Shown: positions 1-64,000 of the stretch, piece after piece | How positions within the stretch are numbered: position 1 is the first letter of the stretch | Layout of the letters: each line of letters starts with the position of its first letter | Assembly: GCA_963693055.1 (NCBI GenBank) | Contig: OY843751.1 | Span: 3,744,001 to 3,808,000, forward strand | DNA length: 64,000 nucleotides | Source of the DNA: a bacterium | Lineage (GTDB): Bacteria; Zhuqueibacterota; Zhuqueibacteria; Residuimicrobiales; Krinioviventaceae | Direction of reading: 5' to 3' | Position numbers and translations under genes: made by a program | The notes under the pieces: model-generated | What the model was told of the DNA's origin: nothing | Database searches by the model: none | The model's input: only the letters and a program-made list of their open reading frames with translations

Positions 1-958
1 TCCAAAAATCTTTGGCTGCGGCCTGCAGATCCTGCTCAATTGCCAGCGAACAGGGTTTGCCCATTTTTACAAAATCCCGCCACAGCTTGAATAGTGTTGG
101 GCTGATTTGAGAAGCACCCAGCAAATAGCCATGCTTTTTCAAATTCTTTCCGTAACGAGCAAGCGCAATAAACCAGTCATTACCAGTAGAAAACTGTACC
201 CGGTCAGGGGCCACTTGTTCAACAATACGCAAACGATCGATATCATCACAAAAATCATACTGACAAAAGAAATTTGATTTTCTGCTTATCAACGCACTTT
301 TGTATTCATGAATTTCAGGGGTTTGTGCAATAATAGATTCAATTTCAAAAAGATTAAAATTTGAACCAAATCCCGGTATACCAATATCCAGTTCAAAAAA
401 AACAAAACCAAAATCGGTAAATTCAGAGACCACCTTGCCAATTTCACGATACGCTTTAATCTTATCATCTGTCGGAGCGTCATACAATCGCTTATCCGGG
501 ACCGGCATATAACGAATACGGCGCGTGGTTTTACGCACCCGAAGGCCGGCATCAATTTCTTTAATCAGTTCACGGGTTTTACCCGCCACATCTTTGATTT
601 CAAGATCAAAAGGATTGGTATTAAGCCCAGCTACAACCAGTGGTCGGTCGCTTGCTATATAGTCTGAATGTTCGGTTGCCAGCTCGGCGGTTCGCCAGAT
701 GAGTCTTTTGGTCAGATCCCAGTCGTTATAAATGGCCCAGGTTGTATCTACATTGGTTGCAGGCACATGGCCTGAGCGCAAAGCGTCAATAACCAGGTTA
801 TCATAACTCTTCCAGTCAAAATTGCCTTTAGGATCCCACGGCCCATAAAGGGCCGTAGTTCCCAGAATTTCTTTATTACATTGACGATCATACACATCCT
901 GTATGGTCACACCTGTAACCGGAGCAGATGCTTGTGTCAATGAAATGCCTTTTGTCAT
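1..958 (-). CDS. Divergent dihydrodipicolinate synthase-like (class I aldolase, DUF993-like) TIM-barrel protein; 3' end beyond window start
   Basis: Absent from the ORF track because it has no stop in the window. Hand translation from ATG at 958 (TAATG overlap with the upstream stop) is open for 319 codons: MTKGISLTQ...GTTALYGPWDPKGNFDWKSY...VPATNVDTTW...VFFELDIGIPGFG...IHEYKSA...FSTGNDW...GYLLGASQ. These motifs resemble the DHDPS-like family, with a candidate Schiff-base Lys in EYKS. Confidence 0.75.
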   Translation of the reverse strand, partial: MTKGISLTQASAPVTGVTIQDVYDRQCNKEILGTTALYGPWDPKGNFDWKSYDNLVIDALRSGHVPATNVDTTWAIYNDWDLTKRLIWRTAELATEHSDYIASDRPLVVAGLNTNPFDLEIKDVAGKTRELIKEIDAGLRVRKTTRRIRYMPVPDKRLYDAPTDDKIKAYREIGKVVSEFTDFGFVFFELDIGIPGFGSNFNLFEIESIIAQTPEIHEYKSALISRKSNFFCQYDFCDDIDRLRIVEQVAPDRVQFSTGNDWFIALARYGKNLKKHGYLLGASQISPTLFKLWRDFVKMGKPCSLAIEQDLQAAAKDFW

Positions 959-2205
959 TAAGGAATTACCCTCAAATTATTTTTCTGTAAACGTTCCGGT
1001 TCCCAATTCGCAGGTACGGGTTTGGGATATTTGAAAAAGTCTTTAGATTCAACCGGAGCGCCATTATTGGCAGCACTGTCATACAAGGCTTCAACCTGGC
1101 CCAGAATATTTAAAGCACTGACAGCGTCTTTTTCATATTTCTTACCGGTCAAAATGCAAGTCAAAAAGTCAGACAATTCATAAGCGAACGGATCATGATA
1201 CGGGAGATCCAGATATTCCCAATGATCTCTCCACTCTATCTTTTCACCTACTACTGATTTTTCCCAGCGATTTGCCGGTGCTGTTTCTTTCCACTGTACC
1301 TTAAGTCCGTACAGTCCGAAAATCATGGAACCACCTTCACCATCAACAGTGATCTCTAAAGGCCCAAACTCGGAATTTACACGACGATACCATGACCAGA
1401 TAGAAGTATTGATTACACCACTGGTATGTTCACGTCGAAGCGCAGCATAATCTTCAACATCACAATCGATCACAGTCTTCCCGTCTGTGCTCATTCTTTT
1501 GGGAACAATCAGTCTTGCAGAGGCACTCAGCCGTTCAGTCTCACCAAACAAGGCATTTGATAAATACCCTTCATGGCACATATCCAAAATAATACCGCCA
1601 CCAGCTTCATTGAATACCCAGTTAAAGTCAGGACGTTGACCAGAGAATTCAGCATTGCCTTCAAGTCCGGCACCTACTTCATAGCCAAACAACATCTGGG
1701 CGCTAAGGGGTTTGATTTTTGGCATCAGTTCAATGGCTTTCAACAAACCGGGGGTAGAGATCATGTGATGTACAACACCGTGAGTAAAACCACCTTTTTC
1801 CATGGCTTCAACAATGGCAAAACCATCATCATAATTGGATGCCAGAGGTTTTTCCATAAAACAAAATGTGGTTTTGGAATCCAACAGAGGTAGTGTATCA
1901 AGTACAACCTGGCGACGGATGCCGGTAGAAATTGTACAATGATAAATCTGAACATCCGGATTTTGACTTTTTGCAAAGGCATACGCTTCCGGAAAGTTAT
2001 TATAGTAATGTTTCAGTCCTTTTTCTTCTGCAACAGCTTTAACTTTGTCAAGATTACGGCTCACTCCAATTGGCAAGGGTTTTACAATATCACCGTTAAC
2101 AATTGTTTTTTCATCATTGGCAATACTATTTAAAGCAGTTAATGCAATTTGTCCCATTCTTCCTGTAACACCATGTATAATTACAGGGACAATTATATTT
2201 GCCAT
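958..2205 (-). CDS. Gfo/Idh/MocA family NAD(P)-dependent oxidoreductase
   Basis: Rossmann motif IIHGVTGRMG, EKPLA, GGGIILDMCH, DVEDYA. Start placed at ATG 2205 (MANIIV), downstream of GGAGG at about 2215-2219, rather than 2274. Confidence 0.85.
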   Translation of the reverse strand: MANIIVPVIIHGVTGRMGQIALTALNSIANDEKTIVNGDIVKPLPIGVSRNLDKVKAVAEEKGLKHYYNNFPEAYAFAKSQNPDVQIYHCTISTGIRRQVVLDTLPLLDSKTTFCFMEKPLASNYDDGFAIVEAMEKGGFTHGVVHHMISTPGLLKAIELMPKIKPLSAQMLFGYEVGAGLEGNAEFSGQRPDFNWVFNEAGGGIILDMCHEGYLSNALFGETERLSASARLIVPKRMSTDGKTVIDCDVEDYAALRREHTSGVINTSIWSWYRRVNSEFGPLEITVDGEGGSMIFGLYGLKVQWKETAPANRWEKSVVGEKIEWRDHWEYLDLPYHDPFAYELSDFLTCILTGKKYEKDAVSALNILGQVEALYDSAANNGAPVESKDFFKYPKPVPANWEPERLQKNNLRVIP

Positions 2206-2239
2206 GTTTATGTTCCTCCATCGTGGATTAATATTTATA

Positions 2240-3295
2240 TTACAACAAACCCTGACGATAAGCCATTTCAGCATTCAGAATTGAACCACCGGCTGCACCG
2301 CGAATCAGGTTATTTGAAAGTGTTACAAAACGAATAATGTTACCCTCTACCTGCAATCTGCCAACAGAGACAGCCATGCCTGCTGCACGGTCAGGGCTAC
2401 CGGCATTCACATCATAACGATGTTGTGGGCGATCAATTTCAGTACGATAAATAACCGCTTGTTCAGGGGCTGTTGGCAAACCTGCAACTTGTTCTGGTGA
2501 CTTGTAATTCTGAAAGGCCGACAATACTTTATCATAATCCATGTCGTTTTCCATTTCCGCGTGAACAGAGATCAGGTGACCAACTATTGCCGGAACACGA
2601 ATACAATGCGCATGGATTTCCCAATCAGCATCCAAAATATGACTATCATTAAACGTACCACAAATCTTTTTGGTTTCGCTCAACAGTTTAGGTTCTTCAT
2701 TGCCGATATACGGAATAACATTTCCCTGAATATCCATAGCAGACAAACCGGGGTATCCGGCACCAGAGATTGCCTGATAACTTGCAACAACGAGGCGTTT
2801 GATGCCCAAAGGAATAATTGGCAGCAGCGCCATGGTTAATCCTGTGGTTGTACAGTTTGCATTGGTTATGATATATCCCTCGGTATCACTTTGTGCTTTG
2901 GTCAAACCAATATGCTCATGGTTTACCTCCGGTATCAAAATAGGTACATTCTTGTCCATACGATAAGAGCTGGCATTTGAAAAAACCTTGATACCCTGTT
3001 TAGCAGCTTTTTTTTCTATGGTATCTGCAATATCTGCCGGCAAAGCTGAAAAGATCACTTTAATCTCTTTTTCCATCAATACATCAACATCAATAGGATC
3101 AAAAACCAGATCAGTAAAAGTTTCAGGTATACCACCATTAATATGCTCTTTCATCTCGCCCAGTGTTTTACCCGTACGTGCTTCACTGGCACAAACAGCG
3201 CCAAGCTCAAAATAGGGATGACCGTTCAAGAGTTTTAAAAAATGCTGGCCTACAACACCGGTTGCACCCAATACTGCACATTTTACTTTTTTCAT
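2240..3295 (-). CDS. asd: Aspartate-semialdehyde dehydrogenase (archaeal/eukaryotic-type)
   Basis: AVLGATGVVGQ, catalytic NANCTT, YQAISGAGYPG, HCIRVP..GH, NNLIRGAAGGSILNAE. Start at ATG 3295 after GAGGA. Confidence 0.95.
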   Translation of the reverse strand: MKKVKCAVLGATGVVGQHFLKLLNGHPYFELGAVCASEARTGKTLGEMKEHINGGIPETFTDLVFDPIDVDVLMEKEIKVIFSALPADIADTIEKKAAKQGIKVFSNASSYRMDKNVPILIPEVNHEHIGLTKAQSDTEGYIITNANCTTTGLTMALLPIIPLGIKRLVVASYQAISGAGYPGLSAMDIQGNVIPYIGNEEPKLLSETKKICGTFNDSHILDADWEIHAHCIRVPAIVGHLISVHAEMENDMDYDKVLSAFQNYKSPEQVAGLPTAPEQAVIYRTEIDRPQHRYDVNAGSPDRAAGMAVSVGRLQVEGNIIRFVTLSNNLIRGAAGGSILNAEMAYRQGLL

Positions 3296-3333
3296 AACAT
3301 CCTCGTTTATTATATGTTTTTTCATTAAATACT

Positions 3334-3369
3334 AAAAAAAAAGCCCACAGTGTAGTTCTCTGCGGGCTT
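3334..3369 (-). terminator. Intrinsic terminator of the asd attenuator
   Basis: Minus strand AAGCCCGCAG-AGAACTACA-CTGTGGGCTT-TTTTTTT: 10-bp stem with one G-U, then a U-tract. Lies between the leader ORF and the asd RBS. Confidence 0.9.
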
Positions 3370-3391
3370 GGAAATTCTAATGGATATAGTA

Positions 3392-3454
3392 TTATAAAGC
3401 CCAACTCTTTTTAAAAGTCTTTTTCATTGTTTTCTTTTTCATATCAATAGTCAT
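3392..3454 (-). CDS. Attenuator leader peptide MTIDMKKKTMKKTFKKSWAL (20 aa)
   Basis: Hand translation: 7 Lys, 3 Thr, 3 Met, 1 Ile, 1 Asp. AAGAGA lies just upstream of the ATG. The last codons contain TGGGCTT, complementary to the terminator 5' arm. Confidence 0.85.
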   Translation of the reverse strand: MTIDMKKKTMKKTFKKSWAL

Positions 3455-3478
3455 AATTATCTCTTATATTAGTCATAT

Positions 3479-3507
3479 AAATTACTCATTTCCTGACGAA
3501 ATGTCAA
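3479..3507 (-). promoter_or_regulatory. Sigma70-type promoter for the leader/asd operon
   Basis: Minus strand TTGACA-17 nt-TAATTT, about 25 nt upstream of the leader ATG. Confidence 0.6.
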
Positions 3508-3579
3508 GATTTAATATTGGCTTTTTTGTTTAGGAATTCTTATAATATAGTGGTAACTGTTAAATGGAAATGATCAGTA

Positions 3580-4011
3580 TTGCGATTTGAAATTAAAAAA
3601 ACAGGCTTTACCAAAGTATTACCGGGATTGTTTTTCGCAGTAATTGGCAGCACAGGTGTTGCTGTAATTCATTTTTTTCCAGAGATATTGAATCAAATAC
3701 CCGCTTGTATGTTCAGAGAATTTTTTAATATTCCATGTCCGGCTTGCGGAGCAACACATAGTGGTATACACCTGGCTCATCTTAACATACCGGCTGCTCT
3801 GTTGGCCAATCCGTTTTTCTTTATGGTATATATTTTAATATTCCTATGGAGTTTGAATGCTCTGGCAGGATTATTGTTCAAGAAAAACATACAAATTGTT
3901 TTGTCATTAAAAGAGCAAACAATTCTTTACAGGCTTGTTCTTGTATCATTTCCACTAAACTGGCTGTTTTTAATTCTCATTTCTATTTTTACAGGAAGAA
4001 ATGGGCAATAA
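3580..4011 (+). CDS. DUF2752-type membrane protein
   Basis: PACMFREFFNIPCPACGATHS motif, ANP motif and hydrophobic helices. Confidence 0.75.
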   Translation: MRFEIKKTGFTKVLPGLFFAVIGSTGVAVIHFFPEILNQIPACMFREFFNIPCPACGATHSGIHLAHLNIPAALLANPFFFMVYILIFLWSLNALAGLLFKKNIQIVLSLKEQTILYRLVLVSFPLNWLFLILISIFTGRNGQ

Positions 4012-4055
4012 ATTTGTTAATAATATTTAGAATTTTAAATGAATGAACAAGGCAG

Positions 4056-4886
4056 ATGAATAAAATATTTACAGGTGTCACAGTTGACACATTCGACGGC
4101 TTTACCCCCTCATTTCTCATTGGGGGCCTTAAATTACTCGGGCTTGATTTTGTAGAGATCAATAAAACCGTATTTCAGGAAACAGAATTATTTGCTTCTA
4201 AAATTGGGAAAATTCAAACCGGCTTTCACCTCCCCATTATCAGTGAATCCGGATGGGATTTATCATGCCCCGCTTTTCAAAAAGAGATTGAAACCCTGAT
4301 CAATAATCTCAATACCTGGAAAGATAAACTGAACATACAACACGTGGTATCTCATCCCATCGAGTACAGCAAAAGACATCCGAATTTAGAAACATCCAAA
4401 GATTTTTTAATAAAAAACCTTGAACAAATAGATCTCCCTGTTTATATTGAAAATACTACAATATATTCTCCGGAAACATTTCAGGAATTTTACATTGAAA
4501 TGAAATCAACCCTAGGCAAAAAAGTAGCAGGTATCTGTTTCGACGCACCCCATCTCTTTATAACCGGAAACGATCCTGTCGATTTCTTTAACAAAATGTC
4601 AGACAACATTGGAACCATACATTTATCTGATTGTGAAAAAGATAAAGACAGGCACCTGACTTTTGGTAAAGGCGTTTTACCCATTCAAAACATTTTAAAA
4701 CAGATAAATCATTCAAACTTTTCGGGTTATATTACGCTTGAAATACAGCCACACTCTATTCAGAATCTTGATCCATATATAAACAGTTATTTACAAACAA
4801 TAAAAGCTGTTAATTATACCAAATATTTAAAAACTCGGCTTCGAATGATCTTTTTACAACCCCTGATAAAAAGATTTATCAATTAA
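4056..4886 (+). CDS. Sugar phosphate isomerase/epimerase (AP endonuclease 2-like TIM barrel)
   Basis: FHLP, IENT, CFDAPH, IHLSD..DRHL..GKG, ITLEI metal-site motifs. Confidence 0.75.
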   Translation: MNKIFTGVTVDTFDGFTPSFLIGGLKLLGLDFVEINKTVFQETELFASKIGKIQTGFHLPIISESGWDLSCPAFQKEIETLINNLNTWKDKLNIQHVVSHPIEYSKRHPNLETSKDFLIKNLEQIDLPVYIENTTIYSPETFQEFYIEMKSTLGKKVAGICFDAPHLFITGNDPVDFFNKMSDNIGTIHLSDCEKDKDRHLTFGKGVLPIQNILKQINHSNFSGYITLEIQPHSIQNLDPYINSYLQTIKAVNYTKYLKTRLRMIFLQPLIKRFIN

Positions 4887-5099
4887 TAAATCATGTATAC
4901 TCGATTCATAATAATATATTCAGCACTTAAGCTGAAGGATTAATATTTTGAAGAGAATAGAGCAGATCTCACTGTCCGAATTATTTCAATCATTACAAAT
5001 TAAATTGAAATTTATCATTTTTCTATGGGTTTATAATAATAAGAACCTATGGACCCATTCTAATTAATTATTCTCACCAAAATACAGGAGAAAGTCAGC

Positions 5100-6239
5100 A
5101 TGTCTAATCAATATCAAGCAATTCTTCCCGAGCTCAAAGACAAAATTTTGGGATATCAGCTTGAAAACACTTCAGACACAGATACATTAATTGGGCTTCC
5201 CTATCCTTATACTGCATCTGGGCAAAACAAACGTAATGCACTCTATTACTGGGATACGTTTTTCATTAACCAGGCGTTAATCAAATTTAAATTGGTAGAA
5301 AATGCCCGCTACAATGTTGAAAACCTGATCTACCTGTACCGACAATTACATTATATTCCAACCTCAAACCATAAACAACCGGCACACTATTATCATCCTC
5401 CTCTTATGCCCTGGATGATCCGGGATGTTTATCGCGCAACGGGTGATAAAGAATGGCTGCGAAGAATGCTGCCACATGCTTTGGACGAGTTCCATACCTG
5501 GACTACAAAGCCTCATACTTCACCCTCGGGTTTATTTCGGTACCACGCAAAAGATGAAAATACACAAAATGTTGAGAGTGTTGACAAGGGATTAATGTGT
5601 TCACTCCGCTTTGACAACTTGAACAATGTAAATCCGGTTGATTTAAATGCTATCCTTTACCGGAATGCAAAATTGTTATATGATCTGCAAATTGAAGAAT
5701 CTGGAAAAGGAGATGAAAGTCTGTTACATAAAAGTGAACAGATTAAGAAACTATTAGAAATCTGTTGGGACCCCAAAGAAAATTTCTATTTTGATAATGA
5801 CTTTGAAAACAAAACCCACATAAAGATTAAATCTCTTTCAGGATTCATGCCATTGTTTGTAGAAATGGTTGATGGTGATCGCGCCAAAATTCTGATACAA
5901 CAGCTTAAGCTTTTTGCACAACCCGGTGGTCTCTCTTTTACAGACAAAGACTATAACTTGACATCAGCCGGTTTGCAGTACCCATTAACTACGGCCCCTT
6001 GTATCTATTTTATTATTAAAGGCTTGTGCGATTATGAATACATGGAAGATGCATTGGATATCGGATCAAACTGGCTGAATATGATTTATGACACCTTTAA
6101 AAGCTCGGGAGAAATGTGGGAATGGTACAATACGTCCACAAAATCGGTAAAACCTGAAAATGGTGTTGCCAATACTCCCGTTATGGGCTGGACAGCAGGT
6201 ACTTATATTTCACTTTTAGACACACTTGGACTACACTAG
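5100..6239 (+). CDS. Trehalase (GH37)-like (alpha/alpha)6 protein, possibly catalytically altered
   Basis: LPYPY, YYWDTFF, PVDLNAILY, SLSGFMPLF, WEWYN, MGWTAG. The usual ESGWD segment is not present. Confidence 0.7.
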   Translation: MSNQYQAILPELKDKILGYQLENTSDTDTLIGLPYPYTASGQNKRNALYYWDTFFINQALIKFKLVENARYNVENLIYLYRQLHYIPTSNHKQPAHYYHPPLMPWMIRDVYRATGDKEWLRRMLPHALDEFHTWTTKPHTSPSGLFRYHAKDENTQNVESVDKGLMCSLRFDNLNNVNPVDLNAILYRNAKLLYDLQIEESGKGDESLLHKSEQIKKLLEICWDPKENFYFDNDFENKTHIKIKSLSGFMPLFVEMVDGDRAKILIQQLKLFAQPGGLSFTDKDYNLTSAGLQYPLTTAPCIYFIIKGLCDYEYMEDALDIGSNWLNMIYDTFKSSGEMWEWYNTSTKSVKPENGVANTPVMGWTAGTYISLLDTLGLH

Positions 6240-6252
6240 ACGACGACAGATA

Positions 6253-8157
6253 ATGGATACTCAAAAATACTTTATTATTGGAACTGCCGGGCACATTGAT
6301 CATGGCAAGTCTGCCATGGTCAAAGCGCTCACGGGAACAGATCCTGACAGGCTTTCAGAGGAACAAGAGCGCGGAATGACCATTGATCTGGGATTCGCGT
6401 TTTTAAATGAACAGATTGCAATTATAGATGTACCCGGTCATGAACGGTTTATTAAAAATATGGTGGCTGGTGTCAGCACCATTGATATGGTAATGATGGT
6501 TATTGCAGCCGATGATGGTGTTATGCCGCAAACACGTGAGCATTTGGATATTTTAAATGTATTAAATGTTAAACAAGGTATCATTGTTATATCCAAAGCG
6601 GATCTGGTTGACGATGAATGGTTAGAGATTGTTAAAGAAGATATTAGCAGTCTTGTACAGGGAACTTTTTTACAAGACAAGCCCATACTCCCCATTTCTT
6701 CAGTTAAAGGTACTGGCATCAAAGAGTTGAAACAACTACTGTTAGATACAGTTGCAACACTTCCTCCACGAAAAAATCGGGGTGTCTTTTGGATGCCTGT
6801 TGACCGGTCCTTTTCTATCAAAGGATTTGGCACTGTGGTTACCGGCTCGGTATTATCCGGTAGTCTTCAACCCGGTAATGTTCTTGACCTGCTGCCGGAG
6901 CAAAAGCAGGTCAAGGTAAGAGGCATTCAAACCCACGGTAAATCTACAGAAACAATAAGACTGGGTGAACGTGCAGCAATAAACCTGACCAACATATCGA
7001 AAGAAGAAATCATTAGGGGAGATGTTTTGGCTAGTCCCGAATATTTTACGCCCTCTAATATTTTTGATGCAAAACTGGATGTTTTAAAATCAGCAAAAAA
7101 GCCTTTAAAAAACAGGTCCCGGGTAAGGGTACATATTGGTACGCGCGAAGTTATTGGCCGTATCAGAATACTGGATAGAGACCTAATTGCTCCCGGTGAA
7201 AACGGGTATGTACAGCTAAAGCTGGAACAAACAGCTGTAGCCATTCGTCGTGATCCTTTCGTAATAAGACAATACTCTCCGGTTGTGACTATAGGCGGCG
7301 GTATCATTCTGGACACTAACCCGAAACACCATAAACGGTTCGATCATGCCATATTAAAAAAACTGCAAACGCTTGAAACAGAAAATCCATTAGAGACGCT
7401 GAATATTCTTTTAATGAGCAATGCGGAATTAGGCATGAACCTGAACGATCTTGAAAAACAATCTGGCATTGAACAAGAGACATTGAACGAATATCTTGAA
7501 CAGATGTTAAATCAGGAACAGATTGTTAATTGTGGATCAAGTAAAAAGCCGCAATATTTTCCGGCAACCCAACTTGGGCAAACACGTGAAAACATTTTAA
7601 ATTTGTTACAGCAGTTCCATGAATCTGAGCCATTAAAACCCGGTATGAACAAGGCGGAATTAAAAAAGGCTACTCGTTCTGCTATCTTGTTCGAATTCAT
7701 TCTTGAATCACTGATTGATAAAGAATTGATTACCATAACATCAAACCGGGTAAAACTGAGCAGTCATCAGATAAAATTGAATGAAAAACAGGAAAAAATC
7801 TCTAATCAAATTTTGGAAATTCTGACAAAATCCAGATATAGTCCCCCTGGAATTGAAGAACTGGCAAAAGTAATTGGATCACCAGTTCAGGAAACCGAAA
7901 ATATAATCTATGCACTTGAGGGATTGAACAAGGTGGTTAGGGTTGAAGATAATGTTTATTTTACAACAACAGCATTAAAAGCAGCCAGAGAAAAACTGAT
8001 CAACTTTATTAAACAGAATAAAGAAATTACTGTAAGCCAATATCGCGACGAACTGGATACCTCACGCAAATATGCCATGGCTCTTTTACTCTATTTCGAC
8101 AATATCGGTTTGACAGTACGGGTGGAAGATGTAAGAATTCTGGATCAGGTAATTTGA
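6253..8157 (+). CDS. selB: Selenocysteine-specific elongation factor SelB
   Basis: [47 protein letters not shown]-terminal winged-helix [10 protein letters not shown]. Start placed at ATG 6253. Confidence 0.95.
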
Positions 8158-9437
8158 TGATATAACGGAAGCAAAATAGTGATGGTTGTACCGGCATCGG
8201 GGGCGCTGGTGACCTGAATTTTGCCCTCGTGCTTTTGAATAACGTTATACGCAATGGACAATTCCGTACGCAATTGAATGCGGGAATCTTTTGTCCAAAA
8301 TCCCAGATCAAACATGGTATTTAACTGTTCTTCAGACAAAGGTTTACCTGTATCTGAAATAGAAATCTCTGCAAATTCCGCTTTTTCTTTTTTATCCAGT
8401 TTTACAAATTTTGTGGTAATGGTTAACGTGCCTTTGCTTTCCATATTTTGAACCGCAAAAAGGATCAGGCTCATAAATACCTGATTCATTTGATTGACAT
8501 AACATGGGACATTGGGCAGCTCGGAATATTTTTTAACAATGCTGATCTTTTCATCCAGTTCCTGCCGAATCAATGCCAGTGTATTATCTATACAATCATG
8601 AACATCTACAGCCTGCATATCGGCCTCATCCAAACGCGTAAAACTCTTTAAACTTTTAACCAGTCGCGAAATTCGATCACTGGCCTGAACGATAATTTGA
8701 TTATTGCTTTTTAAAATGTTTAGCGTTTTGTTGTACTGTTCACCATCTTTCAAATCCGGGCAGTCACTGTCGCCAACCAGTTTTTCTATTATTTTCAGAC
8801 ATCGATCAGATATATCTGCTGAGCTTTTTACAACGCCAATAGGATTATTAACTTCGTGGGCAATTCCCGCAACCAGGTTACCCACAGCAGCCATTTTTTC
8901 CGCATGCACAAGCTGAAGCTGTGTAGTTTTTAATTCTTCAAGAGTATTAGAAAGTTCCTGTGTACGTTCAGTCACCTTTTGTTCAAGAGTTTGGTTCATT
9001 TCCAGTAAACGCTGATGCTGTTCTTCCAGTTGCTTTTCCTGATAAAAGCTCTTGATGGCTTCCTGAATCGTTAAAATCAGGTCTTCCGGTTCCCAGGGTT
9101 TGGGGATGTATCGATACAGTTTGGCTTCGTTTACGGCTTTACCAATAGCATCAAGATTGGCCTGCCCCGTCAGCATGATCTTTAGAGTTCCAGGTGAAAT
9201 CTCGTGGATACGTTTCAAGAGTTCATCACCCTTCATGTCGGGCATTATATAATCTGCAATAACAACAGGAACATCACACTGGTCACTCATTAATTCTTCC
9301 AGTATCTCGAGAGCTTCCAGACTGCCTTCAGCAGTTTCAATTATATATTCTTCACCAAATGTACTTTTCAGTTCAGCTTTAAGACTGCTAAGCACAAACA
9401 TTTCATCATCAACACATATTATAGCAGGTTTGCTCAT
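8145..9437 (-). CDS. Hybrid receiver + histidine kinase-like protein with degenerate ATP-binding domain
   Basis: Receiver CVDDE...ADYIMPDMKGD...LTGQ...KPW; H-box AHEVNNP; N, G1 and G2 boxes altered. Confidence 0.85.
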   Translation of the reverse strand: MSKPAIICVDDEMFVLSSLKAELKSTFGEEYIIETAEGSLEALEILEELMSDQCDVPVVIADYIMPDMKGDELLKRIHEISPGTLKIMLTGQANLDAIGKAVNEAKLYRYIPKPWEPEDLILTIQEAIKSFYQEKQLEEQHQRLLEMNQTLEQKVTERTQELSNTLEELKTTQLQLVHAEKMAAVGNLVAGIAHEVNNPIGVVKSSADISDRCLKIIEKLVGDSDCPDLKDGEQYNKTLNILKSNNQIIVQASDRISRLVKSLKSFTRLDEADMQAVDVHDCIDNTLALIRQELDEKISIVKKYSELPNVPCYVNQMNQVFMSLILFAVQNMESKGTLTITTKFVKLDKKEKAEFAEISISDTGKPLSEEQLNTMFDLGFWTKDSRIQLRTELSIAYNVIQKHEGKIQVTSAPDAGTTITILLPLYHQIT

Positions 9438-9829
9438 AACCTTGCCAATCCTGTATTGATAGTATCAACCAGCTCTTCCTCGGTCCAGGGTTTATGCAGA
9501 CATCTGTGCAAATTCGCATTCTCAACGGCCCGTTTGATAGCCGTATCATCTGCCTGGCCAGTCAGCATAATTTTAACAATTTTGGGGAATTTTTGATGAA
9601 CTTTGATCAAAAATTCATCGCCTTTAATTCCAGGCATTAACCAGTCAGAAACAATAATAATAATATCCAGACCATCCTCTTCAAGTTCTTCAATTAGCTC
9701 CATGGCATCATTTGCGTTTTCTGCAACTTCATAGGTAAACCGGTCACCAAATCTATCTTTTAATTGAATTTTCAAACTATCCAGAATCATTTTTTCATCA
9801 TCTACGCACAGAATAACCTGCCGACTCAT
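9434..9829 (-). CDS. Single-domain response regulator
   Basis: LCVDDE, SDWLMPGIKGD, MLTGQ, KPW. Confidence 0.9.
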   Translation of the reverse strand: MSRQVILCVDDEKMILDSLKIQLKDRFGDRFTYEVAENANDAMELIEELEEDGLDIIIIVSDWLMPGIKGDEFLIKVHQKFPKIVKIMLTGQADDTAIKRAVENANLHRCLHKPWTEEELVDTINTGLARL

Positions 9830-11607
9830 GCTTTCTCCTCCGCTATAGGTGGTGTATCCATCGGTAATATCACACTAAAAGTTGTTCTTCCTGGCTCACT
9901 CTCTACATTTATACTACCGCTATGTTTTTCTACAATACGTCTCACAATATCCAGGCCCAGACCGCTTCCCTCACCTCTCGCCTTTGTGGTATAAAATGGC
10001 TGAAAAATCTTTTCCTGAATTTCAGGTGGAATACCAGAGCCACTGTCTGTAATTTTCACTATTACATTTTTATCAACCTGGTCAACATCAACCTGCAAGG
10101 TGCCCTTGTTTTCCATCGCTTGCAATGCATTGTGGATAATATTTGTCCATACCTGATTCAATTCATCCGGGTAGCATAAAATGGGTGGTATCTCTTTGAT
10201 ATTTCGAACCACCTCTACACCATGTTTTAACTGGTTATAATATAAAGTAAGTACCGTTTCAATTCCATCTGCAATACTTGCAGAAACTTTTTGCCCTGAT
10301 TGATCATAACGGGCATAACTTTTTAAAGCAAATACTACTTTGGAAGCCCTGTCTGTTGCGGTACGGATATTATCTGCACTGCGCTGTAAACCAGACAATT
10401 TATACGCCATTTGCAAAATCATCATATTGTCTTTGTGATTTAACAGGGATGCAAACTGGCTGAGCGAATCATAGATCCCCATATCCACCAGGGTATCAGC
10501 AATACTATCTGCCTGATCAATTTGCAATTCCTGCAATTCTATAGTTAAATTTTTACGATGTTGACGTTCCTCTTTAGCAGAAATGCTAAAAGAGCGTGAC
10601 AAAGATTTTTCCATCAATTTAAAAAATGCTTCCCGCTGTTCGGCATTCAAAATCTCAAAAAATCCGGGTAACTGATCAAGCGTTTGTTCCAAAGCACGCG
10701 AAATATATCCAACCGAAGAACGGATCGCTCCCAGCGGAGTGTTGACTTCATGAGCAACACCGGCAATCAACTGCCCCAATGCTGCCATTTTTTCGGATTC
10801 TATCAACTGATTTTGGGTAGCCTTTAACTCGTCCAGAGTCTGGCTGAGTTGATTGGTTTTCTCCTGTAATGCCGTAACTGCCTGGTCACGTTCCTGTTCA
10901 CGCTCCTGTATGGCTTCAAGCATATTATTAAATCCGTCATACAGAACACCAATTTCGTCATTACCCGGCTTCTTGACACGTATGGAATAATCAGCATTTT
11001 CTGAAATTCTGTTGGTAACCTTGGCCAATTTTAATACAGGGCGTGATACAAAGCCCTGTAACCACAATGCCATAAAATGGATCAATACCATTATAGATAC
11101 CAACAATCCTGACATCATCATTAAATATTTCTTAATACGAGCCTGAAGCTGGTGGGTAGAAGCTTTTAACAGTATTGTACCCATTTTTTGGTTATAAGAT
11201 TTTATTGGCTGAAAGATATATAATAAATTCCGATCAAAATAGACAGCACTGTCTTGTACTGCGGGAATAACATCATTCGGGGAAATGGAATAAGAAGCAA
11301 ATACAGAGTCTTGATTGGTGTACACAATTCCCTGTACCAGTTCGGGCAGGGTTTCAATTTTTTCAAGAACTTCCTGAGCGCCAATGGGATATTCAAACTC
11401 GAGTGAAGTAACACAATACTCGCCCATCAACTTGGCATTCATAAGCGTATTGTTCACCAGTTCTTGTTTAAAAGATTTAATATCATTAAAAATTACAAAC
11501 GCAAAACCAAAAAAGATGGCAACAAAAGTAACAATCCAGATGATATAGATAATTTTATTACGTATTGACAAATTCTTCAAGATACTCATATCTTGTCCTT
11601 TTTGCAT
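9826..11607 (-). CDS. Membrane sensor histidine kinase (2 TM, CHASE8/YfiN-like periplasmic domain, HAMP, HisKA, HATPase)
   Basis: Two TM segments, HAMP DEIGVLYDGFNNML, AHEVNTP, NQVWTNIIHNALQA, DSGSG, GEGSGLGL. Start may be slightly downstream (MSILK). Confidence 0.9.
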   Translation of the reverse strand: MQKGQDMSILKNLSIRNKIIYIIWIVTFVAIFFGFAFVIFNDIKSFKQELVNNTLMNAKLMGEYCVTSLEFEYPIGAQEVLEKIETLPELVQGIVYTNQDSVFASYSISPNDVIPAVQDSAVYFDRNLLYIFQPIKSYNQKMGTILLKASTHQLQARIKKYLMMMSGLLVSIMVLIHFMALWLQGFVSRPVLKLAKVTNRISENADYSIRVKKPGNDEIGVLYDGFNNMLEAIQEREQERDQAVTALQEKTNQLSQTLDELKATQNQLIESEKMAALGQLIAGVAHEVNTPLGAIRSSVGYISRALEQTLDQLPGFFEILNAEQREAFFKLMEKSLSRSFSISAKEERQHRKNLTIELQELQIDQADSIADTLVDMGIYDSLSQFASLLNHKDNMMILQMAYKLSGLQRSADNIRTATDRASKVVFALKSYARYDQSGQKVSASIADGIETVLTLYYNQLKHGVEVVRNIKEIPPILCYPDELNQVWTNIIHNALQAMENKGTLQVDVDQVDKNVIVKITDSGSGIPPEIQEKIFQPFYTTKARGEGSGLGLDIVRRIVEKHSGSINVESEPGRTTFSVILPMDTPPIAEEKA

Positions 11608-11623
11608 TAACTATAGCATTCCA

Positions 11624-13912
11624 TCAAGGCAAAATTTCAAAGCCAACCAGGTAGGTATCATAGATATAATCCGCAAAACCATATTCACGGTGTTTTCCAA
11701 ATATATTTTTTGCACTGACAAAAGCGGAAACATTTTCCCATAATTTATATGAACATTTTGCATTCAAGCTCAGATATGGATCAAGATGAAGAGGATAATC
11801 TTCTTCCACACTCATACCGGTAAAAGTCTGAGAACCGGAATAATATCCATTTATATTTATATTAAACCTTGAAGGTGAATTATAATTCAGAGAAAAACCA
11901 CCATAGAAATATGGCGTAGAATCGGGTTTATCTCGGGTATCTGATTCAACAATGCTATCCAATTGGGCTTCGGTATAATATTGGTAACCAAGAATTGCTT
12001 CCACTTGTTCAATGTTCCTTCTCAGATTACTTTTAATCTCGTCCTTGTCCCAAATCGTATTGGTTTCCTGCAGAATCCCAAAGAACTTGAATTTCCAATT
12101 TTCAATGGGTGTATAGGTAACAGAGAATTCTAATCCAAATTGCATAGCGTTTTGATAGTCAACATTATCATAAGTTAAATTCTCTGCAATCACCGGCAAT
12201 TGAAAGCCATCGTCAACGGTCATGGTATCAAGGCTAAAATCAGAAACGGGGGTTACCAAAAAATCATCCAGCAATGCACCAAACACCTGTACGTCTACAT
12301 CCAACCTGGGACTAATTTTAGAACGTAAGCCCAATTCCAGATTATGATTGGAAAGATAATCCGTATCCTGATTGGCCTGAAATTTTAACAATACCGGAAA
12401 ACCCGTAGTATAATCACCCAGCCATGTCAATACCGACACATTTTTTCCAATAAAGGAATCCAACATGAATGGGGCCCGATTTGCTTTAGAATAGACCAAT
12501 CTCAACAAATTGTTCTTATTAAGTCTATACGTAGTTGCAGCTTCATAAGTTACAGAAAGGGTTTTGTTGATGGAATAATCATCTACCCGAAAACCACCTA
12601 TCCACCGCCATTGATTCGCAAGCATATAGTCCGCCAGCAGTGAGAAACCGGTTGATTCAATAATCCTGTTGCTCACAGGTTTTTGATGGGTATCCTGGCC
12701 AAAGTCTTCATCATCAATCAACAAACCGCTATAATCGGATTTCCGATAGCTGATACCCGGACGTACATGCAGATTTTTAAAATGGTATTGATATTCAGCC
12801 AGCAAATCCAGATGGTCAAAATCATATGCATTCCAGAAAAAATTATTATCATGTTTGCCTGTCTGCAAAGAAACCTGGGTATATAAACCTTTATATTTGG
12901 CAATCAAATCACCATAGTAGCTTTTGGAATCGTAACCTGACAGCGGAGTAGCAAAATTATTATAATAGGGTTTCTGACTCAAAGCTTCCTGAAAGCCACC
13001 ACTAAAATTGACAGAAAAATCGTCTGAAAAGAAATAACTGAGATAGCTGTTCAAGCCATATTTATCAATTGCCAAATCTTTATCGAACTGAAAATTCATT
13101 CCACTTTCAGACAGTCTATAAGGTTCATTTGTAGCAGGATTAAATCCCCAGAACATGAGTGTTGACATGTCTTCAATAGGTAAATACTCGCGATCCAGCC
13201 AGGCATAATAGAGTTCATCTCTTCTATCCTGGGTTTTATAATTTCCGGAAATTCCAATAGCAATTTTTGAATTTGTATAACCTACAGACAAGTTTGAAAT
13301 TTTGGAATTATCATTCCCTACTGCTGCATTTGCAAAAGCAGATACTCCCGGCTTTTCCGCAAAATGAGTTATAATATTAATTACGCCTGCTGCAGCGTTC
13401 GGCCCATAAAGAGCAGAAGCAGGTCCGCGTACTACTTCAATACGATCAATATCACTAACACCAATAGGTAACGATTCCCAAAAAGTACCACCAGAAAAAT
13501 AATTATACACAACACGATTATCAATCATCACCAGCATGATTGTATTGGTTGGTAACGGGGTCATAAAACTTGTGGTTACATCATCAAATCCACGGATATG
13601 TACGTCAAAATTGCCCGGGGTAGACTCTCTTACAATCAAACCGGGAGCCAACCGTAACGCTTCAGGAATGCTGGTAACACCCGCTTGTAAAATCTCTTCC
13701 TGTTTTATGATTGTTACAGACAGAGGGGCTTCGAACAGATCTTCCGGCCTTTTGGAAGCAGAAACCATAACATCCACATCAAACAGTTCTTCCAAAGACA
13801 TGTCTAAATATACGTTATCAGATTGCCCCAGCACGGCATCTGTTTCAGAGAGAATGAATAAACATAAAATAATATATTGGTACCAGCGAGAACCCATACA
13901 GGTCCCTCCCAA
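11624..13912 (-). CDS. TonB-dependent receptor
   Basis: DMSLEELFDVDV..SASKR, plug IPEALRLAPG, DIDRIEVVRGPASALYGPNAAAGVINIIT, then a beta-barrel. Confidence 0.92.
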   Translation of the reverse strand: MGGTCMGSRWYQYIILCLFILSETDAVLGQSDNVYLDMSLEELFDVDVMVSASKRPEDLFEAPLSVTIIKQEEILQAGVTSIPEALRLAPGLIVRESTPGNFDVHIRGFDDVTTSFMTPLPTNTIMLVMIDNRVVYNYFSGGTFWESLPIGVSDIDRIEVVRGPASALYGPNAAAGVINIITHFAEKPGVSAFANAAVGNDNSKISNLSVGYTNSKIAIGISGNYKTQDRRDELYYAWLDREYLPIEDMSTLMFWGFNPATNEPYRLSESGMNFQFDKDLAIDKYGLNSYLSYFFSDDFSVNFSGGFQEALSQKPYYNNFATPLSGYDSKSYYGDLIAKYKGLYTQVSLQTGKHDNNFFWNAYDFDHLDLLAEYQYHFKNLHVRPGISYRKSDYSGLLIDDEDFGQDTHQKPVSNRIIESTGFSLLADYMLANQWRWIGGFRVDDYSINKTLSVTYEAATTYRLNKNNLLRLVYSKANRAPFMLDSFIGKNVSVLTWLGDYTTGFPVLLKFQANQDTDYLSNHNLELGLRSKISPRLDVDVQVFGALLDDFLVTPVSDFSLDTMTVDDGFQLPVIAENLTYDNVDYQNAMQFGLEFSVTYTPIENWKFKFFGILQETNTIWDKDEIKSNLRRNIEQVEAILGYQYYTEAQLDSIVESDTRDKPDSTPYFYGGFSLNYNSPSRFNININGYYSGSQTFTGMSVEEDYPLHLDPYLSLNAKCSYKLWENVSAFVSAKNIFGKHREYGFADYIYDTYLVGFEILP

Positions 13913-13914
13913 AC

Positions 13915-14448
13915 TTAGTATACTTTGACCACTTTGAGTAAATTGGCTGACAAGGTATGTCCTTCTTGCTTTAGCGAATCCAGATTCACAAACAATCTGG
14001 GCTTATCATTCAACAAACCCAACGCTACTGACGCGTGTCCCTCTTCTGCATACCTTGTTATACCCGTTATTGATAATTTTTTATATTTTTTACAAATAGC
14101 AGATACCCTGTTTGTACCCGGCATCATGTAAACAATATCATAATCCTTAATATGCTGCTCAATTTCACCTTGCTGAACAGCTTTTACATTAACACCCGCG
14201 TCTTTGAATGCCTGGCTCATTTCATCTTTGATTGAACGCGTACGACTGTTGTAAATAATCAACAACGAAATTTCGCCGTCATCTTTTAGCTCGGTATCGT
14301 ACTTGAATACCTTGACAAAGGTAGCCACCTGCAATAAAACCGGTGTTTCCATATTTTGAGCAGAAACCGGTTTTGCAATGCAAAAGATCAAAACTAGTAA
14401 TAAAATTTTGAAAAACTTTTTCAACAAATTGAGCATTAAAGCGTCCAT
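13915..14448 (-). CDS. YfiR/HmsC (DUF4154)-like periplasmic protein
   Basis: Signal peptide, LQVATFVKVFKYD, C-terminal PRLFVNLDSLKQEGHTLSANLLKV; position upstream of TBDR and HAMP sensor. Confidence 0.75.
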   Translation of the reverse strand: MDALMLNLLKKFFKILLLVLIFCIAKPVSAQNMETPVLLQVATFVKVFKYDTELKDDGEISLLIIYNSRTRSIKDEMSQAFKDAGVNVKAVQQGEIEQHIKDYDIVYMMPGTNRVSAICKKYKKLSITGITRYAEEGHASVALGLLNDKPRLFVNLDSLKQEGHTLSANLLKVVKVY

Positions 14449-14592
14449 TTAACATTCAGAATATGTAATATATCAATTATGATAATCAAGGGCAATAATT
14501 AAGTAAAAACAACCTTAAATATATTTAATTTTTACAGGATTAAGCTTTGTATAAACAAAAAAAATTGATATTTTTATTAACTAAATCTGATA

Positions 14593-15213
14593 ATGGAAAA
14601 AATGCAAGACGATTTTTATAAAACAATAAAAACATTTACCGAGACTGAATTTAAAGAAAAAGGTTCGCGTTTTATCAATAAAGCGTATCCGGTTCAAGAC
14701 AGAGATACTGCCGAAGAAATTATCGCTAAAATCAGCAAACAATATTATGATGCCACACACAATTGCTTTGCATACAGTTTAGGCACCGGTCCGCAATGCA
14801 TTACCCGATTTAATGATGATGGCGAACCCTCTGGAACAGCAGGTAAACCCATACTCCAGGCGATTGAAGGGCGCGAGTTGACAGATGTGCTTGTCATTGT
14901 AACCAGATATTTTGGCGGAACCAAACTGGGAACCGGTGGCTTAATAAGAGCGTATGGCGGTGGCGCAGCCCAGGTGCTTGATGAGGCCAAAACCGTTATC
15001 TGTTACATCAAAGAAAGCATTACTTTTGAATACGATTATGCCTTGTCAAATCTGGTTAATACCTGCATTCAAAAATATAAAGCAGATGTTATAAATACAG
15101 ATTTTAGTGATACGGTTCTGCAAACCATACAAATCCGTTCCAGTTTATTAAAAGCTTTTGCAGATCAAATTGTAGACCAGTCTGCCGGTAAAATTAAAAT
15201 CATTGAGGACTAA
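14593..15213 (+). CDS. yigZ: YigZ/IMPACT family protein
   Basis: KGSRFI, DATHNCFAY, DDGEPSGTAGKPIL, VTRYFGGTKLGTGGLIRAY. Confidence 0.92.
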   Translation: MEKMQDDFYKTIKTFTETEFKEKGSRFINKAYPVQDRDTAEEIIAKISKQYYDATHNCFAYSLGTGPQCITRFNDDGEPSGTAGKPILQAIEGRELTDVLVIVTRYFGGTKLGTGGLIRAYGGGAAQVLDEAKTVICYIKESITFEYDYALSNLVNTCIQKYKADVINTDFSDTVLQTIQIRSSLLKAFADQIVDQSAGKIKIIED

Positions 15214-16439
15214 TGGTAACACTGTTTGTCATTTCATTATTGCTGAGCGCCTATTTTTCAGGATCCGAAACCGCATTTGTTTCTTCAAACCGGTTACGTT
15301 TCCAGATACAGAATCACGAATCCATCAAGCGAAGGCCTGTATTGTTTCTGCTTTCAAACGCGCAGCGATTTTTAACCACTACCCTTGTGGGAAACAATAT
15401 TGTAATGGTAACCTGTTCCACACTCGCTGTTGTATTATTTACTCCCTATTTATCAGAATCGGTTATTGTGGTTTTGACAACCATCAGCTTGCTGCTATTT
15501 GGTGAAATATTACCAAAATCCATTGCACAACAGCTACCTAACCGCCTGATAAGAATTTCAGCCCCGCTGATGCTGATTTTCTATTTTGTATTCTATCCCC
15601 TGAACAAAATCGCTGAACTCATGTCCCAATGGGCCATTAACATTTTCAGAGGAAACAAAGGTACCGTCAACACGTTTTTCCGGAAACAGGATCTTTTGGT
15701 ACTTTTAAGAGAGTATTTCAGCACAAAGACCCTGAGCATGCACGACCGTCAGCTCATAGCCAAAGCCATGAAAATTGGTGATATTCGCGTTGTAGATATA
15801 ATGATTCCCCGTACCGATATTGTTGGTATTGAACACGACACCCCGGTTGAAGAGATTACCGACCTTTTTATCAAAACCGGCTACTCGCGCTTTCCGGTAT
15901 TTGGTGCAGATATGGACAATGTATTGGGTTTTCTCTATTTTCAGGATCTGCTGGGTTTGAAAAAAAATAAAAAACCAATCATTCATGAAGCTCTGGTGAT
16001 ACCGGAATCTGCCAAAGCTATTCACGCACTGAACACACTTCGTACAAAGGGAAAGAGTATTGCACTGGTAGTGGATGAACATGGCGGTACCGCAGGATTA
16101 TTGACCCTTGAAAATATTGTAGAACAGGTATTTGGAAGTATTTACGACGAGTTTGATACCAGTCAGGACCGCATTCGTGCCTTTAACGAATCCACAATTG
16201 TGGCAAGCGGCCGCACCGAAGTGGAAGACCTGATTGAAAGGCACAAACTGCCTGTACCTGAAGGCGATTATGTAACTATAGCCGGCTTTATCATCGACTA
16301 TCTGGGTTACATCCCCAAACCGGGTGAAAAAATTAAATTCCCATGGGCAACCATCACCATCCTCAACTCGGATGACACCAAAATATCAGACATCAAGATC
16401 GTCAAGCATCTCTATCAAAAGCGGATAAAAAACGAGTAA
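15213..16439 (+). CDS. CNNM (DUF21)-CBS-CorC/HlyC family membrane protein
   Basis: SAYFSGSETAF, LVGNN, FGEILPKS, MIPRTDI, YSRFPV, VVDEHGGTAG, C-terminal CorC_HlyC domain. Confidence 0.92.
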   Translation: MVTLFVISLLLSAYFSGSETAFVSSNRLRFQIQNHESIKRRPVLFLLSNAQRFLTTTLVGNNIVMVTCSTLAVVLFTPYLSESVIVVLTTISLLLFGEILPKSIAQQLPNRLIRISAPLMLIFYFVFYPLNKIAELMSQWAINIFRGNKGTVNTFFRKQDLLVLLREYFSTKTLSMHDRQLIAKAMKIGDIRVVDIMIPRTDIVGIEHDTPVEEITDLFIKTGYSRFPVFGADMDNVLGFLYFQDLLGLKKNKKPIIHEALVIPESAKAIHALNTLRTKGKSIALVVDEHGGTAGLLTLENIVEQVFGSIYDEFDTSQDRIRAFNESTIVASGRTEVEDLIERHKLPVPEGDYVTIAGFIIDYLGYIPKPGEKIKFPWATITILNSDDTKISDIKIVKHLYQKRIKNE

Positions 16440-16457
16440 ATGCTGCAAATGTGGTAA

Positions 16458-16515
16458 AGTGGTCAGTGGTCAGTGGTCAGTGGTCAGTGGTCAGTGGTCA
16501 GTGGTCAGTGGTCAG
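16458..16515. repeat. Perfect heptamer tandem repeat (AGTGGTC)8 + AG
   Basis: Counted directly; lies between convergent genes. Confidence 0.97.
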
Positions 16516-16555
16516 AAACTAACATTTCACACAATCTTTCTCAATAGTAAGATAG

Positions 16556-16588
16556 AAAAAACCGGAGTTGATCAACTCAACCCCGGTT
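16556..16588 (-). terminator. Intrinsic terminator after the FISUMP gene cluster
   Basis: Minus strand AACCGGGGTTGA-GTTGA-TCAACTCCGGTT-TTTT. Confidence 0.8.
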
Positions 16589-16602
16589 AAATTATATTCA
16601 AT

Positions 16603-19600
16603 TTATTCAGTACTGTCTTTGACGAGACGTATAGAGCGCCCGTGTTTTAGATACAAGCCGTAACGAGTTATCATATCACTATCATAGATCAGGTACCGCA
16701 TCTTAGCGGTACTATTACCGGACTGTGTAGCAGTCCAAAATGCGGCATAGCTGCCCAAACTGGAAAAATCAATCCCAGTATTGGGGTAACGGTAACCGCC
16801 AGGACGAGCTGAAAACCCGCTTTCATTGGTAGCACCCGTATTGGGATTTTGCCATAAACCATTCCTTGATTCGACAGTTCCCATTTCTTTTAGCTTCCCA
16901 CCTTCATCTGTGCCGCGGTATTGACTATCATCTATTTCCACATCGTTCATGCTCATACCTAAAAACATTTCCATTTCTTTCCATTCTTCATCACTTGGTA
17001 CATGCCATCCTTCGGGTGCAATATTGCGCTCATCATCAACAGCATACCAGTTGTACAGGGCACCATAAATAGCAGCATTTTTTTTATCATTATCATAATA
17101 ACAAAAAGCACCAGATAAGACATCCCACTCGGCTGCATCGGTAGCATTCGGAATTAGATCTCCATTACGATAATGGGTCACCCTTAAATTCTCTGCCATC
17201 CACCATTGATTACCAATTTTAACAGTCCTGTAAACATTACCATCATTATCTGTCATAGTACCGATTTCAAGGGAGTTATTTTGCACGCTTATTATTGTTT
17301 CAGCAGTTTGATTTTTGTAACTGGCTGTAATTGTTACTACACCTGTATTGGAATTTGAGGATGTAAACAATCCGTTATTATCAATTGTACCTGCGCTACC
17401 AGAGGTAATACTCCATGTCGTTTCATTACTTATATCTACTGAACCCCCATCAGTTAAGTTGGTGGTACAATTAAGCTGCAAGGTTTCGCCATTGTAAACA
17501 ATGCTGTAGGGTTGTGTGATATTGATACTTTCTAACTCACTTGAGGTTTCTTCACCACGGACAAGACGTATTGAGAACCCGCCTATTCTAGGACCATAAT
17601 TTCGGGATACTCGATTCTCCATAAAATGCAAAATCCGGATCCAATAAGAGTTTTCACTGATAGCCGTAGAAGACCAATAAAACGCATACATACCCATGCC
17701 ACTATTACGCCAACCACCAGCCCGGGCGGAAAATCCACTCTCGTTCGTAGCACTATTTGTAAAACCAGGGTTGGGTTTTTTCCAGTGAGCATTGCCGATT
17801 TCTTTCAGTTTATCACCTTCATCTGTGCCCCGAAATTTGCCCAAAAAATCACCTTCTGAATCCGCTTCTTCCTGGCTCATACCTAAATACATCTCTAACT
17901 CTTTCCATTCATCATCTGTCGGTACATGCCACCCTTCCGGTGCAATATTACGTGCATCCGTAGCAGCATACCCGTTATAAAATGCGCCATAGTCATCAGC
18001 ATATTTATTATTGTTGTTATAATAACATAATGCTCCAGTCACAAGTTCGCCCCATTCTGTATCATCCGTAACGTTTGGTATTGGATCACCATTTCGATAA
18101 TGTGTTACTCGCAGATCTTCCATCATCCACCATTGTTCACCGATCCTGATGGTCTTGTAAACATTACCGTCAATATCCGTTACTGTTCCGGTTTCAAAAA
18201 TCGCATCATCATATTCAATCTCAAAGCATTCATCACTCTCATCTGACATGCTGGATTGTGTTCCAATTACATTGATTGTAAACTGGTTGGATGGTGAAAG
18301 CGTACTGGGAATATTCCAGGAAAATTCACCATCATTTTCTGTTTCAGCTATCCGTATAGAAAAAACTCCTTTTTGATACAAATCCAGATAAACCATCTTA
18401 TCATACTCATTAGGATCCCAATGGATACTTGTGGTATTTCCGGCAAGAAAGCTTTCACCGCCATTGGGATAAGTCATTGTAATATCAGGATCCATTTCAT
18501 CACTATCACTGACCAAACGGATATAAAAGCCATTTCCTTTGTTGTAGGAATCACGGGAAATTGAGCTATGATCATAGCCTAAACTTCGGGCCCATGCTTC
18601 ATCTTTACCATTTTGAGAAGATGTCCAAAAACATGTATTTGTATTTTTTGTTTGAAATTCTCCAGTAAGGTAGTTACAGAAACCACCGGGCAATGCTCTG
18701 AACCCACTCTCATTGGTAGCGCCTGTATTGGGGCTGTTCCAATGATCGGTACCCGATTCTTTCAACATACCGCCTTCAACCGTGCCCCGCGGGCCGACAT
18801 TATCCAAATCACTCATACCCAGATATGACTCTAACTGTTTCCATTCATCATCAGTGGGAGCATGCCAGCCTTCAGGGAAAATATCATATTCAAAAGCAGT
18901 TTCAATCATATTCCAGTTATACATTGCACCGTAAATATCTAGATTGTTTTCGTCATCATCATAATAACAGCAAGCAGCTTCAGACAGCCCAACCCAGGGA
19001 TCATCATTATCCGTATATAACCATGAAAATCCATATACATTATGGGTTGTTTTCAGGTTTTCGGCCATCCACCATTGATTACCGATCTTGATAATTTTAT
19101 AGGTTTTTCCCTCAAGATCCGTCATAGTCCCGGTTTCATATTTGCTATCAACTGTTATGGTGGTTTCTGCAGTTAAACCATCAAATAACACTTTAATTTT
19201 CACACTACCTGTAGCCAGGTCATCAGCTGTAAAAAGTCCATCAGTGTCAATAATACCGCAATTACCATAAATTATATTCCAGGATACATATTTACTGATG
19301 TCAATTGCACTGCCATCACTATATTGAGCAGTACATGTTAATTGTAAAGATTCACTATTATTAACAGTTATATCCTGAGGTGTGATTTTAATTGCATCTA
19401 ACCTTGTAAAATTTGTATCACCTTTTGCACAGCGAAACCCCCGATTTTTATATCCTAACCACGCCTTATCACGGTTACGATTTGCAGGTCTGGCTTTGGA
19501 CATGGCCTCATCCCATGCTCCACCTCGCAGTATCCGGCCTGTTTTGTTTACATCAGATGGACCATATGGATTTTCACACGGTCCGGTACTGTAATAATCA

Positions 19601-20520
19601 CGATCATACCTGTCCGCACACCACTCCCAAACGTTACCGCTCATATCATAAATACCCAATTCATTTGCCTGTTTCTGGCCTACAGGTTGAGAACTATTAC
19701 CAGAATTCTGAGCAAACCAACCCACAACATCCATTTCATTGCCACCGCTGTAAGTATAACCCTGACTCTGGTTACCACCGCGGGCCGCGTATTCCCACTC
19801 GGCTTCAGTAGGCAGACGTTTGTTCAAGTATTCCGCGAATGTTTTGGCACCGTTCCAGGTGACATAAATTACAGGATTATTTCCTTTACCATCCTCAACC
19901 ACAAACTGACCATTCTGAAAAGCGATCTGACAGTCTTCCGCACCAAGATTAAAAAGTGTAAGCGTATCCTTTTTCACTCTGGTATTATCCAAGACTATTA
20001 ATCCATCCGATAATGCGTAATTTAAAAAATCGGCATAATCGAAATTGGTAACTTCATATTTATCCATATAGAAATCATCCAGGGTAACCGTATGTACCGG
20101 TTTTTCATCATCTTGACCATTTGTGCTGCCCATATTAAAGGTACCGCCTTTAACAAAAACCATCTCGGGTCCGTTGTAATCACTGGCAGTAACACGAATT
20201 TGAAAGCCATCTCCGCTAACACCGGGATTATCAGCAAGAAAATCCCAGACAATGTGCTTGTTCGTACCGGACAAAACACTGTCCCCCACATCACCGGTAA
20301 CATGATCACAAGGCAACTCCCAGGTTGCACCATTATCATCAGATGCTTTCAAAGATATAATCAGTGTATCCCCGTCTGCATCTGTGACATCATAATATAT
20401 GTCTGCTGTGAGTGAACCGTCCGTACGTTGTTCCAAGCGTACATTTTCAACAACCGGGTCCGCCGCAAACAACAGCCCCATAATCATGATCATAATCAGT
20501 ATTACCAGATTCGTTTTCAT
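16603..20520 (-). CDS. Secreted mosaic protein: Ig-like N-domain, FGE/SUMF1-like, Big_2, 3x FISUMP (Fib_succ_major) with Ig-like spacers
   Basis: Signal peptide; RLPTEAEWEYAARGG, YDMSGNVWEWC, RGGAW; three copies of IG.QWWM.E.L / GWH.P.D.EW / NESGF.A..GG / RLV. Confidence 0.88.
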   Translation of the reverse strand: MKTNLVILIMIMIMGLLFAADPVVENVRLEQRTDGSLTADIYYDVTDADGDTLIISLKASDDNGATWELPCDHVTGDVGDSVLSGTNKHIVWDFLADNPGVSGDGFQIRVTASDYNGPEMVFVKGGTFNMGSTNGQDDEKPVHTVTLDDFYMDKYEVTNFDYADFLNYALSDGLIVLDNTRVKKDTLTLFNLGAEDCQIAFQNGQFVVEDGKGNNPVIYVTWNGAKTFAEYLNKRLPTEAEWEYAARGGNQSQGYTYSGGNEMDVVGWFAQNSGNSSQPVGQKQANELGIYDMSGNVWEWCADRYDRDYYSTGPCENPYGPSDVNKTGRILRGGAWDEAMSKARPANRNRDKAWLGYKNRGFRCAKGDTNFTRLDAIKITPQDITVNNSESLQLTCTAQYSDGSAIDISKYVSWNIIYGNCGIIDTDGLFTADDLATGSVKIKVLFDGLTAETTITVDSKYETGTMTDLEGKTYKIIKIGNQWWMAENLKTTHNVYGFSWLYTDNDDPWVGLSEAACCYYDDDENNLDIYGAMYNWNMIETAFEYDIFPEGWHAPTDDEWKQLESYLGMSDLDNVGPRGTVEGGMLKESGTDHWNSPNTGATNESGFRALPGGFCNYLTGEFQTKNTNTCFWTSSQNGKDEAWARSLGYDHSSISRDSYNKGNGFYIRLVSDSDEMDPDITMTYPNGGESFLAGNTTSIHWDPNEYDKMVYLDLYQKGVFSIRIAETENDGEFSWNIPSTLSPSNQFTINVIGTQSSMSDESDECFEIEYDDAIFETGTVTDIDGNVYKTIRIGEQWWMMEDLRVTHYRNGDPIPNVTDDTEWGELVTGALCYYNNNNKYADDYGAFYNGYAATDARNIAPEGWHVPTDDEWKELEMYLGMSQEEADSEGDFLGKFRGTDEGDKLKEIGNAHWKKPNPGFTNSATNESGFSARAGGWRNSGMGMYAFYWSSTAISENSYWIRILHFMENRVSRNYGPRIGGFSIRLVRGEETSSELESINITQPYSIVYNGETLQLNCTTNLTDGGSVDISNETTWSITSGSAGTIDNNGLFTSSNSNTGVVTITASYKNQTAETIISVQNNSLEIGTMTDNDGNVYRTVKIGNQWWMAENLRVTHYRNGDLIPNATDAAEWDVLSGAFCYYDNDKKNAAIYGALYNWYAVDDERNIAPEGWHVPSDEEWKEMEMFLGMSMNDVEIDDSQYRGTDEGGKLKEMGTVESRNGLWQNPNTGATNESGFSARPGGYRYPNTGIDFSSLGSYAAFWTATQSGNSTAKMRYLIYDSDMITRYGLYLKHGRSIRLVKDSTE

Positions 20521-20522
20521 TT

Positions 20523-20700
20523 TTGCCTTTGTATTTATTTATAAAGTTACTATCAGTATTCGTCCCTGTATCTGTTAACCGTTTAACAAATACATCACCT
20601 TTATATAAATCAATATATAAATCCAGACATGTGATGGATTATTTCCCAGTCCCAAACATTCAAGGATCAATCCTCATCCGGAAAGGTAACAGTCTGTGGT
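20523..20700 (-). pseudogene. Decayed Ig-like spacer domain overlapping and following the stop of the 1313-aa gene
   Basis: VTFPDED*SLNVWD and, in a shifted frame, YIDLYKGDVFVKRLTDTGTNTDSNF match VYFPNGGETLEVWD...YVDLYKGNALVERLKDTGTSNDGDF of the 963-aa paralog. Confidence 0.75.
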
Positions 20701-23700
20701 GCATTCAGTTCACTATTATCACGAATCAAACGTATGGAATATCCGTGTTCACTGATGTAACAGTTCCAATCGATGATCTTTTCATCATAGATCAATTGTC
20801 GCTGTATAAAACCATTGTGATATTTTCCATCATTCGGTTGGTCAACCCAAAAGTATGCAGAGTTGTACAAATCTTCAAACTCGCCACTATGGATTTCACG
20901 CTGACCACCCGGCCGGGCTGAAAATCCATATTCGTTTGTGGCGCCGGTATTGGGTTCTCTCCAGAAACCGGTTCCCGCCTGGATGGTACCCCTTTCCTTG
21001 AGCATGGCGCCTTCATCAGTATCAGATCTGCTGTAACTTTCAACTTTTTCCTGGCTCATGCCCAGGTACAGTTCCAGCTCTTTCCACTCATCATCAGTGG
21101 GAACATGCCAACCTTCTGGTGCAATAGAGGGCAAATGATCTATAACATATCCATTATACAAGGCACCAAACACCGATGCATTACTAGAGTCATTGTCATA
21201 ATAACAGTATGCGCCAGTATCCTTATTTTTCCAAACAGAATTTTGTGTAACATGCTGTATGGGAGTGCCATCACGATAGTGGGTCACTTTAAGATTTTCC
21301 GCCATCCACCATTGATTGCCGATTTTAACAGTTTTATATACATTACCGTCAATATCTGTCATGGTACCGGTTTCAAAATCAAGCCCATCATTAACAATTG
21401 AAAAATAATCATCACTAATATCATACAATCCGGTTACCACACCGGTAATTTTAATACGATAATCCGTGCCTGAAATCAGATTTGGCGAAATTCTCCAGGT
21501 ATATTCACTATCATGGGTTGTATCCATATCTACGATCCGTTCAACAAGCTCGTCGCCTTTATATAAATCAATATATACCCGTTCATCTATGGGATTATTG
21601 TTCCATTTGATAAAATATTCCACCCCAGCTTTCAAGTATTCACCTCCATTGGGGAATGTAATAATAGGCGGTATATTGGTTTTGTCATTGTCCCGGATGA
21701 GACGGATTGAACATCCAGATTGTTTACTCGAAGAATCACGGTATATTGTTTCACTATAATAGCTCAATCTCCGATGCAAGACAGAGGATTTGTTCACTTC
21801 CGGAGCAGACCAATAGTAGGAACGAACACCCATTTCATGGAAATCACCATCAAAGAAAGAACGACAACCACCAGACCGTGCGGTAAATCCGCTCTCATTT
21901 GTAGCGCCAGTGTTGGGACTTTTCCAGTGTTCAAAACCGATTTCTTTTAGTTTACCACCTTCATTTGTACCCCTATATCCATATTCTGAATCCGCTTCTT
22001 CCTGGCTCATTCCCAGATACAACTCTAATTGTTTCCACTCATCATCAGTGGGTACATGCCACCCTTCGGGTGCAATATTACGAACAGCATCAGCAGCATA
22101 CCCGTTATACATTGCGCCATAGTCATCAGCATAATTGCTGTCGTTGTTATAATAACAGAATGCTCCGGTTTCAAGTTCGCTCCATTCGGTACCATCAGTT
22201 ACGTTTGGTATTGGGTCACCATTTCGATAATGTGTTACTCGCAGATCTTCCATCATCCACCATTGCTCACCGATCTTGATGGTCTTGTAAACATTACCGT
22301 CAATATCTGTTACCGTTCCCATCTCAAAACTCGCTTCATCAAATTGAATTTCAAAGGATTTATCGCTTATATCTGACATGCTGGATTGAGTACCCGTTAT
22401 CTTGATTGTATAATTGGATGTTGTAAGCGTATTGGGAATTTCCCAGGAAAATTCACCATCATTTTCCGTTTCAGCTATCCGTATTAAAGCAATGCCATTT
22501 TGACACAAATCCAGAGTGACCATCTCATCATAAGGGCCAGCATCCCATCGGATACTGATTGTATGTCCTGCAATTATGCTTTCACCACCATTTGGAAAAG
22601 TCAATGTGAAATCAGCGTCCTTTACATCACTATCACGGACCAGACGGACATAAAAACCATATCCTTTGTTGTAAGAATCGCGGGAAATTGTGCTATGATC
22701 ATAGCCTAAACTACGGGCCCATGCATTATCGGCATCATTTTGTGAAGACGTCCAAAAACAAGTATTTGTATTTATTGTTTGGAATTCCCCTGTAGTATAG
22801 TGACGGAAACCACCCGGTAATGCGCCAAAGCCACTCTCATTAGTAGCGCCGGTATTGGGGCTGTTCCAATGATTTGTACCCGTTTCTTTCAACATGCCGC
22901 CTTCAACCGTGCCCCGCTGGCCGACATTATCCAAATCACTCACACCCAGATATGACTCTAACTGTTTCCATTCATCATCAGTGGGAACATGCCACCCTTC
23001 AGGGGCAATGTTTTGTTCATAAACAAGCGCATACCATCTATACATAGCACCGTAAATATCTAAATTATTTTCGTCATTATCGTAATTAAAATTGTAAATT
23101 TCATCTCCATTACTGTAATGAGTCACTTTGAGATTTTCAGCCATCCACCACTGACTTCCGATCTTTACAATTTTATAGGTATTTCGGTCTATATCACTCA
23201 TATAACCAGTTTCATGCCCAAAATCAACCGTTACTGTGGTTTCAACAGTTAAACCATCAAATAATGCCTGTATTTTTACGTTACCCCCCTTATCATCACT
23301 TGCTGTGAAAAGCCCTTTACTATCAATACTGCCGCTTGTACCGGACAAAAGTTCCCAGGTTGCATACATACTTATATCAACTTTACTTCCATCACTATAC
23401 CAGGCAGTACAATTCAACGGCAGGAATTCACCTTTTTTTATTGTTTTATCCTGAGGTGAAATATTGATAGAGTCCAATTTTGTAAATGCTGTATCACCCT
23501 TAACACACCGGAATCCGCGATTATTGTATCCGGTCCATGCATGATCACGGTTGCGGTTAGCCGTTTTTGCCTTGGCTTGAACATCGTCCCATGCGCCGCC
23601 GCGCAATACACGGGCTGTTTTGTTTTCATCATATGGGCCATATGGATTACTACCCGGTCCGGTATAGTAATAATCACGATCATACCTGTCCGCGCACCAT

Positions 23701-24608
23701 TCCCACACATTACCGCTCATATCATAAAGCCCCAGTTCATTCGCCTTTTTCATGCCAACAGCCTGTGTGCTGTCTGCATTGGTATTAAACCAGCCCACAG
23801 CATCCATATCATTGCCGCCGCTATAGGTATAACCCTGACTCTCGCTGCCGCCTCGGGCCGCGTATTCCCATTCTGCTTCGGTAGGCAGACGTTTGTTAAA
23901 ATACTTGGCATAAGCATCGGCACCAAACCAGGTAACATTTGTAACCGGATGTTCTTCTTTATTGTCTGTAACCGCAAATACACCATTACTGTACGTAATC
24001 TTGCAATCCTCATCAGAAAGATCAAGCAGTGTTGTAGTATCCTGTTTGACAACATCCTCAGTGACTGTAATCGATCCATTAGCAAGAACAGCATTTAAAA
24101 AATCTGTATATTGCCCTTTGGTTACTTCATAAAGATCCATGTAAAAATCATTCAATGTAACCGAATGCACAGGCTGTTCGTCATCTTCTCCGTCAGTACT
24201 CCCCATATCAAAGGTGCCGCCTTTAACAAAAACCATCGCGGGTTCTTTAAAATCAATGGCAATGATTCTCACCTGGTACCCCTCACCACTTATACCGGGA
24301 TTATCAGCAAGAAAATCCCATACAATGTGTTTGCCTGTACCTGTCAGCACACTGTCTCCTATATCACCACTCACATGGTTTACCGGCAGCTCCCAGGTTG
24401 CACCATCATCATCTGATGCTTGTAAGGTGATGGTCAGTGTGTCTCCGTCTGCATCTGTAACATCATAATAGATGTCCGCATAGAGCGAACCGTCCGTGCG
24501 TTGTTCCAAGCGTACATTTTCAACCACCGGATCTGCCGCGTGCAGCAGCCCTATAATTAAAGACACAAACAAAATCACCAAATTCTTTTTCATTTCTACC
24601 TTTTTCAT
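20667..24608 (-). CDS. Secreted mosaic protein: Ig-like N-domain, FGE/SUMF1-like, Big_2, 3x FISUMP with FPNGGE Ig spacers
   Basis: Same motifs as 16603..20520, with long near-identical nucleotide stretches. Start may be the second Met (MKKNLV). Confidence 0.88.
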   Translation of the reverse strand: MKKVEMKKNLVILFVSLIIGLLHAADPVVENVRLEQRTDGSLYADIYYDVTDADGDTLTITLQASDDDGATWELPVNHVSGDIGDSVLTGTGKHIVWDFLADNPGISGEGYQVRIIAIDFKEPAMVFVKGGTFDMGSTDGEDDEQPVHSVTLNDFYMDLYEVTKGQYTDFLNAVLANGSITVTEDVVKQDTTTLLDLSDEDCKITYSNGVFAVTDNKEEHPVTNVTWFGADAYAKYFNKRLPTEAEWEYAARGGSESQGYTYSGGNDMDAVGWFNTNADSTQAVGMKKANELGLYDMSGNVWEWCADRYDRDYYYTGPGSNPYGPYDENKTARVLRGGAWDDVQAKAKTANRNRDHAWTGYNNRGFRCVKGDTAFTKLDSINISPQDKTIKKGEFLPLNCTAWYSDGSKVDISMYATWELLSGTSGSIDSKGLFTASDDKGGNVKIQALFDGLTVETTVTVDFGHETGYMSDIDRNTYKIVKIGSQWWMAENLKVTHYSNGDEIYNFNYDNDENNLDIYGAMYRWYALVYEQNIAPEGWHVPTDDEWKQLESYLGVSDLDNVGQRGTVEGGMLKETGTNHWNSPNTGATNESGFGALPGGFRHYTTGEFQTINTNTCFWTSSQNDADNAWARSLGYDHSTISRDSYNKGYGFYVRLVRDSDVKDADFTLTFPNGGESIIAGHTISIRWDAGPYDEMVTLDLCQNGIALIRIAETENDGEFSWEIPNTLTTSNYTIKITGTQSSMSDISDKSFEIQFDEASFEMGTVTDIDGNVYKTIKIGEQWWMMEDLRVTHYRNGDPIPNVTDGTEWSELETGAFCYYNNDSNYADDYGAMYNGYAADAVRNIAPEGWHVPTDDEWKQLELYLGMSQEEADSEYGYRGTNEGGKLKEIGFEHWKSPNTGATNESGFTARSGGCRSFFDGDFHEMGVRSYYWSAPEVNKSSVLHRRLSYYSETIYRDSSSKQSGCSIRLIRDNDKTNIPPIITFPNGGEYLKAGVEYFIKWNNNPIDERVYIDLYKGDELVERIVDMDTTHDSEYTWRISPNLISGTDYRIKITGVVTGLYDISDDYFSIVNDGLDFETGTMTDIDGNVYKTVKIGNQWWMAENLKVTHYRDGTPIQHVTQNSVWKNKDTGAYCYYDNDSSNASVFGALYNGYVIDHLPSIAPEGWHVPTDDEWKELELYLGMSQEKVESYSRSDTDEGAMLKERGTIQAGTGFWREPNTGATNEYGFSARPGGQREIHSGEFEDLYNSAYFWVDQPNDGKYHNGFIQRQLIYDEKIIDWNCYISEHGYSIRLIRDNSELNAPQTVTFPDED

Positions 24609-24740
24609 TCAGATCAATTACCGTCCATTGGTTTTGACAGGATCAATTTTCTCAATCACATAATCACAAGATTCAAACCGGTACATGTACATACCGCTGA
24701 TTACCAATTAACTTTATGTTACGCGTGTCCCTCTTAATTA

Positions 24741-24771
24741 TATAGGGACCGGCCAGAGACCAGTCCCTATA
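24741..24771. repeat. REP-like palindrome between paralogs
   Basis: TATAGGGACCGG-CCAGAGA-CCAGTCCCTATA, resembling GTAGGGAC...GTCCCTAC-type REP hairpins. Confidence 0.5.
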
Positions 24772-24807
24772 AATTCAATTAATTACGATATTGCTCAAAT
24801 ATTTTTA

Positions 24808-27699
24808 TTACTCTTGATCCTTTACACAACGGATAGACGAGCTCTTGGCATTGCTTGTGTGTGAAACAATCGGGTTATCGTAATTCAAAATCCGTACCCA
24901 TGCATAATGTATAGGTGAAGAAACAGCAGTAGATGACCAAAAGTACGCATATCGAGTCATATCTTCGAAAGATCCAGTCGCATAACGGGCGCCACCGGCT
25001 AGTGCTGAAAAACCACTTTCGTTTGTTGCTCCGGTGTTTGGATTTCTCCAATACCCTGCCCCTTCTTCTTTCATTTTACCACCGGCAACATTTTCACCAC
25101 CAAGGTAATTGATCAAAGTATTCCACTCTTCATCTGTTGGTACATGCCAGCCTTCCGGTGCAACTTTTCGTTCATCACTAACCGCATACCAATTATACAA
25201 GGCACCAAACATACCGGCATAATTGCTGTTATCATTATAAAAACAATATGCACCCTCTGTTGTCGTAATCCATGCGTCATCTCCAATCACATTGGGAATA
25301 GGGTCACCATTTCTATAATGCTTTACATTCAGATTATCTGCCATCCACCATTGATCACCTATCTTGACAGTTCTGTATGAATTGCCATCAATATCTGTAA
25401 GGGATCCAGTTTCAAAATTTAACCCATTATTAACGATTGTAAAAAAACCATCACTAAAATCAGATAATCCGGTTTCTTTACCTGTAATTTTGATTCGATA
25501 GTCACTGCCTGTTACCAAATCTGTTGAAATAATCCAGGTAAAATCTCCATCGTTGCTGGTACCTGTATCTTTTAATCGCTCAACTAATGCATTGCCTTTA
25601 TACAAGTCAACATATACCCTATCATCATTTGAACTATTTTCCCATCTTATGATAAGTTTGTCCCAAACCTCCAATGTTTCTCCACCGTTAGGAAAATAAA
25701 CAAGCGGCAATGATCCAACATCACGATCTTTGACAAGGCGGAGAGAGAAACCATTTTGTTTATGACTTTCAAGCATATCGCTGGCATTGCTTTCATAATT
25801 CAAATTCCGGCGCAATCCTTTAAAACTATTATATTCTGAAGATGTCCAAAAATAAGCATAATTCCCCAGTTCCATAAAAGCTGCTTCCAGCTTGGCACAA
25901 TATCCACCGGGAAGTGCAGTAAATCCGCTCTCATTGGTAGCACCCGTATTCGGGCTACTCCAAAAGCTGGTACCTTCTGATTTTAATTTTCCACCTGCAA
26001 CCCCTTTACCACCCAGATAATTTTCAAGCTCGCTCCATTCCGCACTTGTAGGCACATGCCAGCCTTCAGGTGCAATCTTGCGGCCATCTGTAACAGCAAA
26101 CCAGTTATATAAAGCACCATAGACTTGGCCATTATTACTGTTATTGTTATAATAACAATAAGCACCGGTTAATAAATTTGCCCATACATTCAGGTCCATT
26201 TCATTAGCAATGGGATCCCCATTACGATAATGCTTAACATTGAGGTTTTCAGCCATCCACCACTGATCACCTATCTTGATAGTTTTATAAGTATTGCCAT
26301 CATTATCAACCATGTTTCCATATATATTACTAACTGTCACAGTCGCTTCTGCTGTAATTCCATTGTATTCAGCTTGAACGGTAACATTACCGGAAGCTTG
26401 TTGAGAAGCTGTGAATAAACCATCATTATTAATTTCTACTGCATCTCCCGACACAATTGACCAATTGGCATTGACTGTTACATCTTTTTCACTATCATCA
26501 CTATATTGTGCCATACAAGTAAAATAAAATGAACTTGCATTTGCAACAGTGGTATTATGGGGAGTTATGAAAATACTTTCTACTATTGTGAAATTGGTAT
26601 CACCTATTACACATCGGAATCCACGATTTTTATAACCGATCCATGCATAATCACGATTACGATTTGCGGGTTTGGCCTTGACTTGTGCATCGTCCCAGGC
26701 ACCACCACGCAACACATGAGCATTGATATCATTTAGAGGGCCCTGTGGATTATTATCAGGACTTGCTCCATAATAATTGCGATCATATTGATCCACACAC
26801 CACTCCCAAACATTACCACTCATATCGTAAATACCTGCTTCATTGGCTTGTTTTTGTCCAACAGCTTGTACACTGTTGTTGGAATTTGCTCTGTACCAGC
26901 CGACTGCATCCATATCATTACTGCCGCTATAGATATAGCCCTGACTTTGGCTACCGCCTCGGGCCGCATATTCCCATTCTGCTTCACTGGGTAACCGTTT
27001 TGCATAGTATTTGGCATAGGCATCTGCACCAAACCAGGTAACATTGGTTACCGGATATTCTTCTTTATCATCTGTAACCGAAAACGTTCCATTTTCGTAA
27101 ACGATCTTGCAGTCTTGATCAGAAAGATCCAGCAGCGTGGTGGTATCCTGTTTCACTGTACTTCCGGATATTGTAATCAGATCTTGCGCAAGCATCGCAT
27201 TCAAAAACTCGGTGTATTGCGACTTGGTCACTTCATAGGGATCCATGTAAAAATCGCTCAATGTAACAGTATGTACAGGACTTTCATCATCATCACCGTC
27301 AGTGCTGCCCATATCAAAGGTGCCACCTTTAACAAAAACCATCCTGGGCTCTTTGTAATCACTGGCTGTAACGCGAACACGGTAACCCTCTCCACTTACT
27401 TCAGGATTATCAGCCAGAAAATCCCACACTATGTGCTTGTCCGTACCTGCAAGCACACTGTCTCCTACATCACCCGTGACATGACTCACCGGCAGTTCCC
27501 AGCTTGCACCATCATCGTCTGATGCTTTTACTGTAACGGTTAGTGTATCTCCGTCCGCATCAGTAACATCATAATAAATATCCGCTTTGAGCGAACCGTC
27601 TGTGCGTTGTTCCAAACGTACATTCTCAACCACAGGATCTGCAGCATATGACAGTCCTATGATTATGATCATAAACAGTATTGCTAAATTCTTTTTCAT
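24808..27699 (-). CDS. Secreted mosaic protein: Ig-like N-domain, FGE/SUMF1-like, Big_2, 2x FISUMP
   Basis: AADPVVENVRLEQRTDGSL N-terminus shared with the two paralogs; FGE and FISUMP motifs. Confidence 0.88.
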   Translation of the reverse strand: MKKNLAILFMIIIIGLSYAADPVVENVRLEQRTDGSLKADIYYDVTDADGDTLTVTVKASDDDGASWELPVSHVTGDVGDSVLAGTDKHIVWDFLADNPEVSGEGYRVRVTASDYKEPRMVFVKGGTFDMGSTDGDDDESPVHTVTLSDFYMDPYEVTKSQYTEFLNAMLAQDLITISGSTVKQDTTTLLDLSDQDCKIVYENGTFSVTDDKEEYPVTNVTWFGADAYAKYYAKRLPSEAEWEYAARGGSQSQGYIYSGSNDMDAVGWYRANSNNSVQAVGQKQANEAGIYDMSGNVWEWCVDQYDRNYYGASPDNNPQGPLNDINAHVLRGGAWDDAQVKAKPANRNRDYAWIGYKNRGFRCVIGDTNFTIVESIFITPHNTTVANASSFYFTCMAQYSDDSEKDVTVNANWSIVSGDAVEINNDGLFTASQQASGNVTVQAEYNGITAEATVTVSNIYGNMVDNDGNTYKTIKIGDQWWMAENLNVKHYRNGDPIANEMDLNVWANLLTGAYCYYNNNSNNGQVYGALYNWFAVTDGRKIAPEGWHVPTSAEWSELENYLGGKGVAGGKLKSEGTSFWSSPNTGATNESGFTALPGGYCAKLEAAFMELGNYAYFWTSSEYNSFKGLRRNLNYESNASDMLESHKQNGFSLRLVKDRDVGSLPLVYFPNGGETLEVWDKLIIRWENSSNDDRVYVDLYKGNALVERLKDTGTSNDGDFTWIISTDLVTGSDYRIKITGKETGLSDFSDGFFTIVNNGLNFETGSLTDIDGNSYRTVKIGDQWWMADNLNVKHYRNGDPIPNVIGDDAWITTTEGAYCFYNDNSNYAGMFGALYNWYAVSDERKVAPEGWHVPTDEEWNTLINYLGGENVAGGKMKEEGAGYWRNPNTGATNESGFSALAGGARYATGSFEDMTRYAYFWSSTAVSSPIHYAWVRILNYDNPIVSHTSNAKSSSIRCVKDQE

Positions 27700-27736
27700 T
27701 TGTGCCCCTTTTATTATTCAGGTTTATTTTGTCTGC

Positions 27737-28726
27737 TTATTTTAACAGCATCATTTTCTGGATAAATACATGACCTCCGGATTCAAATCGACACAGGTAC
27801 ATACCGCTGGTTACCGGCATTCCCTGATTGTCTCGAGCGTCCCATTGGATGGTATAACGGCCGGCCTGGCGTTGTCCGTTTTCCAAATTACGGATTACCT
27901 GACCCACACTGTTGTATACAACCAAAGAGACATCAGAGGTCTTGGGCAGATGATAAGTTACAAATGTAGTTGGATTAAATGGATTCGGATACACTGGCAG
28001 CAATGCAAATGTTTTCGGTATGGAGGCTTCGCCATTTATACCTGTTGCCCAAGTACTGAATGACCAAGCACTTGAAAACTCGCCTTCCCCGGCTGGATTG
28101 ATTGCACTGATGCGCCAGTACCAGGTCTTGTTCATTTCAAGATCTACAGCATACTGGGTCTCTGCGATTCCGGTTTCATCAATAGTTAATTCTGAAAAAT
28201 CCTGTTTGTTTGATACCTGCAAATGATAAGATCCCGCACCGTCTACACTGTTCCAGCTCAACTGCTGATTGGGGCTGATGCCTTCAGCGCCGTTCTCCGG
28301 CTCTACCAAGTCCGGTGCCGATACAGGCTCGAGTGTGGTAAATGTCCATACAGAAGAATACGGACTGCTGCCCGCGGCATTTACGGCATTAACACGCCAA
28401 TAATGCTGCGTGTTGAAAGATAGTCCTGTGACTTTATACAGCGTATCTGTTATTGCAGCTGCGTCAACCAGCAGCGTATTAAAATCATCCACAGTGCTCA
28501 TTTGCACATTGAATTCTGATGTGTGAATAAGTGATTTCCAGATCAGTTGAACTGAATCCGGAAGGGATGTTTGTCCGTTTGCTGGCCCACTCAATGCAGG
28601 AGCTGCGGGTGGCAGCGAAGTCATGAATACAGATTCGGATTCACCAATACCGGTACCGGCTATCAGCACAGATCCAATCAATATCACAATCATAGAAACC
28701 AGTAATGCTTTTTGCTGATTAGACAT
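27737..28726 (-). CDS. Secreted protein with two FN3-like domains and FlgD-Ig/T9SS-like C-terminal sorting domain
   Basis: Signal peptide; P.L..P.NG...YWRV.A.N..G...S..W.F.T twice; YPNPFNP...SGMYL...KMMLLK. Confidence 0.85.
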   Translation of the reverse strand: MSNQQKALLVSMIVILIGSVLIAGTGIGESESVFMTSLPPAAPALSGPANGQTSLPDSVQLIWKSLIHTSEFNVQMSTVDDFNTLLVDAAAITDTLYKVTGLSFNTQHYWRVNAVNAAGSSPYSSVWTFTTLEPVSAPDLVEPENGAEGISPNQQLSWNSVDGAGSYHLQVSNKQDFSELTIDETGIAETQYAVDLEMNKTWYWRISAINPAGEGEFSSAWSFSTWATGINGEASIPKTFALLPVYPNPFNPTTFVTYHLPKTSDVSLVVYNSVGQVIRNLENGQRQAGRYTIQWDARDNQGMPVTSGMYLCRFESGGHVFIQKMMLLK

Positions 28727-28951
28727 AAAATGTCTCCATTTTTTAATAATTAAATGAAAATAAAAATTTTATTAGAAACTGACCTTGGTGCTGTGTGCGG
28801 CCCACTTTCCCCCTCTCTTTTGAGCCAATATCAATATAACTAGAATACAAAGAAAGATGTTGCCCCCTGAGTGATTAATTAAAAAATTTAAAAATTCCCC
28901 CAGACACAATCGCAATATCCCTCTTTCTATTAAACGAAACAAAAGTTACTA

Positions 28952-28968
28952 TTCAAAATGCCTGCCAA
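28952..28968 (-). promoter_or_regulatory. Sigma54-like -24/-12 promoter for the FN3/FISUMP operon
   Basis: Minus strand TTGGCAGGCATTTTGAA: correct spacing, with GA instead of GC at -12. Confidence 0.5.
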
Positions 28969-29041
28969 AAAATATTTTTCCCATAAATATTTATTTTAAA
29001 GACACTTACGCAAAAAAGAATAAAAGCTAAGCAATAAAATA

Positions 29042-29060
29042 GTACGAAATTCATTCGTAC
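29042..29060. promoter_or_regulatory. Dyad GTACGAA-N5-TTCGTAC, candidate enhancer-binding protein site
   Basis: Perfect 7-bp inverted repeat about 75 bp upstream of the sigma54-like site. Confidence 0.4.
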
Positions 29061-29182
29061 CATTTACATTTTTTTCATAGAATAGAAAGGATTATTATTT
29101 TGAATAATTATAAAATACCCCAAGTAGTTTCTTTGAAAAATTGATTATTAGAAAAAGACTTACCAGGATGGAACTTTGGCTA

Positions 29183-30628
29183 TTACTTACCTGTCTTAAT
29201 CAATCTTGATATTACTATATCCAATTCTTTATATCGATCAGGCCCACCACCTGTATCGATAAAATCAATGATACCCTCGGGATTGATAATAATATGAACA
29301 GGATGGCCATGTATATTATAAAGCGAATCAATATGGCTTGAATTAGGTATAATCCGATATGAGAATGGATGATTTTCTAAAAATTTATTTACGGTCGTTA
29401 TATCATTAAATGTCAGAGCTAGAAATTCAATATTTCTATTTTTATACTTTTTCACGAGTTTATTCAATCCCGGCATTTCAGCAATACATGGTGGACAACC
29501 AGTGTACCAAAAATTTAAAATAAGATACTTGCCACGATAATCTTTCAAAGTAACTCTTTGGTTATTCATATCCATTGCTTCAAAATCAGGAGCACGTTTA
29601 CCTTTTGCTATTCTTTTTACAGGTTTACCTTTCTTTTGAATTTTTTCAAATACAATATGCCGACCCAAGATATCAATTTCTTTAACACTCAGGCTTGCAT
29701 TTTCAAGGTGAATTGTTTCATTTGCTTTAAACCTCTCTCCATTGAAGCTTTGATATTCCCAAATACCATCCTTATTGACATCAATAAACACTGATACCCA
29801 GGGCTTGTGAAAAGTAGCATATCGATATATTTTATAAGGAGAAATAATTATATTATAGTCAATATCATTTACCGTTAAAGTCCCCTTGCGCATTTGCCTG
29901 ATTTCACCTATAAAATTATCAGGGTTAGTAAATACTTTTTCTTCCGTTTTATCTTTGATTGAAGGATACAAAAGTGCAATTTCAACTTTTGATTTCCTGA
30001 TACGATTATTTTCAGGATATTCAAATTCTACAGTAGTATCAACAAAATAAAAATCAATTCTCTCTTTTTCGGATTGTTGAATAACAAGCTTTTTAAATGT
30101 TGTATCCAAATCAATACATTGAAACAACTGGATTTCTTCATTGCTAAATTTCTCATCATTATTCGTATCAAAACCAACTAAAAATTCACCTCGTTTATTC
30201 TTTCCTACCCAGAATGAAATTTCACTATCATAACTCAAATCCCAATTATAATCACTATACATATCTTTTATATTCTGGATTGTTGGACCATTGGAAAGAT
30301 TCTGAGATAATATATATTTTGCCCAAATCATATCCGCATTGGGAGCGCAAAGAGAGAACAGACCAAAATATTGAATATCAATATCTTTTGGTAAATCCTT
30401 TAATGGTTCCAACGGTTCATTTGAGATCAAACCCCGTTCATACAATTCCAAATACCTGGAGGAAATATTCTGCAATGAAGGATCTGGTTCAAAATCTGGC
30501 GACAAATCACTATAAATAATCGGTACCAAATCGACTTTGATTATATTATTATCATTTTTTTCACTTTTATCACAGGAACATAATAAAACAATTAGTATAA
30601 AAAGTATACAAATCCCTGATTTTATCAT
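29183..30628 (-). CDS. Lipoprotein with C-terminal TlpA/AhpC-TSA thioredoxin-like domain
   Basis: Lipobox LCSC; APDFEA...LNFWYTGCPPCIAEMP; visibly more AT-rich than its neighbours. Confidence 0.85.
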   Translation of the reverse strand: MIKSGICILFILIVLLCSCDKSEKNDNNIIKVDLVPIIYSDLSPDFEPDPSLQNISSRYLELYERGLISNEPLEPLKDLPKDIDIQYFGLFSLCAPNADMIWAKYILSQNLSNGPTIQNIKDMYSDYNWDLSYDSEISFWVGKNKRGEFLVGFDTNNDEKFSNEEIQLFQCIDLDTTFKKLVIQQSEKERIDFYFVDTTVEFEYPENNRIRKSKVEIALLYPSIKDKTEEKVFTNPDNFIGEIRQMRKGTLTVNDIDYNIIISPYKIYRYATFHKPWVSVFIDVNKDGIWEYQSFNGERFKANETIHLENASLSVKEIDILGRHIVFEKIQKKGKPVKRIAKGKRAPDFEAMDMNNQRVTLKDYRGKYLILNFWYTGCPPCIAEMPGLNKLVKKYKNRNIEFLALTFNDITTVNKFLENHPFSYRIIPNSSHIDSLYNIHGHPVHIIINPEGIIDFIDTGGGPDRYKELDIVISRLIKTGK

Positions 30629-30679
30629 ATATCACCTCTTGAATCAAGTTCTTAACTATTTGATAAAAATACAAATATT

Positions 30680-31407
30680 GAATCATCCCATAAAAACTAG
30701 CACGACGATCGGGAACTCCCATTAGCTTGTACGGTTGACTGTATTTATCATTAACGTGATAAGGGCCATGTGGTGCATTGGTGGCAAGATAACAAAAAAA
30801 AGGCCGATCTTTATGCTTTTCGATAAAATAAAGTGTTTCTGCAAACCAGATGTCTGTACAATAGCCATTATATTTTTGAGGAATGCCATTATGAAAATAG
30901 GTGTCGTCAAAATAATCATTATACCAATAATCCAGAGTTTGCCCTACTCCACCTCCACCATGAGCTACGGTTTCATCAAAACCACGATCAAAAGGCTCAA
31001 ATGGAAAAGAATCTCCCAAATGCCATTTACCAAACATACCCGTAGTATAACCGTTAGCATGAAAAACATTTGCCATGGTCACTTTATCCTGTCGTAAAAG
31101 AGAACGTCCCATAACAGTATGCCATACACCGGTTCGGTTACAGTATCGCCCGGTCATCAGGCCTGCACGTGTAGGCGAGCAGGTAGGCCCAACATGAAAG
31201 TTAGTCAACCTGGTGCTTTCAGCATACAATGTATCCATTGCAGGTGTTTTCAACCAGGGATTGCCATGACATATCACCATATCCCTGGTCATCTGTGACA
31301 ACCAGAACGATATTGAGTTTTTCGGATTGAGTAAAAGTGCACTTGCTTATGGATAATGAAGCAAGTGCACCAGTACCTAATAATTTAACAAAAGATCGTC
31401 TATTCAT
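30680..31407 (-). pseudogene. Arylsulfatase pseudogene (frameshifted and 3'-truncated)
   Basis: Tat signal MNRRSF and TDDQGYGD in one frame; CHGNP..TCSPTRAGLMTGRY..GKWHLG..NAPHGP in another; homology ends at FYGMI. Confidence 0.88.
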
Positions 31408-31409
31408 TC

Positions 31410-32768
31410 TTAATCATTCAAAAACAGCTCAATTACCGGTACAGTAACATTCGGTGCTTTTACTGGTATTTCCAGTGTGAGTGTATTGTCTTTTTTGCCT
31501 TCACCGGACATCCAAGCACCGCCCCTGTCGCTGAATTCCAACTCCGAAGCGTCATTCAAAAGCTGAGCGTATTTCACTTTGCCCTTGAATCCCGGTAAAT
31601 GTATATAGCGGAACGGCCAGGCCAAAACATGCACATACATTCGGTTCAATTCAGGATTATAGGTAAGCATGCAGTTTTGCGGCATTTCAAAACCTTCCGG
31701 TGCTGCTGTACATCCATAAATAGAGCGGCCGTGGTATTTGAGCCATTCACCCATTGCATCCAGGCGATCCATTGCACGATCATCAAAATTACCGCGGGCG
31801 GTTGGTCCTACATTCAACAGCAGGTTCCCGCCTTTGCTGGTGGTTTCAATCAGCATGGTAACCAGTTGTTTCGGATCTTTCCAGCTATATTCGTCACGAT
31901 AGTATCCCCATGATCCTGAAAAAGTCTGACAGGTTTCCCAAGGTACCTCTTTACCACCATAATTAACCCAGGTTTTAGGCATAAATTGTTCAGGTGTGCG
32001 GAAATCCCAGCCACCGGGCGTATCAAGCAGATCCAGACGATCATTGACGATAACATTGGGCTGTAATTTTCTGATCAATGACAGCAATTCTTTAGAATGC
32101 CAGTCATCATGTCCCTTTCCGTCTTTACCAGGAAAAGAAAAATCCATAAACAATAGATCGATCTGACCATAATCAGTCAAGAGTTCGGTCAACTGATTTT
32201 TCATATATTCCACGTATACATCCATATCACGGTCTTTGGTTTTTTCGCGGAATTCTTTATTATCACGCATAGGGTGCCTGCTATCAACAGGATATTCGGG
32301 ATGGTGCCAGTCAATTAACGAGTAATACAAACCCACACGCAATCCTTCGGCACGGTAAGCATCCAACATGGGTTTTAACAGATCTTTACCACAGGGAGTG
32401 TTGGGTGCTTTATAATCAGTATATTCGGTGTCCCACAGGCAGAATCCTTCATGATGTTTGGCAGTAATGACCATATACTTCATTCCGGCATCTTTGGCTG
32501 CTTTTGCCCATTCCTGGGGATTATACATATCCGGATCAAACAGATCAAAATAGATCTGATACCGTTCATCTTTCATTCTTTCCCGATTTTTTACCCATTC
32601 ATGACGCGCTGCCATAGCATATGTGCCCCAATGGATAAACATTCCAAAACGTGCATCTGTCCACCATTGCAACCGCTGTTGTTTTTGCTGGGGAGATTCA
32701 ACAGGTATTTGAGCAAAAACCTGCAACGCAAATAACAGGATTAAGAATAAAGATAATTTTTTAACCAT
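31410..32768 (-). CDS. Alpha-L-fucosidase (GH29)
   Basis: WWTDARFGMFIHWG, AGMKYMVITAKHHEGFCLWD, GLYYSLIDWHHP, GGNLLLNVGP. Confidence 0.93.
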   Translation of the reverse strand: MVKKLSLFLILLFALQVFAQIPVESPQQKQQRLQWWTDARFGMFIHWGTYAMAARHEWVKNRERMKDERYQIYFDLFDPDMYNPQEWAKAAKDAGMKYMVITAKHHEGFCLWDTEYTDYKAPNTPCGKDLLKPMLDAYRAEGLRVGLYYSLIDWHHPEYPVDSRHPMRDNKEFREKTKDRDMDVYVEYMKNQLTELLTDYGQIDLLFMDFSFPGKDGKGHDDWHSKELLSLIRKLQPNVIVNDRLDLLDTPGGWDFRTPEQFMPKTWVNYGGKEVPWETCQTFSGSWGYYRDEYSWKDPKQLVTMLIETTSKGGNLLLNVGPTARGNFDDRAMDRLDAMGEWLKYHGRSIYGCTAAPEGFEMPQNCMLTYNPELNRMYVHVLAWPFRYIHLPGFKGKVKYAQLLNDASELEFSDRGGAWMSGEGKKDNTLTLEIPVKAPNVTVPVIELFLND

Positions 32769-32814
32769 TCCTGACCTCCAATTGTTTGAATGTAATATAT
32801 AAATTGAATTTTAA

Positions 32815-33975
32815 TTAAATTAGATCTGATTTTTTCAAACGTTCCCCAACTTTTCTCAAAGTATCAATATCAATGGGATCAATACTTCCATCCGGTAAGG
32901 GACCTGTATTAAGCAGCAGATTACAATCCGCATTCCAGGCATCTGTTAACATACGCATAACCTCATCCGCTTTGCGGTGATTGTCCTCGTCTGACTTTTT
33001 ATATCCCCAAACCCGTGGTTGCAGTGTATCGCATATCTCGTTATGCTTATGCTTATTACTTTCCCAGGCATTACGGGGAACCTCCTGCATTTCCGGTTTC
33101 TTGAACCGGTCCGCCATGGAATGCCCTGAACGCTCAGGAGCGGCAAAATCTTCATCTCCATTGGCCCCCTGTTTGAAAGAAATTAACGTATACGGCTGTA
33201 ATGACCGGATAAGCGCATAGGTTTCTTTTATGGGAAACAGATCAGGACGAGAATAGTAACCCATTATAGGATCAAACCAAATGCCCGCAATGGGTCCGTA
33301 TTGGGTCAACAATTCTCGTAGCTGATTGTGCACATAATCCACATAGAGCTTAAAATCCTCATCTTTTTCCCACTTGTATTCCGGTTGATGCTGATCATAA
33401 GCAGGACGAGCATTTTGCCATCCGGCATCTCGTGAATAAAAATATGGATGCCGCCAGTCCGCCGCATAAGAGTAATAAAAAAAGAGACCCAGGCCTTTTT
33501 TGTCACACGCCTCTGCCAGATCACCAATCAAATCTCTTTTTGCAGGGGACTGCACGCTGTTAAAATCCGTTTCACGTGTATTAAAAAGACAAAATCCATC
33601 ATGGTGTTTGGCAGTAATATTGATATATTTCATACCAGCATCCAAAGCAAGATCTGTAATAAAATTCGGATCAAACTTTTCTGCTGTAAACCGGTCTTTG
33701 AGTTTTGCATATTCGTAAACCGGAATTTTCTCTCTCAACATCACCCATTCACCACGCTCAAGCAAAGCGTACAATCCGTAATGCATGAACAGGCCAAACT
33801 TTGCGTTCGCAAACCATTGCAATGCCGCTTTTTTAGGATTAGATTGATAAATCTCTTGATAACCAGAGAGGTATGATGGTACATTCGTGGATGATTCACA
33901 CCCATTTAAATATATTGTACTGGCTGTAGTGATAAGCGAGTTTTTAATAAAGGTACGCCGATTGATAGGTTTCAC
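32815..33975 (-). CDS. Alpha-L-fucosidase (GH29), Tat/lipoprotein signal
   Basis: RRTFIK signal, FGLFMHYG, TAKHHDGFCLF, IWFD, NLLLNTGP. Confidence 0.9.
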   Translation of the reverse strand: MKPINRRTFIKNSLITTASTIYLNGCESSTNVPSYLSGYQEIYQSNPKKAALQWFANAKFGLFMHYGLYALLERGEWVMLREKIPVYEYAKLKDRFTAEKFDPNFITDLALDAGMKYINITAKHHDGFCLFNTRETDFNSVQSPAKRDLIGDLAEACDKKGLGLFFYYSYAADWRHPYFYSRDAGWQNARPAYDQHQPEYKWEKDEDFKLYVDYVHNQLRELLTQYGPIAGIWFDPIMGYYSRPDLFPIKETYALIRSLQPYTLISFKQGANGDEDFAAPERSGHSMADRFKKPEMQEVPRNAWESNKHKHNEICDTLQPRVWGYKKSDEDNHRKADEVMRMLTDAWNADCNLLLNTGPLPDGSIDPIDIDTLRKVGERLKKSDLI

Positions 33976-34010
33976 AGGGTCTCTCCTCTACAATTCAGTA
34001 AAATATATTC

Positions 34011-35486
34011 CTATTCCTGACCGAAAAAGCGATTGTTCCAATATTTCACAAAATCTTCCGGGGGGCTATCATTAGATAAACCTCTTTCAGCAAGGGCTTG
34101 TCCGTCCCGCTCCATTTGGTGGTTCCACCAATATTCGATTTCTTCCTTAGGCTCAGGTATTTCCCCCTGATCACCGGTTTCCTTTATCCATGCCATTAAA
34201 ATCAATCGCATAGACTCGAGCTGCTGCTTGAATTCGGGATTAGAAGCAAGGTTGTTGATCTCGTATGGATCATTATCCAAATCATATAGTTCTTCAACGG
34301 GTCTTACATCTCGCATAAATGCAAGTTGCACAGGTGTGAGTTTGTTTTGCTTTTTCAACACCTGTAATAAAGAGAATACCGGGTAACGTTTGCGTTTATA
34401 GCTATTTAGCTGCATATAGGGACGTTCAGGCATAAAATTGCGAATGTATTTAAATCGTTTATCGCGAATACAACGAATCCTGTCCACAGTTTCATCGCAT
34501 CTGTCTCTGGCAGCCACAATAAAAAGACGCTCCTGGGTATTTTTGCCCAAAAATATATTACCTTGCAAATGCTCGGGTGGCTGAATTCCAACAAGCTCCA
34601 TGCACGTAGGTGCAAAATCTATGGTACTAACCAATTCTTCATTCACGGTCCCGGCTTTGAAATGATTGGGCCAGCGAATAATAAGCGGTATACAAATACC
34701 TCCTTCATATAACCACTGTTTTCCCCGAACATGCGGACGACCATGGTCACCAAAATAAACCACAATGGTATTTTCTGCTAAACCGTCCTTTTCCAACTGT
34801 TCCAGCACCTTGCCAATCTGCTTGTCAAGCACCTGCAGCGATTCCAGATAATCGGCCCAATCCCGCCGGGTAATAGGATGGTCGGGATAATACGGTGGTA
34901 TATCAACAGTATTGGGATCAACAGGATTATCAGGATCACGTTGAAAAATGCGGTGGGTCATTTTAAAATTTACCTGGGCAAAAAATGGTTGGTTGGTTTT
35001 TAACGCATTCCAGTCTTTTCCGTCAAATGGATCTTCAAGAGGCTCAAAATTCCAATCGGTTTTTCCTGTACCCTCTACATCAGGCGCAGGATTGGTTACA
35101 TTTGCTGTAAAATATCCGGACTGTTTGAAATAATGAGTGATAACCCTGACCGGTTCTGGTAATGACTTTTTGATCCGGGTACGGTGGTTATGGGCGCCAA
35201 TAGTGGTCTGGTACATGCCTGTCATAAAACCAGAGCGCACTGGTGAACATACAGGGCATGTGGAAAATGCACGTGTAAACCTGACACCCTCTGATGCAAA
35301 TTTATCGATATAAGGAGTTTTGACAGATTGATTACCATAACAAGCAAAATCAGGACTGGTGTCTTCGGAAATTAACCATAGGATATTGGGTTTAGCAGGC
35401 TTAGCGCAATGAAAAGACAAAGAAAACAAGGCAGTTGCTGCGGCAGTACGATTCATAAACTGCCGGCGTGTTAACTGTTTAGACAT
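34011..35486 (-). CDS. Sulfatase (Cys-type CxPxR), Tat signal
   Basis: TRRQF signal, PNILWLISED, VCSPVRSGFMTG, FGDHG, EELYDL..DPYE. Start placed at ATG 35486. Confidence 0.92.
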   Translation of the reverse strand: MSKQLTRRQFMNRTAAATALFSLSFHCAKPAKPNILWLISEDTSPDFACYGNQSVKTPYIDKFASEGVRFTRAFSTCPVCSPVRSGFMTGMYQTTIGAHNHRTRIKKSLPEPVRVITHYFKQSGYFTANVTNPAPDVEGTGKTDWNFEPLEDPFDGKDWNALKTNQPFFAQVNFKMTHRIFQRDPDNPVDPNTVDIPPYYPDHPITRRDWADYLESLQVLDKQIGKVLEQLEKDGLAENTIVVYFGDHGRPHVRGKQWLYEGGICIPLIIRWPNHFKAGTVNEELVSTIDFAPTCMELVGIQPPEHLQGNIFLGKNTQERLFIVAARDRCDETVDRIRCIRDKRFKYIRNFMPERPYMQLNSYKRKRYPVFSLLQVLKKQNKLTPVQLAFMRDVRPVEELYDLDNDPYEINNLASNPEFKQQLESMRLILMAWIKETGDQGEIPEPKEEIEYWWNHQMERDGQALAERGLSNDSPPEDFVKYWNNRFFGQE

Positions 35487-35504
35487 GTTGGGTCCTTTCA
35501 AAGA

Positions 35505-36539
35505 TTATTCAAAAATATCTCCATCTCTGGACAACACAATAGCAATGGGCCGGGTTTTGGGAAAATGTGAAAGAATAATCATACCAATTACTGTAATGGG
35601 TACACACAAAATCATTCCGGCAATTCCCCACAACGCTCCCCAGGCAAACAGGGATAATATGATGACAATAGGGCTCAAATTCAGATTGTTTCCCATTAAT
35701 CTGGGCTCAAGAATATTGCCGATAAGGAATTGCAGCATACCAATGCCCCCGGCTACAATGACAATGGGGTATAAACTATCAAACTGGATTATTGCAAAAA
35801 CAGATGGGAATATAGTGGCAACAATGGAACCGATTGAAGGAATAAAATTTAATGTAAAGATGAGTATAGACCAAAACTCGGCAAAATCAAGATTTTGGGA
35901 TGACATGATCAGATACCCCAAAATAGCAGTTAATGCGCTATTGAACGTTTTGATACCGATATAAACACGAATGTCTTTATCAATCTTTTTGATCAGTGAA
36001 AAAACTTCTTCACGCCGATGCGGCTGTTTGATCAATGCGGCAAGTTTAAGCTGAAAACTCTTTTGCTCCAGAAACAAAAATACCAGGTAAACCAAAATAA
36101 TACCCGCCTTGCTCACAAATCCGGTAATGGTTACAGCAAATTGAGACAATAGTCCGGCAATATCTATACTTGAAAAAATCTGGCGTATGGTTGGTGGCTC
36201 TTCAAGATTAAATAACTGGTAACCCTGCGTTATAAGAGATGTGAATTTCTTTTGGTATGCGGGTGCAACCACTACAACATCAGCGATATTGTTGCTAATC
36301 AAATTCAAAAAGAACACAATAAGGCCACCCATGGTGATAAAAGAAAAAATAAAGCACAACCACCGTGGTAAATGATATTTCCATATTTTAATTCTCGCAA
36401 AAGCCAGTGCCAGTATATTGATCAGATACCATATAATGATAGCAAGCACAAAAGGAATCAACAAATCTTTGCCTACAATCAATATATAGAAAACTAGTAT
36501 AGTACTGACAAAAGCCAGGAAAAAATTGAGTAATCTCAT
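35505..36539 (-). CDS. AI-2E family transporter
   Basis: LIPFVLA, LNFIPSIGS, GNILEPRLMG..LNLSP, WGALWGIAGMILCVP. Confidence 0.9.
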   Translation of the reverse strand: MRLLNFFLAFVSTILVFYILIVGKDLLIPFVLAIIIWYLINILALAFARIKIWKYHLPRWLCFIFSFITMGGLIVFFLNLISNNIADVVVVAPAYQKKFTSLITQGYQLFNLEEPPTIRQIFSSIDIAGLLSQFAVTITGFVSKAGIILVYLVFLFLEQKSFQLKLAALIKQPHRREEVFSLIKKIDKDIRVYIGIKTFNSALTAILGYLIMSSQNLDFAEFWSILIFTLNFIPSIGSIVATIFPSVFAIIQFDSLYPIVIVAGGIGMLQFLIGNILEPRLMGNNLNLSPIVIILSLFAWGALWGIAGMILCVPITVIGMIILSHFPKTRPIAIVLSRDGDIFE

Positions 36540-36647
36540 TTACCTGTACCCAAATATTTAATATTATTAAAACATAAACATTTTTTTATAATTCAACAAT
36601 ACTCTATTTATAAATTTAGCTCTTTATTACAATGCTTTACAAACGTT

Positions 36648-38093
36648 TTATTGATAAATAGAATTCATTTCCCAGATATCAATTGTTTTAAAAATAGATT
36701 TGTGTTTCTTGCTGAATAACCGGATTTTTTGCATGTCTTTATTCCGGGGAAACGTACGGATGGTAATACATTCCCTACCATTGATATAACATTCAATAAC
36801 AGACCTGTCTACAAATATATGCAAACGTAATGTCTTTTCGTCTGGCAGCAATTGGAAAGGTGCAGAAGCCTCTCCCGCGTTAAAGAAAAGTTGAATATTA
36901 TCAAACTCAATCCGGGTTCCGGATTCGGTTTCTTTAGAATATAAAACATCTAATCCGGTTTGGCGTGCAGTTCCCAAATCAATATCAGCAATCAACTCAA
37001 AACTGTTTCCTGAAAAGTCAGGCAGTACAAATACATCATCAGATCCAACCGCAACATCTGAATACTGATAATGCTTACCCCGTAATTTTGACAACTCTGG
37101 CAGGGGTTCAATACCCAGTGTTTGATCATCTCGTAGCGTTAACACACGCGGTAAGGTCAGCATACCATTCCAGGAATACCCCTCTGTGCCACCACCGGTT
37201 ATCCATCCCCATATAATACGTCTTCCCTGTTCATCAACCAGGCAATTGGGAGCATAAAATCCACTACGCTCCCCCAAATCCATAGGCTTCCAAAGACCAT
37301 GATTAAATTTATTATCTTTAAAATCTCCCAGTGTATATTGTACTTTGCCATAAGGAGAAACCGCAAGCAGCCATTTTTCGCCAAGAGGAAAGAAATTGGG
37401 GCATTCCCACATGCTACCAAAACCAGTACTTATGGGATTTATATATTCCCAATCTGTCAGGTTGGTGGATTTGTACAAAAATGCTGTTCCGCCTACATCT
37501 TTAATACCGGAACCCAAAACCATGTACCATTCATTGCCGTCCTGCCAAACAAAGGGATCACGAAAACCTGTAACATTTTCAACCGGAGGTTTAGCAATCA
37601 CAGGATTCCCTTCATACTTTTCCCATGTTCTCATGTTGTCATAACTTCGTGCAATACATTGCACTTCCGGGTTGACTCCGGTATAGATAATAGTAGGTAC
37701 ACCTTTATCAATCACACAGCAGCCAGAAAATACTCCATCTTTATCATAACTCCCTGGATTAGGAGTAAGGGCAATGGGTAAATGTTGCCAGGTTACCATA
37801 TCTTTACTTACCGCATGTCCCCAGGACATGTTGCCCCATTTATCTCCATAGGGATTATGCTGAAAAAACATGTGATATTCACCATTAAAATAAACAGGTC
37901 CATTGGGATCATTTATCCAATTGGCTTTTGTGGCAAGGTGAAACAATGGTTTAAGAGGATCTTGTTGGGCTTTTACTGCTGCTTGCTCTACACTGGCATC
38001 TGCTTTTACTAAAAGTTCTTTATGAATAGAATCTAAGGTTTGTGAAAAAGAAAGTACTGCTAAACTCAAAACAAGAAAAAATAGAATCCTCAT
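36648..38093 (-). CDS. GH32 beta-fructofuranosidase/levanase
   Basis: WINDPNG, WGHAVSKD, FSG, FRDP, MWECP, C-terminal DRSVIE. Confidence 0.93.
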   Translation of the reverse strand: MRILFFLVLSLAVLSFSQTLDSIHKELLVKADASVEQAAVKAQQDPLKPLFHLATKANWINDPNGPVYFNGEYHMFFQHNPYGDKWGNMSWGHAVSKDMVTWQHLPIALTPNPGSYDKDGVFSGCCVIDKGVPTIIYTGVNPEVQCIARSYDNMRTWEKYEGNPVIAKPPVENVTGFRDPFVWQDGNEWYMVLGSGIKDVGGTAFLYKSTNLTDWEYINPISTGFGSMWECPNFFPLGEKWLLAVSPYGKVQYTLGDFKDNKFNHGLWKPMDLGERSGFYAPNCLVDEQGRRIIWGWITGGGTEGYSWNGMLTLPRVLTLRDDQTLGIEPLPELSKLRGKHYQYSDVAVGSDDVFVLPDFSGNSFELIADIDLGTARQTGLDVLYSKETESGTRIEFDNIQLFFNAGEASAPFQLLPDEKTLRLHIFVDRSVIECYINGRECITIRTFPRNKDMQKIRLFSKKHKSIFKTIDIWEMNSIYQ

Positions 38094-38150
38094 GAACAGC
38101 TCCCTTTTTAATTACAAAACAGTATACAAAATAAAAATGTATTGTAAAAG

Positions 38151-38182
38151 AAAAAAGCCCCAGGATATGAACCAAGGGCTTT
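38151..38182 (-). terminator. Intrinsic terminator
   Basis: Minus strand AAGCCCTTGG...CCTGGGGCTT followed by a U-tract. Confidence 0.65.
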
Positions 38183-38206
38183 AAAGGAGACTGCAAATAC
38201 AGTAGA

Positions 38207-38611
38207 TTATTCAACTGTGAGTTTAACCGAACCGGTCTTGCCCCAGTAATTTTTTTCGTATTCTTTGGTTACAATCTCTTTACCATTTTTATCAATTGCT
38301 TTGATATCAAGATTGAATGCTTCATTAGGAGCATCCTGAGGAATTTTCATTGAAGCTGTCCAGATGTTCTTATCAGTTGCAACATCATTTTCCAGTATGA
38401 TTTCCGGTGCATCGTAAGGATACTCACGGACAGTTACAGTTATACTTTGAATGTCACTAGCTTTACCGGTAAATTCAGTAGTGATAGTAACTTTTTCACC
38501 AATAGATGCTTTTTCAGGATTTATTGTAGCTTTTACCAGTTTAGGTTGACCTGCAAATGCCATTCCTGCAACCAAAAGAACCATAACACTGATCAATACG
38601 ATTTTTTTCAT
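38207..38611 (-). CDS. Small secreted Ig-like hypothetical protein
   Basis: Signal peptide ending AFA, beta-rich mature part, GGAGG RBS. Confidence 0.75.
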   Translation of the reverse strand: MKKIVLISVMVLLVAGMAFAGQPKLVKATINPEKASIGEKVTITTEFTGKASDIQSITVTVREYPYDAPEIILENDVATDKNIWTASMKIPQDAPNEAFNLDIKAIDKNGKEIVTKEYEKNYWGKTGSVKLTVE

Positions 38612-38629
38612 TTGTTCCTCCCAATAATT

Positions 38630-38657
38630 ATTATAAAATACTCTGGTTATTTGTCAA
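38630..38657 (-). promoter_or_regulatory. Sigma70-type promoter
   Basis: Minus strand TTGACA-16 nt-TATAAT. Confidence 0.5.
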
Positions 38658-38729
38658 TTTTTCATACGACAAAAGTACAAAAAGGATTCAAAATGTGCGT
38701 CTATAACAAGCGGGAGGACGTCCAGACCG

Positions 38730-39839
38730 CTAATTCTGGACTTTGCGGTACTCTGAAGGGGTTTGACCGGTATATTTTTTAAAAATTGCATTAAAAGCAG
38801 ATTTCGAATTAAATCCACAATCCATTGCAATTGCTAGCAAGGTAAGATACTCATACTGAGGGTCAGTTAATCTCTGTTTGACTTCTTCTATACGATATGT
38901 ATTGATATAATGAAAAAAATTCTTGTCGAAAATACTGTTAATAATCTGTGTTAAATGATGACGTGATATCTTCAAATGTGTGGCAAGGTCCTGAATATTT
39001 AATTCAGGATCCAAAAAAGGCTTTTCTGTTTCCATATATTTTGCAAGTTGTTCAGCATATTGACGGGCTTGATCTTCAGTTAACCCAGATCGCTCATATT
39101 TATTTTGCCGGGGTTCATTAGATTTTTCAACTTCCATAATCCGGTTAAATCTGAATAATGTTGGCTGTTTAATGCCAAAATAACTAACACTGAAAGCAAA
39201 AATTGTTAATCCCAGGCGATTAAAAAATCGAGGATCAAAGAAAAAGTTTTTTTCAATAAAAAACATACCCATTATAACCAATCCGGTAATGGATATAAAA
39301 AAAATCGTTAGAATAAATTTAACCCAGTTCAGCGTAAGTAAACGAGATGTGAAGGAAAATTTATCAGGAATTTCCAACTGATGTAAATGAATGTCGGATA
39401 ATATTCGATATCCATAAAATGCCAGAGATAGTATAAAATAAACCATATAGATTTTGCGAAGTATTATACCTATACTATCCAATTTGTTTGGATCACTGAA
39501 AATGGGCTCATTAATTAAAAACAAAGATACAAAAATAACATAAATCAATGCAGGCAAAAAATGTAACAAATCCTTATAATGAATTTCAGGAGTTTCATCA
39601 ATCAAATATTTCACATAAAGATATAAAAATGGCAAATACGTTAATGGGAAAAACAGGCTGATATTCAATAAAGGGATAAACCAATGAGATTCCAAAACCA
39701 GAGACAAGGCCATTTCTGATGCAATAAAAAATAACCAGACAGCAAAAATCAAATCATGCAAATATCTTGGTCGCTTGGTCGCAATAATAAAAAATGCAAA
39801 TGCAGATTGTGATAAACCAATGTATAATAAAGGTATCAT
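38730..39839 (-). CDS. Membrane-anchored AraC family regulator
   Basis: Multiple N-terminal TM helices; KPFLDPELNIQDLA, INTYRIEE, IAMDCGFNSKSAFN. Confidence 0.9.
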   Translation of the reverse strand: MIPLLYIGLSQSAFAFFIIATKRPRYLHDLIFAVWLFFIASEMALSLVLESHWFIPLLNISLFFPLTYLPFLYLYVKYLIDETPEIHYKDLLHFLPALIYVIFVSLFLINEPIFSDPNKLDSIGIILRKIYMVYFILSLAFYGYRILSDIHLHQLEIPDKFSFTSRLLTLNWVKFILTIFFISITGLVIMGMFFIEKNFFFDPRFFNRLGLTIFAFSVSYFGIKQPTLFRFNRIMEVEKSNEPRQNKYERSGLTEDQARQYAEQLAKYMETEKPFLDPELNIQDLATHLKISRHHLTQIINSIFDKNFFHYINTYRIEEVKQRLTDPQYEYLTLLAIAMDCGFNSKSAFNAIFKKYTGQTPSEYRKVQN

Positions 39840-39907
39840 TCATTATCCTGAATTGTTTTCATAATTTACAAAAAAAAGTCTCTATATCAAACAATTCATA
39901 AAAAAAG

Positions 39908-39938
39908 AAAAGGCCTCTGGTAAAAAACCAGAGGCCTT
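39908..39938 (-). terminator. Intrinsic terminator
   Basis: AAGGCCTCTGGT-AAAAA-ACCAGAGGCCTT perfect 12-bp stem with an A-run on the left. Confidence 0.85.
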
Positions 39939-39972
39939 GTTCGGAGGTTGGGAAAAGAAATTTTTAGTATGT

Positions 39973-40362
39973 TTATCTTGCTGCGTAGAAATTGTTCAGC
40001 TTGTTATAGACATCGTTGAAAAATACCTTGGGATCAATTTCTTCGGTGTCAATATGTTCAATTAAATCTTTGTCTTTCAACAAATCCAAGGTCATTTTTG
40101 CATTTACCCGGATATATGCTTTGTCATCTTTGTTGCTCATTTTCTTCAACAAGGAAGTAAATTCATAAGCATCAAAATCGGGATACTGAGAAGTAAGAAC
40201 TACAATCTGTTTCAGTGCACTGTTACGTACACCTGCATTATCTGACTGCAAAGACAATTTATATGCTTTTTCTGCTTGTTCCAACTTTTTAGATGAAACC
40301 TCTGCACTTGCTATTCCTGCCAGGGTCAGCAGTACTATTAAGATAGTCATTCCTTTTTTCAT
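39973..40362 (-). CDS. Small secreted helical (HEAT-like) hypothetical protein
   Basis: Signal peptide ending ASA; SLQSDNAGVRNSAL. Confidence 0.7.
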   Translation of the reverse strand: MKKGMTILIVLLTLAGIASAEVSSKKLEQAEKAYKLSLQSDNAGVRNSALKQIVVLTSQYPDFDAYEFTSLLKKMSNKDDKAYIRVNAKMTLDLLKDKDLIEHIDTEEIDPKVFFNDVYNKLNNFYAAR

Positions 40363-40447
40363 GATGTTTCCCCTTTCCTTATGTTAAATTTTAAAATTAC
40401 CACTTGATGTTAGTGATGTTTTCCTTTATGTATTTGCTTCTGTCTTA

Positions 40448-40464
40448 TACAAGAGTTGTGCCAA
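40448..40464 (-). promoter_or_regulatory. Sigma54-like promoter
   Basis: Minus strand TTGGCACAACTCTTGTA, about 85 nt upstream of the 129-aa gene. Confidence 0.6.
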
Positions 40465-40735
40465 AAAACACACAAAACAACAAACCATTGTTTTAAATGA
40501 GCTTATAACCAAAAACCCAATTGTAAAAAAAATGTTCATGGGTGCCACAAAAAACATACAAAATTGTAGAAACACACATAACACATTAAATTATAGATAC
40601 TTGAAAAAAATGTCATTTTGTAGCTACTTGCACAAATGTGGCACCCATGAAAAAGATCCAGAATTATTTTTCAGCATATTTGATCTTGATTCTTGGCAAA
40701 TAATCCTTATATTCAATATAAAATTTGGAGATTTT

Positions 40736-41872
40736 ATGGCAACATACCGGTCTGAAACAATCCCTCCCTTTATCGTCATGGAAATTTTAGAACGCGCCCA
40801 GGAGCTAGAACGGCAGGGACGGTCCATAATTCATATGGAAATAGGTGAACCGGATTTTGATACACCTGCTAAAATCAAACAGGCAGCTATAGATGCAATC
40901 AACCGGAATGAAACTCACTATACCCACAGCCTGGGAATAAAGCCCCTTCGGGAAGCAATTGTACAGCACTATAAATCAAAATATAATGTAGAAATTGAAT
41001 CAGATCAGGTGATTGTTACACAGGGCACATCTCCGGGTTTGCTGCTGATTTTGTGTGCATTATTGGAAACAGGTGACGAAGCAATAATCACAAATCCCTG
41101 TTATGCATGTTACCCCAATTTTATCAATTATATAGGGGGTGTACCTATTGACGTTCCCCTGTCTGCTGAAAATGGGTTTATCTTGACGGCCAATGCCGCA
41201 AGGGAAAAAATATCTGCCAAAACCAGGGCAATTCTTATCAATAGCCCCTCCAATCCTACCGGTACACTATTGCCGGCAAACCACATGCAGGAAATTGCAA
41301 ACCTGGGCCCCACCATCATTTCAGATGAAATTTATCATGGACTGGTTTATGGTGAGAAAGAACACTCTATATTGGAATACACAGACAATGCGTTTGTATT
41401 GAACGGCTTTTCAAAATATTATGCAATGACCGGCTGGCGTCTGGGCTATATCATTGCTCCCAAAGCATTTGTACGACCTATACAGAAATCTCAACAAAAT
41501 CTATTTATCTGTGCTTCATCTGTTTCTCAATGGGCAGGTGTGGCAGCATTAACGCAGGAACATCCCGAACTTTTTAAAATGCTAAATACTTGTAACGAAC
41601 GAAGACTATACCTTATCAAGGCATTAAAGGAATTAGGTTTTAAATTAGCGGTTGAACCCAGTGGAGCGTTTTACATGCTTGCGGATGCACGGCATCTTTC
41701 AGATAATTCGTATGATCTCGCATTGGACATGCTGGACAAAACCGGTGTAGCCGTTGACCCCGGAATAGATTTTGGTGAGCACGCAGAAGGATTCCTGCGA
41801 TTTTCATACGCCAATTCGCTTGAAAATATAAAACAGGCTATGGTGCGTTTAGAACAATATATAAAGCCCTGA
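40736..41872 (+). CDS. PLP-dependent aminotransferase class I/II (aspartate aminotransferase-like)
   Basis: IGEPDF, INSPSNPTG, SDEIY, GFSKYYAMTGWRLG, LRFSYA. Start placed at ATG 40736 after GGAG. Confidence 0.92.
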   Translation: MATYRSETIPPFIVMEILERAQELERQGRSIIHMEIGEPDFDTPAKIKQAAIDAINRNETHYTHSLGIKPLREAIVQHYKSKYNVEIESDQVIVTQGTSPGLLLILCALLETGDEAIITNPCYACYPNFINYIGGVPIDVPLSAENGFILTANAAREKISAKTRAILINSPSNPTGTLLPANHMQEIANLGPTIISDEIYHGLVYGEKEHSILEYTDNAFVLNGFSKYYAMTGWRLGYIIAPKAFVRPIQKSQQNLFICASSVSQWAGVAALTQEHPELFKMLNTCNERRLYLIKALKELGFKLAVEPSGAFYMLADARHLSDNSYDLALDMLDKTGVAVDPGIDFGEHAEGFLRFSYANSLENIKQAMVRLEQYIKP

Positions 41873-41887
41873 CAATTCAGGGCTTTA
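41862..41887. terminator. Hairpin containing the stop codons of both convergent genes (probable bidirectional terminator)
   Basis: TAAAGCCCTGA-CAAT-TCAGGGCTTTA perfect 11-bp stem. Confidence 0.7.
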
Positions 41888-43330
41888 CTGTATATAAACC
41901 AACTTGTTTGTTTGCGTAAAATTACCAGCCTTGAGTCTGGCTATATAGGTGCCGCTTGCAACTTTATGGCCATTCATGTCTGCACCATCCCACTTGGATT
42001 CATATTCACCCGCAGCTTGCAGTTCAGAAACTAAAGAAATAACATGTCTACCGTTGATATCAAAAATATCCAATTCCACCTGATCGTCAGTTGCCAATGC
42101 GTAACGTAAAGCTGTTGATGGATTAAAAGGATTGGGATATGCATTGTATAGCCGTGTTGTTTCGGGACATTTTATATCATAACGAAATGTAATGGATTTT
42201 TGTTCTTCAACAACACCCTGTATTGAAACACTACTTAGACGATAGGTATACGTCTCTCCTTCTAGGGCGGTTTTATCAACAAAACAGTATTCATTTGCTG
42301 CGGAACTTGTACCCTGACCTGTTAATTCAATCAATGATTTATAATCCGCAATTTTCTGCCATTCACCATTGCATTTTCTTTCCAGAATAAATCCGGCATT
42401 ATCAACTTCACTTTGGGTGATCCAATTCAGTTCAATACCATTTTCTAATGATTTCGCATTAAAAACATCCAATTCAACGGGAAGTGTTAAATCAACAGTA
42501 TTGGTCAAATATACATTTTTAATTTAATGACTTGAACGTTTATTCGTATTTGTTGCTGCAGTAATTCCAAAATAGGCATCAAATGTAGGATATGAAATTC
42601 CATTTGTTGTATAATTATATACCCACGTTCTGCTATTATCAAAAGTTCCGCCATCTGTATCCTTGGTCCACCAGAATGACAGTTTGATATCCGAGCCATC
42701 TTGCCAGCAAACGAGTTTAAATTTTATCCAACCATTATTCAAATAATATTCCGTATTTGGAGTACCTCCACGGTTAGAAAAATCTTTGGCACCATTGGTG
42801 AGATGTACAAATGAAGTGGTTTCAAGTTGTACTACATGCGCATACTCGTCTGACTTAGAATCTCCCGGATTATAGAGATGATCAAATTCAAAGCCAAGCA
42901 GATTTAAATTGGTTGGAGCACCTTGAATAGGCCCCAAAGCTCCTAGCATGAAATTATAATTACCATCGGTTACATACTTGGCATCCACAAGACTTTTATC
43001 AACCCAGCAAAAAGTAATACCTTCACCATCTTGAGATTCAGCGCTCGCAGCAATACGCACCTCAGCTGTCAAAGTCCATCCCACATTCGAAAATGAATTC
43101 CCGGTATAAAAAGCAGAAGCCACCTCATTATTCGCTTCCTTGGTAAGTTGTAAAAATCCCTGTCCACTATTAAAATAATCCATATCATCTTTAGCGCCAT
43201 TATCATCTGTCCCGGAAATCTGCCAATTGGCAGGTGTTGAAGAACCGTCAAAAGCCTCGTAAATAATTGTGGCAGAAAAAACTGCCTGAATAGAGGCAAA
43301 AAGTACCAGTAAAAACATTTTTTAAATCAT
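41885..43330 (-). pseudogene. L-type lectin-like domain + LPVEL/FlgD-Ig CTD protein interrupted by in-frame TAA codons
   Basis: ORFs 42524..43318 and 41885..42508 are in the same frame: ...GITAATNTNKRSSH*IKNVYLTNTVDLTLPVEL... The RBS-preceded ATG at 43330 reads ATG ATT TAA AAA ATG. Confidence 0.8.
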
Positions 43331-43475
43331 AATACGCCCTCACGATTAAATATAAATAATTATCCCAATAATCATACCAATTTTGGCTATAAAAATTAAT
43401 AAAATATTCATTTTGGTTTTTTACAAAATTATTATAAATTGAATTAATTCATTTATATTCACCGGAGGAAACGGT

Positions 43476-44009
43476 ATGAAAAACCATTTTATATTTACAC
43501 TATCTGGTCCTGACCGGATTGGTATTGTAGAAGAGACCACTTCTATTATTTTAAAATACAATGGAAATGTAGATGCCAGCAAGATGGCACATCTGGGTGG
43601 AGAATTTGCCATACTTACACTAGTATCCGTACCAACTGAAAATCGGGACGAATTACAGCAGGAACTGAAAAAACTGAGCGATAAAGGTTTTCTGGTTGCT
43701 TTTAAAAATACAGAACCCGATGGCGAACAGAAATACAAAGGCTGGTTGCCCTATCGCATTCAGGTGCATGGTGCGGACCATGAAGGTATTATCCACAATA
43801 TTACCCATCACCTTGCAGGTTCAGGAATCAATATAGAAAATATGGATACCAGTATGGTACAGGCTCCAATGAGTGGAACTCCACTATTTACGATGAACGC
43901 GGTCGTTGTTGTTCCACCCAACATGTCATACAATACCTGGAACACCCAACTTTTAAAAGTCTGTGATGAGGTGAATGTAAATTGTGATATAACACCCTAT
44001 ATGGGCTAG
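43476..44009 (+). CDS. GcvR-like tandem ACT domain protein
   Basis: SGPDRIGIV...GGEFA and HGADHEGII...GINIENM...PLF. Confidence 0.85.
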   Translation: MKNHFIFTLSGPDRIGIVEETTSIILKYNGNVDASKMAHLGGEFAILTLVSVPTENRDELQQELKKLSDKGFLVAFKNTEPDGEQKYKGWLPYRIQVHGADHEGIIHNITHHLAGSGINIENMDTSMVQAPMSGTPLFTMNAVVVVPPNMSYNTWNTQLLKVCDEVNVNCDITPYMG

Positions 44010-44012
44010 ACA

Positions 44013-45185
44013 TTAATCATTTTTTACACATCTAAATCCCAAACCTGTACCACCAGCTTTAGGAGCTCCCCCGCCCCTGGATGCAAGCAAAGAAACCTGT
44101 GTTTCGGGATTAATAGAGGTACTCCATGCTCCTCCCCTAACCACTTTGGCGGTTCCCTCTTTGGGACCTTGAGGATCATTCAGGATCAGCTGCTTGTAAT
44201 AATCGGCATCATACCAATCATTACACCATTCCGACACATTGCCGTTCATATCATAAATCCCCAGCTCATTGGGCTCCAAATGGCCAACCGGCCGGGTTGC
44301 AATAACTCCCTGAGCCCCATTTATATTAAACCAGGCAACATCCATCCAGTTATCGCTGCCGCTATAAAAATAATTATTGCTCAATTCACCGCCACGTGCA
44401 GCATATTCCCATTGGGCTTCAGTAGGCAGACTTTTGCCATAAAATTCTGCATACATTTTGGCCCCATACCAGGTTACATAAGCCGCAGGATAGGATTCCT
44501 TACCCTTATCAATAATAAATCTGCCTTTTTCAAAGCAAAAATGATGTGGAAAATACCCAAACCAGTAATCCCTTGCAACCAAATTGACACCATCACATGT
44601 AATATCTCCAAGGTAATGCTCTATCAATCCTTCGGAATAGGCTTGATTTAAAAATCTCACAAACTGTGCGTTGGTCACTTCATATTTATCCATATAAAAG
44701 CTTGTTATATGAACTTGATGCACAGGCTTGCAATTGTCCCGTCCATTTTCATCTCCCATAAAAAAATATCCCGCACTAATAAATGCCATTTCATCAGGAT
44801 CATGCAATTCTATCTCAAGTGTAGTTGATTGCCCGTCGTCAACTTTGACATTACGTTGAACTCCAAAATAAATCAACGTGCTGTCAACAATATAGTTTGC
44901 AGCTACAACATATCTGTCACCTTTGGGGATTATCAGAGTCCCCTCAAAATGATCACCCTTATCTGAGAGCTCTATTTCTGCAATTTTATTATAAACATCA
45001 GAAGTTACAATGACCTCTATTTTCTGATCACTCGACAAACCTTTATCAAGTTGATCTTTGAGGGAAGCAGGAAAAATCAGATCGAGTGCAAGACTGCCAC
45101 CCTGCTCAGGCTCCAATGCAGTATTTATGCAGCCTGCGATTATAATCAGAATTATTGATGTTAAAAATGTTTTCCCCAAATCCAA
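44013..45185 (-). CDS. Lipoprotein: N-terminal beta-sandwich + FGE/SUMF1-like (C-type lectin fold) domain
   Basis: Lipobox IAGC; LPTEAQWEYAARGG, YDMNGNVSEWC, RGGAW, GFRCVK. Confidence 0.85.
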   Translation of the reverse strand: MDLGKTFLTSIILIIIAGCINTALEPEQGGSLALDLIFPASLKDQLDKGLSSDQKIEVIVTSDVYNKIAEIELSDKGDHFEGTLIIPKGDRYVVAANYIVDSTLIYFGVQRNVKVDDGQSTTLEIELHDPDEMAFISAGYFFMGDENGRDNCKPVHQVHITSFYMDKYEVTNAQFVRFLNQAYSEGLIEHYLGDITCDGVNLVARDYWFGYFPHHFCFEKGRFIIDKGKESYPAAYVTWYGAKMYAEFYGKSLPTEAQWEYAARGGELSNNYFYSGSDNWMDVAWFNINGAQGVIATRPVGHLEPNELGIYDMNGNVSEWCNDWYDADYYKQLILNDPQGPKEGTAKVVRGGAWSTSINPETQVSLLASRGGGAPKAGGTGLGFRCVKND

Positions 45186-45210
45186 TTCCCCTTTTTAATG
45201 TAATATAATA

Positions 45211-46428
45211 CTAGAAATCATTTTTAATACAACGGAATCCCCAATATTGCGTACCACTCGAAGGACCTGTTGCACTCCGGTATGTCACATGGTATACAGA
45301 ATAATCTTCATCTCCCATCTGGCTTTCACTAAATTTATAATACCAATTGCCGCCTCGCAGCACTTTTGAGCGGCCTTCTTCAGGACCTTGGGGATTATAG
45401 TAAGGGCTTTTGTTGTAATAATCTGTACTATACCAGTCACTACACCATTCAGAAAGGTTCCCGCTCATATCATGAATACCAAGTTCATTTGGGTCAAGAT
45501 GCCCTACAGGTCTTGTAAGACAATGAGAATCAATAGAACTTACTTTGAACCAGCCGACATCAAGCCAGTTATTACTACCGCTATAATCATAATAATGTGT
45601 CTGTTCACCACCTCGGGCGGCATATTCCCATTGTGCTTCGGTGGGCAGCTCCTTGCCATAATATTCTGCATAACACCTGGCACCATACCAGGTCACAAAC
45701 GCTACAGGATTGGATTCTTTATAAGCATCGATAACAAATTCACCATTATCAAAATGGTATTGGTGAAGTTTATATCCATAATAGTAATCTTTTCTCACAA
45801 GCGGAATTCCATCTTTGGTGATATCACCAGTGGCAGTACATTGAATGTAGCCATTTGAATACGCCTCATTCAAAAATCTTGTAAATTGTGCATTGGTCAC
45901 TTCATATTTATCAATATAAAATCCCTCAATATATACAGAATGTACGGGTTGGGCATTATCCAGTCCATTTTCATTCCCCATAAAAAACTCACCCGAACTT
46001 ACAAAAACCATTTCATCAGGATCATTCAGCTTTATTTCGACAATTTGCTTACTGCTGTTTTTGATTTTCACATTCCGCCTGACTCCAAAATATACCAATT
46101 TATCATCCACAAAATAGTTCACAGAAACAATATAATCATCGCCTTTGGGTACAATGATTGTCCCCTTGTATGCTTCTCCGGTATCTAAAAGTTCAGCTTC
46201 AGCAACCTTATTATATGCGGTAGAAGTCACCAATACCTGAATTTTTATTTCATCTGCTGTTTTTTTGTCGACATGGGTGTTCTGTGATTCGGGGAATGAC
46301 AATTCTACGACCAGGCTGCCCCCGTCAATATCCGGCCCGGTCGGGTCATTTTTCTGACACGATAAATATCCGAATAAAGAAACAAATAAGATAATTATTA
46401 TGCTTAACCTGAAAAAATTCATACCCAC
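45211..46428 (-). CDS. Lipoprotein paralog: N-terminal beta-sandwich + FGE/SUMF1-like domain
   Basis: Lipobox YLSC; LPTEAQWEYAARGG, HDMSGNLSEWC, RGGNW, GFRCIK. Confidence 0.85.
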   Translation of the reverse strand: MGMNFFRLSIIIILFVSLFGYLSCQKNDPTGPDIDGGSLVVELSFPESQNTHVDKKTADEIKIQVLVTSTAYNKVAEAELLDTGEAYKGTIIVPKGDDYIVSVNYFVDDKLVYFGVRRNVKIKNSSKQIVEIKLNDPDEMVFVSSGEFFMGNENGLDNAQPVHSVYIEGFYIDKYEVTNAQFTRFLNEAYSNGYIQCTATGDITKDGIPLVRKDYYYGYKLHQYHFDNGEFVIDAYKESNPVAFVTWYGARCYAEYYGKELPTEAQWEYAARGGEQTHYYDYSGSNNWLDVGWFKVSSIDSHCLTRPVGHLDPNELGIHDMSGNLSEWCSDWYSTDYYNKSPYYNPQGPEEGRSKVLRGGNWYYKFSESQMGDEDYSVYHVTYRSATGPSSGTQYWGFRCIKNDF

Positions 46429-46431
46429 CCC

Positions 46432-47448
46432 CTATTCATTTACTTTGGGTACAATAACTGTTATTCTACCCTCGCCGGGATCATCGTAATTTAATGAAAA
46501 ACCGTCAGTTGCAAAATAGGCAACGCCATAACAGGTTCCCAATGTTGTAAGGGTTACCCAATACCAGGCAAGCCCCTTTTCTTCTTCTTCATACGTCAGT
46601 AATGCAGCGTCAATACCTTTCAGGGGCTCCATCTTGATATCCCGAAACAATGTATCATTTTCAGCAATTTTCAACTTGTCGTTAATGGTTTCAAATCCAT
46701 TACGCTTTACAGTTAAATCATATTCACCAACTGGCAAATCTGTAAAAATATATGTACCAGTCGATGCAAAATAATCTTTATCGGCATTAATCAATTCCAC
46801 CTTGGCATCTTTGGGAAAAGTAGTAATATCTAACCGCCCTGTCTTGAGCTTGGGAAAAAGGCTTATTTCCAGATCATCATTGGGCTTTAATAAAAGGGTT
46901 ATCTCTTCCGGAACCGCATTATCCATTTCTGCGCGCAGTGTAATTTGAGAAGGCAGTAATTCTATATTTTGCAATTTTGTTTGCAGCATTCCATCAAGAT
47001 AAACAACCGCCCCTGGTCTGGCAGAAATACTCAATTTTGCGGTTTGGTTTTGTGCTTCAATCTGATTTTGATCTAGTGCGGCATCAATAATTGCCAATTG
47101 TATAACCACAAGATCGTCCAGTTGTATGTTATAATCCATAAACAGTATGGTCAATGGATTAAAATCGGGGTGCATAATTTTGAGAAAAGGATCATCCGGC
47201 GACAGATAAACAATCTCCATTCCGTTATGCACTTCTACCTGTACAGCCCCCCTGGCACTTTCGTATTGCAGATTGTCAATATCAGTAAGGATTTGTACTG
47301 CAGCACACAATCTATTTTGCACATCTCTAACCTGGGAGATATTGGCTTGAATTTTCTCTGGTCCCCGTATGATCTTGAACTCTGCCAATTGTGCAAATAG
47401 AGCCAGAGGAAGAAACAAAATAAAACAGACAAAAATTAACTGTTTCAT
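46432..47448 (-). CDS. PEGA-domain protein with C-terminal hydrophobic segment
   Basis: Signal peptide; PGAVVYLDG, GRLDITTFPKDAKV, LPVGEYDLTVKRNGF; hydrophobic WYWVTLTTLGTCYGVAYF near the C-terminus. Confidence 0.75.
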   Translation of the reverse strand: MKQLIFVCFILFLPLALFAQLAEFKIIRGPEKIQANISQVRDVQNRLCAAVQILTDIDNLQYESARGAVQVEVHNGMEIVYLSPDDPFLKIMHPDFNPLTILFMDYNIQLDDLVVIQLAIIDAALDQNQIEAQNQTAKLSISARPGAVVYLDGMLQTKLQNIELLPSQITLRAEMDNAVPEEITLLLKPNDDLEISLFPKLKTGRLDITTFPKDAKVELINADKDYFASTGTYIFTDLPVGEYDLTVKRNGFETINDKLKIAENDTLFRDIKMEPLKGIDAALLTYEEEEKGLAWYWVTLTTLGTCYGVAYFATDGFSLNYDDPGEGRITVIVPKVNE

Positions 47449-47539
47449 AGTTACCCCTTATTTTACGACTAAAAATTAGAAATGCTACCTTCCCTTTTTG
47501 ATTATATCAAATAAATATTAATAAATCAAGAACAAACAC

Positions 47540-47574
47540 AAAAAAAATCCCTGCCGGTAAACCAACAGGGATTT
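47540..47574 (-). terminator. Intrinsic terminator after the PQQ-propeller gene
   Basis: Minus strand AAATCCCTGTTGGT-TT-ACCGGCAGGGATTT plus U-tract. Confidence 0.85.
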
Positions 47575-47595
47575 AAATTTAAAAAAAGTTTCAAT

Positions 47596-50500
47596 TTATT
47601 TCATCAATATCATGCGTCGTGTTTGAGAAAATTCACCCGCCTTTACTCGATAAAAATAAAGACCGGTAGCCACCCGTTCACCATTTGAATTTGTACCATC
47701 CCACACAAAGCTGTGGTATCCTGCACGTTGAGTGGTATTTGTCAATTGCTTAACCAGGTTTCCATTTATATTAAACACATCCAGAGTTACGTGTGCCTGT
47801 TCTGGTAACGCGTATTTGATAACAGTTACCGGATTAAAGGGATTGGGATAGTTCTGGAATAAAGCATAATCTGTAATAATTGCGGATTCGTCATCATTAA
47901 CAGATACGATCACCTGGGAATCAGCAGTCATTCCGCTATTTTTCACATCAGCATGAAATCTGGGCCATGGAGTATTTGCCAGGCCTTCACTGGTTGTTTG
48001 CAGTGCATAAAAATAACCATCCATTGAACCGGCATACAAACTGCCATCACTCAGCAGGACTGGTGAAGCAAGACTGAATGCACTATCTGCTTTGAATGAC
48101 CATAACAATGCTCCCCTGGGATCCAGGGCATAAATAGAGTTATCTAAAGAAGCTGTGTATACTGTACTGTCAGCTCCAACCATTACAGACCTGACCGGAC
48201 CACCGGTCTTATACGACCATAATAGCGAGCCATCAGCATCAATTACATACATTGTACTGTCATCCGAGCCAACACAGACACTTTCTCCATATTGTATAAC
48301 TGGCGATGATTTGACAGGGCCATCAGTAGTATATGTCCATTTTAATGAACCATCGGGATTGAGTACATACAGACTGCCATCATCAGAACCGATATAAATA
48401 ACACTGTTTTCACCGATAGCAGGTGATGATTGAACCGGTGCTGTTGTTTCATATTTGAATATCAATTCTCCCAGAGGTGAAAAAGCATATACAAAATGGT
48501 CAGCAGAACCTACATAAACATTTCCATACTTGCCAATCGCAGCAGAGGATGTTATAACACCATCTGTTTTATATGACCAGTTTAAAGAACCATCCGCATT
48601 TAATGCGTAAAAAGTACTGTCCTGAGATCCTACATAGATATTACCCTCCGGATGAATTGCCGGCGTTGCCGTCACTTTATCATTTGTTTCAAAACTCCAG
48701 TTCAGCGAGCCATCAGGATTCAATGCGTAAATATTATTATCACTTGATCCCATATAAATGGTCTCATCTGCACCAATAACCGGTGCTGTAAGCAAAGAAT
48801 CACTTATATTTTCAGACCATTGCTCTGTCCCATCAGGATGCATTGCATACAACATTCCATTCGTGTCAGTAAAAACCAATGTAGAGTCGTTTAATACCGC
48901 TGGAGAAGTAGAAATGCTGTGATCTATCTGACAAGACCAGAGTTGGTTGGTATAATTTATAACCACTACTGTAGAATTTGCGCCATCATCCATGTCTGTT
49001 ACGGTTAATAAATATTTGTACTCACCATACACAGAATTCAAAAAAGTAACTGTAGGATTAGCAAGCGTAGAATCAGAAATTTCCACCAGACCGCCTTCCG
49101 GCTGGTCAATTAAACTCCAGGCAAAATACAAATCGTCACCATCAAAATCCGTTGATTCACTGGCGTCAAGTGTTACAGTTTCACCAATCTTTGCAGTTAT
49201 ATAATCATTTTCAACTTGAGCTACCGGGACATAGAGATTTTCAACATTGGATGTGTTGGCATTGTTTTGACCAAATGTGGGCCAGGAACTTTTTGCAAGC
49301 CCCATGCTTTCTGTTTGGAGTGCGTATAATTTATCATCACGTGTTCCAAAATAAAGTATACCGTCGTTACTGAGGATCATTGGTGCATCAACATCATTTT
49401 CTGCCTTATATTTCCATTTCAATGATCCATTTGGGTTCAACGCGTACAAAAACATGTCTCGAGACCCAAAATAAATGGTCCCATCTGCTCCAATTGCAGC
49501 GGTACTCCAACTCATGCGAGGAGTTTTAAAACTCCAGCGAAAACCTCCATCGGCATTCAATGCATGGAAATAATCATCATCCGCATATAAGTAAATAGCT
49601 CCATCTTTATCAATTACAGGAGACCCAATATCTCCCGTAGATCCATCAACCTGTCTGTTCCATAAAAGCTCTCCATCAGGCGTAAAAGATGCAACTTTAC
49701 TTACACTATTATAGCCTGTACTTATAATTATAGAACCATCAGCGGCAATAGCAGGTGCTGTTGAAATAAATCCACCAATTTTATAAGACCAGTACAGAGA
49801 TCCATCTTTATTTAATGCATATACTGTTTCTTGTGATGCACAGAAATAGATTTTACCATTAAAACCAATTGACGGTGATGATCTAATACCACTGATTGCT
49901 TTAAACTTCCATTTCAAACTGCCATCAGCATTAATAGCATACAAATATTCATCATCACAACCAAAATACAAAGTACCATCTGAATCAATCGCCACATGAC
50001 TTCTAATTTGATCATCAACTTGAAATGTCCATAATAGATTACCATCAGAGGTTACCGCATACAACTTGCCCGGGTATGTAATGAAATAAACAATTCCATC
50101 AGAACTGATAGACGGTGCATAATAGCTTCTTTCCGAGGCTTTATACTTCCAAAGCAAACTTCCATCAGGATTTAATTTATAAAGAAAGCTGTCAGATGAG
50201 CAGCAATATATTGATCCATCGTTCCCAATTGCAGCCGAAGAATAGATATTATCAGAGGTACCAAATCTCCACAATAAATTACCATAATCAATATAAACAT
50301 GATTATAGCTTTTGTTCCCATCTGCATCAGTTACGGTTAATCGAATCTTGTACAATCCATAAACATTTGTATCCAGCATAAAATTAGAAACTGCGGATTG
50401 AGGATCGCTAATATCTACTTTACCACCATCAGGTAAAGTAGTGACTGTCCATTCAAACTGCAACTCGTTACCATCAGGATCAAATGAACCACTACCATCC

Positions 50501-51678
50501 AATTCAACACTGGAATGCGGTTCTGCATGGATGGTGTCAACTGAGGTCACAACACGGGGAAACTCGTTATTTTCATTACTCCCCGTATTTGCACTGTTTT
50601 GTCGCATAGCCGGCCAGGGTGTATCTGCCAGTCCTGCACTGGAGCAGTTGACAGCATACAAAGTACTATCAGAAGAACCTATATACAGTGTACTATCTAG
50701 AGAAAGATTCAAACTGTTACCAGGAGTACCTCCCAATTCACAGTCCCAAAGTTTGGTGCCATTTATATCAACTGCAAACAGATTACCGCTATCTGTAACA
50801 TTGTACAGTACCCGATCTTCACCCATGGCCGAACATAGTACTATACCATCTGTATCCATGGACCATTTTTCATTACCAATAGGATCCAGTGCATAATACA
50901 TACTAGTACCGGTACCAAAATATATATTGTTATGATTATCAAGAATTGGGACAGTGTACATTTTCCCTTGTCTAAAATTTTTATCAAACTCTTCACCATA
51001 AGGATAAAAAATGTTTAATTTGGCGCCCCATGATCCAATATGTAAACGTCCGTCTGAAGCAATTGCGGGACAAATGCCAGGCTTGTAATTAAAACGTAAA
51101 GACCAACTCAGTGTACCATCAATATTTAAAGCATATAGATAATAGGAATCAGATTGCACATAAATAGTTCCATCCGGACCAATTGATGGAGTATGAACGA
51201 GCCCATCTACATAATACGTCCAGGCTAAATTCCCTTCCAGATCAAACGCATAGAGGTTGAAATCTTTAGATCCTATAAATATATAGCCTTCTTTGCTAAT
51301 TGCAGGCGATGTACAAATTGCGCCATTGGTCTTATAATCCCATTTCAAAGAGCCGTCTTTGTTCATAGCATAGATATTACCATCTTTGGAACCAAAGTAA
51401 ATGGTTCCCTCGGAATCTATAGCAGGCGAAGTTTGTACCGAGTCACCAGCCTGATATTTCCACAACAAGGAGCCATCCGGATTAACAGCATATAAATGGT
51501 CATCACTACCTACATAAATTGTTCCATCATCAGCAATCGCCGGAGGAGACTGAATCGCACCTTCTGTTTTGAACTCCCACTTAATTGTCCCCGGTTCCTG
51601 GGCTAACAAAGCCATTCCAGGCACAAGTAAGCATAATAATAGAATAGAAACTGCTTCATAGCAAAAACGCTTCATCAT
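47596..51678 (-). CDS. Secreted protein with three PQQ-like beta-propellers, PKD/Ig spacers and FlgD-Ig/T9SS-like CTD
   Basis: Many SSPAI..DGTIY.GS.D..LYA.N.DGSL.W repeats; LDGSGSFDPDG and LDASESTDFDG; QNYPNPFNP. Confidence 0.9.
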   Translation of the reverse strand: MMKRFCYEAVSILLLCLLVPGMALLAQEPGTIKWEFKTEGAIQSPPAIADDGTIYVGSDDHLYAVNPDGSLLWKYQAGDSVQTSPAIDSEGTIYFGSKDGNIYAMNKDGSLKWDYKTNGAICTSPAISKEGYIFIGSKDFNLYAFDLEGNLAWTYYVDGLVHTPSIGPDGTIYVQSDSYYLYALNIDGTLSWSLRFNYKPGICPAIASDGRLHIGSWGAKLNIFYPYGEEFDKNFRQGKMYTVPILDNHNNIYFGTGTSMYYALDPIGNEKWSMDTDGIVLCSAMGEDRVLYNVTDSGNLFAVDINGTKLWDCELGGTPGNSLNLSLDSTLYIGSSDSTLYAVNCSSAGLADTPWPAMRQNSANTGSNENNEFPRVVTSVDTIHAEPHSSVELDGSGSFDPDGNELQFEWTVTTLPDGGKVDISDPQSAVSNFMLDTNVYGLYKIRLTVTDADGNKSYNHVYIDYGNLLWRFGTSDNIYSSAAIGNDGSIYCCSSDSFLYKLNPDGSLLWKYKASERSYYAPSISSDGIVYFITYPGKLYAVTSDGNLLWTFQVDDQIRSHVAIDSDGTLYFGCDDEYLYAINADGSLKWKFKAISGIRSSPSIGFNGKIYFCASQETVYALNKDGSLYWSYKIGGFISTAPAIAADGSIIISTGYNSVSKVASFTPDGELLWNRQVDGSTGDIGSPVIDKDGAIYLYADDDYFHALNADGGFRWSFKTPRMSWSTAAIGADGTIYFGSRDMFLYALNPNGSLKWKYKAENDVDAPMILSNDGILYFGTRDDKLYALQTESMGLAKSSWPTFGQNNANTSNVENLYVPVAQVENDYITAKIGETVTLDASESTDFDGDDLYFAWSLIDQPEGGLVEISDSTLANPTVTFLNSVYGEYKYLLTVTDMDDGANSTVVVINYTNQLWSCQIDHSISTSPAVLNDSTLVFTDTNGMLYAMHPDGTEQWSENISDSLLTAPVIGADETIYMGSSDNNIYALNPDGSLNWSFETNDKVTATPAIHPEGNIYVGSQDSTFYALNADGSLNWSYKTDGVITSSAAIGKYGNVYVGSADHFVYAFSPLGELIFKYETTAPVQSSPAIGENSVIYIGSDDGSLYVLNPDGSLKWTYTTDGPVKSSPVIQYGESVCVGSDDSTMYVIDADGSLLWSYKTGGPVRSVMVGADSTVYTASLDNSIYALDPRGALLWSFKADSAFSLASPVLLSDGSLYAGSMDGYFYALQTTSEGLANTPWPRFHADVKNSGMTADSQVIVSVNDDESAIITDYALFQNYPNPFNPVTVIKYALPEQAHVTLDVFNINGNLVKQLTNTTQRAGYHSFVWDGTNSNGERVATGLYFYRVKAGEFSQTRRMILMK

Positions 51679-51788
51679 CGCATTTCCCCTGTTTTAAATT
51701 TTTATTAATTCGAGTTTCGCCTGTGGAAATCCCCACCAGCATGATATGTTGTGGTATTAAATTACAAAATTATATAAAAGTTCCAAAT

Positions 51789-51823
51789 AAAAAAAAAGCC
51801 CTGCCGGTAAACCAACAGGGCTT
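51789..51823 (-). terminator. Intrinsic terminator after hppA (near-copy of 47540-47574)
   Basis: Minus strand AAGCCCTGTTGGT-TT-ACCGGCAGGGCTT plus U-tract. Confidence 0.85.
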
Positions 51824-51849
51824 GTATATTCTATATATTAATATGAATA

Positions 51850-54057
51850 TTACAGTAATGAAAAAGCTACAGTCAAACCCGCCATTACGATTGACACCAT
51901 ACTCATCAATTTGATAAGGATGTTCAAGCTAGGACCTGAGGTATCTTTGAAAGGATCACCAACAGTATCACCAGTAACAGCAGCTTTGTGAGCTTCGGAA
52001 CCTTTACCGCCATGAGCGCCAGATTCAATGTATTTTTTAGCATTGTCCCATGAACCACCTGCATTAGCCATAAACACAGCCAATACAAAACCAGCAGACA
52101 AGCCACCGGTCAACAGTCCCATAACACCAGCTACACCAAAGATCAAACCGGTTAAAATAGGAGCTGCAATAGCGAGCAATGAAGGAATCAACATTTCACG
52201 CTGTGCGCCTTTGGTAGAGATAGCAACACAAGAAGCGTAATCGGGTTCGGTTTCACCTTCCATAATACCTTTGATTTCGCGGAACTGACGACGCACTTCT
52301 TCAACCATAGATTGAGCAGCACGACCTACAGCGTTCATGGTCAAACCACAGAACATAAAGGCCATCATAGATCCAATGAACATACCCATCAATACTTTGG
52401 GGTTCATCAGGTGAACATCATAATTATGCATAAAATCGATCAAAGTAAGTTTGGAAACATCTACTACAGAATCCAAAGACAAACCATTGGGAAATGTATA
52501 AGAACCGGTATTTTCTACGATACGAACAATACCAATTTTCAATTCTTCAATATATGAAGCCAACAAGGCCAATGCAGTTAATGCAGCCGAACCAATTGCA
52601 AAACCTTTACCGGTAGCAGCAGTGGTGTTACCTAAAGAATCGAGAGCATCAGTACGTTTACGTACCTCTGGTCCAAGACCGCTCATTTCAGCGTTACCAC
52701 CTGCGTTATCAGCGATTGGGCCGTAAGCATCAGTAGCCAGGGTGATACCCAGGGTTGAAAGCATACCAACAGCGGCAATACCAATACCGTAAAGACCCAT
52801 TGATAAATCAGTCATATCAAATCTTGCTGCAGTCAAAAAAGCCAGTATGGTACCAACAACAATGGTCAACACCGGGAAAGCGGTAGAGAACATACCGGTA
52901 CCGATTCCTGAAATAATAACAGTTGCAGGACCGGTTTCGGCACTTGCAGCAATTTTACGGGTTGGTTTATATGCTTCAGAAGTAAAATATTCAGTTTCTT
53001 TACCAATCAACCATCCGGTTAACAGACCCACAACGATTGAGCCCCAGAGACCCCATACATTGGGAATGCCAAGAGCAGTAAGAATAACCCAGGAAAGGAT
53101 AATGATCAACAATGAAGAAAGATCAACACCTTTACCCAAAGCGCCCAACAATTGTTTTTGTGTGGCATTTTCTTTGGTACGAACTGCAAAAATACCAACG
53201 ATAGATAACAAAGTACCAACAGCTGCGATCAACATGGGAGCCAATACAGCTTTTAACTGCAAATCGCCCTGATGCATAAATGCAGCAGCACCCAATGCAG
53301 CTGTAGCCAAAACAGAACCAGCATAAGATTCATACAAGTCTGCACCCATACCAGCAACGTCACCAACATTGTCACCAACATTGTCTGCGATGGTAGCAGG
53401 GTTACGAGGATCATCTTCAGGGATACCGGCTTCAACTTTACCTACCAGATCAGCGCCAACATCAGCAGCTTTGGTATAAATACCACCACCAACACGTGCA
53501 AACAATGCCTGGGTAGAAGCACCCATACCAAAAGTAAGCATAGTGGTTGTGATAACAACAAGTTTATGACCAGGATCAGATTCAGGAATCAATGCGGTAA
53601 GAACGATGAACCACAATGCGATATCCAAAAGTGCCAAACCAACAACAACCAGCCCCATAACAGCACCTGAACGGAAAGCAACCTGCAAACCTTTATTCAG
53701 AGACTTTTGAGCAGCGTTAGCAGTACGGGCACTTGCATAAGTAGCGGTTTTCATTCCAAAAAAACCAGCCAAACCGGAAAAGAAACCACCGGTCAAAAAT
53801 GCAAACCATACAAAACCATTTTGATATCCACCAAAAGCCATAAGAGCAAATAAAGCGGTCAAAACAGCAAAAACAATTGTTACAACTTTATATTGTTGTG
53901 TGAGGTAAGCCATAGCGCCAGTACGTACGTGCTGAGCGATTTCTTTCATGCGGTCTGTACCTTCGTCTTCGGCCATTAATTTTTTGAAAAAATACCAGGC
54001 AAATCCAAGAGCTAGCACAGAAGCGATAGGAACAATCCAAAAAAGATTATTAGACAT
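51850..54057 (-). CDS. hppA: Membrane-integral pyrophosphatase, K+-dependent
   Basis: [69 protein letters not shown]. Confidence 0.97.
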
Positions 54058-54105
54058 CTCCTCTCCTTATAAGATTAGTGTGAGTTATATATATTAAAAT
54101 ATTTG

Positions 54106-54879
54106 CTAAAAGCCTATAGTTAAAGCCGATCTCCACCAGTGGTGATGTTTCTCTTCAAGTTCCATATCTGATGGGAACGGGTAAAAATTAAAAGTTTTCT
54201 GATCACCAACAAAAAATCCGTTCTTGATAGTCCGGTATAATATGTCCCGATGAAAGCAGCGAAGTACCGTTTTGGTCCGTTTCTCGGTATTCTTTTGCAG
54301 ATCAATCAGACAATCCCGTAAATGATCAATATTGGCATAAGGTAAATTTTCCGTAGAGCCGTCCGTGGGATTGTTTGCCAGTTCTTCAAGTACAAGTTCT
54401 ACAAAAATCAAACGAGGAACTGAAATGGGATTTTTCCGATCCGTTACAAATTTGCAAAACTCTTGCGGATCCAGACTACTGGCAATCTGTGGCATTACCG
54501 GACCCAATTCCTGGTACAGGTGCAAAATAGAATTGTCGGTATTGACATATTCCTGCTTTTGCAATTCAAGCACTCTGCCATCATCAGTTACAAGGAAAAG
54601 ATTCTGCAAAGCATCATTGGGAATATGTTCAACCACACGATACACAGATAAATACAAAGAACGTTTGGGTGATCCATCAGGGTGCGGCTGGCACCTTTCG
54701 TCAACATCCTTGAATGGAAAATGATCACTCTTGAATGCCGGATCAACCTGAAAAAAGATCGCTTCTCCATGTGTACGTTTTTTAGTTCCTACCGCCAAAT
54801 ACTTGCCAAATTCAATGGGCGGAAGCATAGATGCGATCAAAGACTCGGGTGTTAAAGACAAGTACAGATACCTTTTCAT
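54106..54879 (-). CDS. Hypothetical cytoplasmic protein
   Basis: 257-aa ORF with AGGAG RBS and an upstream promoter; no family motif that I can name. Confidence 0.75.
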   Translation of the reverse strand: MKRYLYLSLTPESLIASMLPPIEFGKYLAVGTKKRTHGEAIFFQVDPAFKSDHFPFKDVDERCQPHPDGSPKRSLYLSVYRVVEHIPNDALQNLFLVTDDGRVLELQKQEYVNTDNSILHLYQELGPVMPQIASSLDPQEFCKFVTDRKNPISVPRLIFVELVLEELANNPTDGSTENLPYANIDHLRDCLIDLQKNTEKRTKTVLRCFHRDILYRTIKNGFFVGDQKTFNFYPFPSDMELEEKHHHWWRSALTIGF

Positions 54880-54997
54880 GACACTCTCCTTAATTTGTTT
54901 GTTGTTAACGAGTTGTGCCGCCGTCCGAAGGTTTAGTCGGTTCTGAAATTCATATCTGCAACAATGTCATTTCCTGACGAACAGAAAACAAGATTGC

Positions 54998-55026
54998 AAT
55001 ATAATAACTTTTTACAATAATGTCAA
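54998..55026 (-). promoter_or_regulatory. Sigma70-type promoter
   Basis: Minus strand TTGACA-17 nt-TATATT. Confidence 0.6.
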
Positions 55027-55122
55027 TACAATTAAACACCATACATTTTTGTAGAACCGTTATCGATTACAATCCTGTTTTCACTCTATTATCAGAACAT
55101 TTTTTAGAAAAAGTCGATTCCG

Positions 55123-56430
55123 TTATTTCTTTAACATCTTGAGCAGCCATTGATTTTTTGCTTCCCGCTGTTCCGGAAAATTCCAGTGACCGGTTTCCAA
55201 CGCCAGCAGCAACTCTTTGGGCGCATCGATAACATTATATGCCGCGTACATGGATGTTGGCGGACAAGTAGTATCGTTAAATCCCCACGAATACCATCCC
55301 GGCACCTGTACTTGTCTTGCAAAATTTACCACATCGTAATACTTGCTGGTCTCAATCTTGTCTTCTTTGACATTAAACGCCTTGTTGTCATCATTAAACA
55401 TGTGCGGCCAGCCTCCTGCCCTGCCGTGCAGATAACCGGTCAAATCACACAATGCAGGAAAAAACGCAGCCAAGTACTTAATGCGGGAATCCAGTCCGGC
55501 AGTGATAATAGACAATGCCCCGCCCTGACTACCGCCGGTTACCGCAAGGTTTTCGCCGTCAAACTCGGGCAGACTGTAAATAAAATCTATAGCTCGTACA
55601 CAGCCCAGGTATACGCGCTTGTAATAGTAATGGTCCTTGTCATCCAGATTATATACCCAGTATCCATCCAGAGCACCGCGACGTAGATCATAATACACGC
55701 CATCATCCATAGTCACGGGAATACCGTGAATTCCAATATTGAAGGTAATTACGCCCTGTTCCGCCAAGGCAATATTTCCATGATATGCCCGTACGCCTGC
55801 ACCTGGGACTTCTAATACCGCTGGTACCTTGCCTTCAGATTTGGGAACGCACAGAATACCGTACAATCGGGAATCCCGTTTTTCATTCTGCAGATTGACA
55901 TGGTACACATTGACTTTAGCTGTGCAGCTCTCTGGAATCAGCGTTACGATGGGATCCATGGGTACCTCTGCGGCTTTGGTTTTCTCCTGTTCCCAGAACT
56001 CAACAAAATCTTTGGGCACGGTTGTTGTGGGTTCTATTTGCGAGGGAGCGAATCCCGCGGTGGCGCAGCTTTTGTACTCTTGTCCGTCTACGGTTGCTGT
56101 GGCCCAGCAGCGCAGAAATCCCGGAGTCTTCATTGTACCACCTTCGATGGTGATTGAACCGGATTTTAACACCTCGGATTTGGATTTCAGTGTTTCCATT
56201 TTCTCGGGTTTGATTTCCCAGGACACAGGTACATCGTGAACAGTATTTCCCGCACGCAGCACTGTAATAGTGAATTTTGCTTTTTCACCCACCTCGTACT
56301 GCCAGTTCTCATGGTCCGGCGCGACAACTACCTTGACCAGCTCTTGTCTGGGTTGGGCTAATAAAACAGATGAAATTAAGAGTATAGATACAATAATACA
56401 ATGAATAGATAACCTGGAACGATTCAACAT
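55123..56430 (-). CDS. Acetylxylan esterase / cephalosporin-C deacetylase-like (CE7)
   Basis: PKDFVEFW, VPGAG, GGSQGG, YYDVVNFA, DTTCPPTS, TGH. Start placed at ATG 56430 after GGAGG. Confidence 0.9.
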   Translation of the reverse strand: MLNRSRLSIHCIIVSILLISSVLLAQPRQELVKVVVAPDHENWQYEVGEKAKFTITVLRAGNTVHDVPVSWEIKPEKMETLKSKSEVLKSGSITIEGGTMKTPGFLRCWATATVDGQEYKSCATAGFAPSQIEPTTTVPKDFVEFWEQEKTKAAEVPMDPIVTLIPESCTAKVNVYHVNLQNEKRDSRLYGILCVPKSEGKVPAVLEVPGAGVRAYHGNIALAEQGVITFNIGIHGIPVTMDDGVYYDLRRGALDGYWVYNLDDKDHYYYKRVYLGCVRAIDFIYSLPEFDGENLAVTGGSQGGALSIITAGLDSRIKYLAAFFPALCDLTGYLHGRAGGWPHMFNDDNKAFNVKEDKIETSKYYDVVNFARQVQVPGWYSWGFNDTTCPPTSMYAAYNVIDAPKELLLALETGHWNFPEQREAKNQWLLKMLKK

Positions 56431-56610
56431 TTCAACCTCCGTAATGTTGGGTAATAGAAAACAATACAAAACCTTGCGGATATATGCAACAGCAATTTCG
56501 CTATTCAGCAGACACGAGTCCCCCCCAACCATCTCACAAATAGTCAAAAATCGATTCCTGCAAGCCCGATAAAAAAAAATGAAGAAAATTTCTAAAAAAT
56601 ACAATTTTTC

Positions 56611-56639
56611 TTGACAATGACATAAATCATGCGTATGAT
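56611..56639 (+). promoter_or_regulatory. Sigma70-type promoter for the beta-barrel genes
   Basis: TTGACA-17 nt-TATGAT. Confidence 0.7.
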
Positions 56640-56747
56640 TAATATATGCAAAACATTACGAGCAGAGGGAAGGATGCTTGTAATGTTTGTGCTCGTCCGG
56701 GGTTGTAATGCAGGTTAAAATTTCAACCAATTTTTCAGGGGTGAAAT

Positions 56748-57467
56748 ATGCCAAAAATATCAGCAATTATTTATCCAATCCTCTTAATCATTATATCCAG
56801 TCCACTGTACTCACAAACCCGTTTGGGAATCTATGTTGGTGGTAATTATTATGATAAAGTCCAAAAACCTGCATTCACCCCTATCGATAAAAACAATCTG
56901 GCAAAAAACAGCAGAATCATTTTTGACAATGACGGCTATTCATACCAACTCGGGCTTTTATTGAAAATCAAATCCAGATTTGGATTTTCGATCGAATACC
57001 GGGGAAAGCGGACCTGTGAGTTTGACTATCCCAAAACCTTTACACCGTACGTTTATGGCCCCAATACCTATTGGATCAAATCACACAGTTCAAGCTGGAA
57101 TTTTGGCGTATCTGCGGATATTGTGAAATTCCACAAATTCAGTTTGCATGCAGGTGTTGGTATAAGCAACACCAAGATTGAAGGATTTATAAGAGATGGG
57201 TTTGTACATCCTACCAGCCACGAAATAAAATATATATATCCGGAGGAAGGATATTCTTCGTGTGGATCTAAAAAAATATATCATCCCCTTTTTACATTGG
57301 GAGTAGATTATAATATTTTTAAAAAGATCACAATAGGGGCCGCGTTGAGGTACAGTTCCGGAGAAATCAAACAATGGAAATGGGGTGGCGATTATAATAA
57401 ACATTTATATGATCAGCAGTTATATGGCATGTATTATATGGTAAATCTGATTTATTGGATAGTTTAG
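56748..57467 (+). CDS. Outer-membrane beta-barrel protein (OmpA-like/porin family)
   Basis: Signal peptide and alternating amphipathic strands (LGIYVGGNY, LHAGVGIS, TLGVDYN, GAALRY). Confidence 0.65.
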   Translation: MPKISAIIYPILLIIISSPLYSQTRLGIYVGGNYYDKVQKPAFTPIDKNNLAKNSRIIFDNDGYSYQLGLLLKIKSRFGFSIEYRGKRTCEFDYPKTFTPYVYGPNTYWIKSHSSSWNFGVSADIVKFHKFSLHAGVGISNTKIEGFIRDGFVHPTSHEIKYIYPEEGYSSCGSKKIYHPLFTLGVDYNIFKKITIGAALRYSSGEIKQWKWGGDYNKHLYDQQLYGMYYMVNLIYWIV

Positions 57468-57546
57468 CCGCTGGAATTTATAACAAACATCTAAATTGAA
57501 AATTAGCCGATTTCAATATCATGTTATGGGTTTCCCGAGTCAGTAT

Positions 57547-58230
57547 ATGAATAAAATCATACTTTTAATTCTCTTTTCAACTTTGGTTTTTTCTCAAGAT
57601 ATCAAATATAGCTTGAATGCGGGCACAAATTATTCATCGGTAATTTCTGAATCCGGTATTCAATATCAAAACGGCATTACCATGGGATTTAGCAGAGAAC
57701 GAATTCTAAACACACACCAATCTTCTTTTGAAATTTTATGCCTATATACCCTAAAAAAAAGTTCATTGGAAAATAAAATCATCAAATATGTGGACAATGG
57801 AGTTTTCATAACCCAAGGAGATATTCACATAAAGCTTGCAACAATTGATATTTGCATGCACAAAAATTTCTATTGGAGCGTTCATGAACCATTCAGGTTC
57901 TCACTCCTGGCAGGCCCCTGTTTCTCCCTATGTATTTCAGACAAATCTACAACCTGGACTGATAAAAATCTTTGCAGTTCTAATATAAACGATATCAATT
58001 GTCAGGATTTGAATTATGATTATGATACCGAGAATGACAACTTATCGGGGTTTATCACCAGATTGGGTAATTCAGGATTCGGATTTGATTTCGGTATGGG
58101 ATTTCATTTCAACAATCTGGCAGTTAAATGTATTTATCAAATACCCCTCTATCAAATAGATACGGTTAAAAACATTAAACTCGATAAATACTATCATGCA
58201 GTAAATATATTTCTAGCTTGTTCGTTTTGA
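57547..58230 (+). CDS. Outer-membrane beta-barrel protein (PorT-like)
   Basis: MNKIILL signal, AGTNYS, LAGPCFS, GFDFGMGF, C-terminal F. Start placed at ATG 57547. Confidence 0.7.
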   Translation: MNKIILLILFSTLVFSQDIKYSLNAGTNYSSVISESGIQYQNGITMGFSRERILNTHQSSFEILCLYTLKKSSLENKIIKYVDNGVFITQGDIHIKLATIDICMHKNFYWSVHEPFRFSLLAGPCFSLCISDKSTTWTDKNLCSSNINDINCQDLNYDYDTENDNLSGFITRLGNSGFGFDFGMGFHFNNLAVKCIYQIPLYQIDTVKNIKLDKYYHAVNIFLACSF

Positions 58231-58287
58231 ATTTTAAAAGCATTATATAATGTTTAAATTTCACGCTTGCTGCTCAGGAATATAAAA

Positions 58288-58336
58288 CAAGTCCACCTGA
58301 CAGCGGACAATCCCATTAAAATGGGACCTACAGGTA
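58288..58336 (+). repeat. 49-bp double-hairpin repeat, copy 1 (REP-like)
   Basis: CAAGTCCACCTGACAGCGGACAATCCCATTAAAATGGGACCTACAGGTA; 45/49 identical to 59156-59204. Confidence 0.85.
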
Positions 58337-58440
58337 TAATATTCAATTTGTATGGACGTTCGACCATGTATTGAGTTGTTTATAATCCATTATCATAAAT
58401 ACATGTTTGACATATTGCATTAATCATTAAAAAGGTTTGT

Positions 58441-59109
58441 ATGATAAATACTGGTTTTAAAACATTCATTTTTTTTATCATTGTGTTTACATTAAACTCT
58501 GCTCAGGGGGCAATAGGCATTAAAGGAGGTGTCAATTATACATATTATAAAAATCCTGCAATTCATCCGGAAGTGGGTGAAACCTGGGGCGTATTTAAAG
58601 AATTTCGTCTAAGTAACAGATTTTTTCTCGAATCTCAATTTTGCATTACACATATAATGGGCAATGAGTTTAATGCTACAGAAGCTGGCGGCCCCTGGGG
58701 TATGAAAGATGACAGAATATATGTTATAAATATTCACATTCATGCTGTATTTTTAGAATTTCCGTTTTTGTTAAAATTCACGGTTTATTCTCAAAATAAT
58801 TTCAAAGTGAATATAACAGCAGGTCCATCTTTTGTCTGGGGTTTAAATGATAAATCGAAAAGAATTATTATTAGGAATGAAGATAAAGATGACTTTGCAA
58901 ATCAAACTATCGATTATCATCTTGCCGATTATGGAGGTCTAGCAAGCAACGGTAAAAGCTGGAATTTTGGCCTGGAATTTATCTTTAGGAAAATATCTCT
59001 AGAATTTCGGTACAGCAATATCACTTATGATCTGGATATGCTTGCAGACCTTTGGTTCAAAGAGGAACTGACACACGCATTTATATTGATTGGAGGAATG
59101 CGATTTTAA
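58441..59109 (+). CDS. Outer-membrane beta-barrel protein (PorT-like)
   Basis: GIKGGVNY, FLEFPFLLKF, AGPSF, LEFRY, C-terminal RF. Confidence 0.75.
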   Translation: MINTGFKTFIFFIIVFTLNSAQGAIGIKGGVNYTYYKNPAIHPEVGETWGVFKEFRLSNRFFLESQFCITHIMGNEFNATEAGGPWGMKDDRIYVINIHIHAVFLEFPFLLKFTVYSQNNFKVNITAGPSFVWGLNDKSKRIIIRNEDKDDFANQTIDYHLADYGGLASNGKSWNFGLEFIFRKISLEFRYSNITYDLDMLADLWFKEELTHAFILIGGMRF

Positions 59110-59155
59110 ACAAGAATGCTCATTTGCAAAAAATCATGACTAGATACTATTTATT

Positions 59156-59204
59156 CAAGTCCACCTAACGGCGGACAATCCCATTGAAATGGGATCTACA
59201 GGTA
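59156..59204 (+). repeat. 49-bp double-hairpin repeat, copy 2 (REP-like)
   Basis: CAAGTCCACCTAACGGCGGACAATCCCATTGAAATGGGATCTACAGGTA. Confidence 0.85.
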
Positions 59205-59406
59205 GAACGAAATTTAATTCGTTTACGTCCACAAGCTCAAGACAAGTGTCGGATCGGGATGTATCCAAGGCCCGGCAATGAGTCAACCAAGTAAAACTTG
59301 GTTGACAGGGAGTATAGTACTCATCCCGCACCATGTATACATTCACCTACGTCAAACACTCAGGGACCGTTATGCGTCAATCAGGGTAATCCGTTAATCT
59401 TGTTAA

Positions 59407-60825
59407 TCAAGGTCTTTTAGTAAATCCGGGTTTATAGTAATACACCAACCCGCTCAAGGTCAAGAGTACTCCCAGCAGCGACGGCAGCGGCGCCGAGATC
59501 AGCGTAACCACCATAAACCAGATATGGATGAGCAGTACTATAATCAAAGTAAAGGGATAAAACGGCACCCGGAAAGGTCGTTTGATTTCCTGATATTTTT
59601 TTCTCAAAACCCAGACCGCCGCAAATGTGGATACGTTAAACACCGCCGAGGTAAAAGAAAAATAGTCGATTACCGCCTCGTAAGCATGCTCCGCAAAGGC
59701 TGCTCCCATTAACAGTACGGTTGCCCAGGCACCCTGTACCAACAGCGCGGTATTGGGGGTTTTGTATTGGGGATGGAGTTTGCTCAGGGGTTTAAAAAAC
59801 AGTCCGTCCTGAGACATGGCGTACCAGGTCCGGGCTTTGCACAGTACCTGGGTTGAGATATTACCAAAGGTATTGATCATTACTGCCGCGGCTATGAAAA
59901 TCCCGCCGGTCACCCCAACCGCCTTGTTCATGGCCTCTGTTGCCACCCACTTGCTGGTTTTGATCACCTCAGGCGAGAGCTGATACAGATACGCCGAGTT
60001 GACCGCCAGATACAGCAGCATAACCCCGGCAATACCCAGGATGATGGAAAGCGGTAGGTTTTTGCGTGGATTTTTAACTTCTTCCGCAACATAGGTTGCT
60101 CCCTCCCATCCGCTGTAGGCGAAAAATCCATATCGCATGGCCGCACCAAAAGCGATCATGGTGGACCAGCTCCATTCCTCGGGCCAGAATTGCGTGGTAA
60201 AATGCGAGATCTCACCCGCACGACTGAATCCAAAATAAACAATCATCAGCAATGCCAGAAATTTAACAGCGCTGAACAAGTTTTGAATTTTACCGCTAAG
60301 CGCCACACCAAAGCAATTCACCAGTGTTAACACCCACATTGCTGAAAAGGCAATAAGCAGTTCAAGGGTATGAGAAATATGGTTCCCGGAAATAGAAAAC
60401 AAAAAAGAGTTGAAATACTCGGCAAAAACCAGCGCAACCGCAACAATAGCGGCGGTTTCCGAAACAAAAAACATGGCCCAACCGCGCAGGAACGTCCAGA
60501 CCGGAGGATACGCAGCTTTGAGATAAGCATAAGGGCCGCCCGATTTGGGCATCATGGCTACCAGTTCCGCGTAACAAAAAGCGCCCAGCAGGGTGGCAAT
60601 GCCTCCCAATATCCAGACGCCATAAAATAAACTAATTGATGCGGTAAGGAGCATAATCGGTCCGGGCGTACGAAAAATCCCGGAACCGATTATCCTTCCA
60701 AATACAATGGATAACGCTTCGGTAAGGCCCAAACGTCGTTCAAGTCCGGTTTGTTCAGAGAATAACGGATTCTCTTCCCCTGTCGGGTCCATGCTTTCCA
60801 GAATTGAACGATTGGATCCACTCAC
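59407..60825 (-). CDS. APC family amino acid permease
   Basis: IIGSGIF, YAEL..MPKSGGPYAYL, FAYSGWE, EEVKNPRKNLP, RPFRVPFYP. Confidence 0.92.
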   Translation of the reverse strand: MSGSNRSILESMDPTGEENPLFSEQTGLERRLGLTEALSIVFGRIIGSGIFRTPGPIMLLTASISLFYGVWILGGIATLLGAFCYAELVAMMPKSGGPYAYLKAAYPPVWTFLRGWAMFFVSETAAIVAVALVFAEYFNSFLFSISGNHISHTLELLIAFSAMWVLTLVNCFGVALSGKIQNLFSAVKFLALLMIVYFGFSRAGEISHFTTQFWPEEWSWSTMIAFGAAMRYGFFAYSGWEGATYVAEEVKNPRKNLPLSIILGIAGVMLLYLAVNSAYLYQLSPEVIKTSKWVATEAMNKAVGVTGGIFIAAAVMINTFGNISTQVLCKARTWYAMSQDGLFFKPLSKLHPQYKTPNTALLVQGAWATVLLMGAAFAEHAYEAVIDYFSFTSAVFNVSTFAAVWVLRKKYQEIKRPFRVPFYPFTLIIVLLIHIWFMVVTLISAPLPSLLGVLLTLSGLVYYYKPGFTKRP

Positions 60826-60836
60826 CTGCGCTACCG

Positions 60837-62255
60837 CTATAATTTAAAATTTTTCTTGGACAGGTTGTAGGTCAAGTCTACAATCACTTCTTCCGCTTCA
60901 TCCATATCCATAACATGTTCGGATACCAGTCCCGCCAGGAAGCGGCAGTCAATACGACGCGCAACATCATGACGCGCGGGAATGGATGGGAACGCACGGG
61001 TATCATCAATGAATCCAACAGTATTATAGAAACCGGCGGTTTCGGTAACCATCTCACGGAAACGCAGCATACCTTCGCGACTGTCATGGAACCACCAGGA
61101 CGGGCCCAGTTTCATGGCCGGATAATGACCAGCAAGCGGAGCCAGATCGCGAGAATAAGTGGTCTCGTCAATGGTAAACATGATCAAAGTCAGATCAGGA
61201 TTATTGCCGTATTTGTTCAACAGCGGTTTCAGGTTTTCTACATACTCGGTAGTCATGGGGATGTCACAGCCTTTATCCAGACCAAACTTTTCAAACACAA
61301 CCTGATTATGGTTACGGTATACTCCGGGATGTATCTGCATGGTGAGTCCGTCTTCTATACTCATGCGTGCCATTTCCATAATCATGTGGCCGGTAAACTG
61401 TTTTGCGTCTTGCGGGGTGGCTTTGCCTTGCAGAGCCTTGTCGTACAATTGAGAGGCTTCGCTCTCATTCAACTCGACCGTATAAGGATACAAAACTCCC
61501 TGATCTGTAGAAGTACAACCCATTTCTTTAAAGAATGCACGACGGTTTTCCATCGCCTGGATATAGCCTTTGTAGGTAGAACAGTCGATACCGCTCATTT
61601 CAGTCAGCTTATCAATATTGGATTTCCATCCTTTATACATAAAATCGGTCACATTATCGGGACGAAACGCGGGAACCACTCTGCCGCTCCAGCCGCTCTC
61701 ACGAATGGCTTTGTGATGTTCCAGCGTATCAATTGGCGAATCGGTTGTGCTCAGCACTTCGATATTAAATTTTTCAAACATGGCGCGGGGCAGGTTTTCC
61801 GGTTTTTTCAGGGTTTCCTGAATTTCATCATAAATTTCCATAGCGGTTTCAGAAGTCAAGCGTTTCCGGATGCCCAGTACTTCATACAACTCGTGTTTCA
61901 ACCAGTTACCGGTGGGTGTAGCGCGGTACAGGTAAAAATTGTCTGCAACAATCTGCCATATTTTACGGTGGTCCTGTTCGGTATCTCCACCATCCACACG
62001 GGGAACACCCAATGATTCCAAAGGAATACCCTGTGAGTACAGCATACGGAACAGGTAATGATCGGGAATGACCAGCAGTTCAGCAGGATCAGGAAACGGG
62101 GTATTGTTGGCAAACAAGGACGGATCCACATGTCCATGCGGACACAACAATGGCAGATCTTTGATCAAACCGAACAAATGACGCGCAATCTCCCGCTGTC
62201 CGGGATCAGCGCTGAAATATCTATCATCGCTTAATTCTAAAGGTTTAACAGACAT
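60837..62255 (-). CDS. uxaC: Glucuronate (uronate) isomerase
   Basis: LCPHGHVDP, PDHYLFRMLYSQG, MQIHPG, WWFHDS, DDTRAFPSIPARHDVARR. Confidence 0.95.
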   Translation of the reverse strand: MSVKPLELSDDRYFSADPGQREIARHLFGLIKDLPLLCPHGHVDPSLFANNTPFPDPAELLVIPDHYLFRMLYSQGIPLESLGVPRVDGGDTEQDHRKIWQIVADNFYLYRATPTGNWLKHELYEVLGIRKRLTSETAMEIYDEIQETLKKPENLPRAMFEKFNIEVLSTTDSPIDTLEHHKAIRESGWSGRVVPAFRPDNVTDFMYKGWKSNIDKLTEMSGIDCSTYKGYIQAMENRRAFFKEMGCTSTDQGVLYPYTVELNESEASQLYDKALQGKATPQDAKQFTGHMIMEMARMSIEDGLTMQIHPGVYRNHNQVVFEKFGLDKGCDIPMTTEYVENLKPLLNKYGNNPDLTLIMFTIDETTYSRDLAPLAGHYPAMKLGPSWWFHDSREGMLRFREMVTETAGFYNTVGFIDDTRAFPSIPARHDVARRIDCRFLAGLVSEHVMDMDEAEEVIVDLTYNLSKKNFKL

Positions 62256-62274
62256 TGAACTTCCTTTCTATAAT

Positions 62275-63258
62275 TTAACTCTTAATTTTGGACTTTTTTA
62301 CTTTGACCTGAACAGTCTTTTTCTGTCCATACAACGCAAGCTGACTGCCCAAAAATACCAGCCGCAGGCCAATCTTGATAAAAATAAAAATCTGTTGCAA
62401 AACAACCAATATGATCAACACAAAAATTCCTGTGGGATTTATGATCTCTAAAAGACTACCCAATACCAGCATAACAGCGGCGCTGATCAATAGTAACAAT
62501 CCATACAATCCCAAGGTTTTTAATGGATGTCCTACAACAAACTTGAATGCCAGCCAGATACAAAACCATGAAGACTCGTGGTTTTCTTTGATCAGAATAA
62601 TTTTAGCATAATCAAACACGATCTTGATCAATACAAACAGCAATGCAAAAATCAAATAGCCGCCAAAATTCAACCACCAGACCGCTTTTTCGCTCATTAA
62701 AGGGGCAGCAATGGCATCTATTACAGAAAACAATGCCGGATGCAAAAACTTGTAAATCACCAGAAACAATAATACCATGGTCAATGCCAGTGCAAACAGG
62801 TGATGATAGTAAAATCCTGATAAAGAGAAAAACCGTCCAGTGGAATAGGATCGTTTTTCATCCGCATATAGCGCAAGTGTACCGCCATTAAAAAAAGCAG
62901 CAATACTGATATAAACCAGTGCCAGTAAAAAAACAACCAGACTGTAGCGGGTAAAGCCTCCGCTCAACAGCAGTTCAAGATTGTCAAATACCGGCCCGAA
63001 ACCGCCATCAATAGCCGGCCGCAGAGTATTGATCAGACCCTCTTTGGATGTCTGTAATGCACTCCACCAGTCAAAATTAAAACTGGTTGTCAGATCGTCC
63101 CGCACGCCTTTAAAGGCAATCTCTTTACCCAATTGGCTTGTAAAAGGAATTGCCAACAGCAGTCCGGCTGCCAGGTTGACCACATAAATAATGGGAACCA
63201 TTTTATAATTTTCAATTACCAGATTCAATCCGTTACGTAATGCTTTGATCATTTTCAT
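62275..63258 (-). CDS. Multi-pass membrane hypothetical protein
   Basis: About six hydrophobic helices; directly follows the M1 peptidase gene. Confidence 0.75.
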   Translation of the reverse strand: MKMIKALRNGLNLVIENYKMVPIIYVVNLAAGLLLAIPFTSQLGKEIAFKGVRDDLTTSFNFDWWSALQTSKEGLINTLRPAIDGGFGPVFDNLELLLSGGFTRYSLVVFLLALVYISIAAFFNGGTLALYADEKRSYSTGRFFSLSGFYYHHLFALALTMVLLFLVIYKFLHPALFSVIDAIAAPLMSEKAVWWLNFGGYLIFALLFVLIKIVFDYAKIILIKENHESSWFCIWLAFKFVVGHPLKTLGLYGLLLLISAAVMLVLGSLLEIINPTGIFVLIILVVLQQIFIFIKIGLRLVFLGSQLALYGQKKTVQVKVKKSKIKS

Positions 63259-63286
63259 AATTCAATTCTCCTATTTGGAATCCATG

Positions 63287-64000
63287 TCATGAAAAAATAG
63301 CTGCCGTTTCGAGTAAATGCTGCAGCCAGAAAAGCCATCTGGCACCCCATTTCATCGCGGCAAAAGAATTACGTTCACGGTAACGGACATTGTTCGAAAC
63401 ATCTGTATCCAATACTATCTTGTGTTCAGGATCTATTTCAACCTTGTATACCGGTGAATCCACTTTATAATTCAGCACGGTAACCGCATCTTTAGCATCC
63501 CAGGTTTCATGTACAATCTCACCATTTTCAAAAGATACAGCAATTTCAGCAGTTATAGCCAGGTCACCATTGCGTTTCAAAACAATACGCGATTCATATC
63601 CTGAAGCAGCTTTGGTGTTAGTATAGAGCTTGCCTTGTTCATCCAAGCCATTTACGGGGGATACCGGTTTTGAACTGATATCCTGCACCATCAGATCAAT
63701 ATCAGCGGCACCATACAGTATCTTTTCGAAAAACCAGTCCATAGGTTCGGGAGCAATTTCATTCACCACGTCAATAAAATCCTGCGTGGTTGGATGCTTG
63801 TAACTGTACCGGGAAGCAAAAGTTTGCATCACATTTAAGAATGTTTCAGTACCCAATAAATTTTCAAGAGTTGCCAGCATCATGGCAGCTTTATCATAGG
63901 CGTGTGCCTTGTAACTAGCATAAGTAGCAAACTCCCATGCTGGTTGGTTCACAGGTTCAACCATTCCCGCATTACGGTATCGATTCATACGCCTGTCCAT
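63287..64000 (-). CDS. M1 family metallopeptidase, C-terminal part (5' end beyond window)
   Basis: AYDKAAMMLATLENLLG...YSYKHPTTQDF...MDWFF, VEIDPE..VLD...NN. Confidence 0.8.
   Translation of the reverse strand: MDRRMNRYRNAGMVEPVNQPAWEFATYASYKAHAYDKAAMMLATLENLLGTETFLNVMQTFASRYSYKHPTTQDFIDVVNEIAPEPMDWFFEKILYGAADIDLMVQDISSKPVSPVNGLDEQGKLYTNTKAASGYESRIVLKRNGDLAITAEIAVSFENGEIVHETWDAKDAVTVLNYKVDSPVYKVEIDPEHKIVLDTDVSNNVRYRERNSFAAMKWGARWLFWLQHLLETAAIFS

Follow-up and report, generated by a model that had tools for sequence, protein, structure and literature searches.

The asd locus and its leader

The window, by which we mean the whole stretch of 64,000 nucleotides that was analysed, carries a gene for aspartate-semialdehyde dehydrogenase (asd) on its minus strand. 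The product matches the Pfam families PF01118 and PF02774 (the N and C domains of Semialdhyde_dh) and the NCBIfam model TIGR00978 (asd_EA), the latter with 404.8 bits against a cut-off of 301, and no other strong Asd match occurs in the genome, the runner-up having an E value of 3.3e-7. The Asd step is common to the synthesis of lysine, threonine, methionine, and isoleucine; therefore, its control must weigh several end products at once. Two tightly packed ORFs lie behind asd and, as far as the ORF overlaps alone indicate, are likely co-transcribed with it. In front of the gene, a promoter-like site, a leader ORF, a terminator hairpin, and asd itself follow one another in that order on the minus strand of positions 3290-3520. 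The features are listed in Table 1. The T run behind the hairpin is separated from the asd start codon by 38 bases. Because the upstream gene is divergent, the hairpin cannot terminate a preceding gene.

Table 1. Features of the asd locus, in positions of the window.
Feature	Position	Strand	Basis or remark
-35-like hexamer	3502-3507	minus	6/6 positions equal to the sigma-70 -35 consensus; inferred from sequence
-10-like hexamer	3479-3484	minus	17-base spacer from the -35-like hexamer; 3/6 consensus positions
Sigma-70-like promoter, whole	3479-3507	minus	Putative, from sequence
Leader ORF, 20 codons + TAA	3392-3454	minus	ATG 3454-3452, TAA 3394-3392; candidate ORF from sequence
Candidate sensing codons	3407-3451	minus	Lys 6-8, 11, 12, 15, 16; Thr 2, 9, 13; Met 5, 10; predicted
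Box, 5′ strand of the predicted antiterminator	3397-3403	minus	7 bases; overlaps the last three sense codons
Terminator 5′ arm	3360-3369	minus	Common to terminator and antiterminator
Terminator loop	3359-3351	minus	9 bases
Terminator 3′ arm	3350-3341	minus	Hairpin of 10 bp
Run of nine T	3342-3334	minus	Ends at 3334
Shine-Dalgarno-like stretch of asd	3304-3300	minus	Sequence
asd, aspartate-semialdehyde dehydrogenase, presumed regulated gene	2240-3295	minus	Pfam and NCBIfam
GFO/IDH/MocA-type oxidoreductase ORF	958-2274	minus	Pfam; overlaps asd
ORF without family match, cut by the window edge	2-958	minus	Pfam and NCBIfam searched
Upstream gene, divergent, DUF2752	3580-4011	plus	Pfam

A first-pass annotation of this DNA had described a leader peptide in which Lys, Thr, Met, Ile, and Asp account for 15 of the first 16 residues. 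This translation is exact: the 16 residues comprise seven Lys, three Thr, three Met, one Ile, one Asp, and one Phe. No A run in the leader exceeds five, and the Shine-Dalgarno sequence of the leader ORF is weak. The composition is unusual for a small ORF of this genome. Among 4054 ATG-started ORFs of 15-35 codons that lie outside long ORFs, a set that includes the leader itself, one reaches ten Lys plus Thr in residues 2-16, and three reach seven Lys.

The same annotation had pointed to the motif TGGGCTT in the final codons as a copy of part of the terminator 3′ arm that could sequester the 5′ arm, and both statements are correct at the level of single bases. The box (3403-3397) has the same seven bases as 3347-3341 of the 3′ arm, and it is complementary to 3369-3363 of the 5′ arm through six Watson-Crick pairs and one G-U pair. 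The best complement of the 5′ arm anywhere in the leader lies at bases 49-59 of the ORF, the box included. The predicted antiterminator duplex has a calculated energy of -10.6 kcal/mol, a value attained in 7 of 300 shuffled versions of the leader (dinucleotide shuffling), and it is thus short and weak beside the terminator. The terminator hairpin (-15.6 kcal/mol) begins 22 bases after the TAA codon and is present in both the minimum-energy and the centroid folds of 3290-3480; this region folds with -29.9 kcal/mol (z = -2.0), and 6 of 200 shuffles are at least as stable. A simple terminator scan of the window did not list the asd-leader hairpin, because its 9-base loop exceeds the limit of 8 set in that scan. 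Similarly, the promoter scan did not list the -10-like hexamer because of its low number of consensus matches.

Known regulatory RNA families do not account for the element. No Rfam family reaches its gathering threshold anywhere in the window, and the scores at the locus are 17.3 bits for Thr_leader (RF00506, threshold 55), 19.4 bits for Trp_leader (RF00513, threshold 41), and 27.1 bits for the trpB motif (RF04312, threshold 59). The lysine riboswitch (RF00168) and the T-box gave no match in 3100-3800 even at E values up to 10. Because RF00168 finds a target elsewhere in the genome, this negative result at the asd locus is meaningful. The target is a lysine riboswitch (125.3 bits, threshold 30) in front of an operon with a dapE-like gene, lysC, dapB, and dapA. 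The first-pass annotation had contrasted the leader with the L-box and T-box control that is more usual for lysine genes; the contrast applies to the asd locus, where neither is found, but not to the genome, in which an L-box serves the lysC-dap operon. A riboswitch and a leader peptide thus coexist in one genome, and neither replaces the other.

The genome holds three aspartokinase genes. The leader of thrA (aspartokinase-homoserine dehydrogenase) has a hairpin and a T run but no Thr-rich ORF. Leaders with runs of a single codon type are found at other loci of the genome. His accounts for six of seven codons in the one before hisG, and Trp-run leaders precede a TrpB-like gene and an ORF of 491 residues.

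Distribution and conservation among relatives

An Asd protein search gave one strong match per genome in 40 relatives. The family of the window's genome is represented by 19 genomes, 16 of which have asd. Conservation upstream of asd orthologs, which had been named as a check of the attenuator reading, is extensive: the leader layout stands before asd, or before a UPF0280-like gene followed by asd, in 15 of these 16 genomes. A script that covered 450 bases upstream found a Lys/Thr-rich leader, a box, and a terminator directly in front of asd in 13 of the 16. In one family member (G004), a Met/Lys-rich leader precedes the UPF0280-like gene and asd. Another (G008) has kept the ORF, the box, and the terminator with a Phe/Ser-rich peptide that contains one Lys. 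In G012, whose contig begins 155 bases before asd, the promoter and the terminator are kept and the stretch with the ORF and the box is absent, although the congener G002 has it. One leader ORF (L016) runs through the terminator. The layout is also found in two genomes from other families of the order. In G022, from a neighbouring family, the element lies one gene further up, as in G004, and its leader is rich in Met and Lys. No Rfam match was found at E values up to 0.1 in four relatives that lack the leader (L020, L024, L021, and L029).

A covariance model (R1) was built from 14 leader sequences. Its matches number one per genome and always lie upstream of asd or of its operon. Within the order, 16 of 43 genomes are matched, namely the window's genome and 13 of 18 further members of its family, the single genome of family f5, and one of eight genomes of family f4, with none among the 14 genomes of f2 and the one of f3. 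In the phylum sample, matches occur in 14 of 151 genomes, all in two families. In the window's genome, the asd leader is the single strong match (85.2 bits) and the next one has 41.9 bits; apart from the weakly scoring His and Trp leaders (41.7 and 31.4 bits), the R1 scan for further copies there returned just generic terminators. A scan of the genome for terminators with small ORFs gave a high background, and its filter on the stop position passed over the His leader. A separate scan covered 78 of 80 fetched asd loci, mostly from Acidobacteriota, Ignavibacteria, and archaea, over 400 bases upstream with an ATG start and a threshold of five Lys/Thr in ten residues. It found a Lys/Thr-rich small ORF with a terminator before asd only at the two loci that belong to the order.

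The peptide sequence of the leaders is not conserved among the relatives, but the composition is. In the pool of 16 leaders (L002 was dropped because it is identical to L001), the 228 residues before the box include 59 Lys (26%), 40 Thr (18%), 25 Met (11%), and 3 Asp plus Glu, compared with 6.1% Lys, 5.6% Thr, and 2.4% Met in the long ORFs. The enrichment across relatives is limited to these three amino acids. The description of the leader as one of the whole aspartate family, given in the first-pass annotation, therefore stands for Lys, Thr, and Met, but not for Asp, which is not enriched, and it is doubtful for Ile. Several relatives have runs of seven to eight A inside their Lys codons. A-rich DNA readily yields Lys codons; that Thr and Met codons are frequent too, and that the alternative frames are closed, argues against chance without proving sensing. 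The +1 frame is interrupted by stops in most leaders, and in most relatives stops occur in both alternative frames. Between the two genomes of the window's genus, both substitutions in the ORF are synonymous and the untranslated flanks have changed more, although the numbers are small.

Unlike the peptide sequence, the arrangement of signals around the ORF is conserved. Each of the 20 leaders examined has an equivalent of the box where its ORF ends, and no other segment of the leader complements the 5′ arm better. The box is conserved as nucleotides and is read in three registers among the genomes. Measured from the first base of the stop codon, the end of the box falls between 21 bases before and 8 bases after it in 19 of the 20 leaders (16 of the 17 in the order); in L016, it ends 50 bases before the stop. 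The distance from the stop codon to the stem is 15-35 bases in 19 of the 20 leaders and 15-33 bases in 16 of the 17 of the order. In 12 of 17 leaders, the observed duplex energy is reached by at most 7 of 300 dinucleotide shuffles, and in the other five by 10, 12, 17, 36, and 49 of 300. Of 17 related leaders, 16 have a promoter-like site with the same 5-base -35 core, a 17-base spacer, and a hexamer of the form T-A-n-n-(T/A)-T, at a distance of 47-76 bases before the start codon. Shine-Dalgarno-like stretches precede the leader start in most relatives, and the T run lies 18-53 bases before the asd start in most of them.

Covariation was analysed for both helices. In the alignment of 16 relatives, 98.1% of the terminator cells pair and four pairs are changed on both sides, a result that none of 500 shuffles reaches. 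For the antiterminator, 73.7% of the cells pair across the alignment compared with 74.6% in shuffles, the core pairs being nearly invariant and two leaders (L013 and L019) standing out of register; slid registers give 28-53%. Because these two leaders are misaligned in both the MAFFT and the model-made alignments, the antiterminator count is conservative. Support for the antiterminator is instead drawn from changes in individual leaders and from the unrelated version in family f9 described below. In L013, one and the same pair is altered in all three elements, that is, in the box and in both terminator arms; in L011, a change in the box converts a G-U pair to G-C; and in L015 and L009, differing flanks of the arm are matched by differing flanks of the box. 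Taken together, the element upstream of asd is a real, conserved cis-regulatory element.

Outside the order, 52 of the 53 asd loci of the phylum sample were searched for leaders (G142, a partial match, was omitted). Applied to the order itself, the criterion of six Lys/Thr/Met in ten residues picks up 14 of its 17 leaders; the search is thus not exhaustive. In three genomes, all from genus g27 of family f9, asd is preceded by leaders of 27-29 codons that are rich in Thr, Lys, Met, and Ile; they are dominated by Thr and Met and contain few Lys. The terminator arms and the box of g27 are unrelated in sequence to those of the window's family. The box nevertheless lies just before the stop codon and, as in the window, copies the terminator 3′ arm. 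In g27, the gene behind asd is of the aspartokinase type and carries AA_kinase and ACT domains.

The make-up of the leader varies with the content of the operon, a correlation drawn from few, related genomes. Where asd stands alone, the leader is rich in Lys and Thr; where a gene matching NCBIfam NF003324 precedes asd, it is rich in Met and Lys; and where asd is followed by an aspartokinase gene, it is rich in Thr, Met, Lys, and Ile. In G004 and G022, the gene between the leader and asd encodes 240 residues, overlaps asd, and matches NF003324 with 285 bits. NF003324 has no match in the window's genome and, among 14 control genomes, matches only two methanogens, which fits the COG2122/UPF0280 family, to which we take NF003324 to correspond. 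According to the available excerpt of PMC5764234, the COG2122/UPF0280 family is required for making homocysteine from aspartate semialdehyde. For gene X, no Pfam match was found, and the search of solved structures returned just a hypothetical protein.

Proposed mechanism and alternative explanations

From the anatomy, conservation, and codon composition of the leader, which are observed, we infer its translation, the stalling of ribosomes on it, and a kinetic choice between the two helices. The leader is probably a ribosome-mediated (leader-peptide) transcription attenuator of asd that would raise expression when Lys, Thr, or Met is short. Transcription would begin approximately 25 bases before the leader ORF, with a ribosome trailing the polymerase. 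When the tRNAs for Lys, Thr, and probably Met are charged, the ribosome would reach the stop codon and cover the box, the terminator hairpin would form, and transcription would end at approximately 3334-3340. When one of the amino acids is short, the ribosome would stall at codons 2-13 and leave the box free. The free box could then pair with the terminator 5′ arm while the 3′ arm is still to be transcribed, which would allow read-through into asd and the two genes behind it. In this way, a single leader would respond to several end products of the aspartate pathway in the manner of an OR gate.

Folding predictions with ribosome masking, which had likewise been named as a check, are consistent with most of this scheme. 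A ribosome that has reached the stop codon is predicted to cover the box and to let the terminator form, as the first-pass annotation had proposed. In nascent RNA extending to the loop, the box is predicted to pair with the 5′ arm through six to seven pairs if it is free or if the ribosome stands at the Lys or Thr codons 2-13. The proposal that a stall on upstream Lys codons frees the box holds for these positions but not for the last two Lys codons, because predicted stalls at codons 15 and 16 leave four pairs and none, respectively. In the model, codons 15 and 16 cannot act as sensors, since a ribosome stalled there would cover the box.

For the complete RNA of the window's leader at equilibrium, the masking folds favour the terminator at every stall position; therefore, the model needs kinetic control, like the classical cases. 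In eight relatives (L004, L005, L008, L010, L011, L012, L019, and L007), a region-1 helix of -12 to -19 kcal/mol forms between the early ORF and the box and gives them the classical four-region design. The helix is absent in the window's genus, which has three pairing regions, and without it the masking folds predict that untranslated RNA would read through. The attribution of the element to trp/thr-type attenuation logic is supported by the anatomy and by the relatives, including the unrelated version in f9.

Three other explanations were weighed against the attenuator. The small ORF could be incidental to a terminator/antiterminator switch that depends on a protein, a tRNA, or a small molecule and works without translation. 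The two helices alone would make such a switch, the Shine-Dalgarno sequence in the window is weak, and G008 retains the RNA layout with a very different peptide. However, no Rfam family reaches its threshold, neither a riboswitch nor a T-box is matched, and there is no conserved structured aptamer. What is conserved from the promoter to the box is an open frame and its codon composition, and not sequence or structure. Start codons with Shine-Dalgarno-like stretches recur and the relation of stop codon and box is fixed. The change of leader composition with operon content also speaks against an incidental ORF, as do the similarly built His and Trp leaders of the genome. We therefore consider a translation-independent switch unlikely. 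What the ribosome reads could also be general translation capacity instead of particular amino acids, with the A tracts of the Lys codons slowing or slipping ribosomes or polymerase as a stress read-out. A tracts can stall or slip ribosomes, and the runs of seven to eight A in several relatives would suit this idea. The window's leader, with no A run above five, does not, nor do the additional enrichment of Thr and Met codons and the leaders of f9 with their few Lys. Moreover, the genes in question (asd, an aspartokinase gene, and a methionine-pathway gene) match the enriched amino acids exactly, so that a general stress read-out has a low probability.

Finally, the ORF and the terminator might constitute a separate gene for a small protein or a small RNA, with asd transcribed from a promoter of its own. 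A terminated transcript of approximately 140 bases is expected in any case, and dual-function attenuator RNAs exist; one example, in the available excerpt of PMC10117765, is rnTrpL of Sinorhizobium. The short distance between the T run and asd in the window and in most relatives speaks against a separate gene, and no conserved promoter-like site is found between the T run and asd. Since the peptide sequence is unconserved and the element is always linked to asd, this explanation is very improbable. Judged on its sequence features, the asd leader is most likely a leader-peptide attenuator that senses Lys and Thr, and possibly Met.

Combining the attenuator with the riboswitch of the same genome suggests a division of tasks. 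The lysine-specific branch would thus be read by the riboswitch, and the shared step at asd by a multi-amino-acid leader. A broader reading, to which we give about an even chance, is that one multi-input OR-gate leader has its codon make-up retuned with the operon and leaves the lysine-only branch to the riboswitch, and that such leaders form a convergent, widespread, and uncatalogued class. If the multi-input reading is true, this form of control evolved repeatedly: two families of the phylum have it with unrelated helices, and, going by PMC10117765, it would occur in another phylum too. The locus would offer a small system in which multi-input sensing by codon composition can be tested, and the asd leader together with the lysine riboswitch an example of split regulatory labour within one genome. 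The R1 model and the approximately twenty instances could seed a new RNA family.

Comparison with known systems

At asd, an attenuation signal appears to be in use in a lineage that is represented by assembled genomes only. The mechanism itself is textbook knowledge, but its use on asd is barely documented, and Lys as the dominant sensed codon is rare among described leader peptides. For E. coli asd, the title of a paper from 1982 reportedly states that a typical attenuation signal is absent there. The closest classical counterpart is thrL of Enterobacteria, which reads two amino acids, Thr and Ile. Like the asd leader, for which the antiterminator helix is a prediction, it combines a short ORF, alternative helices, and an intrinsic terminator in front of aspartate-family genes. 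It differs in its target, which is thrABC and not asd, in the codons read, which in the asd leader are mainly Lys and then Thr and Met, and in having four pairing regions compared with three in the window's genus. The thr operon attenuator is covered in general terms in the available excerpt of PMC12925634.

A literature search for a Lys/Thr leader before asd returned nothing beyond PMC10117765. The available excerpt of that paper describes SEP5 of Sinorhizobium meliloti, a translated small ORF whose 3′-terminal part contains six Thr and three Lys codons and which sits in the 5′-UTR of a gene named aspartate dehydrogenase and is, according to the authors, possibly a leader peptide. As described there, SEP5 resembles the window's leader in being a Thr/Lys-coding small ORF before an asd-like gene. 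It differs in belonging to another phylum, in being dominated by Thr, and in being said to be conserved only in Sinorhizobium. The evidence also differs in kind, because SEP5 is described in that excerpt as translated but with no account of a terminator or an antiterminator, whereas the window's leader is characterized by sequence anatomy and a wide comparison. The multivalent, Lys-dominated attenuator proposed in the first-pass annotation fits none of the Rfam families, but it has some precedent in this Thr/Lys small ORF of Sinorhizobium.

Lysine-responsive control of the aspartate pathway, usually through a terminator, is shared by the L-box (RF00168) and the asd leader. The L-box aptamer, however, senses its ligand directly. 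In Thermus thermophilus, a lysine gene cluster is reportedly preceded by a lysine-codon leader peptide with transcription attenuation that reads Lys alone; that leader is said to differ from the one described here in controlling genes of the aminoadipate pathway and not asd, and the two are not known to be related in sequence. The nearest parallels in design are found in the window's own genome, where the His and Trp leaders have the same succession of a short ORF, a run of sensed codons, and an intrinsic terminator as the asd leader, and differ from it in that each senses one amino acid.

Relatives with a deviating putative asd attenuator

Three relatives of the window's genome deviate in the region upstream of the aspartate-semialdehyde dehydrogenase gene, asd, where leader ORF, box (the 7-base copy of the terminator 3′ arm near the leader stop codon) and terminator usually stand. 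When G012 (L017:1-155) is compared with G002 (L019), approximately 90 bases containing the leader ORF and the box are missing, whereas the promoter and terminator are kept. Because the G012 contig begins at this stretch, these bases may have been deleted in the genome or may be absent only through an assembly artefact. Should the loss be genuine, asd would have an unopposed terminator in front of it.

In G008, the layout is kept, but the peptide is rich in Phe and Ser with only one Lys, and the leader gave no match to R1, the covariance model of the attenuator, at E-values up to 0.001. In G011 (L008), approximately 220 bases separate the T run of the attenuator from asd, compared with 18–53 in the other relatives, and the extra stretch between terminator and asd contains an additional inverted repeat.

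Genes probably sharing an operon with asd

The coordinates of the genes and leaders are collected in the table. At L007, a Met/Lys-rich leader stands upstream of a gene of the NCBIfam family NF003324, which we take to be the UPF0280/COG2122 homocysteine-pathway family; L014 holds a counterpart of both. A family search of the window's own genome found no NF003324 member. In genus g27 of f9, another family of the phylum, a Thr/Met/Lys/Ile-rich leader precedes asd and an aspartokinase-type gene. Two further ORFs in the window overlap in series with asd.

Coordinates of leaders, genes and regulatory features
Feature	Position	Strand	Remark
G008 leader	L009, 136-82 bases upstream of asd		ORF, box, terminator
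NF003324 gene, 240 residues	L007:774-1505	+	overlaps asd start
Aspartokinase-type gene (AA_kinase + ACT domains), g27	L190:57-1481	+	follows asd
Aspartokinase-type gene (AA_kinase + ACT domains), g27	L191:1998-3452	-	follows asd
GFO/IDH/MocA-type oxidoreductase ORF	window 958-2274	-	35-base overlap with asd
ORF without family match	window 2-958	-	1-base overlap with ORF 958-2274; truncated by window edge
Aspartokinase-homoserine dehydrogenase gene	G000:C1:3532946-3535384	-	
Promoter-like site and terminator-like hairpin with T run	L113, about 220-250	-	in the 5′ leader of the aspartokinase-homoserine dehydrogenase gene
Lysine riboswitch RF00168	L112:180-360 = G000:C1 about 3409729-3409909	-	Rfam, 125.3 bits
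Trp-run leader	L122:1434-1505	+	with terminator; upstream of TrpB-like gene
TrpB-like gene	L122:1616-2989		
Trp-run leader	L115:313-384	-	with terminator; upstream of 491-residue ORF
His leader, 15 codons	L118:1579-1626	-	upstream of hisG
hisG	L118:577-1470	-	

Leaders of other amino acid genes in the window's genome

The 5′ leader of the aspartokinase-homoserine dehydrogenase gene contains no Thr-rich ORF and gave no Rfam match at E-values up to 0.1. The lysine riboswitch precedes an operon of a dapE-like gene, an aspartokinase, a dapB-size gene and dapA. Among the two Trp-run leaders, that at L122 scored 29.6 bits against the Rfam Trp_leader family, under the threshold of 41. In the His leader, six of seven consecutive codons encode His, and a strong terminator follows.
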